Shown: piece after piece, positions 1 through 64,000 of the stretch
Layout of the letters: each line of letters begins with the position of its first letter
How positions within the stretch are numbered: position 1 is the stretch's first letter
Assembly: GCA_027923505.1 (NCBI GenBank)
Contig: BROI01000012.1
Location: 248,001-312,000 of the forward strand
DNA from: Mayamaea pseudoterrestris
Lineage: Eukaryota
Reading direction: 5' to 3'
DNA: 64,000 nucleotides
Program-made: the position numbers and the translations under genes
The notes under the pieces: model-generated
Told to the model about the DNA's origin: nothing
Seen by the model: only the letters and a program-made list of their open reading frames with translations
The model's database searches: none

Positions 1-410
1 CATCTTCCAGAGCCAGAGCAAGAGTGCTCTCGCTGTCGTTGCCATTCAAGCGAGAGCAGCAATCCAGCAGGACGAGCAGCAAGGCTAGCCCAAGCACTAG
101 TAGTAGAGGAACCTTTACCATGGCTCGTTAGAGTTGCAATGACTGAACCTAGAACCAGTCGGGGTCCGTTGGTCCCATTGTTTGCAAAGAATACGGGGCG
201 GAGAGGCGAATGCGAGGTCGTCATCAGGAGGTCACGGGGTTAATTAAAAAGGAGTCGTGAATGACCGTTTACTTTAGGATGACTCCGCGAAACAACGCTG
301 TCGGACTGGTTCAAAGTAACCATTGCGACATCTCACTCGCGGGTCGCCCGAATGTTTCGTCGCAGAAAAAGACAGTGCGTTACACTTGTGTTCAAAGCTT
401 CCCTTGACAT

Positions 411-1397
411 ATGAACGAAGCGGAAAGTGATCATGCTAGCGACTGCATCAATGACAAAGAGATGACGGATCAAGTCGAGTCATCGCCGCAGCATGCCGAC
501 GATTCCGACGAGACTCTTGCGTCAAAGTTGCGACAGCAGCTCACATTGACGACGACGAATGATACTACTATAGATCAGTCTAGAAAAGCTTCAGACGACA
601 ATGCACCGCTTCTACTGCTGTGTGACCTTGGCTATGGTTTCCCCAAGGAGGCGCGCCCGCGCAAGGAAAAGATGCTAGCCATTGCCAAACAGCTCGTCAA
701 CTTTTTGTCGTGGCAACATGAAACGTACAGCAGCCATGCTAATAGTAAGGTCAAATATAATATCAAGCTTCGTTTGGCGCACGTCGTACTGGTGGACTGC
801 AACGAAGACGGCGTTCAAGCTGCGCTGCTGGAACGAATGAAGGAAATTTGGCGTCGAGAGCGTTCCAATCTTGACTTTCCTTCGAACCTTTACTTTTCCA
901 AGCAATCACTACAAGACTATGCGAATGACTACAATAAATTGCCCGACTCCAGTGGAGACGATGTCAGTGAAAGCAGCCATATCAAGAATCCCTCCTTGAC
1001 GCAGCAACTGTTGATTTACCTTTCGCCCGACGCAGAGCAAATACTTGATACAGTTTCTGCGCCACCTCGAGCGCTGGTCATTGGCATGCTAATTGACCGA
1101 CGCATACAAGTGGAACGAAGCTTGCAGCGATCCAGTGACTTGCACATTGCGAGTGCACGCTGGCCGACGCTACCTGGACTGGATCCCAAGGAACCATTCA
1201 ACGTTGACTGCATATTGGAAGGAATGCAGCAGTGGGAGTGGAACGTTGCAGCAGCAGCAGCAGGCAAGGGCGACGCGCAAAGTGATGTATCTGGATCCGT
1301 CAATGACGACTTTACAAGTGACTGCTTTCGGAGCGCCGCCATGCAGGCCTACCAACGCCATCAGGCGCGACATCCGCAGCGTCCAAAGCACAAGTGA
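411..1397 (+). CDS. TRM10-like tRNA m1G9/m1A9 methyltransferase (SPOUT)
   Basis: 328-aa ORF with LIYLSPDAEQIL...ALVIGMLIDR...IASARWP...PFNVDCIL, matching TRM10-family motifs (YLSPD, IGGLVD, ARLP, LxVN). Confidence 0.7.
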   Translation: MNEAESDHASDCINDKEMTDQVESSPQHADDSDETLASKLRQQLTLTTTNDTTIDQSRKASDDNAPLLLLCDLGYGFPKEARPRKEKMLAIAKQLVNFLSWQHETYSSHANSKVKYNIKLRLAHVVLVDCNEDGVQAALLERMKEIWRRERSNLDFPSNLYFSKQSLQDYANDYNKLPDSSGDDVSESSHIKNPSLTQQLLIYLSPDAEQILDTVSAPPRALVIGMLIDRRIQVERSLQRSSDLHIASARWPTLPGLDPKEPFNVDCILEGMQQWEWNVAAAAAGKGDAQSDVSGSVNDDFTSDCFRSAAMQAYQRHQARHPQRPKHK

Positions 1398-1759
1398 ACG
1401 ACTAGCATTCTCAAAGTATCAGGATAATCTTAACAAGTTATGCTTGTCGTCTGGTCGATGCTACACGGCAATTTACAGACTGGAAGGAGGTACGATGAGC
1501 AATCAGCTCATGCTCGGGATCGTTGCTGGCTTGCTGGCCCATGCGACTGCGTACGACTACATATAATAGATATCATCAAAGTACTCCATTCAATTATGTA
1601 TAGAAATTCGTTGTAAAAAGGTCAACGAGCGTGAATTCAGTTTGCGGAGGAATGCCTTACTCGTCCATGCCCAGTCGTTGTCATCGCTCACTTGTTTACA
1701 CATCATTCCGTCATAGTATTCCTTCGCCAATTGCCAGTCGCACACATTCTCCATATAAT

Positions 1760-2119
1760 CTACCACCCCGTCAATGCCTGATCATCCGCATTGAGCATGA
1801 ACAAACTCGCCGGAAGCATTCCATTCACTCGCAACACTTGACTCGTCACAATCCATCCAATCCAAAGTGTACATACGATTGCCGCGCAGTACTGGCACCG
1901 ATGCACCCACTTTTGCGCCTCCAACTTGATTTCCTCCGGCGTCAAGACTGGAGTAGCGTCTTCGGGAAAGTGGTCGTCCGCGTTCAAGAGTCCTTGCTGC
2001 TGCTCGTCCTCGGGCGATTCAACATGGTTTCGCCAGTACCAGGCGTGAACGATCCATAGCCATGGCAAGCCAAAGCAGCCGGCTGTAAAAATGCGTTTGG
2101 AAAGTAAGTCTGTTCGCAT
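1760..2119 (-). CDS. PSENEN: Gamma-secretase subunit PEN-2-like small membrane protein
   Basis: MRTDLLSKRIFTAGCFGLPWLWIVHAWYWR plus a second hydrophobic segment, resembling PEN-2 (GxxxLPxLWxVN). Start placed at ATG 2119. Confidence 0.7.
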   Translation of the reverse strand: MRTDLLSKRIFTAGCFGLPWLWIVHAWYWRNHVESPEDEQQQGLLNADDHFPEDATPVLTPEEIKLEAQKWVHRCQYCAAIVCTLWIGWIVTSQVLRVNGMLPASLFMLNADDQALTGW

Positions 2120-2450
2120 ATTGACGGGAGTTAATTTTTTTAGTGTAATATAGTATCGGAGACGGAGGACAACTCGGATGCTGCTGCAGCTTCGAGTGAT
2201 GATGGACGAGATGCCTGCCGCCATCGCCAGTTCCTACATGTCGCACCGTGAATAATTGCGAGCCGGCCGACCACTGGCATGCTCACAATTTCCTTGGATC
2301 GCCAAAAGAATGTGCACCTCCTCGAGCGCATGTCCAATCACGTATGTCTTGTCTTTCAGTTGCTGCAAAGCGGCAGTGATGGTATCGTAGCTATTAGAGC
2401 TATCAATTTAAGTTAGACTGCTTCCATCAGCTCGCGAAAGCTGCGGAACG

Positions 2451-3059
2451 ATGACACGAGCAACCTCCGGTGGCAAGCCAATCGAAAATGCTTCAACAAC
2501 CTCGTTTGTTTTGGAGCCTTGCGTTTGTTTACGCAGCGTCATTAACGATGGCAGCCACACTCCGACGAGTGCCGTCAAGAAGGCAGTGAACAGTACGCGG
2601 CGCATTTTGGATCGCAAACTTCACGACTTTCGTATTGAGCAGTTGCAGTTGCTGCATCGTCACGAACACGCGCCTGCCTCCCACCAAAATGATGAAGACG
2701 ATGACGACGACGCCAGCATTGATCGGGAGCTTGACGAACTATCGCAGTGGCAGGATCGAATACAAGCTGAATTGCTTGAGCTGGATACCTCGTGGAGCGA
2801 AGACCGAACAATTGACGAAGCGAATGATGATGATGATCGGAACGATGGCGATGCATTTTTCGGCGGAGATTGTAGCGAACGACAAAGCGAGGAGACTGTA
2901 AAGCTAAGCACGAATAATCGATTAAGCAGTTTGGAGATTGAGTGCGATGCGGGCTACGGTGCGTTTCGTGAGCGGCTATTGGATGTCCTACAAAGACTAT
3001 CCTTTCAGCATTCAGATGCATCAAATGAAAACATTATCGTGGCGGTTCAAACTCACTGA
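2451..3059 (+). CDS. Hypothetical acidic protein
   Basis: 202-aa ATG-initiated ORF, Asp/Glu-rich; no family recognised. Confidence 0.45.
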   Translation: MTRATSGGKPIENASTTSFVLEPCVCLRSVINDGSHTPTSAVKKAVNSTRRILDRKLHDFRIEQLQLLHRHEHAPASHQNDEDDDDDASIDRELDELSQWQDRIQAELLELDTSWSEDRTIDEANDDDDRNDGDAFFGGDCSERQSEETVKLSTNNRLSSLEIECDAGYGAFRERLLDVLQRLSFQHSDASNENIIVAVQTH

Positions 3060-3389
3060 TGCAAATAAAAGCGCGATAATTGCGACATGTAAATGCGACA
3101 TGGTCATGATAATGTGTCGCCGACTTATAATCACCGAATTGACGACTAATAGAGCGCGAGGATTCATGAGCTGCTAATTCGTGATCTTGCAAAGAAAGAT
3201 GTAACGGTGAAAGCGGCCGATGTGAGGCGCCCCTGTCAATTCATTCTCATCTGAAGATACGTTGTGGTGGGTTAGCATGGCGCCGGCGACTACATTTAGA
3301 TGATATCATATGCAACATAAAAAGAATTATGTATGGCGTGCACGCTCGTCAATAACGACATGCCATAATTGAAGCTAATATAAACGAAA

Positions 3390-4853
3390 TTATGTTTCAT
3401 TGGCTTTGCGCTTACGTCGGCCAGCAACACCTGCAATGTTCACTCGACAGATCGCGGGATTTTCACGAACATGAGTAAACACAGAACTCAAATCAGAGTT
3501 AACTTTGTGGTGGGCGAGAACTTGAATGCCTCCCTCCTGGTTTGCAGCGTTGGTAGCCATGTACCCGCGGCCGGCACTGTTGAGGCGGCGAAAGATCTTG
3601 ACCTTTCCGCGCGTCGATTCGTCTGCGCCGTTTAAATGAACACGCTTCAGTGCGTAATTTGTTTCCAGAACTGCCATAGTTTTGGGATAAAGGCATGTGT
3701 TTGCCGTTTGGCCACCGGCCCTGAACACTGTCAAGTCTTTCAACTTGAGGCATTTCTGGATGCAATTGGCCAATGCGTTATCAAAACTAGGAGAAATGCA
3801 AAAATTGATAAGCTCAAGCATTTTGAGTCGCGGACAGCATGCTAGAGAGCAGGTAATGGCCGCCATTGCTGCATCAAACCTTTCCTTGCTGTCAGCCATC
3901 GTATATTCCATGGCACCCCAATACTTGATTGAAAGTTTTTCCAGCTGATGCATAAAGGCAATGCCAGGCGCAAGACTCTCCCAAAAAATGATCTTATCGT
4001 TCGCGAACATAACATCTGTCAGCCGTAATTCCTTTACATGTGTGCCTGCCAATGCAGTGGCGAGGGATTTCGCATCTTCAAATTTGCATCCATCGAATGC
4101 GAGGGCCTTGATATTTGTATGAATAATTCCGTCGCACAGAATTCTATGAGAGCCATCTAAAAAGAGCAATCTATGTATTCCGACTTGGAGCTTTGACGCA
4201 GCGACCACCAGCAAATCAGCAAGAACATGAGCTGCGCCAGGGCCTACATCTAGGAAGTCGTAGGGAGCCACATTTAAGTCAAGTTCTGCAAGCGACGGCA
4301 AGGTCTGGAAGATCGGAAAGATTGCTGGATAATGCTCCGTTGGGACGCTCAGCTCAATCGATTTAATGTTAGGATGATTGCGAATGCCTGTCACAATTGC
4401 CCGAAAGTTCTGCGCAGACTGCGGACGGTATACGCAGAATATAACAACACAAGTTACCTGCCGTAGACCAAGTAGCGCACATCCGTGCAAAGTACCCCAA
4501 GGTTGGTCCTCCGAAATCAGTAGCATATCTTCAATGGTCGATATGTTTCCAAGTGCATCGCAAAGTCTTTGGTACATAGCTAACAGTTTAGCTCCAGAAC
4601 GAGTGCGCGGATCAAAATTCAGACCAGGCCGAACCCCGCAGAATTCAATCCTTTTTAAAGGAGCCTGCTGTAGAGCCTCTAGAACCTGTTGCGTCGATTC
4701 TTCGTCCAGTAAAAGATATTTTTCCATAAAATGGCTATCAACAATAAAATCGATGCTGACGTTCGGAAACAAGGGCTGGTATTTAAGAACCTCATTAATA
4801 AAGTCATTGTGGTCCATGTCCAACAACCAACGAAGACGTTGACCCACTGTCAT
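3390..4853 (-). CDS. RNI-like leucine-rich-repeat protein
   Basis: 487 aa with repeated LxxLxL units (LAELDL, VKELRL, LEKLSI, LKMLEL, LKDLTV) and a C-terminal LNSAGRGY...DLSSVFTHVRENPAIC cap. Confidence 0.65.
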   Translation of the reverse strand: MTVGQRLRWLLDMDHNDFINEVLKYQPLFPNVSIDFIVDSHFMEKYLLLDEESTQQVLEALQQAPLKRIEFCGVRPGLNFDPRTRSGAKLLAMYQRLCDALGNISTIEDMLLISEDQPWGTLHGCALLGLRQVTCVVIFCVYRPQSAQNFRAIVTGIRNHPNIKSIELSVPTEHYPAIFPIFQTLPSLAELDLNVAPYDFLDVGPGAAHVLADLLVVAASKLQVGIHRLLFLDGSHRILCDGIIHTNIKALAFDGCKFEDAKSLATALAGTHVKELRLTDVMFANDKIIFWESLAPGIAFMHQLEKLSIKYWGAMEYTMADSKERFDAAMAAITCSLACCPRLKMLELINFCISPSFDNALANCIQKCLKLKDLTVFRAGGQTANTCLYPKTMAVLETNYALKRVHLNGADESTRGKVKIFRRLNSAGRGYMATNAANQEGGIQVLAHHKVNSDLSSVFTHVRENPAICRVNIAGVAGRRKRKANET

Positions 4854-5328
4854 CTTATGAGCTTTGCTTTGAACTGATAACCAAAGAAATCAGTCTGCCT
4901 CCTTTCAGCTTCGTGCTCCTGGCTGCGTCGCTTGCTGTTGTTGTGCGGCGGTGGCGAAAGGCTAGTCTACCCGTAGCAAACTGCAGATTTTAGGTGTTAT
5001 AGTCGATGCCAGAGCGATCAAAGACAAGTAGTAAGAGACGTTTAGAGCCTCGCGCTTTCAGTGAAGCTTTGACGAGTTCCGTCTTGTTGTCTATTGATGC
5101 AGAGAGTCGCAGGTTGTGAGTGCTTTGCGGCTGGAGTTTCATTGTCGTACAGGTATCCGGTACCGGTAAGATTTTTTAAAACTTCTTTGCTACCTTCAGG
5201 TTAGTTGCGCAATCGTAGCTTTTAGCTTCGTTGCGCTACATATAAAAACGCGCACACATGTGCTTGCGACCATTTATTTCATGTAATTAACAGCTTTTGT
5301 CCCGTTGCCACAGTAGCGGTCACCTGCA

Positions 5329-6353
5329 CTATGCCGATACTGCTGTTTCCTTGGTTTCACTCTCCTTGGGTGGCTCCGCTGACTTGCCGCCCTTCGTTGT
5401 AAGCTGAATACCAACGAGCCGCTGCTCGGCGTCAATCTTGATTACATCGGCCGTCACGTTTGGTCCAAAGAACGTTTCATACTTTTTGATGCGTCGCTCA
5501 TCGGCCCACATTTTGTAGGGCGTATCAAGCGACTGCCACACCATGGTGAAGACTAGTTCACCGTTTGGTGAAACATCCTGTCGCAGCTCCTGCAGCTGCG
5601 GGTAGTCCTTGCCCGGCACGACGAGTCCCAGCTTCTTGACGGTGGTATCCAAGTGCGCCTCGTCTCCGTATCGGTGCCGCGTCACGTCCTGCTTGATCTT
5701 TTTGATCGTTTCGGTAGCCTTTGACTCGTAGACTTGTTCGGCTAGCTCGGTCGTCTTGACGCCAACGGGTTCAATCTCGGCGTATTTCAACGCCGCGCCC
5801 GCCAAAAAGATTGGAATACCGTAAACAAAACCCAGTCCAGACAGTGAAATACCTTCCGAATTGTCGCCACCCAAGTATTCGACAAACGACAGAAGCGTCA
5901 CCAATAGTCCCGCGCCAATGACCAAGTTGCCGAGCGAAAAGCCTCGAATCTCAAAGGGAGGTTCGCCAGCGTTGTTGACGCCGGCGCCGCCAATCATGGC
6001 GGACTTGCTGGGGGTGCTTGACGACCAGCCGCCGTCCTGCATTTGTTTTAAAAGGATGAATGAGTGTGAAAAGAGAAGAGAGAAACGTGATAGAGTGAGT
6101 CACATGCTGCATCATTTACATATCACAATTAAAAAGCTTTCCATGCGCAGCATGTTCAATGATGGCAACGTACATCATCCGACATGTATAGTGGCTGTTG
6201 TTTTTGTAATTGTGGTTTCCTTGTTGACGATGATGAGATTCGACTCGATCGTTCCTTTTGATCCAGCAATGAGTTACTTCGTGGAGGTGGAACATGAAAG
6301 CATGACGTTACTTGCAGTAAGCAAGCGAGCGATAGGATGAGCGTCTTGATCAT
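5329..6353 (-). CDS. Plastid thylakoid protein APE1/slr0575-like (DUF2854), 2 exons (6353-6174, 6036-5329)
   Basis: Signal peptide followed by SC-FHVP bipartite motif; GT-AG intron 6173-6037 joins in frame; core GFVYGIPIFLAGAALKYAEIEP...DVTRHRYGDEAHLD. Confidence 0.8.
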
Positions 6354-6835
6354 TCTAATGGTACAAGTGTGTATTGCTCTGGATAGTGACTGTTGTGTTT
6401 GTGGCTCGTTGCAAAAGTGGAGAGTACTTCCTGTTTCTATGAATGAGCAGTTTCTCGTCTTGTACAATTGCAGCAATGAGTCAACAAGTATTATGGACGA
6501 GACTACCGTATGCTACGAAACAACGCAGACCAAGACGAAAAACAGCAACAGGGCAGCAAGCCAACGACGTGTTTCGTCGTCTCTCGGATGTTCCACCACA
6601 GCAACATCCAATCCAGCAACTGCAACACGCGATGCGTCGGCGTGACGAGGACCGCTGACGTATCTTTGTGAAAGTCGGAGCGGTTATTATATGTAGTGCT
6701 AAGACATGATGACGTTTTGATTACATTTCCACGTGTTCGACGCGCGTTTCGCATTTCCATGCATGCATGCCTGCTTTGCCATCACAATCTCTTCTCTCTA
6801 CATGCTTGGCAATACTAAGTACTAGAGAAATAACA

Positions 6836-8254
6836 ATGAAACGACTACTGCGACGGCAATATCGAACAGTGTTCTCGTATCGATCGCTCGCTCTCCTCTT
6901 GCTCGCACTAAGCTGCCTTGCGTTCACCAGTGGTGCGAGCGCTCGCCGGAATCGGAGCAATCAGCAGCAATCAACGAATGCAAATAACAACGACGAAACT
7001 GACTACTACAAGATCCTTGGCGTCAAGCGCACCGCCAAGCCCAAGGAAATCAAAAAGCAGTACCACAAGCTTGCGTTGCAGCATCATCCCGATAAAGTGC
7101 CTGCTGCGGAAAAACCGCAGGCCGAGCAACAATTTGTCAAAATATCCACCGCCTACGCCGTCCTGAGTGACGACGAAAAGCGCAGCGTCTACGACAAGTA
7201 TGGCGTTCGTGGATTGGAAGCGTTGGAGCGAGGCGTCAATCCCGAGGAGGCGGGGTTTGGAGCGAGTAATGGTGGCAACGGATTTCCAAACGGAGGCTTT
7301 GGTGGAGGACAACAGCAGCAGTTTCACTTTGGTACGGGTGGACCAGGTGGCGCAAACTTTGACGCGTTTCGCATGTTTGAGGAAATGTTTGGGAGTGCCG
7401 GTGGTGCTGGTGGATTTGGCGCTGGCGGCTTTCCAGGCGGAAATGGCGGTGGGTTTGGTCGGCCGCAGCAGCAGTCACCACCACCCGACTTGTTTCCCAA
7501 GAACCACGAAACAATCAGCAAACTGGGGAGTCCAAAGTATCCCAACGCTTCCTCCAAGTACCTTTGGTTCGTCATGTTTTACCTTAACGATCGCGCCAGT
7601 GCGGCCGTCAAGGAGCAACTTGAACTGCTGGCGCAGAAAACCGCCGGCACGTTCAAGGTTGGCGCCATGGACTGCCGCAAGTCGGATGTGGAAGCAAGAT
7701 ATTGCGCGAAACTTGGCGTGGACGACTTGCCGGCGTTTGGATTCGTCGTCAACGGCAAGACGATATTGTTTGAGGATGCCAATCGAATACCGTCGGCCAA
7801 GAGCATGCACGAGTTTGCCATGAGCAACATGCCGCGCGAGTTGATAGTGAATGTGAATCACGTTTCGCAAATGCAGGAGCGACTCTTAATTGCCGTCACC
7901 AAGCAAGCGAGTGGTAAGCGGAGGAAGCAGAGTCGCATACACGGATCGGTGCTGCTACTGACGGACAAGTACGAAACGTCGGCCCTCTACTACTCGATTG
8001 CCTACAAGTATCGCACCTCCTTTTTATTTGGCGAGTCGCGCGCCGGGAACTTGGGTTTGGCCAAGGAGCTTGGTGTGAAAAAGTATCCGCTGCTCGTTGC
8101 TTTCGTGCCAAGGGGACGAGGAACGGAACGTTACAGTGACGAGTGGGACTTGGTGAAATATGCGGGCGAGCTCAACGCCAATGCCATTGGCAAGTGGCTC
8201 GACAAGGTTGTGACAACTGTCGAAACAAAGCAACGAGCAGAATATGGTTTATAG
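6836..8254 (+). CDS. ER DnaJ protein with G/F-rich region and thioredoxin-like folds
   Basis: Signal peptide; DYYKILGV...HHPDK...[19 protein letters not shown]-domain; G/F region; KVGAMDC and [10 protein letters not shown] thioredoxin-like segments. Confidence 0.85.
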
Positions 8255-8664
8255 CAGCAGCATCACGATAACAACATTTGCATTATAAATGTTTCGTGAA
8301 GCTGGTCATGTTGGAGCACATTCGATGCCATCTGGACCAACGACAGCTGCGACGCATAATTCATTGCGCATACTGACTACAATGATATATTTAAAAGACG
8401 GCAACGTTATTTCAATGTCTTTTCGTGCACCCTAGCTGGGCAAGTAGGCGGCAAGAATTTAGAAAGACGCCATGGACTGCTACCCATATTGATTTCGCTG
8501 CAGTAAATGCAGTTACGGCTACGAGTCGACGCCACGGCTCGCATCGGAAATGCGTCAAAGCATTGGCAGATCATTTTCAATTTGCAGTAGCAAGTGGAAC
8601 GCTGGCGTCGTCACGAGCCGTCAGCACGAGCAACAATGTTTCAAACCGACTACCACTGCTAAAA

Positions 8665-10254
8665 TCATTGTTGCTTTGCATTAATCGCCTCCATTTGTTC
8701 ATATACTGGCGCCATGAACTCCGCTACAGCTTGCTTGACCACTTCAGGCGCCTTGTCCTGCTTTTGCGTGCTATCCTCCAAGAACTCTTGACCCGCCTTG
8801 GTGCCTCGGCCCTTGCTGTACACGTGAGCCACCTGCTGCATGCGGTTCATCGTGGCATCGTCGACGGAGAAACCTAGACCGGGCAGTATCTTTTCCCACG
8901 TAATGTGCGGGAGTTGATTGTAGTTGATGAACCATCGCTTGGACGTTGCTGGGGTTGATTGATATTCGTCAACGGCCGACCCTGCCAAACTTGCCAAGTG
9001 CGCCGCGCAGTAGTCTTCCCTCGACAAGTCGCCTACCGACAAGCCCTTTTCGGTCAGCATTTCCAAGAGTTTGGCAGGTTGCTGCTGCAGCGGTTTCTGA
9101 TAGTTGCGCAAGCAAACGGCATTGTGCGCTTGCGGCTGCTGCTGCTGCGGTTGGTCAAACTGGTAATGTTTAAAGTGACTCATCATGACTTCCACGCTGT
9201 CGCGATAGGCAAACATCCACGGCACGTTTGGCATGGCCTTGGTGAACGCTCCAATGGAATGCACACCCACGGACTGAATCTTGTAAAAGACAAACTGCGG
9301 TCGTTCCACCCGGGTGATGCGCCCCATTAGGTAAAACACGTCGCGAATCAATTGACTCTGCGCACCAGCGTCGCACCGCCGCTGCATCTCGCAGGCTTTC
9401 AAAGCTGCCACGGGCGGCGGCGACTCGCTGTAGACGCGAACGTGGTTGGGTGGTGCACTGGCGGAGAACAGATTGGCCAGCAAGGTGCTTCCGCAGCGCG
9501 ACTCGTGAAAGACCACGGCCGTGGGTGAGACGGGTCCCTGTCCGGGTTTGGGTGGCGTCGCAGCAAAGGTGTGGTTGCGAAAATCGTAGTCCATGGCCTT
9601 GCGGGTGACTTGGTACAAGTCAACCGTGATGGTTGTGCCGCGACATAGTGGCGATGCTTCCTGCAAGTCGCGAAACATTGGGACTTTGGAAGGATCTTCC
9701 GCTTGCTTGTCCCATGAAATGCTGCAGAATGTAGCTTTGACATCTGTGTATGCTTGATCATTGTATGAAACTAAACCCTTGGATGGAACGTAAATGTTAA
9801 TGAGTGTCAGAAAGCCTTCTAATATGCCATCCATTGGGTCGCTGTTGTGAGATATGCAGGTTGACTACGGGTGAGACGAGAGACGACGGAAACGAATAAC
9901 TGCCTCAACGAGACGCTAGAGCGATGACTGCCAACGCTTTATCGTCCATTGACAATCATTCTCCTTTCATCTCATTATCCATTTTTCTCAATGACTCACT
10001 TTGGTACTTCTTTATTCAACAAGTAGTCATGCTTGACCAACAGATCCGGTCGTCGTCGGATTCGCTTTTGGCCCGTCGCCTTGTCAATCTCGTAGTCTGG
10101 CACGCCAACTCCCGCCAGCCAGTAGGACCATAGTATTTGGTAGGCTGTCAACATCAAAAACAGCCACACGGCTAGTTTGAAATACAAGCGAACGTTTCGT
10201 TGCTTGCTGTTGTTGGCATCAAGCTTTTTCGTCTTGATGACTGTGAGCGGCGGC

Positions 10255-10256
<2 letters not shown>
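8665..10256 (-). CDS. Type II membrane sulfotransferase-like protein, 2 exons (10256-10000, 9841-8665)
   Basis: N-terminal signal anchor; GTGAGT...CAG intron 9999-9842 joins in frame; HESRCGSTLLANL (5'-PSB-like loop) and YRDSVEVMMS (3'-PB-like) motifs. Confidence 0.6.

Positions 10257-10257
<1 letters not shown>

Positions 10258-10317
<60 letters not shown>
10258..10317. repeat. (CTG)20 / (CAG)20 microsatellite
   Basis: 60 nt of perfect CTG repeat directly upstream of the minus-strand ATG at 10256. Confidence 0.95.
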
Positions 10318-10550
10318 ATAAATGACACTGACTCAAATTGATGTCGTTGATCGAAGAGAACACCAAGTGTTTTCAGTAGTAGCCTATAGTCTAGCAGATT
10401 CAATAGGTGAAAGAGATGCAGAATGCTGCAAGCACTGCAAGCTTGATGGTCATGGTCGAGGCTTGGGTCGTCGGTCATTCATTTCGAGTGTCGCATGTCA
10501 CGCTTTTCATTCCCGCTTGACATTCAACGAAAGACCTCACTCTCATCACC

Positions 10551-11138
10551 ATGATGGCGATCCATTTTCATTCCGTTCGCCCCAAGCAGTCGCAAGACGA
10601 GAATATGGACGATTATAACCAAGAAGTCGACGACGGAAGTAATGATATAGAGCAATCAGAATCCAACCATTTGCAGAATACAGCTGCGACTGACAATCAC
10701 TCCAGCCCTGCGCTTCCCTCGACAGGCATTGCAGCATCCGCCACGAAACATGTACAACAATTCACTCGCAAGAGCAGCGTGCGAAACATGTCGCGACGAA
10801 GTCTCTCCAACATACCCGCCGCCAAGCCGGATGGATTGTGGTTCAAGCGACGTAAAGACGAGCCCTTTCATGTTCGCTACGTGCTGCCGAGTGACCATGA
10901 ACACGATACAACACAATCACAACAGCATGGAAATTACTATACGCTTCAGCAAACGTTAGTATCAGCCATGCTGTCCATTGCATGCTACCTGTGTTTGCTG
11001 TTTTCGCTGCCAACCATTGCCTTGCTGCTGTGGTGGCGGTTTCGCACGCAAACGGGCGGCGTCATTCCCTTGCCCATTGATAATTCAACGACGTGGAACA
11101 ATACGTTTGGAAGCGATATTGTTACCGAGTTGCCGTGA
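10551..11138 (+). CDS. Hypothetical protein with C-terminal transmembrane segment
   Basis: 195-aa ORF with hydrophobic LVSAMLSIACYLCLLFSLPTIALLLWW. Confidence 0.5.
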   Translation: MMAIHFHSVRPKQSQDENMDDYNQEVDDGSNDIEQSESNHLQNTAATDNHSSPALPSTGIAASATKHVQQFTRKSSVRNMSRRSLSNIPAAKPDGLWFKRRKDEPFHVRYVLPSDHEHDTTQSQQHGNYYTLQQTLVSAMLSIACYLCLLFSLPTIALLLWWRFRTQTGGVIPLPIDNSTTWNNTFGSDIVTELP

Positions 11139-11252
11139 TTCTGATTTGTGGTAAATGGTACTGTATGTATTTATATAGTTGTTGCATACTCATAAAGAAT
11201 TGACAGTGCATCTCTTGTGTTTTACTGACATGACTTTTATGTGTTTGCACCA

Positions 11253-12317
11253 TCACCCTGCATCATCACCATTTACTTGTAACGTGATGCGCAACAGGTG
11301 AATGTATTCCGCATCTTGATAAACTGGATGAAGCAGATTTGGGTCGACCATCTCAACGTGCAAGCCGTAGTTTGCAGCCGCTTGGAAAAAAGCATTCGCA
11401 TCGAAGCGTTCCTCGTAGCAAATAAGTGCCTGCGGAAATGATCGTTTGACAATTTCTACATTATCTCTCTGAAGACGCTTATTTTGCTCATGGGAATACA
11501 CGAGCAAATCTCGAATGGTGCGAGCCAGTGGTTGGAGCAAGTGACTCGCAAACGGCAGAAACAAGTCGGATCCCAAAATGAGGTCCATCCGAGCAGCAAC
11601 ATTTTCGAGCAGTTCTGATACCGGCGTTGCACTTGACCAGTCGAGTGGCAGTATCGTTACTTGAGAGTCACTGCCATTTAGCCCATTCGCCCTCACGTTG
11701 CGGCGCAGCAGCTCCAAATTGTCGACCAAGTCGGTCAAAATGACGTGACGCGCGCCCAAGCACTTTTTCGCATACAAACCAACGGCGCCAGTGCCCGCAC
11801 CAAGTTCCAATACAGTCAGACCTTGTAGTACGTTGGGAATGAAAGAATTCGATAGATCATTGCCGATTGCGTCTATATGTTCATTATCATCTTGCTGCTG
11901 CTCGACGACTCCAGGTCGACTCAATGCATGCGCCAAGACCAAGGCAGCGTCCCAAAGGTCGCTTCCCGTCGAGTGGCGTCGGTGCTCCAAATGCACAGTC
12001 ACCCCCTCGTTGTCATTGTCTGGCGTTAGTGTAAACGTGTTGACGCCGTTGCACTGCTGCTCAAAGGTTGGAATCTTCCAGTGGCGTGGCGTGCGGATGC
12101 GTTTCTTTGAAAAATAATTGTCGTCGTCGTCAAACAAAGAGTCTGTCGTTGCAAACACAGCCAATGGATTATAAGGTTCTGCTTCATTATATTCTTGTTT
12201 GCCCTCATCATGACATGATTGTAAAGTCATGGTGAATCTGGGTGAAACTTTGTGGCCGAGCGACGCTCGTCGTGTCGATCGTTCCATCAAACTGAATGTC
12301 GCATAGGTTATGACCAT
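11253..12317 (-). CDS. METTL21/Methyltransf_16-type lysine methyltransferase
   Basis: TGSDLWDAALVLA, VLELGAGTGAVG (motif I), VILTDL, LDW and DLILGSDL motifs. Confidence 0.85.
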   Translation of the reverse strand: MVITYATFSLMERSTRRASLGHKVSPRFTMTLQSCHDEGKQEYNEAEPYNPLAVFATTDSLFDDDDNYFSKKRIRTPRHWKIPTFEQQCNGVNTFTLTPDNDNEGVTVHLEHRRHSTGSDLWDAALVLAHALSRPGVVEQQQDDNEHIDAIGNDLSNSFIPNVLQGLTVLELGAGTGAVGLYAKKCLGARHVILTDLVDNLELLRRNVRANGLNGSDSQVTILPLDWSSATPVSELLENVAARMDLILGSDLFLPFASHLLQPLARTIRDLLVYSHEQNKRLQRDNVEIVKRSFPQALICYEERFDANAFFQAAANYGLHVEMVDPNLLHPVYQDAEYIHLLRITLQVNGDDAG

Positions 12318-12481
12318 TTTCTACCTTCTTTATGCAAGTTCTAACGAAGTATACTGTACCTACGCCTAAATAGCATAACAATCTTTTTGATAACAAATAC
12401 ACTTGAGATGGGGCTGGACGACCCAAATGATACGATGCTGGCGATAATTCGTTCCTCGCAAACGTACATAAAACGCACCTG

Positions 12482-14441
12482 CTACTGCCGCTCCTGATCT
12501 TCCTCCTGCTGCAACTGTTCCATGGCCTTGTGCCACTCCTCGTCTAATTGATTCGCCGAATCGCGGTTCGGCTCGTAGACGGCTTGACTGAGCGACCGCG
12601 TCATGTTTTCCAGCAGTTGCTCCGGCGTAATGCCCTGCGTCTCGGGCAAGGCGGTCCAGGAAAACATAAAGACGCCTCCCAATATAGCGGCAAACGGAGC
12701 AAAGGTATATGGTCCAAGGTACGCAGTGACGTAGGGAAATATGAAGCCAATGATAAAGTTGCTGAGAGTAAAGAATGTAGATTGTAGACATTGTGAGCAG
12801 CAGACGCGATGTCACAATTCAATATCGATACCAAAGCACTTACCCAGCCCAATTGACTTGACATGACAGCGACATGGCCGTTGCCACGTACTTTCCTTCA
12901 AACATTTCGGCGACAATGAGCCACGGAATCGGTCCAAGTCCAAATTCGAAAAAGCTCACGTACGAGCATAGCGCAAACAGAGACCAAATGTTTCCCAAGT
13001 AACCAAGCAAGGCGAACACAATCACGAGACAGCTGAGAAACATTCCACCCGAGCTCCACAGCAGCAACGTCTTGCGTCCGCAGGAATCCATCAAGAACAA
13101 GACGGCAAAGGTTGCCAGCACGTTGATGGCACTGACAATGGTTGTTCCCACCAATGGATTGTCAATGACGCCTTCGAAAAAGGCGGTCGAGTAGTAAAAG
13201 ACGGCATTGACGCCGCTAAACTGCTGACCCACTTGCAACACAAGTGCCGAAATGAGCAGCGTTCGAATCTTGGGTCGTTTCCACATGTCCTTCAACACTT
13301 CCGTCGTACTCTTCATTTCCTGATTTTGCGCCGACGATCCCATGACGAAATGCCCCACCTCCGTTTCCACCTCATGGTCGTAGCGCAAGCCCCGCAGTCG
13401 CTTGACGATATATCGCGCCTTGATTGACTTTGGATCACGTCCCAGCAACCAACGCGGCGACTCGAGCAGAAACGGCGCCAGCAGCAGCAAAATCACGGAC
13501 AAGACTGGCGTGACGGCAAACAGCAGTCGCCACTGCTTCTCATTGGCAAACGGAAACGCCAGCAGGTTGGCCACTAAGATGCCAATGACCATGGCGAACT
13601 GCGTGAGCGTGCCCAGCATGCCGCGCAGCGTCGGCGGCGCCAGCTCGCCCAAGTAGATTGGTACCAGTACACTGGAGAAACCACTGGCGAAACCAATGAT
13701 GAAGCGACTAATGGTCATCATGACCATGTTGAGCGCCAGCGTTTGCAGTAGGCCGCCAATCAAAAACGTCCAGGTGCAGAGTAGTAGTGCGCCGCGTCGG
13801 CCGCGTGAATCCGCCAGTATTCCACCCGCCACGGCGCCAAAGGGTCCCCCCAAGCAAAAGGCGCTCACCGCCAAGCTCCACTCTAAAGTCGTATGCGACG
13901 GAAACACTACGGCGGCGGGTGCGTTCATGACTCCCAAATTGTAGCCGCCAATGAACTGGCAGGCCGAGGCGCACAAGACGGCGCAGACGAGGGGCATGGT
14001 CACGACGGAGGCGTCAAACTCGAGTTCGTCCATGATGGTGGCGGAGGTAAAGGAGCGGCGGTCGGTGTTGTTGTTGTTGCTCTCTTTCCCATTGCTGATA
14101 CTATTATTATTGTTATGTCCATCTTCCATACTCTTGTATGCCGCCAAATCGGATTGACTCGCCGCATACTGCGCAAAGGTTTCGCTAATGCTGCGCTCAT
14201 GCTTTTGCAGTCCATGCACCGCCTGAAAGGGAACCTCCTTGTATAGCTCGAGTCGACCAAGCTCCGTCGGCGTCAAAAAGTATCCGGGCGAGCCATTGGC
14301 GGCGACGGAATATGATTTTGGCAAACCCGCCACTTGTAGGTCGGGAATGGAAAAGGTTCCCAGTGAGGAAGTTCCTCCGAGTGCGCCAATGGAATGGGAG
14401 CGACCGGCGCGAGAAAGTAGCGAGTTATTGTCGTGCGACAT
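12482..14441 (-). CDS. MFS sugar porter (GLUT-like), 2 exons (14441-12844, 12761-12482)
   Basis: [36 protein letters not shown] and LPETQG motifs; GTAAGT...CAG intron restores [13 protein letters not shown]. Confidence 0.9.
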
Positions 14442-14987
14442 TGATCTGGCATGTCGTGATGATGACGACGAGTATGACTGCAGGTAAAAGTGGAAAGTGA
14501 AAATGAACGAATGAATGAGCAAAGATTCGACTGCTGCTGCTGCTGCTGCTGCTGCATCTATCGTCACATCTTCTACTCGCTTTATATCTCTCGCTCATTG
14601 CAGCTTCCACGTCCCATGCTGCTGCTGCTGTCTGACTTTTGGACTGCAGCAGTTCATGGTTTTCTTTCGTTTTTGCAAACACGCACGTACCGGTCGAGCA
14701 TCACTGGCAGCCCGCTGAAGGAGCGATTGTCGCTCTTCCTCGTTTGATTGCGGCATGCTCTGATGCTACACAAGTCTAGAGAGACTGCCTGCCACTTGAA
14801 AAATAAATGACAAGGTCGGTATGGCGACGCAGCATCTGCTGTGGTTGCTCGATCGTCTTCGGCGGCAATTTCAAAATGGCGCGGTGGCCGATCTTGACTG
14901 TCGCAGCGGTTTCTTTTCTATCTCTCCGGTACTCGAACTTTTCCTCTGTCCATTTTTCTCGCGCTCCACAAAACCGTCGCATCCACC

Positions 14988-15419
14988 ATGGCATCCACGA
15001 CTCGACCTCCGCCGCAACTCAATCCATTCTACATTGAGGAAGGCGCCTACGTATTGGATGGTGACTATGACGACGATATTTATTGCGATGACTGTTTATC
15101 GGATGACGAGGAAGGCGCGTCGCTGATACAAGCAGCAGTCCACTCCAAAGCAGCACGAGTCAATGGAACGTCACGACGAAGTCAGCAGCAGCAGCAAACG
15201 AGCAAGCTTTCCATTCGCTCCATGTTCTCTTGCTGCTTTCTATTAATCATTATGACTGTTTTGGTGTGGCTGTTTCGATTCCAACATGCCGTCGAACATG
15301 TCACATATACGAATGAAGAATGGAGCGGCGCTGACAATGTAACAATGTCGGATATATCGCAGCATCCATCGACCGTCACTACCAAGTCAAACAAGACGAG
15401 GATTATGTTGGAAGAATAG
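14988..15419 (+). CDS. Small single-pass membrane protein
   Basis: 143-aa ORF with acidic N-terminus and one hydrophobic segment. Confidence 0.45.
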   Translation: MASTTRPPPQLNPFYIEEGAYVLDGDYDDDIYCDDCLSDDEEGASLIQAAVHSKAARVNGTSRRSQQQQQTSKLSIRSMFSCCFLLIIMTVLVWLFRFQHAVEHVTYTNEEWSGADNVTMSDISQHPSTVTTKSNKTRIMLEE

Positions 15420-16501
15420 TTTAGCTCGTTTGTGCGGCCATGACGTTTCGGATGCAAACCTCCGTCGAGAAGTATTGCCAATGGTTATTTCAGAGCAGGC
15501 CAATGGACACCACATGTCGCACCTTTCGCAGTGTTCAATCAAGGCTTTGCATGGCAAGACTGGCGAATGGCTTGATTCTGCACGATATAGGTACTGCGCA
15601 TTGTCCTGCTTGGTCCAGCAGGAGAATGCTTGATCACATGATTCAACTGCGATAGCCGGCGGCGCTGGCAGGACGTTTGGCAATTGGCAAGCCACACGAG
15701 CACTAAAGCCAGCGTACTGTTTACGCAACTAACGAGCTCTTTAGTGACTTTTGTACAGGGCAGACTCGGCAAAGAACGCAGTGGCCAATGCATTGGCAAT
15801 GAGTGCTGGGTAAATTGTAACTTCAAAGCTTCAAGCTAACACATCATAGTAGCTGATGCGTATGCACTCGAATATACATCTTACGTTTCTGCAAATGATT
15901 ACATATTTGTTCAAGAGTATTGATGCTGCAGCTCTTTCGCTTTGCGAGCAAGCAGATGACGACGAAAACTCTGGAGAGTTTTGGGGTTTAATGTTTGATA
16001 CTCCTAACAATCAATGAGGGCAACGGCGAAAATTAGATGCGGAACATCAGGTAAACACCATTTCCCCTCTTCCGCAAATCAGTAATCCTTTAGCACTGAT
16101 GGACTGACTATGAATCTATGAAGGCAGAGCGAATCGGATGGGCATTCCGGGAGCGATTTTGCGAATTGTAACTACCATCTTGCTTATTTCAGTAACTGTT
16201 ACGTACTGTATCTTCCCAACCTGCGAACAAGAGTATACATTAAAAGTTCCATCAACCGGTACAGTGATCAATACAAACGCTTCACGTGCTATACTACCTT
16301 ATCAGACGCGATACTAGCGATTGCATGGCCTACCGTACACGTATTCAACATGAAGAACTGGAAAAATGAGATGCCGACGCCCTGGGGAGAGTCACAATTG
16401 CTATTGAACGACCGACTTCAACCATGTCGACGCCACCAAGCCATAAAACTTCAATGTAACAGGACAAATGACTAAAGGCAATAGTAATTGGATATTGCCC
16501 T

Positions 16502-18286
16502 ATGACCTGGCGTAGGCAAAACACGGAGTCGTGCGACGGAAGAATCCTACTCGTAAAACGCTCGATCATCTCGCATCCCTCATCCGCAGCACAAAGTGAA
16601 ATGATGCAGCTTAATTGTGAATGTGATACTCATTCCGGGATTACAAATGGTGCTGATCATGACAATAGAAACGAGGAAGCAATAAACTCGTCGACTTTAC
16701 CGAAAGGTCGACCCAAGAGGAATCGCCGATCGTGGCTCATGACGAGCAAATTCCTCCCAGATTTTGCCCCTGCTACTCCACGCCGCAGCAATAGCTCACG
16801 AATGTCTTTCACAAAGAACCAAGCGCACACTGCTGATGTATTATTAGAGTATGATAAGAGTGTTGAAGACTTGCAATCTCCAGTAGAATGTCGAGAGAAA
16901 AGCGTCGCCCAAGACCGTGAAACATTTGAGGCACAAGCGCAACAATCGTTTTTGAGCGACCTGAGTGATCCAAGAATAGAAACGGAGCGCGGGGTTCTTC
17001 CCGATTTTAAACTATTTCATGAGGGCTCGCATCAGCCTCCAACATTACCCAGGAGGCGGCCGACGCTAACCAAGCCTCGGCTATCGCTACTGGAAAAGAT
17101 GCGCTGGAGGCGACATAGTTCCAAGTGTAGCAGCACTGAAGAGATGACTGACGTGACCCTTTTGAATGATCTTGGCACCGCTCCCTTGACGGGCACTTTG
17201 TCTGCCGAACAAGGCGATTCAAATGACGAGGTTCCACGTGTGCATCTTCTCAGGCGCCGCACAAGGAATCAGATGGAAAGGCTTTTTGGCTTGGCGGCTG
17301 GCGAGATTCAAGATCCCTCAGAGAGCGATAGCTCCAACGAAAATGACGTCAAAGATGATGATTTGACTGAGATCCATGCCATGGTAGCCCATGATCAGCT
17401 GCGGCACGAGCAGCAAAGATCTGGTGTTTTGAGCATGCCAAGAAGGAAAAGCAGTGCACTGCAGTTGTTATCATTGAGACGTACAGACGCTATGGAGCAA
17501 AAACCGCCAAAGCAACCGAGGCGTCGAAGTAGCACTGACGAGACACTAAAGGTGCCTGTTCATCAAGTCAGAGGCATTACGGAAGGAGAGCCACGGGCTG
17601 AGATGTTGACTGATAAAACTCGTCCATTTTTGCTGCGTCGTCAAAGCAGTATCGTTCGCCTGGTAGCTCAGAGGTTTGTTCAAGACATTGCGACAGATGA
17701 TAACGAAGCCAAATCACATGTGGTAGCAGCCGATGTGCAAAGGAAAGAGAGTGTGACGCTGAGTTTGGGAACACAAGAAATGCTAACAGACATGTCGCAA
17801 GGGCGCCATCAGTCAGATTGCATACTTTCTACTCAACCAGTAGAAACACTTCCTTGTCGTTTTAATGCGAATAAGAATCAGTGTTCCGTCGCGCTAGACA
17901 ATGAAGGTCCATCATCAAGTTCCGCCTTAAAGCATTGCTTGTCTAATGACGATCACCGTGACGCTTTTGCCTCTAAAGCCGAACGTCACAAACTACAACT
18001 TCTCCAATCAGTCGAAAGGGTGGACTTTGCATGCTTGAATACAGTCGTTGAAGGCGAGATTGAAAATTCACGCTTTTTCGATGAAGTCAGCAGCCCTCTC
18101 AGCCTAGTCGAGGATTCGACTAACGAAAGTCGCACGTCCTTGGAAAAGCCAATTGAGGTGATCCTGGAGCGCGACCCGAGATCTCCTGCGACTATGGCTA
18201 GTGCTCCTTCTTCTAAAGCAAGTTCTCGAGCCAGGTTAGGCCAAATGGTCATCAAGAGACTTCAGAATTCACGGTCAAATCGTTAG
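16502..18286 (+). CDS. Disordered RRxS-rich protein, tandem paralog 1
   Basis: 594-aa ORF sharing RNRRSWLMTSKFLPD..PATPRRS and other blocks with the next gene. Confidence 0.7.
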   Translation: MTWRRQNTESCDGRILLVKRSIISHPSSAAQSEMMQLNCECDTHSGITNGADHDNRNEEAINSSTLPKGRPKRNRRSWLMTSKFLPDFAPATPRRSNSSRMSFTKNQAHTADVLLEYDKSVEDLQSPVECREKSVAQDRETFEAQAQQSFLSDLSDPRIETERGVLPDFKLFHEGSHQPPTLPRRRPTLTKPRLSLLEKMRWRRHSSKCSSTEEMTDVTLLNDLGTAPLTGTLSAEQGDSNDEVPRVHLLRRRTRNQMERLFGLAAGEIQDPSESDSSNENDVKDDDLTEIHAMVAHDQLRHEQQRSGVLSMPRRKSSALQLLSLRRTDAMEQKPPKQPRRRSSTDETLKVPVHQVRGITEGEPRAEMLTDKTRPFLLRRQSSIVRLVAQRFVQDIATDDNEAKSHVVAADVQRKESVTLSLGTQEMLTDMSQGRHQSDCILSTQPVETLPCRFNANKNQCSVALDNEGPSSSSALKHCLSNDDHRDAFASKAERHKLQLLQSVERVDFACLNTVVEGEIENSRFFDEVSSPLSLVEDSTNESRTSLEKPIEVILERDPRSPATMASAPSSKASSRARLGQMVIKRLQNSRSNR

Positions 18287-18748
18287 ATCAAACGAGCCAC
18301 TATGTTCTCGAGATAACCGTAATTGCTAGAATGCTTGCAGGCTAGCTACTTAAACCTTCGCCGAGCACATAATATGATGATACTGGAGTATCGGTTAGCT
18401 AAAGATACAGTACTTGAATACTACCGGTAGTACATACCATAACAATTATGGCGACGCTCCGTTTCGTTTAGCGGGACCCGTTGTGCAAGAATCAATGACT
18501 GCTACCACCGGTAGGGCAATACAAGTACGAAACTGACGTACTCCGTTGGCTGTTTTGAGGTTAATAATCATCTTGAAAACAAGTCACGATGACCTTCCAC
18601 GCGCCCACCCACCATCGACCATGACGAATGCCTGCATGAAACAAGACGGATGCTGCGTCCCTGGTTCTCGTAATCAAGAAGTGCCATCTAAAAAGCCGTT
18701 CGCCACTGCATGAAGCTCTGCTTGGGTCTGTCTCTATGTTTATGAAGA

Positions 18749-21079
18749 ATGTCTGATGCAGAACACGAAATTAGTACTCCGCTCAACTCGATTGCTGACA
18801 GCAGCGACTTGTTGGTGGATGCACCTCCGATGAATCAGCCGCAAGGTTTAGACTTGCAGCTAGATACAAAATCGTTTAACGGTTCGATCCAAGCTGGAGA
18901 AGATGCAGCTGATACTACGAATGATAATGATTTGCAGCAGGAGCTACAGCAAGATCAGGCCCAAGACGACTTGCAGATTCCACTTAATCGCAATCGCCGA
19001 TCCTGGCTCATGACAAGTAAGTTTCTACCCGACTACTCGCCTGCAACTCCAAGACGAAGTGACAGCTCCATTCACTGCAAACGAAGTCGAGGCGACGGCG
19101 AAAGCGAATCAAGCAGTTTCATACGCGATCACGACACTGTTTCGGAGATTGATGTCACCAACGACTTTGACTCGCGAGGAAACGCCAGACGAACGTCATT
19201 CACCAAGTATCAGCAGCAACAATATGCCATCAAGCAGCAACGGAGTCAAAAGAGTATCATTAGCGACTTGTCCGTGTCGAATAACAGTCCGGATTTGTCG
19301 GAAATCAATGTCAATAGAGCCCATCCCAACCTCATTTCACCCAGACAAGTATCGCAAAAGTCGGTCGTCAGTGACTTGTCGGATGAAATGATTATCATGA
19401 GGACGAATGAACCGAAACGTCCCAAGCGAGGCCGCAAGCGGCAGCCTCCGATGAATAATGATGGCAAGATGCAGCAGCAGCAGCAGCAGCAGCAATCCAG
19501 TCCGGCCATGCCCGTGCGACGGCCAACCTTGACCAAGTCTCGGTTTCCGCTCTTTCAAAGCTCTCGCTCCAAGCGGCAGATAGCAAAGGCGCAAAAGGAA
19601 TATGCTAGCGACGAGGAGGACGAATCTATAGAGGCGGTTACCACTTCGAGTGAGCTTGAGCCTTCCCATCACGGAGCAATTTGCGTCGTAAAGGGTGATG
19701 CACAAGCTTTGGCGAAGGAAACAGCTGTCGACAACCCTTGGAATGATGCTCACGAGCAAGAGTTGCCGCCTGCCATGACGGCGGCTCCACGAATGCCGTC
19801 GAGGCGCAGTACGAAAAACTCGTTCGATCGTTTCATGGAGTCGCATGGTGGTGAAATAGAGGATCCATCCGTGGCTCCTCCTGACAAGGTTCCGTCACGA
19901 GACGGTAACGCCCCGAGGATGCCAAAACGCAAGGCGTCGATTGTTGAAATGATTTCCCGGCGGTTCCTTGGCGTCGAGGCAGCCGAAAGAATCGAACCGA
20001 CTTTAGAGCAACGAGCCGATATTGAGCCTTTAGGTTCTATGGCCCCGAATTCGCCGCAAAGACAACGCAGTTTCAGGAAAGTGTTGAGAACATCGTTTCG
20101 GAGAACCAAAAGCACCGAAGGACGTATCGCAGCATCGCCGCAAGGAAAAGGTGTTCCGGAACAAACCGCGGCCGTGCCGAGAAATTTGAGGCGTCGCACT
20201 AATATCGCTCAAGTGCTTGTTAGATCTTTTCGACGTAGCGATATTGACGACAACACTACCGTTCAAGCCGTGCCGCAGCTTCGAGAGACCAGCGATCGGA
20301 CGGGGGCTCCGGTATTACCAAGACGTCAAGAAAGTATTGCGGAACTACTACCAACGTCGTTTCGGCGAGGTAAACAAGCTCAACAAGGCAATGCCTCGCC
20401 GATCGCCGGTCAGCAAAAAAGAGAGATGAGAGAAAAGTTGCAGAACCACCGAATGAGCCATAACATTTCTCATGATGCGCCGACCACGAAAGTTAATGAG
20501 CCTCTAAGCGATTCGGATCAAGACAAGAGACCTTTGATATTTTCTCTTCAAGAAGTGGACGACGAGCGGCATGGGGGCACAGGCGCTAGCAGCCAGGCTA
20601 GCTATTCGTCGCGTCTTAACTCGCTGTGGCACCAGCGCATCTTACCCAGGCGAGAGAATGGTAAATTTTACTTCCGTCGAGCTAATGCCAAGCCGCAATC
20701 AAATGATGAAGAAGAGTTTTTAGTGATTGCTTCTGTAACTGCCTTTCGTCCCAAGCGACTGCGGAAGTCGAAAGAGAAGTGTGACGGGGATTATGATAGC
20801 GACAAAGTGTTTGCGAAGCAATCAATTAAAATGAGCTTGGACACGGTTGCGGAGGGTAGTACAGAGTTTTCGCGCGCGATGAATACAGTCAGCAGCTCTG
20901 TAAACCTCGGGGATTTAGCAAGCTACAACAATGTTGAAAGCAAAAACGGCAGCACTGCAAACGATATTACATTGAGCACTGTGGATTGCAGTGCACTTGG
21001 TGTGGCATCCATTGGCTCGCAAAAAGCAACGTGCCAATCGATAACCAAACAGTTGCCGTTCCTACCTTCGCAAAAATAG
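18749..21079 (+). CDS. Disordered RRxS-rich protein, tandem paralog 2
   Basis: 776-aa ORF with the same motif order as 16502-18286; polyQ tract near 19470. Confidence 0.75.
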   Translation: MSDAEHEISTPLNSIADSSDLLVDAPPMNQPQGLDLQLDTKSFNGSIQAGEDAADTTNDNDLQQELQQDQAQDDLQIPLNRNRRSWLMTSKFLPDYSPATPRRSDSSIHCKRSRGDGESESSSFIRDHDTVSEIDVTNDFDSRGNARRTSFTKYQQQQYAIKQQRSQKSIISDLSVSNNSPDLSEINVNRAHPNLISPRQVSQKSVVSDLSDEMIIMRTNEPKRPKRGRKRQPPMNNDGKMQQQQQQQQSSPAMPVRRPTLTKSRFPLFQSSRSKRQIAKAQKEYASDEEDESIEAVTTSSELEPSHHGAICVVKGDAQALAKETAVDNPWNDAHEQELPPAMTAAPRMPSRRSTKNSFDRFMESHGGEIEDPSVAPPDKVPSRDGNAPRMPKRKASIVEMISRRFLGVEAAERIEPTLEQRADIEPLGSMAPNSPQRQRSFRKVLRTSFRRTKSTEGRIAASPQGKGVPEQTAAVPRNLRRRTNIAQVLVRSFRRSDIDDNTTVQAVPQLRETSDRTGAPVLPRRQESIAELLPTSFRRGKQAQQGNASPIAGQQKREMREKLQNHRMSHNISHDAPTTKVNEPLSDSDQDKRPLIFSLQEVDDERHGGTGASSQASYSSRLNSLWHQRILPRRENGKFYFRRANAKPQSNDEEEFLVIASVTAFRPKRLRKSKEKCDGDYDSDKVFAKQSIKMSLDTVAEGSTEFSRAMNTVSSSVNLGDLASYNNVESKNGSTANDITLSTVDCSALGVASIGSQKATCQSITKQLPFLPSQK

Positions 21080-21524
21080 CAGAATGAATTAAGTGTCCAA
21101 AAGTCGATGATTTACATTCAGCTTCTGGTCGAGCAAACATGCAGAACCAAGTCACCTCTGCCTTTTCGTGCGAATTCATGTTTCCGAACGACATGGATCG
21201 ATCAGCTCATGTTGCTGCCGCTTAAGCGTCGAATGGTGGAAATGGTGTTGACTGTGATTGCGATCAACGCTTTCACAGTCGCCAAGCTTAAGTTATGTCT
21301 TGGTTTTTGTAATGGGTCGAAACTGTTCGTGACACTGTACTAAGCCTTATCTAATTTTAGCAAAAATAGAACCTGCAAATAGACTTGTAAAGCATTTACT
21401 GCCGGCGCTCAGGAAAATGGTTACCAGTTTCGACTCAATGCATCGCCAACGAGCACAAGCTTTGCGTGCAGTCACTCAATCTACCACCAACATTCCTAGA
21501 TCGAGCTGTTTTTCGTCATTTAAT

Positions 21525-22808
21525 TTATGACGAGCCGCGAGCATTCCTCATCAACTTGTTCATCCACTCTTGCTTGTCATGCTGGAATCGTCCCAGCCGC
21601 TTGCTGGCAAAGATGAGATAGTCGAAGTCTTCGCACCCATCCATGGACGCTTGGTTGACCGCCCACAGTCCCCAGTAAAGGTGATTGACCATTTGGAAAA
21701 AGTAAATCTGTTCCAGCAGCGCATCGATGCGGGCGTTGCCGTCAGAGTTGACGACATTCGATTCGTTGTTGGTGTCAAGCTTGGTGACGCTGATTTGGTC
21801 TACAGTCTTGGTCATCATCGTTTGGCGACTAGCATCAACTTGCTCCAAATAAGCTTTTAGAAAGCCTCTTTGAGCTGTAGGAGTCGGCAACCAATCATAG
21901 TTTGGAACCGTCCCGGGCTCGGTACCGCCTGCATATTCGTTCCAGTGGTTGGCCAAGTCAAACATTGCGTAGTTAAAGTTGCCATACTCAAAGTCAATGA
22001 GTTGAATCTTTCGAGTAGCGTCATTCAGCAATACGTTTGCTCCAAGCAAGTCATTGTGACAGAAGGCAATGGTTGGAGGCTCTGCTAGCGACTGCATCGT
22101 TTCCTTGAGCCAACATATTTTATTGGCATATTGCTCAAGCTGCAGCTCCCTTGCGCGACTAGTATCAATATCATTTTGAAAGCTTGCCGCGATTGCCTGC
22201 GCGCCCCAGTCACCTAGCTGCGCCCAAATCATTGGCTGATGGTTGCCATTGCTTGAGGCTGTTGTAATGAAACATTCCGTGTGTAGCTTTGCCAGTTGCT
22301 TGGCAATACCATGCGCTAAAGTCGGTTCATTCAATTCATTCACAGTCAATGGACGCATGTCATTCATCCATCCTTCGAGTCGACCGTTTGCGAAGCGTCC
22401 AACGTAGGGCGGTGCCATGTTCATGTCGGAGAGTATTGCTAGCGATGCCGTTTCCAAGTCGCGATCAATCAAGCCAACGGCTCCAAAAATGCGAACCAAA
22501 ATGCTGCTTTTGGCGGAAATGTCAACGCGAAAGAGCTGATTCGTAATACCTCCCATGATTGGAGTGACTTTCCATGATGCTGTCGATTCCGCAGTTGAAA
22601 AAGAAACATGCTTCTTGCAGTAGAAAAGCACCTTCGCCACGACGGCTCGAATGTTGTCGTGATCATCTGTATTTATCACGGCGAGTCGAGGAAGATAGGG
22701 CCTTTCTTGAATAAAGACATATTCTTCAGTCTGTTGCTCACGAGCTGCAATGTATTCGGCCGCATGGAGCTCGCGAGGACTGGTAGAACTGGATGAAGTG
22801 GTTGCCAT
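21525..22808 (-). CDS. Choline/ethanolamine kinase
   Basis: GGITNQLF, LVRIFG, FCHNDLLGANVL, LIDFEYG and FDLANHWNEYAG motifs; start placed at MATTSS (22808). Confidence 0.9.
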   Translation of the reverse strand: MATTSSSSTSPRELHAAEYIAAREQQTEEYVFIQERPYLPRLAVINTDDHDNIRAVVAKVLFYCKKHVSFSTAESTASWKVTPIMGGITNQLFRVDISAKSSILVRIFGAVGLIDRDLETASLAILSDMNMAPPYVGRFANGRLEGWMNDMRPLTVNELNEPTLAHGIAKQLAKLHTECFITTASSNGNHQPMIWAQLGDWGAQAIAASFQNDIDTSRARELQLEQYANKICWLKETMQSLAEPPTIAFCHNDLLGANVLLNDATRKIQLIDFEYGNFNYAMFDLANHWNEYAGGTEPGTVPNYDWLPTPTAQRGFLKAYLEQVDASRQTMMTKTVDQISVTKLDTNNESNVVNSDGNARIDALLEQIYFFQMVNHLYWGLWAVNQASMDGCEDFDYLIFASKRLGRFQHDKQEWMNKLMRNARGSS

Positions 22809-24097
22809 GGTGGAACGAGTTGAATTGTGAGGATCGGCACGTCGATCGAAACGGGGGCTATAGTCGGACGTACCTATCTTTTCAGTTACGCTTAATTTTG
22901 CTTTCTGTCGGATCGTTATTAAAAAACGCTGTGAGTGATTTTCATCGACTTGGCTTGAAACGAGGTAAGAAGGTAGGCGTCTCCAAGAAACCATAGAAAC
23001 AAGTGAATTATAACGAGCTTTAATCTCTGTCGCATCCTTTTTAAGATATCGCGCAATGTTTGACGGCCAATACGGAGCATGCACCGCATGATGAAGGCGT
23101 GAAGCACCGATGAGGGTCACGTCGCGACGTGACATGGTCAATAACGAGTGGAGCCGGCGTTAATTGCCGGTAGATTACCAGCTCGTCGACCGAAGGCGTC
23201 AAGTATTCATTCCTAAATTGCTGAAACCGGTAGCCAAAGGAGGGAAAGATGATGGATTTCCATCGATTTGATTAAAGCGAGATGAACGACCGTAACTGGC
23301 GTGTGAAGCAATGACGTTGGCCGGGCATCGACGCACTCGCAGCCAATGAGCACTTTCGAACCTCGACGTGCAGCACGTCGATGAGATAAAAGAGTCGCGT
23401 CGACTCTATTTTGGGATGAAAATGCGGGACAAAAGCGACGTACTTGGCCGCGATGCTCAGCTTCATGTGCAAAGGCCATTGCGCGTTTGCCGCTCGAGGA
23501 GGCATATTGCGCCAACAAGGTCACGCAGACAAACGATGATTCCAGAATCTTTAGATTCTTCACAGCGATATCCGCGGCGTTGATTCCATTGGCTCGACGC
23601 ACTTTATCGTGGCAACTCAATAGAATCTGGAGAGTTCGAAGCTGAGTTCGAGTGAACGAATAGAATGATACACATTCTGAATGGACATCGCGGGGCATAT
23701 CACTACGTGATTGTAGGTTCGACCCACGAGTAAATATTATAGACAAGCCTGCTCATGTGATTCACAAAACGAGACTTTCTATGGAAAACTAGTGTTGGGG
23801 CATGGGCTAGTTCATAAGCCTCGGCTACAACACGTCATTGTGAACAGATCCTTCATGCATTTCGAGTCGATTTTGAACGACGAATCTTTCGACCTCCTCA
23901 ATCCTCTCCAAATCCCCAGACCAAATTACATCTCGCTCTCACAAAATCAATTTCGACAGATCTTGATCGCCTGCAGTGAGTTACTAACAGCGCACCACAA
24001 ATTGCTTGCGTATGAATGTCGAAAGAGTACTCACCAACCCTTGTTTTTCCGCAGCCTCGCGTCCTTTGCCCCCTGCACCTCTTGTACCCAAGTCACC

Positions 24098-25446
24098 ATG
24101 ATCTTCACTCCTTTCAAGTCGTTGGCTGTCCTTGCTGCCACCATGTTCGTTGCTCCGGCCGCCGCTCAGCTCGATACTGTGACGGGCCTCGTCTGTGGCG
24201 TTTTGGGAAAGGCCAACTTTCTCACCTCGCTCGAGTTGATCGCTGCGGTCAAGTGCCTGACGAAGTTGGAAGGCTGTGATAGTGTGGATCTTCCGGAGGC
24301 TGCGCGTACCGATCTTTCTGCTGCCGATCTCGGGATCTTGAAGGTCTTGCTTGACCAAGGAGTTCTTGATAGCGTCCTCAACGGTCAGATTATTGATGGG
24401 CTCCCGTTGGACCTTGATATTCTGACGAACCTCCTCGGCGACGGCAATATCTTGCAGGGTCTTCTCGACCAGGGATTGCTCGACGGACTTCTTGATGGAC
24501 TCGGTCTTGGTGGTCTTGTGGGTGGAATTTTGGATGGCCCTGATGGTCTGATTGCTAACTTGGACGATGTGCTTGACGAGGTGTTGGGTACGTTACGATT
24601 GCATGGAATGGACTAAGCCGTCATCGCTTTTCTTACTGACAATATATATCTTTCACAGATCTTGTGAGAGACCTCTTGGCCAATCTCTTGGGATACTATG
24701 GCGATGATCTCTCCAGCTGGTGCACTGGACTGTTGACTGATTTGGATGGCGTGTTTGCTGGACTCACCGAGTTCAACCTGCCACTTATTAACTGGAACGT
24801 AGCGGGAGTCAAATCATTCGTTGGAACGTTCAAGGATGCCGCGCTCTTTAACCAGGTATGCAACATGAGTTTCTGAGCGGTCAAAACTACGATGCGGATT
24901 TGGTTCTCACGCTTTTACCATGTCTCGTTTAATTCTCACAGGATATTACCGGATGGGACATGAAGAACGCGTGCGACCTCACCTCCATGTTGGAAGGTGC
25001 TACCTCGTTCAACCAGAACTTGAACCTTTGGCTCCCGGACCTCAGCGAGACCTTGTGCTCTGTCACTCCCGTTGTCGATGACCTTCTCACCGGCACGGCG
25101 TGCGAAGTTACTGTTGACCCAATTTTGCCAAGTGGCCCTATCTGCCAACTTGTCGATGATGTTTCCACCCCGGGCGGTCCAGTCGGTACGTTTTCTTATT
25201 ATAACCTGCTCCCAAGTGCTCGTAACTATTTTGCTTTCTAACATTTCCCTTTCTTTCACAGTTGATGTCAAAGTCACCAAGTGCCTCAAGCGAGCCTTCC
25301 GCGCTGCTGGCTGCAAGTGCAGTAAAATCAACAGATGCGTCAACCAGATTCGTCGGGCTTGCGGTGGCCAGGCTCGTTCCATCGGCACTCCGCGTAAGAT
25401 TTTGAGAAGCAAGGCCGTCTCGATGGTTACAAACAAGTGCAAGTAA
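24098..25446 (+). CDS. Secreted BspA/DUF285-repeat protein, 4 exons (24098-24587, 24659-24855, 24942-25185, 25262-25446)
   Basis: Signal peptide; three GT-AG introns splice in frame; FNLPLINWNV...F..AALFNQDITGWDM...MLEGATSFNQNLNLW repeats; Cys/Lys-rich C-terminus. Confidence 0.75.
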
Positions 25447-25978
25447 ATGTTGCACATGCATGTTGGCGGCACGCCAATCTTTGATTGGAAGAGTATAGGA
25501 TAATATATAGCCATACCGTTGCTGCTTTTATCAAATTGTATGCTAAGTAAGTAGAGTGTACATGTCGGAGCGGCCAAAAATAAAGTGAGAATAGTACCTG
25601 TGCCTAGACTAAAGCCTGGTAAAGATCCAGGCAGCTGTCACCTTGCTCAAGACGAGCGATTCATGTAAAAACGCCATCGGCACACCAAAGATGGGTGCCA
25701 TTTAACCATACTTCGCATTTGATTAGCGAAATACAACAATGATTTCATGGAGTAAGAGTGCAAATATCTTCTGTAACCCTAATCGTTGGCCACTCTCATT
25801 CTCTGCTACTGGTCAACGAAAAAACGGATGTCGCACAAGCACTGAATTTTGCTCGCCAAAAGATCGTTGCGACGTCGTGCACACGACTCGCAGAAATGTG
25901 TCGCTTGAACAATGATGAAAGAGAGAAAACGACGAGCCGTCTTGTCAAGAGAGACATCAAAGGAAGCAACGCATAGCA

Positions 25979-27298
25979 ATGATTCGCAACAATAGTAACA
26001 ACGACGACAAGAGCTCAACCGCATGGTGCTCCGACTCGTTGCAAATCTTGGACGACTTGCTCACGCCCGCGCCCGATACACGATTGGTCGACCCGCGGGT
26101 GGTCGAGTTTGAACGAAAACAAAGTCTCAGAAAGACTCTATCAGGTAAACATCGCTCCATGGATCCTCCCGCCGAGCGTGGCAGTGAGACTGTCGACGAC
26201 GTTGAGTTTGCTGCTCACGCCAAGAGGGAACTGGATTCCGTCATGGAGCAGGGAGACGTTGAGTTGAGCGTTGGAGATTACGAGAGGCAAAAGCAGGCGC
26301 ATATTGAAGCGAGGGAAATGACTTACGACAATCAGGACGACGCGTTCAGTGTCGATTTCACTGGCCCCATTGACTTGGACGAAAGTAGTAGCAGCGAGGT
26401 CTATCAGTCGTCGTCTCGGAAACCAAGCAGCGAGAATAGGTGCACGTCAAGGCGCATCGTCTTGTTGATCATTGGTGTCGTCATTATTGCTCTCGCCATT
26501 GCGATTGCCGTTGTCATGACTCAGATGCGAACAACTACGACGAACGCCGCATCGACGGCACCAACCAACGCTGATGATGGCGACGGCACAAGCAGCGACA
26601 CGAGACAAAAGACAAAGCTTGTCTTTTGGGTCGATTTTGTAGACGATGCTACTCCAGCAGTCATGTCCAAGGACCTGCGAGCCATCTTTGAAGCTGCGAC
26701 GGGTAGCTTCTTTGCCGAAACACTGGCGGCGGAAACGGAAGCGACCAGCAGCAATTGGGCTGCCAGTGACTTTAACGTGCAAGTATACCAGCAAGAGGTG
26801 CAGCAACAAGACTCGAGTAGTGGCACTGGCAATCGAAGGTTGCAATCTCGGTTAGGCGAGCGCGACCATCGCGTGCTAGAAGCGGACGCAGCGAGCGTGT
26901 TACGCATCCATGCCGCAGTGGCGGCTACCACCAAACTATCGCGTTTGGAGCTGACGGAACTGCTCATCAAACTTGTGTCTGACCATTCCAGTGACTTGAA
27001 GCGTCAGCTCTTGTTAACTGATGCAGGCGAAGACGATGAAGACTACTTTGCTTCCATTCAATCCATCTCGGTCACGTCGAAATCGGAGCTCAAGGAAGAA
27101 GAAGACTCTACGAGCAAGTCTGACAGTGGTTCCATTACAGACATTGAGCCACAGACAACAAGCACACCAACAATGTCACCAACCACGTCTCCAACTGGAG
27201 CACCGAGCGCATCGCCAACAAAAGCACCGGCGAAAACTCCGTCTGACGCACCAACAACGACTGACGTCGATGTATCAATTGGAAATGGCCAATTGTAG
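25979..27298 (+). CDS. Single-pass membrane protein with RRL motif and Pro/Thr-rich tail
   Basis: TM segment IVLLIIGVVIIALAIAIAVVM; NRRLQ; PTMSPTTSPTGAPSASPTKAP repeats. Confidence 0.7.
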   Translation: MIRNNSNNDDKSSTAWCSDSLQILDDLLTPAPDTRLVDPRVVEFERKQSLRKTLSGKHRSMDPPAERGSETVDDVEFAAHAKRELDSVMEQGDVELSVGDYERQKQAHIEAREMTYDNQDDAFSVDFTGPIDLDESSSSEVYQSSSRKPSSENRCTSRRIVLLIIGVVIIALAIAIAVVMTQMRTTTTNAASTAPTNADDGDGTSSDTRQKTKLVFWVDFVDDATPAVMSKDLRAIFEAATGSFFAETLAAETEATSSNWAASDFNVQVYQQEVQQQDSSSGTGNRRLQSRLGERDHRVLEADAASVLRIHAAVAATTKLSRLELTELLIKLVSDHSSDLKRQLLLTDAGEDDEDYFASIQSISVTSKSELKEEEDSTSKSDSGSITDIEPQTTSTPTMSPTTSPTGAPSASPTKAPAKTPSDAPTTTDVDVSIGNGQL

Positions 27299-27470
27299 GC
27301 CGCATCGTAGGGACAAAGGGGATATGAATGAAATAAACGAATGGTAAAAGTATATAAATGTCAGGGACAGCAAGGTTAAAAATGTTCATAAGCAATAAAT
27401 GTGTAAAATATGTGTCTCAGCCCAAGGCTTGCAAAGGAGCAAGCACCTTTCAAAGGACGCAGTAACCGTG

Positions 27471-28232
27471 CTATCGTTCCTCAGTACTAACATTACAAAA
27501 GTCCCGACTGCAGTCTGTGGCTCCTGTTGCTCGAGTCGATTGCGTCTTTGTGGCAGTCGGTGTTCCATTCCATGGAACAAATTCCTTTGGTGTTACCCAC
27601 TTGCTTCTTCCTCGTCCAACGCTGCTACTCGGTTTGATATTCGCTGCACTCCCCAAATACTCTCCACGCTTTGCATGGCGATGCTGCGGATGTCCAAGTT
27701 GCGCTCCTGCAAAACTGCCTCGTCGACTCGTGACAGCTGGTGGAATGGGTCGACGTTTCCTGGCGCCAGCCACGTCGGTTCGCTCCACAGCAATGTCATC
27801 ATTTTTGCGCCACACGCCAAACCGCCAAGCGGTTTCCATGTTTTCAAAATATGAATCAACATCAGAAGCGAGTGCTGATATTTGTTTGGAATGCATCTTG
27901 GTGAGTGTTTCGTAGGCGCGCTGCACGTTTTGAAAATCGCGCTGCGCCTGCCGACTGGGATTCACGTCGGGATGCAAGAGAGCCGCCTTGCGTCGGTAGG
28001 CAGCCTTAATGTCGGATAGCGTAGATCCATCGCCCCACTGCAAACCCAACTGAGCATATGGATCGTCGCGCTTGATGCGATTGGCGTCGGTAAAGAAGGA
28101 GCGACTATGCTGGCTGCAGAAAGTAAAGAGTCGCAAAACTGTAGGCTTGCTATCGCTCCGTCCAAGAGCAACACTCGGCAGTCTGTTCACAAATAGACTC
28201 GAACGATTCAGAATGCTTGTCATGCTTGTCAT
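27471..28232 (-). CDS. J-domain protein, probably mitochondrial
   Basis: DPYAQLGL...IKAAYRRKAALLHPDVN...FQNVQRAYETL; Arg/Ser-rich presequence. Confidence 0.85.
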   Translation of the reverse strand: MTSMTSILNRSSLFVNRLPSVALGRSDSKPTVLRLFTFCSQHSRSFFTDANRIKRDDPYAQLGLQWGDGSTLSDIKAAYRRKAALLHPDVNPSRQAQRDFQNVQRAYETLTKMHSKQISALASDVDSYFENMETAWRFGVWRKNDDIAVERTDVAGARKRRPIPPAVTSRRGSFAGAQLGHPQHRHAKRGEYLGSAANIKPSSSVGRGRSKWVTPKEFVPWNGTPTATKTQSTRATGATDCSRDFCNVSTEER

Positions 28233-29035
28233 TTTGGTATCTCACGCAGAGCAAGGCTGTAGATCGGCCTTTCAATGGTTTCATCATGGTCGAATCGGAA
28301 AAAATGTGACGCAGAAGCGCGCGCCGGGCAAGCTTGTCAAAACCGGTGCGTCATTCAAAAACTAAAAACTGCTCGTCGCCTTGCAGTGACATGATAGAGA
28401 GTATCCCGCCTATGACTTGTGTTACAGAGCGTCCAAAGCGGGCCTCGCTATGTAAGATTGTACTATTGGCGAGTTTTAGGCGCCGAAGTGACCAGTCGAA
28501 GGTTCCTCGTTATCTTGGAACGTTCTACCCGTCGTTGCAGGCAATGCTTTTGCCCCATATAGTCAAGCTAGGACCGCGTATTCAGCGCAGCCTGTTAGTC
28601 TTGCATCGACATCTCGTTCGCTGCGCCGTCGCAACCATTATCGCAAGTGCATCATTATCTCCGTGAAACAGATCGATGGGTAGCCGTGGCGCCGCATCCA
28701 CTTTTGCCATAAGAGTCCCACCCCGCCTATCTTGCTCTCTTGCGCGATCGCAACCTTGCGAAATGTAAACGCGCTGGCATCTTCGAGGACCCTCAGGCAA
28801 TGCGCATCAATGGACTTGAAAGCGTGATTGTGCGCGAAGATGATTGGCCGTGTACTTCTACGCTTGTCGGGGTCAACGCATGGGCTCGATGCAAGTATTA
28901 TGGCAAGTTTAGTACGTATGTGTTTAAATATACAACGTGCAGGCGCCAAGAAGGCTATGAATTGATAGCGTCAACTTCGCCCGCCGGCGGCAAGAGATTA
29001 AATGACTTTAATCTACTCAAAGGGATGCAAGTGGC

Positions 29036-29905
29036 TCAAATCTCTATCCGGGTCGACACAAATGACTCAGTCGACGACGACATCTCGGTTGACGATGTAA
29101 CATCTTCATCTTTGAGTGCCCGGATGGTAGCGCGAAAGTCATTCAAGTCCAGCTCCTTTCCAAATACTTCGTCACACGCAAATCGCAGCTTACCGCGCTT
29201 GAATATAAGGATCCCACCTTGCAACCGCGCATCCCCCTTACCGTTAAATTGGTTGCATAAACCCTTGCTCGCCCACCGGCTGCGGGCCCTGAAAGCTTGC
29301 TTGACAGCATTGATAATGCAGAGCTTGCGATCGCCCATCGCTTTATAGATGCTCCACTTGTTGTCCACGTACAATGGAAAGTGAAAATAGTTGTCATAAA
29401 AGTTGAGAAGACTTTGTTCTTGCCCTGAACTTTCCTTGACAATGCCCCAAAAGTTGACGCCTCGCATGAGATCGTCCTTTGAGGCTGCCAGCTCGGATAG
29501 TTGGAGACCGTGCTCCCTTACTTGCACGCATCCAGGGTGCCGAACGGCAAACACAATGGAAATGTCGGACTTTTTATCATTCTTGTGCAACGCCTGACGC
29601 TCCTTCTTCAATGCGGACTTCATTGACATGGCCGGTTTTTGGTTAACGACGCCAAAGGTACAGTTCAGTGGCACGAGCTGAATCTTGGGCATCTTGTCGA
29701 CATTTTCTCGCAAGCTTTGGCTGAGCCAGAGGCTGCGAGGTACGTCTGCGTCGACGGAGAATTCTTCGGTTGTGCTGGCCGTCGCAGCTGATTGCTGATC
29801 CCATGAGCCTGATTTCTTAACTGATGTCGGAATGCTCATGTTTGATTTAGCAAAAGGCGTGGCTCTAGTTTTGTTGTTGGCGTCGGAAACGGACGAAACT
29901 CTCAT
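29036..29905 (-). CDS. Peroxiredoxin-like 2 (AhpC-TSA_2/FAM213-like) protein
   Basis: IVFAVRHPGCVQVREHG...FPLYVD...IYKAMG...GDARLQGGILIF. Confidence 0.75.
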   Translation of the reverse strand: MRVSSVSDANNKTRATPFAKSNMSIPTSVKKSGSWDQQSAATASTTEEFSVDADVPRSLWLSQSLRENVDKMPKIQLVPLNCTFGVVNQKPAMSMKSALKKERQALHKNDKKSDISIVFAVRHPGCVQVREHGLQLSELAASKDDLMRGVNFWGIVKESSGQEQSLLNFYDNYFHFPLYVDNKWSIYKAMGDRKLCIINAVKQAFRARSRWASKGLCNQFNGKGDARLQGGILIFKRGKLRFACDEVFGKELDLNDFRATIRALKDEDVTSSTEMSSSTESFVSTRIEI

Positions 29906-30489
29906 GTTTGCTGATCGAGAACGAAGGAAGTCTCTACTTGCGAAGATCACAACTCCAAAGTCCGAATGAGTAGGAGCGGGTGTGAGAGGCCAACAAAGAT
30001 TATGATGAATGAAGCAGCGTCGGATCTATGGCTTGTCAAGAGTCAAGATGGATGAACAAGAAGGAACAAGCTTGGCATGCAACGCAAGCTTCGATCGCGT
30101 TCCCATCACTCACGTCAGCCATTTCAATGCATGTCGCAGCGCAAATGAAAGCTAATTTTCTCGCAACGACGTTTCTCATGCCTTGCGGGTCTCGACTTTG
30201 CGGCAGCACGGCTAAATCTTTCGACAAGTCACGTTCGTAAACGCGATCCACTCCATCGCTCATTCGAACGATGATTTCACGAGAGCCAAGAAACCCTTGA
30301 CGAGCGGCAAAACTTTGCATCAAGAGTAACTTGATAGAGTAGACAGCTGAGAGTAGCAGTTTGTTTCAGGTCGACTCGTCGAGCAGCTGCGCAAGTAAAA
30401 GTTTGCTGGGCAGTCAACCAAAATTCTTGCTTCCGTCTAATTTTGTCGACTTTTCTCGCAACACTTTGATACAATCAACCAACGATAGA

Positions 30490-30990
30490 ATGGTTTCTCG
30501 ATTCATACAGTCACTCTTTCTTCTGCTACTCGCCCTTTTTGCTGGCTCGGCAGTTGTCTCTGCTGCTGAGCCTGCGCAAGGGCAATGCCAAACGTTCGGT
30601 CTAACTTGCTCGACGACGAGCGACTGCTGCTTTGGCCCCTGCCGGCAAGGAACGTGTCGACGATGCGTCAAGCGAAACAAGGCCTGCGAATCAGATGATG
30701 ATTGCTGCGGACGCAAGATATGTGGGGCGAGTAACGTTTGCGTCAGGAATACGCAAAAGAGTGATCCGGACGCGGCAATTGCCGACAATGAAACGTTACC
30801 CACATCCTGGCCAGAGGCACTTGGCAAGACGGGAGAAGAAGCCAAAACCATGATACTGACTACAGACTCTACTTTGAATGTGGAAATCATTCCGTTTGAT
30901 GTCTTTGTGACTGCTGACTGGTTCAAAGATCGCGTCCGTGTGCGTGTCGACGACAAAGGAATCGTAACTGAAGTCCCAGAAATTGGTTAG
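30490..30990 (+). CDS. Secreted protein: two knottin-like Cys modules plus potato inhibitor I domain
   Basis: Signal peptide; two C-x6-C-x5-CC-x3/4-C-x4/5-C modules; SWPEALGKTGEEAK...VTADWFKDRVRVRVD..GIVTEVPEIG. Confidence 0.8.
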   Translation: MVSRFIQSLFLLLLALFAGSAVVSAAEPAQGQCQTFGLTCSTTSDCCFGPCRQGTCRRCVKRNKACESDDDCCGRKICGASNVCVRNTQKSDPDAAIADNETLPTSWPEALGKTGEEAKTMILTTDSTLNVEIIPFDVFVTADWFKDRVRVRVDDKGIVTEVPEIG

Positions 30991-31719
30991 ATTACGTTAT
31001 GAAGTGCGTCATGCTAGCAAATTACATATGTACTTATATATGTATAATGAATGACTATCTTAAGGTCGCAGATACTTTATTAAACCGTACTTTACAACCC
31101 TGGACCCTTGTGCCATTGTAAGATTCGCCGAGCAGTGCCCGCTTGTGCTACTGGTCTTAAACCTTGGCAAGGCCAAATGTCTATAGTCGGTTTTGTCGGA
31201 ACAAGCGCTGAAAGTCGCCTTTACTACAATACCTGTCTTTGTCGTGAAACTGCCGACACAAGTACAGTAACAGCTACAACTGTCACCTTACCGGTAGTCA
31301 TCGATCGGAATCACTGGTAAATATTTCATTTATCAAATAAGACGACACGATTGCCAACACAATGTAGTTGAAAAGGTACACTTTTAGCTCAAGTAAGTAG
31401 TATATAGAGGTAGTTGATGATAACAGTATCCAGATAAATATTGCAGTAGGCTACCTTTCCGTAGCTAAGACGTCAGCAGGTTCGGAATTCACCAATTGAG
31501 CGAGGCATGCGCCATGAGTCACTCGACGTGCGCGATCTCACTTATGCCTTCATCTCCAAAGATACGTTCTGGGATTAGTTTACTTATGCTCACGCCGGCT
31601 CGCCGCAAGCGATGCGGTCATTCCACGAGTCGAATTCTCATGGAAGCTTTCCTCACAAATTGATCGCCCATCACCCATCACCCATCATCGATAATAGCAC
31701 CTCTCTCTTCGACTCTACC

Positions 31720-32604
31720 ATGAAGATTCCTTGCTTGCTCCTTCTCCTCAACCTCCATGGCTCAGTCAGCAGCAACCTTAATTTGCCTCGCTTTCTGCAA
31801 TCTGAAGGAGGAACCAAGGACAAGGTAATTTCTGACGCTCCTTCCGACACTCCCTCCGCCTCGCCAACCGCGTTTTGCGTGCCAACCTACTCCGCCTGCA
31901 GCAACGCCACGGACGCTGATCCTTGCTGCGGAGAAAACAATGGCTGCTTGTTTGATGGTAACGACGGAGAAGGATTCGTTTGTCGCCCATACTGCACGCC
32001 GCGTTACGACACATGCAGCGCCGGAACAAACTGCTGCGGCAGCATGGTCTGCATGGAAGGTGTTTGCGACTATGAACCAGTCTGCGTGCGTCCCGGCGAT
32101 AACTGCACGTCGGATGTTGATGCGTCTGCCTTGCCGTGCTGCTGGCGACAGGAGTGCATTGAGGGAACGTGCCAAGCGCCACTGACGTGTCGCAAGAGAA
32201 ACGAGACTTGCGGATTGGAGGGACAGTTGGATTGCTGCGACGGCAAGATTTGCATTCAAGGTCGCTGCGAGGTTGAAACGAGATGCCGCCGCCTCGATAC
32301 GTGGTGCGATGCGACTGCCGCGAGTAACTCGAGCTTGGCGTGCTGCAACAATTTGGTATGTGATGATTCCGGTGACGTGCCAACCTGTACGACCCGCGCA
32401 CAATTGGCCCAACAGAATACAACGGCTGCAGAAGATGAAGAAGCTACGGCCCAACAGAATGCAACGGCCGTGGACGAGGAAGAAGCTACGGCCCAACAGA
32501 ATACAACGGCGGATGAAGGTGAAAAGGTTACAGTGGACGAAGAAACTGTTGCTGAATCAGACAAGAACACAACGTCGAACAAGAAGGTTGAGGGTGAAGA
32601 GTAA
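31720..32604 (+). CDS. Secreted protein with five knottin-like Cys modules and an acidic repeat tail
   Basis: Signal peptide, RFLQ motif, five C-x6-C-xn-CC-xn-C-xn-C modules, and AQQN(T/A)TAxxxEEAT repeats. Confidence 0.75.
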   Translation: MKIPCLLLLLNLHGSVSSNLNLPRFLQSEGGTKDKVISDAPSDTPSASPTAFCVPTYSACSNATDADPCCGENNGCLFDGNDGEGFVCRPYCTPRYDTCSAGTNCCGSMVCMEGVCDYEPVCVRPGDNCTSDVDASALPCCWRQECIEGTCQAPLTCRKRNETCGLEGQLDCCDGKICIQGRCEVETRCRRLDTWCDATAASNSSLACCNNLVCDDSGDVPTCTTRAQLAQQNTTAAEDEEATAQQNATAVDEEEATAQQNTTADEGEKVTVDEETVAESDKNTTSNKKVEGEE

Positions 32605-32809
32605 AGCAGAGCCATTGAGCGCATGGGCGCTGTGGAACATGTGTAAATATTGATGCAAGGCCATACAACGATTAATAGACCTTGAAATAGGCAGATAAAT
32701 ACTTTTAGACAATTATTTTAATGGACAGTACTTGTACGTGACCATGTTGAAGTGATAAACAAGTACCTTCAACCACTCCTTCCAAACACAAAAAGAAGTG
32801 TCGATAAAA

Positions 32810-32905
32810 CTCCGAGCGTCTCTCTACGTCATTTAAATTGTTATACATTCACTTCACCTCCGAGCGTCTCTCTGCGTCATTTACAATATTATATATTCAC
32901 TTCAC
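32810..32905. repeat. 48-bp tandem duplication spanning the TRAPPC6 stop codon and 3' UTR
   Basis: ctccgagcgtctctct(a/g)cgtcattta...attcacttcac occurs at 32810 and 32858. Confidence 0.85.
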
Positions 32906-33616
32906 CTTGACATTGAAACTACACGCCGACATGCTTTGTCCATCCGCCAAAAAGTCGCAGCTCACCACACTCGGAATACCTAGATCCGCCAAGCAACCTC
33001 GAATCAATCCACACGGCAGCGCCAACCACTGCATGGCCAGGACGCGACTATTTTCTCCATCCTTGGGAAACTTTTGCAGCCACACCATGTCCAAATCCTT
33101 GATGACAAAGACGCCTCGATGATTGGTTTGCAGTTTATCAATCTGCTTGCCGTAGAGCTGCACCCACACTTCCTTGCACAAGAACTTGACCGCCTCCAGT
33201 TGCTGCGCGGCAGTCTGCTGCGCCAAATCCAAATTATTGGACACTACGTTCCACGTCTTGTGCTGCGCCAGTCGCTCCGTCAGGCGGTAGCCAATCTGGT
33301 AGCCAATCCGCTCGAGCTTGGCGGCGGACATTTCAGCGGCAAGCACGGCGCGCTGGAGTGAATCAATGGTAGAATCGGATGATGATGCTGCTGTACTATT
33401 ATGCTCGTCTTGCTTGGTGGACGCCGTCGAGTAGTGCACAAGCTCGGCGAGTAAATGCTCCATGATTTGCTGCGAAACAGTGTCGGAGTGCGATGCATTC
33501 ATGGAGGCTTGCTGCTGCGCCTGCTGGGCGAGAGTAATATTGTTTGGCATGGTTGATGCAATCACTCTTTCAATGGCTTTTGGAGAAGATTTAGATGCAG
33601 TAGTAGGAGATGACAT
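32897..33616 (-). CDS. TRAPPC6: TRAPP complex subunit Trs33/TRAPPC6
   Basis: KLERIGYQIGYRLTER...VKFLCKEVWVQLYGKQIDKLQTNHRGVFVIKD...CGLIRGCLADLG. Confidence 0.9.
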   Translation of the reverse strand: MSSPTTASKSSPKAIERVIASTMPNNITLAQQAQQQASMNASHSDTVSQQIMEHLLAELVHYSTASTKQDEHNSTAASSSDSTIDSLQRAVLAAEMSAAKLERIGYQIGYRLTERLAQHKTWNVVSNNLDLAQQTAAQQLEAVKFLCKEVWVQLYGKQIDKLQTNHRGVFVIKDLDMVWLQKFPKDGENSRVLAMQWLALPCGLIRGCLADLGIPSVVSCDFLADGQSMSACSFNVKVK

Positions 33617-33842
33617 GATTGAACGAGGAGAATAAGGAGCAGAAGGAAGACTTTCGTTTGTGCGGCCGTCATGGTGGACTTGCGCGATCGCATGTGAGTC
33701 TCATTGCGACAGAGCTACACCGTTGCGACGCTTGACGAAACGTCCTCCACCGCGCAACCGCGACGGCGCGGGTCGCCGTCATGCCTCCTTACTTCCATTC
33801 AACATTCAGTCCGCAAACCATCTCTATCTACGGTACGCCACC

Positions 33843-34931
33843 ATGTTTCGAATACGTTCATGTCACCGAATACTATCGCTCCATAACAAAAATAGATTAA
33901 GCGCTACTCGACAATACACTGCCGTCACGTCGCGACGAGCCTACAATCGACTCCAGCAGCAAGCCAAGCAACCAAATACCAAGGAGTCTGCTACAAAGAA
34001 TACGTCATCAGCAGCAAATGACGACACGACCAAGGGAGGATGGCCCAATTCGGTCCGCTACACTGGTTACGCACTTGCTTCAACCCTTGGTCCCTATTCC
34101 GTGCTGTGGCTCGTTGCCAACACGCCCAGCTTGCACGACTATTTGACGGAATCGCAGCGAGAGTGGCTGCGGAATCAGTTTGGAATTCCCGAACACGACC
34201 AAGAGAATACGCTGCTCATGAAAAACAAGGACACCCCATTGCCAATTGTGAAGAAGCTGCCAATGGAACCAACCTGGCGCGAGCGACTGATTGCGCAGGA
34301 GCAAAATGCACTGAATGACATGCAGCTTGACGTGAATGTGACAATCTACTCGAACGATGCAACTTCCGACAATACGAGTAGCAGCAGTACAGTGACGATT
34401 CAAGTGCCGGCGAGTGTGTTGGCCAAGGCGGATGAGTTGCAGAAATATCTTGCAGATGCTTTGAATGGAAACATGTCGAGTCTATCGCGGGGGAGCATTA
34501 TTGGCATTGACTTTCCCTCTCCGTCGCGGCAACAGGACGGCTCCATGACGGAAATGGATGATTCTTCGTCGGCGCTCTACAAGGACCATGACGAATCTGT
34601 AGAGAATGAGTCCACAACCTCTGCGCCAGACCCATTGTTGAAGCAAACAGCCGTTTTCTCGTCATGGCATTATGACAGTAACGCTAACAATGCTGCCAAT
34701 GCCAACACTGGAACATCTCCACTGGTGCAGCAGCAGTCGCAGTCGCTCCGCAGCAGCAGCGACAGAGAGTCCTTGATGCAGCAGTTGCAGGCCGACATAT
34801 ATGCGCTGGAGGCGGAACTGCACCAGCGCCACCACGCCAGCATGCGCGACGTTGACGACATTACCAATGAACTGCAACACAAAAAAGCCGAGCTGAGACG
34901 CCTCAAATGGGGCAAGTGGGTGCCGTGGTAG
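33843..34931 (+). CDS. Hypothetical protein, possibly mitochondrial
   Basis: Basic N-terminal presequence, one hydrophobic segment and a C-terminal coiled coil. Confidence 0.55.
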   Translation: MFRIRSCHRILSLHNKNRLSATRQYTAVTSRRAYNRLQQQAKQPNTKESATKNTSSAANDDTTKGGWPNSVRYTGYALASTLGPYSVLWLVANTPSLHDYLTESQREWLRNQFGIPEHDQENTLLMKNKDTPLPIVKKLPMEPTWRERLIAQEQNALNDMQLDVNVTIYSNDATSDNTSSSSTVTIQVPASVLAKADELQKYLADALNGNMSSLSRGSIIGIDFPSPSRQQDGSMTEMDDSSSALYKDHDESVENESTTSAPDPLLKQTAVFSSWHYDSNANNAANANTGTSPLVQQQSQSLRSSSDRESLMQQLQADIYALEAELHQRHHASMRDVDDITNELQHKKAELRRLKWGKWVPW

Positions 34932-35137
34932 CAACGTGAGAGAGTGTAATGCGTAATTGCGAGTCAGTGCTACGTGTTTCGCTTTTCGATATCATTCGGC
35001 TCAATGTCACCGTGCAAATGGCGACGGATATGAGCGATAAATGAATTATTTTTAAGTTATGATCTCTAATATGTGCCACTATATACAATAGCTTTTTTAT
35101 GATGACAAGTGGTACTGATAGTACAGTACTGATTGTC

Positions 35138-36301
35138 TCAAGGCTTCGCCGGTCGAGGTGGTATCGAAGGACCACCCATGGCATTTATTTTGGCCTGATA
35201 ATCTTCCAGTGTCCGGAACGACGGCCCTAGCGTCCACTGCAAGTCGTCTCGAACAATGTTTCGAGACAAGAGCGGTGCGTCGCGAGTCTCGTCCTCCTCC
35301 TGATGCTCCGTTTCTCCAACAGCGCTGAATTCCGCCACTCGCTCCATTTTATACGGAACATTGTCGCGATTACCATAAATGAAGTTCATAGTATCTGGTT
35401 CAAATCCTCGATCATGAATCCAGAGAGCATTCGACCAAAGACTCAATTGATCCTTGATCAAGATTCGTTGACCCGGTATCATTTGCGAGTCAACCAGCGC
35501 TTGGCCATGCACCATGACTGCGTGAATGGCGTCTGGCGGTTCCGTTGAAGCGTAAGCGTGCAAAATCGGATCGCGTCGAAACGACCATTCCACTTCGCAG
35601 TCTGGCAGTCGTTTGAGTAAATGGCTACTGCTCTTGCTGGGCGAAAAGTTTGTATCGGCATCACGTGCAGCCGTCGCAGACTCCGACTGATTGTAGGCGC
35701 GAAAGATTGCCGGCCAACGCAAGGGTTCCTGACTGACAGCTCGCAACTGGCCTTCCACTTCTGTATCTAGGGTATATAGTATTGTATAAATGGTTTCGTC
35801 GTCATCATTGCCATTCACCAAACTTGCCGGAACAAGCTGATAGAATCGAAACCGAAATATTGCTTGCGGCGTTCCGTCAAAGTAAAAGGCGGCAAGGCGG
35901 GTATTGTTGGTTACAGGAATCATAGTGCAGTGAATATGTTCATGACCGCCTCCTTCCCGAGGGAGTTTGCCTTGCTTGCGGTCGTGCAAGACTTGATTGT
36001 AATTGTCAAAGTCGCCTTGGAATCGACTCAACAGTTCCGTCCAAAGAGGATTCAAATGGTGAAAGTCATCATTTGAGAGGTCCATGTAATGATTCAGATT
36101 ATCTGTTGCTGATGCTGACTTCGTTGTTGCGTCTGGTTCATGAAGGAAAAGTGGCGTCCGAACCCTGCATGTCGACAAAGAATTGATGTTCCGTCGGCGG
36201 GTTGGTCGTGTGCTGACTTGATGCAGTCGTGAGACGAAAGCTACAACTGCATAATTCGCAAACATCAGACAAACGATCAAGGGCTTAGTACGTCTCGCCA
36301 T
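35138..36301 (-). CDS. CpcT/CpeT-family (CRUMPLED LEAF-like) plastid protein
   Basis: Bipartite presequence (VVA-FVS); FQGDFDNYNQ...HEHIH...IFRFRFYQL...LWIHDRGF...IYG...PYKMER. Confidence 0.7.
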   Translation of the reverse strand: MARRTKPLIVCLMFANYAVVAFVSRLHQVSTRPTRRRNINSLSTCRVRTPLFLHEPDATTKSASATDNLNHYMDLSNDDFHHLNPLWTELLSRFQGDFDNYNQVLHDRKQGKLPREGGGHEHIHCTMIPVTNNTRLAAFYFDGTPQAIFRFRFYQLVPASLVNGNDDDETIYTILYTLDTEVEGQLRAVSQEPLRWPAIFRAYNQSESATAARDADTNFSPSKSSSHLLKRLPDCEVEWSFRRDPILHAYASTEPPDAIHAVMVHGQALVDSQMIPGQRILIKDQLSLWSNALWIHDRGFEPDTMNFIYGNRDNVPYKMERVAEFSAVGETEHQEEDETRDAPLLSRNIVRDDLQWTLGPSFRTLEDYQAKINAMGGPSIPPRPAKP

Positions 36302-36638
36302 TGGAAAGTAATGGCGGATCGAGGTGCAGGAAAGTTACCAAAAGTCCATGGCCGAAATGGGCGCAAAGTTGAAGTGCAATCCTTGTTAACGCTACGACAT
36401 CACTGGCATTGGACGGGACTCGAAGCTAGCAAACGCACATATCGCGGCTTGATCATCTTATGTCGAACAAGATAAACAATTGTAAAGGCGAGCGCTACAT
36501 TGGTATTGCGTTTAAGTTTCCAAACAGGTTTCAATTATTACCGATTGGACCAGCCATTCTTTAATCGATAATGCTTCGTCAATAAAAAATCAACAACTTT
36601 GGCGCTCCAAAGGTGCACTTTATGGCCAGGATACAGAC

Positions 36639-38171
36639 TTAAAGTAAAATTTCCTTCGGTTTTTCAGTCGTATAGACTGATCGGACGGATTGTGATGAAG
36701 AGCTCGAGGCGACAAATGAAATAACGTCATCGTCGGCAGCATGTTTGGGGATGGAAATCTCGCGGCACATCATGTCCAATTCTTCAAAGTCGCGAGATGT
36801 AACGTTGCTCTTGCGGCTTCGGCCAAAGAAGCGCCGGGATGGCTTGTCGTCTTCGCTGTCTGTCGGTAGCTCGGCACCCTCTTTAGTAATCGGCTCCAAG
36901 TCTCCCAGTGGTTCTAATGACCGACGAGAATTGGATGACTTGGTCGACGGCGAGTCGGCCACTGGAGTTTCATCCTTTGGCATAGCGGCAGCTTCCTCCA
37001 ATTGAAGAGACTGCACATTGGCGCCCCTCGGTACGCGAACAGTGTGAACAAGTCCAAGATTGGGCTGACAAACGTCACACAATACACTCTTGCACTTGTG
37101 CACGTCCATCTTGCTGTGCCGAAACAACAAGTCATGCCAGTCGGGCTTGAGGTAGCTGTTGTCGTCGGTTTTGTTCGACCACTGAGTGTGAACCGACTTG
37201 TCGTCATTATTGCGATTCTTCAGGCGCTGATTTCGAGAATGAACGTACAAGGTCGACATGCCGAACAGAGCAACCAAGGCTAGGCATGCAACCACAGACT
37301 TGCCTGCTACATTCATCCCCGTTGACTTGGCCGAATATTGACTAGTTGTGGCACCGGCACCAGTAGCGCCAGTATTATCACCATTTTCGGACTCCAGCAG
37401 CTCAATCAAGGTCACTGTCACGCCACTCTCGGATGTTTCTTCGTTTACAGACACCAAAAAATCTTTAGATCCAATGCCTTGAACAATGGCATCCATGCTC
37501 TCAGATAAAATGTCATCCTCGTTACACTCTCCAGTATGAAGGATTGAAAAAGAATCTTCAAAAACATCGCAGCTCACAGAGTCTGCCAGCGATGGAGTGC
37601 AGGTAGAAACACGCTTGCCTGGTGCACCCGACGAGACTGAAATGATGCAATCCGAGTCGACAGCTAATTGGCGACGATTAGATGGAGTTGATTCGTCCAA
37701 GGCCGACTTGTCAGCACTTCCGCTATGGCTAGCACTCGTGTCGTCGTGAACGATGTCGTCGTCATCTTCCTCATTGGCCACTTTTGCTGCTTGTACATTG
37801 CACACGTCATTTGCAACCGACGTAATGGCTTCCTCCACCACCAACGAAGGAACTATTTCATTCAAATAGTCCAAAGGAAGGTTTGCGTCGGACGTGTCTG
37901 TTTCGATACTGTACTGAAGCGTCACATCCAGTCGCTTCGACGCGGCGTCCGAAACTGTTTGGCAAACGACAGTCGTTGTGGTTCGCTCACTCCCGCTGCT
38001 TGCAACCGGAGCTGTTGTAGACTCTGTTTGGTCATCGCCGTCGTCGTCTGGGTAGCTAATGACAATATTCTGCAACTTTCTGTCAAAAGCAAGCAAAAAG
38101 GGTCGGATGTGAGACGCGGTGGCGGGAAGAACTTTGGTGGTGAACAACATGGCGTGAACGGATAGATTCAA
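36639..38171 (-). CDS. Single-pass membrane protein with RXL motifs, Cys-containing luminal domain and cytosolic DVHxCxSxxCxxC motif (5' end uncertain)
   Basis: RKLQ and RRQL; TM VVACLALVALFGMSTLYV; DVHKCKSVLCDVC after the TM. Confidence 0.65.
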   Translation of the reverse strand: MNLSVHAMLFTTKVLPATASHIRPFLLAFDRKLQNIVISYPDDDGDDQTESTTAPVASSGSERTTTTVVCQTVSDAASKRLDVTLQYSIETDTSDANLPLDYLNEIVPSLVVEEAITSVANDVCNVQAAKVANEEDDDDIVHDDTSASHSGSADKSALDESTPSNRRQLAVDSDCIISVSSGAPGKRVSTCTPSLADSVSCDVFEDSFSILHTGECNEDDILSESMDAIVQGIGSKDFLVSVNEETSESGVTVTLIELLESENGDNTGATGAGATTSQYSAKSTGMNVAGKSVVACLALVALFGMSTLYVHSRNQRLKNRNNDDKSVHTQWSNKTDDNSYLKPDWHDLLFRHSKMDVHKCKSVLCDVCQPNLGLVHTVRVPRGANVQSLQLEEAAAMPKDETPVADSPSTKSSNSRRSLEPLGDLEPITKEGAELPTDSEDDKPSRRFFGRSRKSNVTSRDFEELDMMCREISIPKHAADDDVISFVASSSSSQSVRSVYTTEKPKEILL

Positions 38172-39073
38172 ACTCTCGAACTTTCGTCAACGGAAACCCA
38201 AAAATTCCAAGGTTCGGCAAAAGCAACGCCAGTCCAGCCTCATCCCTAAATACTTGACTGACGCGCGTACCGACAATGATGGTGCTTTCGAAAGGAGCAA
38301 CCATGGCAATCCAAACCCATCATGCAGAGCTGCCTCTTTTATATAACTTACCGTTGCTGATTTGATCGTAGAAAGGATGATATTGATTGCTGCATTTGTG
38401 GATTGTTCGGTTTGGCCAAAACTGACGAACCTGGCAGCAGGCTCCACGCCGTGACAAGTAATGTGCATCGAAACGTTCGAGTGAAAGGAACCATCTTATG
38501 ATACGGTCAAGCAGTAATCTGCAAACGCTTTCACTTGATGTAGATTGAATAGCAGTGCAGGATCCGTCTGTGCAGGTCTTGTCCCGTAGATAGGGAAAGC
38601 CGATTAAAGGGAAGAAGGTGAATGTGTTGGTCAATTTGCACACTCGGCTGGCGGTCACGAAAGTGAGCGTCGATTCTCGCGTTTCTACACGATCCAGGAT
38701 TGGTTTGTGTGCTTGCGTCAATTGGCGCGCCAAAATCAGTACTTTCTATGGGATAGTAAAAGAGTATCTTGACACGTCATCCCATTTGTGTTCTCCACAT
38801 TGATTACAGCTATTTAAATCGCAACGGTTAAATTGCCCTGCCGCTGTCAGCGAGGCGAGCCTCACGAGACGGTTGGCACGAATCGCCAAATTGGCACGAC
38901 GAAGCGAAAGACACTCGAGGCACATGTTTGGGACACTCATCAGCTTCATCTATGCTGAATGTTTGATCATTCACCTCATTACACCTTTACTCATCTTTAG
39001 AAGCTAGACGGCATTGCATACTGCCGTAATCACAGCAACAATATTGAGCATTATTTCCTCGACAATTTACAAA

Positions 39074-41470
39074 ATGAAATCATTCGCACTCATCTGTTTG
39101 CTGGCCGCGCCGACTGCCGCCAACCTCCAAGTTAGCGACCATGAGCCAAACAGCAAGCCTGCAGCGTATAATCTCTTGCGTATGCTTGATGTGACTCAAC
39201 CCTCTGGCTCGCAGAGCTTTCCATCGATATCTACCACAACAAGTACTTCCAGCATCACAAATGGCGAACAAGCGAAAACGACGAGCGACCGCGGATTTGT
39301 CGTCTTTGATCGCAACTTTTTCAACCCTACGCCATCTAGTGCTATTCCTATCGCGACTCCTGCTCCAACGATTGCCCCTAGTCATGGAATGAAAGCTTTT
39401 GGAGGAACGACGTCAAGTGCAAACACACCAAGTCCAAGCAACGTTGGACTCGCGGACTCTTCGTTCGTACCAACCAACCGACCAGACGTGCCATCTTCGT
39501 CCTCGTCATTTGTTCCGACGAAACGGCAAGACTTCCCCTCTTCATCATTCGTACCTACCAAGCGACAAGACTCTCCTTCGTCAATATCGTTGGAGTCAAT
39601 TTCATCTTTCGTTCCAACCAAACGAGAAGACTATACTTCGTCTTCATTTGTACCGACTAAACGGCAAGACTTCCCATCGACGGCATCTTCATTCGTGCCA
39701 GCGAAACGACAAGATTTTCCTTCATCGACATCATTAGCATCACTTTCGTCATCTGTTCCAACGAAACGACAAGACGAGTCATCCACATCATCGTCGTCGT
39801 TCGTTCCAACCAAGCGCACAAAGCGCTCAGCAAATACGCCAGCTCCGTCGACAGCGACTGGTTTTGGAGCATTAGGAGAGTTTGAAGGCGATGCACCAAG
39901 TGTAATTCCAATCAGTGTATCGCTGCTGTCGAGTGATGTTCCGAGCAACATGCCTTCAATCTCGCTTGACGACGTCGATTCGAGCGATGCGCCGTCTGAT
40001 ATGCCCAGCACCATTACATTCGAACTGAGTGGTGGCCTATCCAGTGAGAGTGCTAGTGGCGTCCCAACGATACTGTCGTCAGCGCCATCAGACATGCCGT
40101 CATATGGCATTCGCAAAGCTGGACTCGCAACTTCAGACGTTCCAAGTGATCAACCAAGTTTGTCACCGAATATGCTGGCTGCATCGGACATGCCCTCCTT
40201 TGGTTTTGGCGAAAAGGGACTGGAAGTTGTCTCCGGTGCTCCGAGTATTATGCTGGCATTTACTAGCTCGGATGTACCATCAGACTCGCCAAGTCAAGCC
40301 CCGACCTTGAAAGTAGCAACGGAACAATCTGACATGCCTCCAATTGGATATGGCGAAAATGGTGTAGAGGCTTTGGATGCCCATTCAGACGCCCCATCAA
40401 TTATTGCTTTGTCGGACGTACCAAGCAATGTTCCGTCGGATATGCCTAGCCTCGCGCCGTTTGTTGTGAGCGATGCTACGTTTGCCCTCCAAGACGACTT
40501 TGAAAGAGACAACTTTTACTCTTGCAGTGGCTATGTTGATAGTTTGAATTCCTCTAGTGTCGCCGAATTGACTGTTGACTACGAGTATCGGCTAGTGCTG
40601 GATGAGAGTCAAACCAACCAGGATTCGGATATAGACGCTTTGGTCGAGTCAATCGAGCGAATGGTTCTGGAAGCTGCTATGAGCAGTACGTGCGACAGTG
40701 AGCTATCGGATCGGCGTTTATTGCAAGAGTCGTCTTACATGGCTGCGAGTGCTGCTCCTGAGGATGTTCCGTACCGTAGCTGCGGAACATACTGCTACCA
40801 TATGAAGGGTGCAATGGTTTATCGCATGAGCGACAATGATACTAAGGGAATTGCATCAGTCTACTGCAGTGCCTTGGAAGCCATTGCATTACTATTCAAA
40901 AGTGAAACGCTTTCTACACTTCCTCATGTCAAAAGTGCCGTCTTCACTACTGACGGTGAAAGTACCATGTGCAACCTCAATGCGACTCCTGGTGGTGTTG
41001 CAAGCAGCGAACCCATGAGCGCATCGACCGAAACAGTAAGCACTTCAGGCTTTGGTTCTCCTCAATCCTTTTTTATTATTGGGGCTTTTGGAATTGCAAC
41101 CGCATTTTTAATAATTGGTGGCGTAGTTCTCAACAAGACGCGGCTGGCGCAAGCCGAGGAGGATGACGAGCATGACAAAGCCATGGCTATCCATACACTA
41201 TCGACGGATGAGGAGAGTGGCAATGCCAATGATACAACCGCTGAGTACGGAAGTATATATCGACGAGATTCTGCGTCTGCAAGTTACGACAGCAAGGGCT
41301 TGCTTCGAAGCTGGGAGCGTACTGGAGAGAAAGAAAGTGCACCCCGTGTGCTTGGCAACAGTTCGAGTTGGGAAGCTGCGGCGACGCTTGGCTTCACTGA
41401 CATTGACTTGGACGAAGACTCTGGTTATGACGATGACTATTTTCTACAAGAGGAAAGTTTGAATAAGTAA
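39074..41470 (+). CDS. Type I membrane protein with SSFVPTKRQD and SDxPS repeats and RXL motifs
   Basis: Signal peptide MKSFALICLLAAPTAA; RMLD and RRLLQ; repeat blocks; Cys domain; TM FFIIGAFGIATAFLIIGGVVL. Confidence 0.8.
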   Translation: MKSFALICLLAAPTAANLQVSDHEPNSKPAAYNLLRMLDVTQPSGSQSFPSISTTTSTSSITNGEQAKTTSDRGFVVFDRNFFNPTPSSAIPIATPAPTIAPSHGMKAFGGTTSSANTPSPSNVGLADSSFVPTNRPDVPSSSSSFVPTKRQDFPSSSFVPTKRQDSPSSISLESISSFVPTKREDYTSSSFVPTKRQDFPSTASSFVPAKRQDFPSSTSLASLSSSVPTKRQDESSTSSSSFVPTKRTKRSANTPAPSTATGFGALGEFEGDAPSVIPISVSLLSSDVPSNMPSISLDDVDSSDAPSDMPSTITFELSGGLSSESASGVPTILSSAPSDMPSYGIRKAGLATSDVPSDQPSLSPNMLAASDMPSFGFGEKGLEVVSGAPSIMLAFTSSDVPSDSPSQAPTLKVATEQSDMPPIGYGENGVEALDAHSDAPSIIALSDVPSNVPSDMPSLAPFVVSDATFALQDDFERDNFYSCSGYVDSLNSSSVAELTVDYEYRLVLDESQTNQDSDIDALVESIERMVLEAAMSSTCDSELSDRRLLQESSYMAASAAPEDVPYRSCGTYCYHMKGAMVYRMSDNDTKGIASVYCSALEAIALLFKSETLSTLPHVKSAVFTTDGESTMCNLNATPGGVASSEPMSASTETVSTSGFGSPQSFFIIGAFGIATAFLIIGGVVLNKTRLAQAEEDDEHDKAMAIHTLSTDEESGNANDTTAEYGSIYRRDSASASYDSKGLLRSWERTGEKESAPRVLGNSSSWEAAATLGFTDIDLDEDSGYDDDYFLQEESLNK

Positions 41471-41569
41471 ATCGTCCATCGACTTACTGTTAGTCAATGC
41501 ATATAGAAATCATAACTACGTGTTTCAAACTTTATTTACGTGAATAATAAACCCCATTGATCGCGCCAA

Positions 41570-44111
41570 TTACGTTCGCCTTTGCCGCTCGTGGCCACCA
41601 AAAATGTTCTTGGTCGCTTTTTCGTTGTCCCGCTCTTCGTCAGTATTAGTCTTTGGCGGCGTTCCAAAAAATCCCCATGGGTTGCCAGCGCTTTGTGCAG
41701 CAAGTGAGGAAACATGATCACTTGTCGTACTAGACGTTGCTGCGGGTTCTGGCACTTCGTTTGCCGCAATAGATGGAGCAAAGATGGGTGGCAATGTCGC
41801 TGGAACAAAAGGTGCGTCCGTTGGATCATTGTCTACTTGCGATACACTTGGCCTTAAAACAGGGCTTGGAGCACCTTGGTCTTCGCTGCCACCGACAAGA
41901 GTGGACGGCTTTGCGGCAATCGGCCGCTGGTTGCTGCTGCTTCCGTCGTCGGTAGAAGGCGCTGGTGTACGTCGCGAGTTACTGGGAACATTGACGCTGC
42001 CGCTTGAATGTCCACTGCCGCTGCTCACAAGTGGTGTTGCTGGCTCCACACAATACGGAAGTCCTGATTCTGGATCATGCGTATCAAGTCCTTTGCTTGG
42101 AGCAGCGCCATTGGAGCCGGTTGCGCCCTTGCTAATTCCGCTTGAACCCGACCATTGCGATAGCGTACCCTTACTCCTCTTGATGCCCTGGCCATGGTCG
42201 ACGGATTTTTTGCTGCTGCCCTTACCTGGCTCTTCTATTTTGGAGTGTTTCTTGGCCGTTGACTTTGCGTCGTAAGCCTTCTTCTTGGTATAGCGTATCT
42301 TTGAACCACTCGCAGATGCCGAGTTTGTCATGAGCCTGCGTCGTGCGCCACTTCCCGACTGAGGAGGCGTCGCCGGATCTTTGACGGTCTCATCGTCATT
42401 CACAAAATTATTGTCATCATTAGTAAGGTCATCCGTTCCAGCATCGCCAGAGCTACTTGCTGCAGGCCAATGTCCGATACTGCCACCGCCAAAGTGGTTC
42501 ATGCCAGTGCCAGTCGAGCCTGATACTATACCAGGCTCTGGCGGTGCTACCCCATTCGATCCACTGTTTCCCTTGCCTCCATTACCAGTCTTGTCGCTGC
42601 TTGCCTTTGACACTCTCGCTGTCGGCCGCTGCAGTTTGAAGCCATGTCCACCGGAACCAGTTGGTGTGCCGCGCTCCTTCTTTTTCGGAAGCGGCCGTGG
42701 AACACACTTGATAGTTGGCGCGGATGCCTTTGACGACGAAACAGTTGGCGCGCGCACCAGTGGCACCGGTGCGTGGTCGACTGATCCAGATGACACTGAT
42801 GAGTGAGGAATGCTCTCAATTGATCCAGTTGGAACCGACGCCGATCCAGAAGACACTGGTGAGTGAGGTACACTCGCAATGGATCCAGACGGAATCGACG
42901 CCGATCCAGACGTCACTGGTCGAGACGCAGCAGCTGGTCTCCGCGTCGGTTCCGGTGTCGACGGCCGACGCGTCGGCTCCCGAGTCGTTGGTCGACGAGC
43001 AGGCTCGCGAGTGATGGGGCGCCGCGTAGGCTCACGCGTTGACGGCGGACGAGACGGGGCCCGCGTCGATACTGATTCAGTGGGAGACTCTGTCGTTGGA
43101 AATATCACGGGCGCCCTTGTCGGTGCCTTGGTGGTTGGAGTTTCTTTTGTCACTGTTGGACGTAGCGAGGGACGACTCGTGGGAGACTCCGTCGGCGCTG
43201 GTCCAGCCGCTGGACAGAGTCCAAAGGGTGGAACGCCAAGGTCGTTCTGTCGAGTGAGGAAGGAGCATCAATGGTTAGTGATGGATAAAAAATTTGGTTC
43301 ACCGCTTTAAATAAATATTGAATGTACTCTCGCATCATCTCCACTTACAAAGACTGTCCATCCAATCTGCTGTCCTTCCAATACAACGGGAAAGACTCCA
43401 CAATCATTCTCATAAATAATCAACCAAAAATTGACCAAGTCTTGCTCCTCGGCGTTTCTCCCAGCCAACGTGATTTGCAGTCCCTTGGGAATCATGTCAA
43501 CATTTTCTTCGTCTGGATCAATCTGCGCAATCACCGACGTGTACTTGAACGTGTCGCCGCTGCGAAAGTCTCCACTCAGCGGCGTTTGCGCAATGACGCG
43601 CAAGTCTTGGTTGAGCTCCAGTATTTGAATCGTCGTGACGCGCACGGGTGAAAAGTCTGTCACGTTCACCTGCTGCTCCGTGTTGACCTGTGTGAGTAAA
43701 TAGTGCATGTGCGTGTGTGAGAGGGTGAGAAATGGCGATGAGAGTGAATGAGATATTCATCATGGCGCTGCTCGCTGCTCGAGTCAATCAAAACTGCATA
43801 CTTGCTGCTGCTGCAGCAGCATTCGACTTGCTGATGCTCCCATAAGCTTGCTCAATGACTACTACTACTTTACTCACAATGCACGCCGTATCGTTAATGC
43901 CAGCCGCTCCCGACACCACCGTCTTGTCGCTGCAGTCAATGCCAAAGTCGAGCTTGAACTCGTAGGTGGCTGGCTGACAGGCGCAAACGTCGACGCCAAC
44001 GACTGGATTGTTGTTGTTACCTCCTTGCGCATTAACAGCCAGACTTGCCGATAAAAGTAGCAGTATAGTTGTTACAACGTTTGACGCTGTTGCGAGCGAG
44101 ACTGCAGTCAT
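41570..44111 (-). CDS. Secreted cell-surface/wall-type protein, 3 exons (44111-43878, 43687-43349, 43246-41570)
   Basis: Signal peptide; two in-frame GT-AG introns; Cys domain CACQPATYEF...; PTRRP repeats; RRRL followed by a K/S/G-rich region. Confidence 0.75.
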
Positions 44112-44216
44112 CTTTATTATTGAATTAGTAAGCAGTCAAGCTATGAGCTCTAGGACAAGATGTTGCTATATTTCTCAATGAGTCTCGCGGCCAAGTTTTT
44201 TCCTTGTATTACTGCA

Positions 44217-44427
44217 TGTTGGATCTAGAATATATCTTGCGCGCCCTTGAAGCGACACTAATGATTAAGCAGAACAGAGTCAATAAAACCACTTTACTTA
44301 TTTTCTCCAAGAAGTGATCGTCCTCGATCCACTCCTTCGGTTGCCGCTTACCGCGCTTACTTAAATGTGACCGTCTTCGTGACGTCACCGCTGCCGCTTC
44401 GGTTTGGGTTCTCATCCATGCTCAACA
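44217..44427 (-). repeat. 3' LTR
   Basis: Identical by eye to 49231-49441; preceded on the minus strand by purine-rich AAAGGAGTG (44436-44428, PPT-like). Confidence 0.95.
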
Positions 44428-45253
44428 CACTCCTTTGGGCCGAGTAGTACTTACTGCTCGAGGCCAGATTCATAACCAGGTTGCGGAGCTTGCCAAACTG
44501 GGCTCCCTGCAATGGTTTCGTGAAGAAATCCGCGACCATGTCTCCGGTCGGACAATGCTCAATGTTGACTTCACCAGCTGCCACGCGATCTTTCACAAAG
44601 AAGTACCGAACATTCATGTGTCGCGTGCGCTTTGTACTTGAGCTTCTGCCATTCTTTTCCAACAGCATTGAACTCATATTGTCTTGATACAATTTCGTGT
44701 CTTTGACCCCGAAACCTTGCGCCTTCAGAAAATATCCTGTCCACAGCAACTGCGGTAGCACATCATGAACTCCCACAACTTCGCTCTCCGTCGAGCTTCT
44801 TGTTACCAACTTCTGTTTAGCCGACGTACTGTACACTGATCCTTGGCCAAGTGTCATTGTTCCACCAGTGTGACCCTTCATGTCTGGGTGCACCGCGTAC
44901 GACGCATCCACCCACCACTGGACTATCCCGGACTGGTCCGCCTTCAGCGTCAACACCATGTCCACGCTTCCGCGTAAATATTTAATCACTCTTGCAGCCT
45001 TCTTATAGTCGTCTTCGTCAGGCTGCTGCAGCCTCGTGCTCAAGAAAGAAATCGCTGTGCGAATATCCGGTCGCGCTCGCTGACTCAGATACAGACACTG
45101 CATCACAATCGTCACAAAAATCTGCTTCTTCGCTTCGCTCAACATGACAGGATTTTCCGATATCTGAAACAAGTGACTGGCTGCCGGAGTAGCTGCCGTT
45201 CCATCCATGTCGTCTGGCGCATGATGCAGGATGTTCTTCACATAGTCAACCAT
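44357..45253 (-). CDS. Copia pol C-terminal part (end of RT plus RNase H), separated by a frameshift
   Basis: RPDIRTAISFL, WVDASYA, TRSSTESE, YQDNMS, RTRHMNVRYFFVKD and MVADFFTKPL motifs; ORF runs into the 3' LTR. Confidence 0.9.
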   Translation of the reverse strand: MVDYVKNILHHAPDDMDGTAATPAASHLFQISENPVMLSEAKKQIFVTIVMQCLYLSQRARPDIRTAISFLSTRLQQPDEDDYKKAARVIKYLRGSVDMVLTLKADQSGIVQWWVDASYAVHPDMKGHTGGTMTLGQGSVYSTSAKQKLVTRSSTESEVVGVHDVLPQLLWTGYFLKAQGFGVKDTKLYQDNMSSMLLEKNGRSSSTKRTRHMNVRYFFVKDRVAAGEVNIEHCPTGDMVADFFTKPLQGAQFGKLRNLVMNLASSSKYYSAQRSVLSMDENPNRSGSGDVTKTVTFK

Positions 45254-45261
45254 GTTGATTG

Positions 45262-48200
45262 CTACTTCTCAGGCTTAGTATAGTCCAATACCATGCCGAG
45301 GTAGTCGTGCACTTTTCCGCGTGACTTATTCATTGGAGTCTCCTTGCCAAACTCCTCATCCATCTGCGCGATGAACTCATCCACTACGCTCACGTCGACG
45401 TGCGAAATCTTCAAATCGTCCACGTGCCATCCCACGGTGATTTGCTTCCCATTGACAATCTTGTTGCACACACACGGATCGTACGGGTTCTTCTCGAAGC
45501 CCCACTCAAGCAATTTTGCGGACAACTTCTCCCAGAATAGTCGCGCTGCTCGAAGCGTACCATAAAGCGCCATGAGTAATTCAACATACATGACTTTCTC
45601 GCCATTCTCCATTGTGACGCAAGGCTCGTACATCTCGCGATCAATTTCCAACAGTAGCTCCACCATCTTCCCAGTGAAACGAACGTGCACCAACTCATCC
45701 ATTTCCGCTTGCATGAAAGCACCCGGTACATCAACCACAGCAACCTCGCGCCCTTCCATAGCGTCAATGATAGCTGTCAGAAAGATGGCCTCTGTCGCTA
45801 TCGTTGGAGATGCTGCGTCTTCCTTTGCAGTGTATGCTCGTTGCTTGCGTCCATCCGCGCATCCGCGTCCCTTCACAGTCCCGCATCTCTTGCGCTTGAG
45901 AAACATCAAATACGCCAGAGCGTCCTTGCGCTGCTGCGGAGTCAGAGTGCATTGGGGGACTGCCTTCATGACGTGCCTGTCGTGTAGCTGCTGCATTTCC
46001 TTGCGCACTGCCTCCACTCCAGCATCGCCAAAAGCCTTTAAACCTTGTCGCATATTCATCTGTGCCGTGACGAGTGGCTCCGACACTTCCTCTGCAGCGT
46101 CGAGCGTGAACAAATGAGCGAACGAGCGAGGTTTGCGCGCACGCAGGCCATACCGACCAGTGCGTGGGCCATAGCGCGCATCGAAATCCTCTTCGTCTGC
46201 AGCAGCTGGCACTCCTTCAATTTCGCCTTCATCGGGCACTCCTTCAATTTCGCCATCATCCACGGCTGGCGCGTCGTCAAGTTCGCCGTCAATGGCCTCA
46301 CCATCCTCGTCGTTCGGCACTCCTTCGATTGCGCCGTCAGCACCATCGTCGTCGTCGTCGTCGTCATCGGTCGCATTCACTCCTTCGCTTCCGCCGGCAG
46401 AGTCGTCGTCACCGCGAGAAGCGTCGTCATCATAATCAGAGTCATCATCATCCTCGGCGTCATCTTCGTGCCACATGACTGGCTCAGCAGCCTCCGCAAC
46501 ACGGTGGCGGTCCATGAACACGATGCCCGGATTGGCCTTCTGTTGACGAGCGAGACGATGCACGCGCTCAATGACATCATCAGGCATGGGCAAAGGCGTA
46601 GCGTGCCCACGATTCAGAACTTTGCCCGAAGACAAACTGAGGAAATAAAACCCACCCTGCACATTACCAGTCGGGCGCAGAGCCAGCGCACCGATCGTGC
46701 GCGCCTGCATGTCATTGCTGTGCGACTCATGCGTTTGCACATACTGACCAAATTCATACTTGCAATGCCGATTAAAGTCAACTGTCTGACCAGTCACAAT
46801 AGTGCGTGGACTGAGATCCTTCGAAATGCCACGCTCGTTCGGAAACGCATTCAACCAAAACACGGCAGACTTCGTCATTTCGATAACCAAGCGTGCCGGC
46901 ACGTGCTTAAATGGCAACGTGTTGTATGTCGCGCGCACCCGTTCTTTCACGACACGGATAAAACGTTCAATTTCGCCAACGTGTTCATCCTCAGATGTCG
47001 CATTGAGCGCCACTCCGAGATCAGCCAACGCGCCAAGCATTGGAGCGAACTCCCCATCCATCAGAGCCGCGACGACACGGAACCCACCGCGTGCGTAAAT
47101 CTTCAACACAGACTCGATTGCCTTCAACATAACCGGAAGCGTACGGTTTTGAATCACCTCAACCGTAGCAAAACGAATGCTGCGGGAGAACGTCACCAAC
47201 ATAGGGACTTTGTTGATATACATGATGTCAGCACAAAGAGTAACGTCTCGATAGCGACTCATGATAGCCGGTGGAAGCTGCTCAACAATCGCAGGCTTCA
47301 CCAGATGCGACGCGCGACGCGTCGTCTTTCCTTTTAACGAGCCAACATCTGGTCCAAAGATGTGCTCAGCAGCCAGGATGTCGGCCTTCGTCACAGGACA
47401 GTTCGGCAACTGATTGCTAGTAACGATGCGCAGGTAATCCTTGAGGCTTGGCCGTCCAATTTTGATTTGCAGTTCCCTAGCTCTAACAGCGCGTAAATAG
47501 TCATCATTGGTGTAGTTAGTACGGTTATCGTCTACCGTAGTCAACATCGCCACTCCATCCTTGACATCGCTGCGCTTGCCCTTCGAAAAGCTCTCGCAAA
47601 CATACAGCCCAGAGTCAGTCTCGACAAACTCTCGCTGCTTACCATCCGGCTTCTCCACAACGAACATTGGACGATCCACGCCGTGCATGAGATACTCCAC
47701 GGTAAACTTCTTGCGGACTTGCGCCAAACTCAAAATGTTCGCCAGTCCCTGCGGATACCACCACACCGGACCATAGCCCTCCAGGTCGCCCATCATGTTC
47801 GTCCTTACTGTACCAGCGTTGCACTTGATCACCATCCACGTTGGCACCGGGCGAATGTTCGTCAGCATCTTGGCGTTGCAGAACAGATCCACTGTCGACT
47901 GATTGTCCAAGAGCACAGCCTTCTTCGAGATGTTCACCTTCGGCGGCTGCGCGAACATGTATCCGACCTCATCGTCGTCATCGCTTTCTTCCTCGCTACC
48001 CAGCGTGAAGTGCTGCGCCCCACTAGCCTCTGCAGCCGGCGCACTCTCCGTAGACTCCGTTCTCGTAGGACAGTCTCGCTGCACATGACCAACCTGTTGA
48101 CAGGTCCAGCATCTGGGAGGGTCACGCGCTGTACCAGTCGTGTGAAACGCCACGCCCTCGTTCGTTGGCAACGTGGCTTCTCCATCCGCATGCTCACGAC

Positions 48201-49203
48201 GCTGCATGATGTTGTATGCATCGTGGATCGTCAACGGGAAGTTGTCGTGCCCGTCGAGGTAGCAGTTGCGCAAGTGCTTGCAATACCCAGCGTATTCGCC
48301 CGTTGCGCCACGCACGAAAAGCATCGCAAGCTCGAGCTCTTCGGCGGCCTTGATATCCTCCTTGTTCGCCTTGTTACGATTGTCATCCTTGGCAATGTTC
48401 AACGCCACAATCTCGTTGTGCATCGTGACGCCAACCGCCTTCGCCACGTCTGCCAGCGTGACCATGCTTTCGTAATATTTCTGCAGGCTTTCGCGCGCTC
48501 CTTGAGTACGTCCGAACAACTCAGCTTGAATGTCCACGACTTGATCCACAAGTTTGCAGCGCCCTTCGTACGTATGCGAGATCTCCTTGATAATCGCCAG
48601 CAACTTAATTCCGTCCGTGTCCTCCTCGGCGTCTCGGAACTTGGCGTGCGACTTGACACGATCCTTCATACGCTCCGTGCATTGTCCATGCAACACGGCG
48701 TAGAGACCAGCGAGGAAGTCGGAGTATACACGCACGCGCTCGACATGCTCTTTCTTGTCGGCCTTGTATTCCTCGAGCATTATGGACCAGTCCGAGTCCG
48801 TCGTGTCGGCATCCTTCGTTGGACGTGCAGGCTCGTCAGGAATCTCCAGTTCCACGTTGCGCATGCCCTTGAGCAGCTCCTTGGTATATTTCTTGTAGGA
48901 GCGCCCGACGAAAGTGATGATCTCGTTCGTCGTACGGATGAATCCATCGGGATCGCGCGAACCGTTATAGTCGTAGATGAATCCAGCGAGCGTCGGCTCG
49001 CTTCCTTGGAAATTTCCACTCGGCGCACGACTCGGTCCGTTGAGTCTGTTACCATTGCCTTGATTCCCGGAACGATTCCCAGCACGATTCCCACGACGAT
49101 AATGACGGTTGCGTCGGTTTCCTTCGCTTGCTGGCGGAGCGGGAGGTGCACCTCCACCGCTCGACGCCGCTCCTGTCGTCGGAGTATTGCTCGTCGAAGA
49201 CAT
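45262..49203 (-). CDS. Copia gag-pol polyprotein (gag CCHC, protease, integrase, RT)
   Basis: CWTCQQVGHVQRDC; LLDNQST; ADIMY...MDGEF...EIERFIRVVKE; KGRGCADG, DVPGAFM, LYGTLRAARLFW, HVDD. Confidence 0.95.
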   Translation of the reverse strand: MSSTSNTPTTGAASSGGGAPPAPPASEGNRRNRHYRRGNRAGNRSGNQGNGNRLNGPSRAPSGNFQGSEPTLAGFIYDYNGSRDPDGFIRTTNEIITFVGRSYKKYTKELLKGMRNVELEIPDEPARPTKDADTTDSDWSIMLEEYKADKKEHVERVRVYSDFLAGLYAVLHGQCTERMKDRVKSHAKFRDAEEDTDGIKLLAIIKEISHTYEGRCKLVDQVVDIQAELFGRTQGARESLQKYYESMVTLADVAKAVGVTMHNEIVALNIAKDDNRNKANKEDIKAAEELELAMLFVRGATGEYAGYCKHLRNCYLDGHDNFPLTIHDAYNIMQRREHADGEATLPTNEGVAFHTTGTARDPPRCWTCQQVGHVQRDCPTRTESTESAPAAEASGAQHFTLGSEEESDDDDEVGYMFAQPPKVNISKKAVLLDNQSTVDLFCNAKMLTNIRPVPTWMVIKCNAGTVRTNMMGDLEGYGPVWWYPQGLANILSLAQVRKKFTVEYLMHGVDRPMFVVEKPDGKQREFVETDSGLYVCESFSKGKRSDVKDGVAMLTTVDDNRTNYTNDDYLRAVRARELQIKIGRPSLKDYLRIVTSNQLPNCPVTKADILAAEHIFGPDVGSLKGKTTRRASHLVKPAIVEQLPPAIMSRYRDVTLCADIMYINKVPMLVTFSRSIRFATVEVIQNRTLPVMLKAIESVLKIYARGGFRVVAALMDGEFAPMLGALADLGVALNATSEDEHVGEIERFIRVVKERVRATYNTLPFKHVPARLVIEMTKSAVFWLNAFPNERGISKDLSPRTIVTGQTVDFNRHCKYEFGQYVQTHESHSNDMQARTIGALALRPTGNVQGGFYFLSLSSGKVLNRGHATPLPMPDDVIERVHRLARQQKANPGIVFMDRHRVAEAAEPVMWHEDDAEDDDDSDYDDDASRGDDDSAGGSEGVNATDDDDDDDDGADGAIEGVPNDEDGEAIDGELDDAPAVDDGEIEGVPDEGEIEGVPAAADEEDFDARYGPRTGRYGLRARKPRSFAHLFTLDAAEEVSEPLVTAQMNMRQGLKAFGDAGVEAVRKEMQQLHDRHVMKAVPQCTLTPQQRKDALAYLMFLKRKRCGTVKGRGCADGRKQRAYTAKEDAASPTIATEAIFLTAIIDAMEGREVAVVDVPGAFMQAEMDELVHVRFTGKMVELLLEIDREMYEPCVTMENGEKVMYVELLMALYGTLRAARLFWEKLSAKLLEWGFEKNPYDPCVCNKIVNGKQITVGWHVDDLKISHVDVSVVDEFIAQMDEEFGKETPMNKSRGKVHDYLGMVLDYTKPEK

Positions 49204-49230
49204 GTCTTTTCACTCGCTTCTTGGAGAAAA

Positions 49231-49441
49231 TGTTGGATCTAGAATATATCTTGCGCGCCCTTGAAGCGACACTAATGATTAAGCAGAACAGAGTCAATAA
49301 AACCACTTTACTTATTTTCTCCAAGAAGTGATCGTCCTCGATCCACTCCTTCGGTTGCCGCTTACCGCGCTTACTTAAATGTGACCGTCTTCGTGACGTC
49401 ACCGCTGCCGCTTCGGTTTGGGTTCTCATCCATGCTCAACA
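49231..49441 (-). repeat. 5' LTR
   Basis: 211 bp, TG...CA termini, followed by a non-tRNA PBS-position sequence and the gag ATG 27 nt downstream. Confidence 0.95.
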
Positions 49442-49874
49442 CTGCAGACTCCTTGCTCGACTCTCATGGTCGGAGACGAGACGACTGGTATCTGTTATTC
49501 GCCTCTGCCATTTTTTCGTTCGCTCCAACAGTCACCGCCATTGCCGAAAAATACATCATTTTCGTCAATAATTAACGTGGAAGTAGTATACGCCTTGCTT
49601 GACAGTACAAGTAGTCGAGGACGAGAATGGCGAGCTTGGTCAGTTGTGATGGACGGCGTGTGATGCCATGGCCAAGTTTGGCGGTCGATCGCCACACGGA
49701 ACATGAGTACCGATGCGAGGGTAGAAGATTTGTGAACCGATGCGACTTCAAGATCGCGTGACAGCCAACGCGTTTCATTTTATCGGCAAATCAGCAAATC
49801 AGCATGGGATCATCATTTACTACGTAACCAAGAAGGTACTCTCTCACCACAAACGTTATTTGAGCAACTGTTAC

Positions 49875-50981
49875 ATGATGATGGCGACAAATTGGTGCTT
49901 CTCTTTTCCTTTTATAATATTCGTCAGCATGATGATTTGCCATTTGCAGAATGCGACAGCCTGGACAACGTCAAAGCATCACCATCACACAAAGTACGTT
50001 ATCAAACAATCATCATCTCCACGACCATCACACACGCAACTGTACATGATTTCCAACATGTTTTCCAACGATCCAAAACTCCCCGATCTGCCGCGCGATG
50101 TCAAGACTGCCGTTTCCAACTGCCGCGCCGCCGTGCAAGCCGCGCTGCAGCAGCGCTCGAGTCGCATGGACATCACCTTTCCCGTCGGCACCAAGTTTGG
50201 TGTCGAGCAAGCGACGAAATCGAATCGTAGAGATCGTTTGAATCAAAATGTGCCGAGTGTATCGGATTTTGAACGATCCGATCGGGAGCTGGCGCGTCTA
50301 TTTGTCGACATGTTTCAGCCGGTGGGTGGTGCCAATATATGCGTCGTCTTTCGTGACGCAAACGCTGCCAACCAAGCCAAGCAGCAGTGGAAAAATGACG
50401 CCACAATACAGTGTAACATTCTGTCGGTCGATCAACGAAAAGTGCAAGCCAAGAAACGAAAACAGGCCGCGTCGGGCAAGGGATTCGCGGCCAAGATTGG
50501 AGTGGAACTGTTGGTAAAAGATGATGACAATACCAGTGCTTCTGGACCCTTTTCGCTACCAGCCAATACGGAAGTAGCATTGTTTGTGGCGCCGCAACAA
50601 AAGGAGTTGGTGACGGTGGAACGCATCTGCAGCCAAGTCGGCATGGACACACTCATCATTCTGCTGAATGCACGCATATCGAGCGATCAAACCTTTGCTT
50701 CGCCGGAAGCAAAACAGCTCTTTACGCAAGACTTTGATCCAGTCTTTACGCTCGTCGCGGCTCCACAGGAGGTTGCTCCGGGATGCTTGCTGTATCGGGC
50801 CTTTCCGAACGACTGGGTCCTGGCGCGCAAGCCAAAGGTGGGCAAGCCAGTGTCGATAATTTCCTCGCCGCGCCGATTGACGGTGGAGGAATGCCGCGCA
50901 GCGTATGAAAGCATCAAAGTATCTGACGTGGAGAAGGGCATTGATAACGTTGTAGACACTTTGGCAGGATGGTTGCAATGA
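49875..50981 (+). CDS. Plastid DUF1995-domain protein
   Basis: Bipartite presequence (ATA-WTT); AVQAALQQRSSRMDITFP...DRELARLF...IILLNAR...LLYRAFPNDWVL. Confidence 0.7.
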   Translation: MMMATNWCFSFPFIIFVSMMICHLQNATAWTTSKHHHHTKYVIKQSSSPRPSHTQLYMISNMFSNDPKLPDLPRDVKTAVSNCRAAVQAALQQRSSRMDITFPVGTKFGVEQATKSNRRDRLNQNVPSVSDFERSDRELARLFVDMFQPVGGANICVVFRDANAANQAKQQWKNDATIQCNILSVDQRKVQAKKRKQAASGKGFAAKIGVELLVKDDDNTSASGPFSLPANTEVALFVAPQQKELVTVERICSQVGMDTLIILLNARISSDQTFASPEAKQLFTQDFDPVFTLVAAPQEVAPGCLLYRAFPNDWVLARKPKVGKPVSIISSPRRLTVEECRAAYESIKVSDVEKGIDNVVDTLAGWLQ

Positions 50982-51451
50982 GACTGTCAATGGTTCGATG
51001 GATGGAAGTATCGAACTTGGGGAAAAACTTGACACAATATTTAGGCCATCAACATTGAAGGCCATTTCTTTGAAAAGCCCGACAAATTGCTAGCATGCTG
51101 TTGTGTACACTTGATGATAACATATATCGTATAGTGACCTGATTATCGCTTGTATGACACGTGCATGTAAATAGCGGGTCGCGATAAGCACACTTTGACC
51201 ATGAGACTCGTTGACTTACGCAATGCACACATGATAGCATGCACTTTGCAGGACGCAAGCTAGTTTTCTTGCCATCATTATACAAATCTATGGCAAAGAT
51301 GTTAAAAAGATGTAAAGACGATAGATAAAGCATAAGTCTACTCCAACTCAATCAACAGCCGAAGCAACTTTAAGTTGGATATTCTTCTACGAGTTGGCAT
51401 GAGGGAAGAGTAACATGGCGAATTCTTTCAAGCCACAATGGCAAGGCATTC

Positions 51452-54400
51452 TTACTTGAAACGGGAATTAAATCCAAATTGAATCTCTTCGTCCAGCCAG
51501 CTTCCGCCTCGTCGTCCATTGACGTTCGGTGCTACATTGGATCGACGAGGCGCTTTGTTCAATCGCTCCTTGCTATTCTTGTCAGTGCTCTGAACGCGAC
51601 CATCATCGATTTTATCATGGTGACGCTTCTTGAGGGCTGATCGGAGTGGTAGAGTCGCCGACGTCGCTGAAGTGGATGTCATGCTCTCTGGTTTGGCCGC
51701 ATTAATCAATGTCTTTTTCGTCGCGTGACTTTCGTGGGGTAGCTTGGTCAATACGACAGACGAGGACAAGGTTGATGGTTTGGAATTGAGCTTGTCCAGG
51801 TAGCTTGGCTTGTCGCTTCTCGCTTTCCCTTCTTGACGATCAGAAGGGTTTTTGCTTTGAGACTTTGTCTGTTCGGTTGTCGACTTGTTTTTCTTTGAAA
51901 GCGAATCAGAAGAAGTGGTGCCTTTGCTTGATAATTTGGTCTTTGAGGCGTCTTTGTTACCCTTCACGTTGTCTTTTGAATGGCGGACGTTCTTCCCACT
52001 GCTTCCATCCCTTTCCTTCGACGAGACATGGCGAAAGTCGTCCTTATAGCCGCGGCCGTCAAAGCTTGGGTGGCGCATGCGTCCACTATCGTTTGACTTT
52101 GAATTTGCATCGTGCGGGTGCTTAGAACGTGAGCTGGCATGGCCATCCTTCGACTTTTCGATCACTTTGCCGTCCTTGCTGTTGCCCGCATACTTTTCTT
52201 TGGAAGAACCGCGACGGGAAGTGTCCTTGCCCGCATTGTCCGCGCTGGAACTGCGTTGGCGATCCTTTGTCTTGCTGTCAGGTTGGGTGTTGCTGTTGCG
52301 GCGCGGGCCCGAGCTGGATTGCGATCGCTGCTTGGTGGTATCCTTCGTTTTGCCAGTCAATTCGATGCCGCCATTCGTCGTATTGTGAAGACTTTTCGAA
52401 TTGTCCTTGCTGGAGTCGCTTGCACGTACCTTCGCCATTGCCTGGGAGCCCTCTTTCTTGGAATTCCGGTCATCTTTTGCTTCGCGCTGCTTTCTGCCAC
52501 TGCGGTGCTGGCCGTCGGTAGACTGAGAATGACGTTTCTTGGAGACGACGGCAAATTGGTCGGAATGTTGCTCGCTGCGCGGACGCGAACTTTGATCCGA
52601 CTTGCTTCGTTTCTTCTCTCCGTCGGTCGAATCGTTGAACAACTTCTTGGTGACATCGCTAGTGACATTCGAACTTGAACTAGAACGGTGTTTTTTGGCA
52701 TTCCGATTGGTCTTTGGCATATGAACGTCGTCACGAGGGCGTGAAAGATGCTTTTCATGTCGGCCATCAAAATTGCTTCGAGCCGTGTCCGTGTTGCTCG
52801 AAAGGAGCTGCGCCTTGAACTCGTCGGTTTCTGCCATATCTTTGCCGCTTTGGGTGAGAATGTCTTGATGGGATGATGTTCCAGACTTCTTACGATCCTT
52901 TTCAGCCTTGTCGGTGCTGGTTGCATCATGGTTACCTAACGAGTCTTTCTCGAGCTTTGCACTCAACTGCTTAGCAGTCTGATGCTTGTCATTCCGACTC
53001 GCCCGCCCGGCAACTGCATCATTCTTTTCTAAAGATGGCTCAGTTTCAGCTGCCTTATCGCCACCATTTGATGACTTTGGCTTGCTAACAAAATCTAGAG
53101 AAGCGCTTGGCGCAATTCGTTCGTTGTCTACCGAAGGCAAGACATCCCAGTGGACCTTTTTATGACCCAGTGGCTGCGCGTCCTCATCATCGTCATGGTC
53201 CGCTTGACTAAAGGAATCATAGAGATCCCGAGGCTTGGCGACGCTAATTATGTCAGCATCGGTGATGAATGTCGTGCTTTGTTTTGTCACGCGCAGTTTT
53301 TCCTTGTGTCGCAAAATCTTTTCAAGATTCTCGTGACTGCCGACCGTCTCCTTATGCCTTTCAGTGGCGTCGCCGTTATCCGATTCAAGTCCTTGCGTGC
53401 GCTTCTGGCGAAGTTCTTCTTTGCGCTTGCGATCGGCCTTGGAGGCTTGCTCTACTTTGGCGCGCTCAGCTTCTTCCCGTTCGCTAGCTTCCATGAGCTC
53501 CCTTGCCATTTTCCGTGCCGAGTCAAGACGCTTCTTGCAGTACACGTGGATTGGGAAAAGGCATTCCTTTTTCTGTCTTTTAAAGGTTTTTGCTGGATCG
53601 TAAACGAAGCTGATATCCTCAAGAGCGGGGTACGCTAGCACGAAGGAGGGATGCATAGTGAGAAAGGCTACGAGAAACGTACATAAAGAGCCGTACAAAG
53701 GCTTACCTTTCAAGTAACGCGCAGACTTGACCTTTATCTCAGTTTCGGGTAGCGTAATCCCTGCAAGCTCCTCCTTGTAGACCGCAGGAGCGTCTTCAGT
53801 CTCAGATCGATCCTTCTCCGCTTGCAAACCATGGATCGACTCTTCAATCGCGACCGTTTCAGTACCCAATTCATCCAAAGACATGCCCTCCTGGTCAAGT
53901 TTTGAATCAGCAAGCGCAAGTTCCTCTGTTTCCAATACTCCTTTAGCAAAAAGAAGCTGATGTTCAGCTGCATCCATTGCAGTTTGCGACTCCTTGAGTG
54001 CCTCTTTGGCATAGAGGGATCGTTTGAGAGCGGCTTGCAACTCTTCGTCGCGCTTTTCGCGGAATTCCTCCATAGACGCCCGCAAATGGTCCGCTTCCTT
54101 TTTGATACTCTCATACGCTTTTAAAAACGGAACCCAATGTTGCTGGCGTTGTGTTTCCTCCTCCATCTGCTTGTCGAAGGTGCGATTCAACTCGGCCGCT
54201 TTCACAACCTTTTCTTGGAGTTGACTCTTGCAATCCAGAAGCTCCTTTTCTAAGATGACAACCTCTACCTGGCGCTCATTCTTGGCTGCTTCCTCGACGG
54301 CAGCTGCAGCTGCTTCAGCCATGACAGTCTCGGCAACACGCGCAAAGTCAAGAACAGCCGGCTCGTTGGTGACAAACGGGTGCGGGCTAGTGGAATGACC

Positions 54401-55509
54401 TTCGGTGCGCTGGACTTGAACGAGAGCTTCCCAATTTTCTTGTAAATTCGCATTGGCTTGATGCGCGTCGGTTTCCTTGACCCGCAACAGCTCTTCCGTG
54501 TCAACAATGGCGCCTTCGAGAGAGGCGAGAACATTGTCCGTCGACTCTTTCGCGAGTCGATTCGTTTCGTCTTCTTCCGCAAGTTGTCGCTCAAGATCGG
54601 CTATGTCATGGAGCGCCTGCAGCCGAGATTGTTTGCTGGTTTCAATGTCATTTTCGCGCGCCAAGCCTTCCTCGCGGACTTGAAGAGTCTCTTGAGCACA
54701 TTCAAGTCCTTGCTGTTCCTTGTCCTGGCGAGCGGCTTGGATCGACTCGAACTGTCGCTCGCTATCCTTGAACATTGCCTCCAGCTGCTGGCACTCATCT
54801 AGCCATGTCGTGGCATTTTCGCGGCGAATTTCGCTAGCGGCTGTTATTTTCTCCGTCAGAAAATCGTCGTGACGTTCGTCAACGGCAAAGGAACGTTTCA
54901 TGTCGATAGCAATGCGAACGATTTCTTCAAGCTCTTGGAGATTGTTGCGCGCCCTCTTTTCCTTGTCTTGCGAGATGGCTAAAAGGCGTTGTGCGCTTGC
55001 GAGAAGGTCACGCATGCGAATGACGTTAGATCGGCAAACTCCATTGCTGAACTTGAGGTCCTGCAACTGCTGTTCAAGGATTTCAAGGGCGTTTTCCTTG
55101 CGCTGCTTGAACAATTTCGCGTTTTCGAGTTCGCGAGTAGCTTCCATTTGCTGTTGGTGGAGGATTTGAAGGTCATTGTAGACTGGATATTGACAAGAGG
55201 TAATTATATGAGAGGTTGGAACGAGTCGACAGTCAATGCTGGGGCTCGCTCGCTCCGATCCGGATCCTGGGCCGAATTATTCTTACCTTCCGCCATGGTT
55301 ATGCTCACATTTCGCTGATGCGACGCATTGTTTTGCACCGTCTCGGGTCTCTGTTGCTGGAGCTGCGCCATTCCATGGCCATTTGTCGACGTACGGCGCT
55401 GCGAGTTGAATAGCATTGGACGTGCTGTAGGCGGCGCAGAGGCACGTCCTTGCGTCGATTCATTGTTTTGCTGGAAGCGTCTGCTCGCGTTTCGCTCCCA
55501 CAAGGACAT
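51452..55509 (-). CDS. Large coiled-coil protein with K/S/D/R-rich disordered tail (introns 55286-55183 and probably 53706-53635)
   Basis: 1231-aa ORF plus an upstream exon joined in frame through GTAAGA...CAG; heptad-rich N-terminal half. Confidence 0.7.
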
Positions 55510-56060
55510 GATGTTAGCAAAGAGCAATATGAAGAGAGGCTTGATAGTGCTTATTTGTGTAACTACGGCTTTTTGTCAAGGTAAATGAATTGCATTCGGT
55601 TGCACCATGGTCGAGACGATTGTGATGTGGTGCCACGCGAAGCGCGGCGCGGCGGAGCTGTTAGAATGTCGTAGCGCGACATTCAACGGACATTCTCAAG
55701 TGATACCACTACGACATATGTTAGCGATTTTTCTCCCGAATCTTTGTCGTCAATCAAACTCGTTGGTCCCTTGACGACCTGCAACGAATAGCGTTTAGTT
55801 TCCCATTTTGTATACTATGATATGTGCATGTACTCTGGATCTATCGCAAAGATCGTCACTATCTTCTGCTGACTCGATAAAGCACAAGGGTAAAAGAGTC
55901 GACACTCCACACCCGCGACCTGCCATTCAATATTCGGTGGTTTCGGACACAAAATGCTTGCATCGAAGAGCCACGCAATCAGTTCTCAAATATTTGTCCG
56001 TTGGCTAAAGATTGATCATGCCGCGAAATTTGTTTCAGGTAAAGAGTACGCGACAGATGC

Positions 56061-57896
56061 CTAATCTTCATATTCCGGCATTTCAAGCTCAAAGTCATTT
56101 CCCTCAGTGCTTGGGTCAAAATCGTGAACGCATACAAATTGCTTCATCCCATTGGTGATTAACAAGTCACCCTCGAGGCACAAGTTTCTGATATTTTCTG
56201 TAAAGCCGCTCATGCGAAACAATTCCTTGCCTGTAGCTGGACTCCATGCCCGTATCGTCCCGTCCAATGCCGCCGACAAAAACTTGGTCGCATCGACGCC
56301 ACGCAGAGCCGTAACATGATCATAATAACCGCGAAACAAGTGGGCCTTTTTTGGCAGCCGTTGCGTCGAAAGCTTAGGCCATTGCTCCAGTTTCACGCTT
56401 CCATCCTCCAGTGTCCGCCGCATAACCTCCCACTGTTTGATGTGTCCGTCCTGCGACCCAGTCAGCAGAATCATGGTCGACGGCTGATCTGACCCTCGTC
56501 CCAGCGAGCCAGCTCCGGCGCACGCAATGGCTGTCACGGCCAGCTCGTCCTTATTGTCAAGCCATTGTCCGCATGGTTGAACCTGAGCATTGTTGCTTGT
56601 GTACGCCTTGATCAAGTCATCGACTGCATAGACGCGAATCGAGCCCTCACTGTAACCGAGAAATATATGCTTGCCGTCTGATGCAGCAGATGAGACGCTT
56701 TTATAAACATCGCTTTCCGCCAAGTCATTGCCGACAACGTTACATTGATACACCAAGTCGCCACTCTTGGCATTCCATAGCGCCAAGGACCCGTCCGTTG
56801 CGACAGAGAAAATGACCTTGCCCTTTTGAACTTTTTCAAGGCAAACCAAGTCGGTGGAATGCACGCCCTCGAGCATTCTTGTCGGATACACTGAAACCGT
56901 TGTTGTATCATCATCGTCACCGCCTTGACTGTTTTCGTCAATCTTCCACTGCTGAATGGCGCCGCCAGTATCCGCGCTCGACGTGAACAAGCGAGACTGG
57001 CCGACAGGCAATACGTGGAGAATGGCGCTCATGGTCGTAGTGGAGCTAATGGTGGGAGCATGCTGCCACAGAATTTCAAAGGGCGTGACATCTGATTGCA
57101 TTTGCTTGGAACTCGCGTCATCGTGGTCGTCGTCTTCGTCATCATTATCACCAGAGCTCCGTTCATTCTTGACTCGTTCCAGTTGACTAGACACTCGCAG
57201 AATCGTGCTTGATTCGTTTGCATTGTCATTGGAATCGCTACCTGCTGATGCATCACTCTCCTGGCTCGAAACTGTCAATTTACTTTGAAACGACGTCCAA
57301 TAGTCCGTTCCAAGCTGCACCAGCAGCAAGCTTCCATCTGTCCGACCAATCCATACACGAGGAGCTTCATGATCGTTGTCGTCGCTAATAGAGTCGCTGA
57401 CAATGATTGAAATATGCGTGGCGGCAGCTGGTTGGTCGTCGTCCATATTAGCGTCGCTGCCCCATGGATCCAGCGAAAAGCCCCGAACGTTCCAGTTGCC
57501 AAGCTTCCAGTTGCGCTGCACCAAAACGACCTTATTCTCCTCGGATTGGCGAAGCGAGGAAAGACGGTCTTGGAGAGTTGTTGATGATGCTGATGATGAT
57601 GATGACATTGGCGATGCTTGTTGAAGGTTGCTTCCTTGATCGGCAAAGTCGTCGTAAAAAAGTGGTTCCGACGAAAAGGATGTTTCGTCATCAAAGAGAC
57701 TTTCATCATTGTTTGCATTCAATTCCATTCTTATAATAGACATTCTTTTGCTACATTTTGGATGTGCTTCCAGATGGTTGGAGAATGATGTCACGCATTT
57801 TCCGTCGCGAAAAATCAGAGGCACGAGAGCCGACAATGGTATAATCAGATTAGTAAGTAGCAACAGACAAATCAAGATGCTCAAGCAGAAATGCAT
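56061..57896 (-). CDS. WD40-repeat protein with signal/bipartite presequence
   Basis: SVATDGSLALWN, LLTGSQDGHIKQWE and FLSAALDGTIRAWS; hydrophobic N-terminus from ATG 57896. Confidence 0.75.
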   Translation of the reverse strand: MHFCLSILICLLLLTNLIIPLSALVPLIFRDGKCVTSFSNHLEAHPKCSKRMSIIRMELNANNDESLFDDETSFSSEPLFYDDFADQGSNLQQASPMSSSSSASSTTLQDRLSSLRQSEENKVVLVQRNWKLGNWNVRGFSLDPWGSDANMDDDQPAAATHISIIVSDSISDDNDHEAPRVWIGRTDGSLLLVQLGTDYWTSFQSKLTVSSQESDASAGSDSNDNANESSTILRVSSQLERVKNERSSGDNDDEDDDHDDASSKQMQSDVTPFEILWQHAPTISSTTTMSAILHVLPVGQSRLFTSSADTGGAIQQWKIDENSQGGDDDDTTTVSVYPTRMLEGVHSTDLVCLEKVQKGKVIFSVATDGSLALWNAKSGDLVYQCNVVGNDLAESDVYKSVSSAASDGKHIFLGYSEGSIRVYAVDDLIKAYTSNNAQVQPCGQWLDNKDELAVTAIACAGAGSLGRGSDQPSTMILLTGSQDGHIKQWEVMRRTLEDGSVKLEQWPKLSTQRLPKKAHLFRGYYDHVTALRGVDATKFLSAALDGTIRAWSPATGKELFRMSGFTENIRNLCLEGDLLITNGMKQFVCVHDFDPSTEGNDFELEMPEYED

Positions 57897-58334
57897 AATG
57901 CAGCAGGGGCGCGTATGGTATATTATTGAGCGATTGAAGTCTGTCAGACGCCATGGTCGCGCGCTGCGTCGGAAGGAATTCTTCGGGAGGCGTCGTAGTG
58001 GTTCTGCTTGTTGCAAGAACACGAGCTATCGGGAGGAGGCCAAACTTTACCGAAAAGCCTTCCTTCATCGTTTGCATCACAATGCTTGCTCAAAGATTTG
58101 ACGCCTGCACAGTAGCAACGCGTCGCGGGAGCTTGAACTATTCGATAGAAGGATTATTGACCGGTAGCAAGATATAGGTTACAACAAATAAATAACTCTA
58201 CCCTTTTGACATGAACAGTGTAGTTTGAAAAAGGAGCGACCAATTCATTCGAATGTATCCATAGATTTCATCCGTAGCATGTTTAACGTTAGCAGGGATG
58301 CATGGGCGCGCGCTGGTAGGCAGCTGTAGCGGAT

Positions 58335-59111
58335 TCATGTCATGTATCCATTGCCCCTGTTTCCAGTCGATGAGCATGACTGCTCCGCATTCGCACTCTC
58401 ATTACTATTCGTATACATCATGATCATCATGTACACGTTATGTGAGCTCGCTTCAATATCATGTAGCACCTGCGCCAGCTGGCTGCGCTGCATCATGTGC
58501 TCGTGCAACACGCGACGGGTTTTGCGTGTTTGTTCCATGCTGGCCACCAAGTCGGCCCGGCGCTTGCGAAAGGAGTCCGCGTGCTCCAAGTTGTTATCAA
58601 AAACGTCTTGATCAACATGAGGGTTAGCGTGGTAGTAAAGCTCCTCCAAGTATAAGTCGTCATCGGCGTCGTCGTGAAGTATACTGTTTGCGTGCTGCTT
58701 TGGCTGTCGCTTTGGAGTAGATTCCTCTTTGCTCAAATTATGAGACTCCTTTTCTAACTCATGCATGCGATTGTCGTCTGGAACGGATACACCAAGAATA
58801 ATGTCTCCATTGCTGGTAAAGTCATCAAGTACATCGTCACTGTCACGCACACTGCTGTCGCCTTCTTGGACATGCCAATGGATTTTAACGACATTGTCAT
58901 CGTTTCGGTTTCTTGCTGTTGCTGCTTCCAAGTCGCTGTCATCATCATCTTCATTCCAGTGATCACTAGACTCCAACGAAACTTGGCGTCCTCGTGTGTA
59001 ATGATGATCTGATGTAATCATGTCAACCGGAGGAGCGAAATCGTCCCATTGCTCAAATTGCATTTCAGCGAAGAGGGAGTTTCGTCTCTGGAGATTGTAA
59101 ATGGCGGTCAT
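58335..59111 (-). CDS. Hypothetical acidic protein with C-terminal helical motif
   Basis: 258-aa ATG ORF containing LVASMEQTRKTRRVL...LAQVLHDIEASS. Confidence 0.55.
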   Translation of the reverse strand: MTAIYNLQRRNSLFAEMQFEQWDDFAPPVDMITSDHHYTRGRQVSLESSDHWNEDDDDSDLEAATARNRNDDNVVKIHWHVQEGDSSVRDSDDVLDDFTSNGDIILGVSVPDDNRMHELEKESHNLSKEESTPKRQPKQHANSILHDDADDDLYLEELYYHANPHVDQDVFDNNLEHADSFRKRRADLVASMEQTRKTRRVLHEHMMQRSQLAQVLHDIEASSHNVYMMIMMYTNSNESANAEQSCSSTGNRGNGYMT

Positions 59112-60036
59112 GATTGTAAATTGTTTGCTTCAGTAAACGTTTCTTGAATGGGATGCAAACTTGGCTTTGCTGTAGTCTAGCTGCCTTGCTTGACACAGGA
59201 AAAACGGAAAAATGTGATTATCGGAATTTATGACTTGGCCCTCCCTTTCTTTTGCTTCTGTGAACGCTCGACTGCTTGATAAACTTGTCCAGCCTAGCAA
59301 AGTCGTCTACACCGGTCGAGGTGTCTGAACCCGAAGCGAGAGGTGTCGAGAGGACGTGACCTTGTGGGAGCGGCGGGTTCAGACTGTGGTTCACCAGCCA
59401 AATCGCGGCCAAAATAGCCTGGTGGATTCAGTGCGGCTTGCAGATTCCAGGTCGACGAAAAAGGATCACCAAATTTGATGAAATATCGAACTTTAATATA
59501 ACCTCGAAATCGTTGCGTAGAGATCGTGTAGAATCGGCAAGAATACAAATGGTGAGAGGCATTCTCAAATGACTTGTCTACACAATTGCGTGATATTTTA
59601 TTTGCCCAGAAATGATTTTAGAATAGTCATGCACGATTCCTGTCAATCGTGCATTGCATATGAACCCTTGGAACCGCACTCTACATACACGTCTACTCCT
59701 AGCATAGATAATGTACAGGTAACAATTCGGCGCCAGCAACATGACCTGCCTGCAGAGCGTCTAACCTATCTCAGTAAGTGCAGAGAGATCCTAATTTGGC
59801 CACGACTTTGCTCGGCCGAGCATGCAAGCCGAGAGGTGACAATAGTATTGCAAATTACGCAATCGTAAACAGTAATCTACCTATGATGCCATATCAAAGT
59901 ATTTGGTTACCATAAACAATAAAGAGCTGCAGTGTTGCTTTACCGTACATGGATAGTTGCATGGCCGACATGCATGCCTGGTCCTCGCGGTCCCATGTGC
60001 ACACCTTGGTCCAAATTTTATTACAGAGTCAGCTCA

Positions 60037-60969
60037 CTAAGAAACACTTTTACGATACAAAATATCGTAATGCCCCGGTCGATACAGGAGATGAATGGTA
60101 TACAGTGACGATGATGCTTTGTCGCTTGGTCCAAACGCGTGGCGCGTCACTTTGTCGGAGTGTCCATCCAAGTATTCCACCACAACGCGGCAATGCATGG
60201 CCTCGGCCAGTGCCATGATTTGCAAATGCTCGCACTCGCGACCCATTGGTTCCACCTGCGTGGCGCAAAACTGGTGCATGACTTGGTTTGCGTAGGACTT
60301 AGAATTGTTGTCGCTTGATGCGTTCATCATAGTACTCGTCGACTCACTTGCTTCACCATTCAATACAAACGGCAGAAAGCGTTCCGCGTTTAGTTTCAAA
60401 TGCGCCGCCGTGACCAGTCGCAGAAACCACGTGCAATAGTCGGAGGAGGCATTCTCCTGCGCCAACGTGTCATGCAAGGCTACTGGCGTGGAAAGACTTT
60501 GTATCAAGTCGCACATGGTATCGTAAAAAATTTCCAGCGTCAATTCCGTGTAGCCGTCGAGTGACAGAATCTTGTGCCAGTTCGTTTCAAGGGGATGCTT
60601 GATAAAGTCGCGGCGGCAGTTGGATGCTGCTGCTGCTGCTTCGTTACTATCATCATTCGTTGGAAGCAACTGCTCCGCCAGACTGTATAGAAAGGCGCGA
60701 TAGAAGCAGTTTCCGTCGCCGCGCACAGTACGAACTTGGTCGTACGTTTCATTCAAACTTTCCAGTCCGTTCACAAAGCCTTTCACACTTTCGTCCACGT
60801 AGTTGTTTTGCAGTGAAAGGAGCGGCAATCGTTGGGATGTGAGTGGCTGCTCCGTTTTGACCTGCGCCTCCAAGGCGGCGAGACGAACCGTCTGCTGGCG
60901 ATGCAGCTCCGCGTGATTCATAATAGGAGTAGATGGTGATGATGAAGCGTTCGTGTTATCGTCCGTCAT
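60037..60969 (-). CDS. OTUB1: Otubain-type deubiquitinase (peptidase C65)
   Basis: VRGDGNCFYRAF, FCATQVEPMGRECEHLQIMALA and LLYRPGHYDILY. Confidence 0.92.
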   Translation of the reverse strand: MTDDNTNASSSPSTPIMNHAELHRQQTVRLAALEAQVKTEQPLTSQRLPLLSLQNNYVDESVKGFVNGLESLNETYDQVRTVRGDGNCFYRAFLYSLAEQLLPTNDDSNEAAAAASNCRRDFIKHPLETNWHKILSLDGYTELTLEIFYDTMCDLIQSLSTPVALHDTLAQENASSDYCTWFLRLVTAAHLKLNAERFLPFVLNGEASESTSTMMNASSDNNSKSYANQVMHQFCATQVEPMGRECEHLQIMALAEAMHCRVVVEYLDGHSDKVTRHAFGPSDKASSSLYTIHLLYRPGHYDILYRKSVS

Positions 60970-61007
60970 AATTCGATTTCTTGCACACCGTGAATAGGAT
61001 CTTTCGA

Positions 61008-61191
61008 GAACAAGAAATCCAACCTAGATGCCTCCGTTTACTACACAAAGACGCGATTGCAGAAAACTTGGGTTAGCTAGGTGTAGCAACCCAAGCCGCC
61101 GCCACTGAGCTAGCAGAGCTAGAGCAGAGGCTGGATCCGCGCCGAGGGCGGGATCCCTTGCCAGCTGCTGCAGTTGCTGCTGCTGAACTCA
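61008..61191 (-). repeat. Terminal direct repeat B2
   Basis: Identical by eye to 61436-61619 (offset 428). Confidence 0.92.
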
Positions 61192-61435
61192 GGGATGGGC
61201 TAGGGTGGGTGCTTTAATCTATCTTTCTTACAGTCCTTGAACGGGAGTTTCAAGGCAAACAGACCAAAAAGAATGAGGACGAGTTGCTTGCTTCCTTTTG
61301 GTGGGAAGGCGGGCTTCTCAGTCCCTGGAGAGGACCCATGACCTCTGGTCTTGAAACGGAACGCCAATGAGTCATTTATGACGTCCTTGAGCCAATCAAA
61401 TCGTCGCTTTTCTCCGACACTCCAGAATCCCGAAT

Positions 61436-61619
61436 GAACAAGAAATCCAACCTAGATGCCTCCGTTTACTACACAAAGACGCGATTGCAGAAAACTTGGG
61501 TTAGCTAGGTGTAGCAACCCAAGCCGCCGCCACTGAGCTAGCAGAGCTAGAGCAGAGGCTGGATCCGCGCCGAGGGCGGGATCCCTTGCCAGCTGCTGCA
61601 GTTGCTGCTGCTGAACTCA
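61436..61619 (-). repeat. Internal direct repeat B1
   Basis: Identical by eye to 61008-61191; on the minus strand it begins at the YR stop codon. Confidence 0.92.
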
Positions 61620-62840
61620 TGATGGGAATGCAAGGGAACCGCGCGAGGAGCGAACGCCCCAAGCTCTGCTGATGCCGAAGGAGGAAGAAAGGCTGGGAGC
61701 CAAAACTGGAATGGTGTTGGTGACTTGCGGGGGAGGATTGTTGGTGTGATGTTGATTGATGGTGTTTTCGGAGGGTTGAAAGCGAGTAGCGCTAATGGTA
61801 TTGAAGCTGGCGACAGTGAGCATTTTCTTGGAGACGCCGGCGGAGAATAGATCAACTTGTTTGCGTATGTATTCCATAAAGGCCTCGCTGCGCCAGCGCC
61901 CTTGTAGCTGAATGGTTGTAATAGGGACGCCCGACATGTACATTGCCATGGCGGCAGAGGCACGGATGGAATGGAGACCGATCTGATCCACTGATAAACC
62001 AATAGACTCGGGATTGTTGGAGCTGATAAAATTGCGTAGAAACCCGAGAGCCATCTTGGTATGGAGAGCAGCAAGCGTGCCGTCGTTGGCCTCGTAATAG
62101 TAAAAGTAGTCGTCATCCTCGCTCATGAGTCCCTTGTCAATGAGGCGGCGAGCCGAGCGGACAAGCTCTGCAGCTGCAACCACTGGGCAGAAGCGAGGAT
62201 CACCAGAGCTATGAGTCGTAACACTATCATCCTTTACTTGATTCTTTTGCGCTCGAAAGACGAGAGACACAGAATTGGAAAGATGGAGCGAAGGTGAAGA
62301 GTGTGACACGAGCGCGCCGTCTTTCCAGAACCGCGTATCACAGATGCGAATAGGAAGAGTCCTTCGTTCAACTTTGTCTCCTTGATGGATCTGGAGGTAT
62401 TCACAAGAGCGTAAACCAAAGAAAGTGGCCAAGGTAATGAGCAGTTGAAAGTGCTGGTAGCTGCGAAGGTTGGAGTGCTCGGCTGCTAGCTTCATGAGGA
62501 GAGCCAGAGGGATCGCCTGCTGGTGAGCCGTGGTAGGATCCTCGTTGCGGTAGCCGCGAAACAAACGTGCTAGCACTGGGAGAGTCTCTCCGCGGGCATC
62601 GTGGCGGGGATCAGGGTAGCCGGCGGTCGTAAAGGCCTTAGCCACACCTCCGACGGTGGAAGAGACAGATCCGGCAACCAGTGTAGATCCTTTGCGTGCC
62701 TTGGAGTACTCGCCGATGCGGACGGATTGGACGAAGGCGACGAAGAGGAGAGCGCGGTTGCCTCTGGAGCAGTCGACCATGAAGGGATCGCCTCCGAAAC
62801 CAGCTCGCTCAGCGAATCGTAGCCAACGAGCCCAAGCCAT
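61617..62840 (-). CDS. Tyrosine recombinase of the retroelement
   Basis: Catalytic set: FFGLRSCEY (R), QKN (K), LHSIRAS (HxxR), GRWRSEAFMEYIR (W, Y). Confidence 0.92.
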   Translation of the reverse strand: MAWARWLRFAERAGFGGDPFMVDCSRGNRALLFVAFVQSVRIGEYSKARKGSTLVAGSVSSTVGGVAKAFTTAGYPDPRHDARGETLPVLARLFRGYRNEDPTTAHQQAIPLALLMKLAAEHSNLRSYQHFQLLITLATFFGLRSCEYLQIHQGDKVERRTLPIRICDTRFWKDGALVSHSSPSLHLSNSVSLVFRAQKNQVKDDSVTTHSSGDPRFCPVVAAAELVRSARRLIDKGLMSEDDDYFYYYEANDGTLAALHTKMALGFLRNFISSNNPESIGLSVDQIGLHSIRASAAMAMYMSGVPITTIQLQGRWRSEAFMEYIRKQVDLFSAGVSKKMLTVASFNTISATRFQPSENTINQHHTNNPPPQVTNTIPVLAPSLSSSFGISRAWGVRSSRGSLAFPS

Positions 62841-64000
62841 GTCTTCTCGAACATGAGTGGCTCGGGTGACGCCAATTGACTCGGATTGAGCAGCAGTAAG
62901 GAGGAGAGAGCGGACGTAATCTTGCTGGGCAGCGGACGCATCTTGAAGGACGCCGGAACCTGATAGGCCAAGGAAGAAGAGAGGATGAGATTGGTGAGAG
63001 ACTCGTCCGTACTGGAGAAGTCGCGCGAGATGAGGTCGGGGACCACGTTATCCAATCCCATTCGCCACTGCGAGTAGCAGCAAATCCCATATTGGTGACA
63101 AATCTCGGACAGCAACCGCGCTAGTAAAAGCATCTGCGGCGCCGAGGATTCATCCGAGAAGTTAGACCGTCGCAGCCAACCCGCTGCAGTCGTATTGTCG
63201 CCAATAGCAAGAACGCAATCGCCACGTTGAAGGCGTCCTTCGATGGCGGCGAGCCAGATGCCGACGAGTGGACCAACAAACTCGAGGACATTAATGTGAT
63301 GCTCCGGGGCGCCCGGTGGAACCGGGAGACGCCAGCCATTTCCTTCTGTTGTATCATGGCCACCTACTTGCTGAAGGCAAGCGTCGGTAGGAATGATTAT
63401 CGTCGGTACCCGAGGAACGAGTAGATTGATATCGACGCCTCGACGGGCGTCGTCCAGGAGCTCCAGACAGAGAGCAAGATCCCGTCGCTCAGCACGTGAT
63501 AGGCGCGTTTTTCCCCGATGCTTTCCTGATGCTGCCTCAGCGCGAGTCTTTGCCGAGTGTATACGACCAAGGCAAGTGCGCATCTTCAAGACAACAACGG
63601 CAACGTGGACGAGGCGACCAAAGAGCGTGTCGAGCGTGGCTGCCGGAACCAGAAAGCCTTGGCGATCGAGTAGCTCCTGGATATCTTCAGAGTAGATGCG
63701 ATACTTGTCGGGTGGCAGACTGATGAGAAGCTTTCGAGTATCAATCTCCCAACCGAGGACCACTTGAATCTCTGTTAGACACCCTTCTGCAATGAGCTTG
63801 GAGACTGCAATTAGAGCGTTTCGCGGTAGAGGTTCGTCGTCACGCAACGGACGACCCATCACGTCGAGCATTAATGGGATGGCATGAGCGCCTCGGAGAA
63901 GCGCGTCGTCGTTAGTATGGACAATGAGGCCAAGATGATCATCAAGGAAAACATCAAAGAAGGGTAAGCCATCCACCGGGATCAAAGCATTGACCGTCGT
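62570..64000 (-). CDS. Reverse transcriptase/RNase H of the YR retroelement (5' truncated by window)
   Basis: VFLDDH (YxDD-like), VLGWEIDT, PTDAC, HINVLEF, GDNTTA and NVVPDLISR; frame is open to the window edge. Confidence 0.88.
   Translation of the reverse strand, partial: TTVNALIPVDGLPFFDVFLDDHLGLIVHTNDDALLRGAHAIPLMLDVMGRPLRDDEPLPRNALIAVSKLIAEGCLTEIQVVLGWEIDTRKLLISLPPDKYRIYSEDIQELLDRQGFLVPAATLDTLFGRLVHVAVVVLKMRTCLGRIHSAKTRAEAASGKHRGKTRLSRAERRDLALCLELLDDARRGVDINLLVPRVPTIIIPTDACLQQVGGHDTTEGNGWRLPVPPGAPEHHINVLEFVGPLVGIWLAAIEGRLQRGDCVLAIGDNTTAAGWLRRSNFSDESSAPQMLLLARLLSEICHQYGICCYSQWRMGLDNVVPDLISRDFSSTDESLTNLILSSSLAYQVPASFKMRPLPSKITSALSSLLLLNPSQLASPEPLMFEKTWLGLVGYDSLSELVSEAIPSWSTAPEATALSSSSPSSNPSASASTPRHAKDLHWLPDLSLPPSEVWLRPLRPPATLIPATMPAERLSQC

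What the first reader, a model, noticed from the sequence alone, without database searches (positions are those of the whole stretch)
49214..49331. Copia element with no tRNA PBS: the PBS pairs with its own LTR, suggesting Tf1-like self-priming
Seen: on the element strand the 5' LTR is followed directly by TTTTCTCCAAGAAGCGA, with no TGG as expected for pairing to a tRNA 3' end. Plus-strand 49217-49231 (cttcttggagaaaat) is the exact reverse complement of 49314-49328 inside the LTR, extendable by 2 bp after one mismatch. On the transcript the LTR segment starts in an initiator-like TCACTT, about 40 nt after an AT-rich CATTTAAGTAA. Established: S. pombe Tf1 (a gypsy-type element) primes from the 5' end of its own mRNA, whereas copia elements normally use tRNA. 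Inference: this copia lineage self-primes. I cannot confirm whether this has already been reported for CoDi elements.
Basis: partly seen in the sequence, partly recalled or inferred. Interest (0 to 1): 0.8.

Follow-up and report, generated by a model that had tools for sequence, protein, structure and literature searches.

The report
Self-priming copia retrotransposon in a diatom
A young diatom jumping gene appears to start copying itself using the first 15 letters of its own RNA instead of a host tRNA, and a whole clade of its environmental relatives keeps the same arrangement with different letters.

Summary
Window 44217-49441 (minus strand) holds a 5,225-bp Ty1/copia element with identical 211-bp LTRs and a TGCAG target duplication. 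The 15 nt starting at the last A of its 5' LTR (49231-49217) are the exact complement of 49328-49314 inside that LTR.

The pairing is conserved. Of 37 sequences with enough upstream DNA (WIN plus 36 metagenomic relatives, 33-60% protein identity), 34 pass a strict scan for the same architecture. Two of the three misses have it in relaxed form, and one contig is too short to test. There are 32 different arm sequences. Pairing holds in 98% of cells against 61% after shuffling.

The LTR arm begins directly after a conserved TCA. This fits the published diatom initiator TCAH(+1)W, so the predicted transcription start is 49328 and the primer is the 5' end of the mRNA. No PBS starts with TGG.

The best explanation is Tf1-like self-priming (confidence 0.8). 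It is not categorically new: self-priming is proven for Tf1/sushi elements and already predicted for the plant copia TAR lineage. I found no report of it for diatom copia elements. RNA 5' ends and host tRNAs could not be tested.

The parts
44217..49441 (-). Complete Ty1/copia-type LTR retrotransposon, 5,225 bp
   Evidence: Identical LTR pair, TG..CA ends and 5-bp TSD, gag-IN-RT coding region
49231..49441 (-). 5' LTR, 211 bp, TGTTG...CAACA
   Evidence: 100% identical to the 3' copy. Boundaries set by the TSD
44217..44427 (-). 3' LTR, 211 bp
49442..49446 (-). Target-site duplication TGCAG, 5' side
44212..44216 (-). Target-site duplication TGCAG, 3' side
49329..49331 (-). Initiator-like TCA. The next base, C49328, is the predicted transcription start.
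   Evidence: TCAHW is present in 25 of 32 families, with the arm starting right after CA in 26 of 32. The published diatom Inr-like motif is TCAH(+1)W (PMC4686930). The start itself is inferred, because no RNA data were available.
49314..49328 (-). Putative self-primer CUUCUUGGAGAAAAU, predicted nt +1 to +15 of the mRNA
   Evidence: Exact complement of the PBS; covaries with the PBS in relatives
49253..49272 (-). U5 hairpin between primer and PBS
   Evidence: Present in the MFE fold. A homologous hairpin in 16 aligned sequences has 8 pairs, 7 of them with compensatory changes.
49217..49231 (-). Primer-binding site AUUUUCUCCAAGAAG. It begins at the last A of the LTR.
   Evidence: Same position in relatives.
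49216..49216 (-). C directly 3' of the PBS duplex, opposite A49329
   Evidence: C at this position in 22 of 32 families against a 19-23% background. Its meaning is unexplained.
45262..49203 (-). ORF1, 1,313 aa: gag with zinc knuckle (aa 364-379), integrase fold (aa 540-900), RVT_2 reverse transcriptase (aa 1106-1304)
44357..45253 (-). ORF2, 298 aa: rest of RT and the C-terminal part of pol, in another frame. It ends 70 nt inside the 3' LTR.
   Evidence: Contigs of 4 runs carry one extra base behind 45269, which puts ORF1 and ORF2 in one frame.
44430..44436 (-). Polypurine tract AAAGGAG, followed by TG and then the 3' LTR
   Evidence: Relatives show ..AGGAGTG|TGTTG at the same place.

Best explanation
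This is a recently inserted diatom Ty1/copia retrotransposon that primes minus-strand DNA synthesis with the 5' end of its own transcript, as S. pombe Tf1 does, rather than with a tRNA.

Shown:
- The 15 nt starting at the last base of the 5' LTR are exactly complementary to 15 nt inside the LTR.
- That complementarity is kept, with different sequences, throughout a clade of relatives.
- The LTR arm starts directly after a conserved TCA.

Inferred:
- Pol II starts at C49328, the +1 of a diatom TCAH(+1)W initiator.
- Nt 1-15 of the RNA fold back on the PBS and close an 82-nt loop that carries a conserved U5 hairpin.
- The element's RNase H cuts after about nt 15.
- RT extends that 15-nt RNA through U5/R.
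- Plus-strand strong-stop synthesis later copies the RNA primer and rewrites the PBS from it. This would explain why the two arms stay strictly Watson-Crick and change together.
For: Anatomy: identical LTRs, TSD, PPT, and the PBS position.

Conservation:
- 34 of 37 testable sequences pass a strict scan: exact match of at least 14 nt, 3' arm at or just after the AACA LTR end, loop 25-140 nt.
- Of the 3 misses, L020 has an exact 15-nt pair with a 150-nt loop. L050 has 13 Watson-Crick pairs plus 2 G.U in an old copy. The L044 contig ends before the arm region.
- There are 32 distinct arm sequences among the 40 of 80 sequences that carry the feature.

Specificity:
- Each family's own arms match over 14-17 nt. 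Only 6 of 992 cross-family pairings reach 12 nt, all between similar families.
- The antisense strand gives 2 hits against 39 on the sense strand.

Formal count on 17 families:
- 98.0% of 254 cells are paired, against 61.2 +/- 2.3% in shuffles (0 of 500 reach the observed value) and 35-49% with slid partners.
- 14 of 15 pairs change on both sides, and there is only 1 G.U cell.

No room for another PBS: in L006, L024, L053 and L063 the 3' arm begins only 16-18 nt before the gag ATG. No PBS begins with TGG.

Start of the arm: TCAHW in 25 of 32 families, and the arm begins at the nt after CA in 26 of 32. This matches the published diatom Inr-like TCAH(+1)W.

RNA structure: the MFE fold of the predicted 5' UTR is closed by the 15-bp stem. 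A covarying U5 hairpin is present.

The element also meets the operational criterion used for plant elements, at least 10 bp of LTR complementarity starting 0-5 bp after the LTR.
Against: - There is no RNA evidence: the transcription start, the RNase H cut and the primer on strong-stop DNA are all untested (one search listed no RNA holder).
- Host tRNAs could not be compared. No genome is held, and no tRNA lies in the window or in 13 long loci.
- The fold z-score of the WIN 5' UTR is modest (-1.88; 8 of 200 shuffles fold as well).
- After removal of the first 15 nt, the R homology left for the first strand transfer depends on an unknown poly(A) site.
- Relatives are environmental contigs of unknown host, and many are circularly collapsed assemblies.
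- The 32 families were selected by the scan itself. The unbiased figure is 34 of 37.
Confidence: 0.8

Rival explanations
1. The same LTR-derived 15-mer primes in trans. The 5' end of the second packaged RNA, or a short LTR-derived RNA, anneals to the PBS between molecules instead of by fold-back.
For: The complementarity and covariation do not distinguish cis from trans pairing. The loop between the arms varies from 34 to 150 nt, so the stem does not need a fixed geometry.
Against: Loops cluster tightly at 86-109 nt in most families, and they hold a conserved hairpin. This suggests a defined intramolecular fold.
Confidence: 0.1
2. The long-range stem is an RNA structure for packaging, dimerisation or translational control. 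The true primer is something else, such as a tRNA fragment.
For: Long-range 5' UTR pairings exist in other retroelements (recalled, not from a call). Host tRNAs were not available for comparison.
Against: - The 3' arm always sits exactly where the minus-strand primer must bind, at or next to the last LTR base.
- In four families it fills nearly the whole leader up to the gag ATG.
- 32 different PBS sequences cannot all match conserved tRNAs, and none starts with TGG.
- The duplex almost lacks G.U pairs (1 of 254 cells), while the U5 hairpin has many. This fits templated copying better than selection on RNA folding alone.
Confidence: 0.07
3. The match is a chance inverted repeat in an AT-rich region.
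For: The arms are AT-rich, 85% on average, which raises chance matches. Shuffled columns still pair in 61% of cells.
Against: The position and exactness recur in 34 of 37 testable sequences. Cross-family and slid controls fail. The WIN arm itself is not AT-poor but is still exact over 15 nt.
Confidence: 0.01

Closest known systems
Tf1/Tf2 of Schizosaccharomyces pombe and the Tf1/sushi group (Ty3/gypsy chromoviruses)
   Same: The PBS next to the 5' LTR is complementary to the 5' end of the element's own mRNA. There is a fold-back duplex and a stem-loop in U5. No tRNA PBS is present (mechanism as described in PMC7175516 and PMC4600332, passages read).
   Different: Tf1 uses the first 11 nt, with a cut between nt 11 and 12; here the duplex is 14-17 nt. 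Tf1 is a Ty3/gypsy element, whereas this one has an RVT_2 reverse transcriptase with the integrase upstream of RT. Here the duplex usually includes the last base of the LTR. Tf1's mechanism is proven by experiment; this one is inferred from sequence.
Plant Ty1/copia TAR lineage (Houba, Osr-1), predicted self-priming
   Same: A copia-type element with LTR-internal complementarity to the region starting 0-5 bp after the 5' LTR. This is the criterion of PMC6317226, and the window element meets it.
   Different: The hosts are land plants, and the relationship to the diatom clade was not tested. I could not see the plant supplementary tables, so arm positions relative to the transcription start cannot be compared.
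Fungal GalEa copia elements with a 'Conserved Hairpin Site' in place of a PBS (PMC5445492)
   Same: A copia lineage that the paper places with CoDi-like elements in 'branch 1'. It lacks a tRNA PBS and has a conserved pairing element that includes the final A of the 5' LTR.
   Different: The GalEa site is a local palindrome or hairpin, and the authors state they found no complementary sequence in U5. Here the partner lies in the LTR, 34-150 nt upstream.
CoDi elements, the copia elements of diatoms (Maumus et al. 2009, PMC2806351)
   Same: Diatom host, size of about 5.2 kb, short TG..CA LTRs, a single long ORF, and a gag zinc knuckle in some groups (section 18 read).
   Different: The main text does not discuss a PBS or priming. 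Additional file 1 could not be opened. Membership in a named CoDi group was not tested.
Copia elements primed by an internal half of initiator tRNA-Met (Osser, Bryco and Gymco-II in PMC6317226; Drosophila copia, recalled)
   Same: Copia elements whose PBS does not begin with TGG.
   Different: Their PBS is one conserved sequence that matches a tRNA. Here the PBS differs in each family and matches the element's own LTR.

Membership tests
Self-primed LTR retrotransposons (mechanistic class defined by Tf1) | PBS adjacent to the 5' LTR is complementary to a segment of the element's own LTR/R region | tested here: met
   15 of 15 nt in WIN; 34 of 37 testable sequences (misses resolved)
Self-primed LTR retrotransposons (mechanistic class defined by Tf1) | The complementary segment is the very 5' end of the mRNA | tested here: inconclusive
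   The arm starts at the +1 of a TCAH(+1)W initiator-like motif in 26 of 32 families, but no RNA 5'-end data were available
Self-primed LTR retrotransposons (mechanistic class defined by Tf1) | No tRNA-complementary PBS | tested here: inconclusive
   No TGG start, and 32 different PBS sequences. Host tRNAs were unavailable.
Self-primed LTR retrotransposons (mechanistic class defined by Tf1) | RNase H cut at the 3' end of the paired 5' segment releases the primer | not testable with these tools
   Needs primer extension or cDNA sequencing
Self-primed LTR retrotransposons (mechanistic class defined by Tf1) | U5 stem-loop next to the primer/PBS duplex (U5-IR-like; seen only as the title of Lin and Levin 1998 in a reference list) | tested here: met
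   Conserved hairpin of 8 pairs, 7 with compensatory changes, in 16 sequences. Present in the WIN fold. Its function is untested.
Tf1/sushi group (Ty3/gypsy) | Gypsy-type RT and domain order PR-RT-RH-IN | tested here: not met
   RVT_2 (copia-type) RT at aa 1106-1304. Integrase fold at aa 540-900, upstream of RT.
Ty1/copia (Pseudoviridae) | Copia-type RT (Pfam RVT_2) | tested here: met
   E = 2.1e-14, 54.2 bits against a cut-off of 31.6
Ty1/copia (Pseudoviridae) | Integrase lies upstream of RT | tested here: met
   Model of aa 540-900 (pLDDT 84.9) matches RSV, HIV and PFV integrases at E about 1e-8. Pfam rve itself was not detected.
Ty1/copia (Pseudoviridae) | LTRs with TG..CA ends and a 5-bp target duplication | tested here: met
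CoDi groups of diatom copia elements | Phylogenetic grouping with the reference CoDi1-7 sequences | not tested
   No reference sequences were at hand. The host is a diatom, judged by the 99% identical protein named Mayamaea pseudoterrestris and by relatives named Nitzschia and Fragilaria.
Plant TAR lineage | Phylogenetic grouping with TAR RT/RH/IN | not tested
   No TAR sequences were fetched

The most novel reading that the evidence does not exclude
The PBS of this clade is rewritten in every replication cycle from the capped 5' end of the mRNA. The complementarity stops exactly at the initiator +1, the duplex is strictly Watson-Crick, and the C that follows the PBS in 22 of 32 families would be the copy of the m7G cap made when plus-strand strong-stop DNA runs to the end of the RNA primer. 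If so, these genomes carry a heritable record of cap-templated nucleotide addition by a retrotransposon RT, and the PBS boundary marks transcription starts without any RNA data. The cap-copying property of reverse transcriptases is recalled, not taken from a call.
Probability: 0.25. Interest if true: 0.7.

Novelty: new member of a known kind. Interest (0 to 1): 0.55.

Why it matters
Self-priming was established in one gypsy lineage (Tf1/sushi) and predicted in one plant copia lineage. This finding adds a whole clade of copia elements from diatoms, a distant eukaryotic supergroup and a major group of primary producers whose genomes are shaped by copia elements.

The comparative signal is unusually clean, with 32 arm/PBS pairs. 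That makes the mechanism directly testable in transformable diatoms. It also gives annotators a simple rule for elements that PBS-by-tRNA searches would flag as lacking a PBS. It suggests that priming mode changes repeatedly in LTR elements, or that self-priming is old.

The family in the window looks active. Its LTRs are identical, the insertion is polymorphic, and read depth is more than 20-fold above the flanks in one run.

Tried and rejected
- **Host genome:** ARAGORN found no tRNA in the window or in 13 long loci.
- **Sequencing runs:** no RNA holder listed, so there are no data on the transcription start. All four laid runs are contigs and cannot show RNA ends.
- **Viral-contig scan:** no relative found.
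- **Earlier findings:** The search of earlier findings returned nothing.
- **Integrase by sequence:** Pfam found no rve domain even at E <= 1. A PDB profile search returned only zinc-knuckle matches. The integrase was shown by fold instead.
- **First upstream scan:** it used a 200-nt window and missed a subgroup whose PBS lies 189-494 nt before gag. It was rescanned.
- **Alignment A2:** MAFFT misplaced the 5' ends of WIN, L006 and L007. The formal pair count therefore used A5, which holds 17 of the 32 families with loops of 93-105 nt. WIN is not in it, and the L036 row carries a one-column shift.
- **Transcript-like contig ends:** I found no poly(A) ends.
- **Literature:**
  - Searches for self-priming with copia, CoDi, diatom, algae or stramenopile found no report for diatom elements.
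  - The supplements of PMC6317226 were not seen.
  - The original Tf1 papers are not held, so Tf1 details come from passages in PMC7175516 and PMC4600332.

Full report
**What is there**

On the minus strand, window 44217-49441 is a complete LTR retrotransposon of 5,225 bp.
- The two LTRs are 100% identical (repeat 44216-44428 / 49230-49442).
- The flanking TGCAG on both sides sets the true LTRs at 211 bp, TGTTG...CAACA.
- A polypurine tract AAAGGAG precedes the 3' LTR.
- The gag ATG is at 49203.
- ORF1 (1,313 aa) carries a CCHC zinc knuckle (aa 364-379) and a copia-type RT, Pfam RVT_2, E = 2.1e-14, aa 1106-1304.
- Pfam does not see an integrase. However, a model of aa 540-900 (mean pLDDT 84.9) matches RSV, HIV and foamy-virus integrases at E about 1e-8.
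- The order is therefore gag-IN-RT, that of Ty1/copia.
- The best protein hit, 99% identical, is named as a hypothetical protein of the pennate diatom Mayamaea pseudoterrestris. Other named relatives are from Nitzschia and Fragilaria.

**The observation**

The LTR is followed directly by TTTTCTCCAAGAAGCGA, with no TGG.
- The exact part is 15 nt and includes the last A of the LTR.
- The 14-nt core occurs exactly only at the three element sites in 64 kb.

**Relatives**

A profile of 26 polyproteins recovered 79 metagenomic loci encoding relatives at 33-60% identity. Many are circularly collapsed contigs holding one LTR.

I located gag with tblastn and scanned the upstream DNA. The scan looked for an exact inverted repeat whose 3' arm starts at or just after an AACA LTR end.
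- 42 sequences had a gag N-terminal hit, and 37 of them (WIN plus 36 loci) had at least 200 nt upstream.
- 34 of these 37 passed, with arms of 14-17 nt.
- The three misses were examined:
  - L050, an old copy whose LTRs are 93% alike, has 13 Watson-Crick pairs plus 2 G.U pairs.
  - The L044 contig ends 87 nt upstream of its LTR end, so the arm region is missing.
- Over all 80 sequences, 40 carry the feature, with 32 distinct arm sequences. The rest are mostly fragments without the LTR-leader region.

**Controls**

- Each family's own arms match over 14-17 nt. Only 6 of 992 cross-family pairings reach 12 nt, all between visibly similar families.
- An earlier window-based scan gave a median cross match of 8 nt, with 2.1% of 812 pairings at 12 nt or more.
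- The antisense strand gave 2 hits against 39 on the sense strand; one of the 39 is a wrap artefact in L069.
- On an alignment of 17 of the 32 families (A5; WIN is not in it, see Tried and rejected):
  - The named 15-pair helix has 98.0% of 254 cells paired.
  - Shuffles give 61.2 +/- 2.3%, and 0 of 500 reach the observed value.
  - Partners slid by 1-3 columns give 35-49%.
  - 14 of 15 pairs show changes on both sides.
  - Only one cell is G.U.
- L056 differs from WIN in the arm, and its PBS carries the matching changes on the other side.

**Where the arms sit**

- The 3' arm starts at the last A of the LTR in 20 families and one base later in 12. This is exactly where a minus-strand primer must anneal.
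- In L006, L024, L053 and L063 it begins 16-18 nt before the gag ATG, leaving no room for another PBS.
- The 5' arm starts directly after a conserved CA in 26 of 32 families. It starts one base earlier in 5 and one base later in 1.
- The pentamer TCAHW is present in 25 of 32 families.
- Upstream of this point there is no conservation and no TATA-like box.
- A paper on diatom promoters reports CAY(+1)A and proposes TCAH(+1)W as the diatom initiator-like motif, with +1 being the base after CA (PMC4686930, passages read).
- The complementary segment therefore begins at the predicted first base of the transcript.
- Beyond that boundary, pairing falls to chance level or below (5 of 32).

**RNA structure**

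- Folding 49329-49204 gives an MFE structure closed by the 15-bp stem. The energy is -31.8 kcal/mol and the z-score a modest -1.88.
- The loop contains a hairpin homologous to one found by RNAalifold in 16 sequences. It has 8 pairs, and 7 of them have compensatory changes.
- That hairpin tolerates G.U pairs, whereas the primer/PBS duplex almost never does.
- This contrast fits a duplex that is regenerated by copying rather than kept only by selection on folding.

**Mechanism**

Shown:
- The position of the two arms.
- Their exactness.
- Their covariation.
- The initiator-like context.

Inferred by analogy with Tf1, where the first 11 nt pair with the PBS and RNase H cuts between nt 11 and 12 (PMC7175516, passage):
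- The transcript starts at 49328.
- Nt 1-15 fold back on 49231-49217.
- RNase H cuts after about nt 15.
- RT extends the RNA through U5/R.
- Plus-strand strong-stop synthesis later copies the primer and resets the PBS.

Open points:
- Where the poly(A) site lies, and so how much R remains for the first strand transfer.
- Whether pairing is in cis or in trans.

**Comparison with what is known**

- The element works like Tf1 but is not a Tf1/sushi member, because its RT type and domain order are those of copia.
- Self-priming in copia is not new in principle. Neumann et al. 2019 predict it for the plant TAR lineage and cite an earlier proposal for Houba and Osr-1 (PMC6317226, passages). The window element meets their operational criterion.
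- Fungal GalEa elements, which Donnart et al. 2017 place near CoDi-like elements, lack a PBS. They have a local hairpin site, and the authors found no LTR partner for it (PMC5445492, passages).
- The CoDi paper does not treat priming in its main text (PMC2806351), and its Additional file 1 could not be opened.
- Six full-text searches found no report of self-priming in diatom elements.
- I therefore file this as a new member of a known kind: a whole diatom clade.

**Verdict**

- The missing pieces are RNA 5' ends, the primer on cDNA, and a comparison with the host tRNA set.
- Interest is moderate (0.55): the comparative case is clean and testable, and it extends a rare priming mode to a new supergroup, but it does not reveal a new mechanism.

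Noticed in passing
window 45269-45270: ORF1 and ORF2 are separated by a frameshift inside the RT domain. Contigs of all four laid runs carry one extra base behind 45269: all of the depth in X1, X2 and X4, and 1180.8 of 2647.6 in X6. That base puts both ORFs in one frame of about 1,615 aa. The frameshift in the window is therefore an assembly error or specific to this copy.
   Followed up: partly
window 44357-44440: The pol reading frame runs through the polypurine tract and 70 nt into the 3' LTR, and it stops at TAA 44359-44357. The conserved C-terminal RSVL of the protein family is the translation of the PPT/LTR junction AGGAGTGTGTTG.
   Followed up: partly
window 49216 and the matching position in 32 families: The base directly 3' of the PBS duplex is C in 22 of 32 families, A in 8 and G in 2. 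The background is 19% C (binomial p about 7e-10; 7e-8 if T is excluded). It lies opposite the A of TCA, or one base further out in the five families whose arm includes that A. One possible explanation is a copy of the mRNA cap. This remains unexplained.
   Followed up: partly
window 43900-49760 in run X6: The element has a depth of about 1,100-1,500 (LTR bins up to 4,150) against about 50 in the flanks. One contig joins 44164 to 49442 and skips the element, on a diverged haplotype. This indicates a multicopy family and a polymorphic or heterozygous insertion.
   Followed up: partly
L010, L014, L019, L020, L030, L033, L039, L043: This subgroup shares one primer (CTCTTTTTACGAAAT) and has a long leader of 189-494 nt between the PBS and the estimated gag start. 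The stretch just upstream of gag is similar between members and may be coding or a conserved RNA.
   Followed up: no
L056:2284-2364: The arm CTTCTTGGAGTAAA differs from the window's CTTCTTGGAGAAAAT, and the PBS shows the matching changes on the other side. The loop is only 53 nt.
   Followed up: no
window 42783-42902 and 61008-61619: There is a 60-nt tandem pair (83% alike) just outside the element and a 184-nt direct repeat with 428-nt spacing. Neither was examined.
   Followed up: no
5' arm flank in relatives: The 5' arm is usually followed by YTRGTTT (for example CTGGTTT or TTGGTTT). WIN has GTGGTTTT 9 nt further on. This may be part of the polyadenylation region of R. It was not tested.
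   Followed up: no
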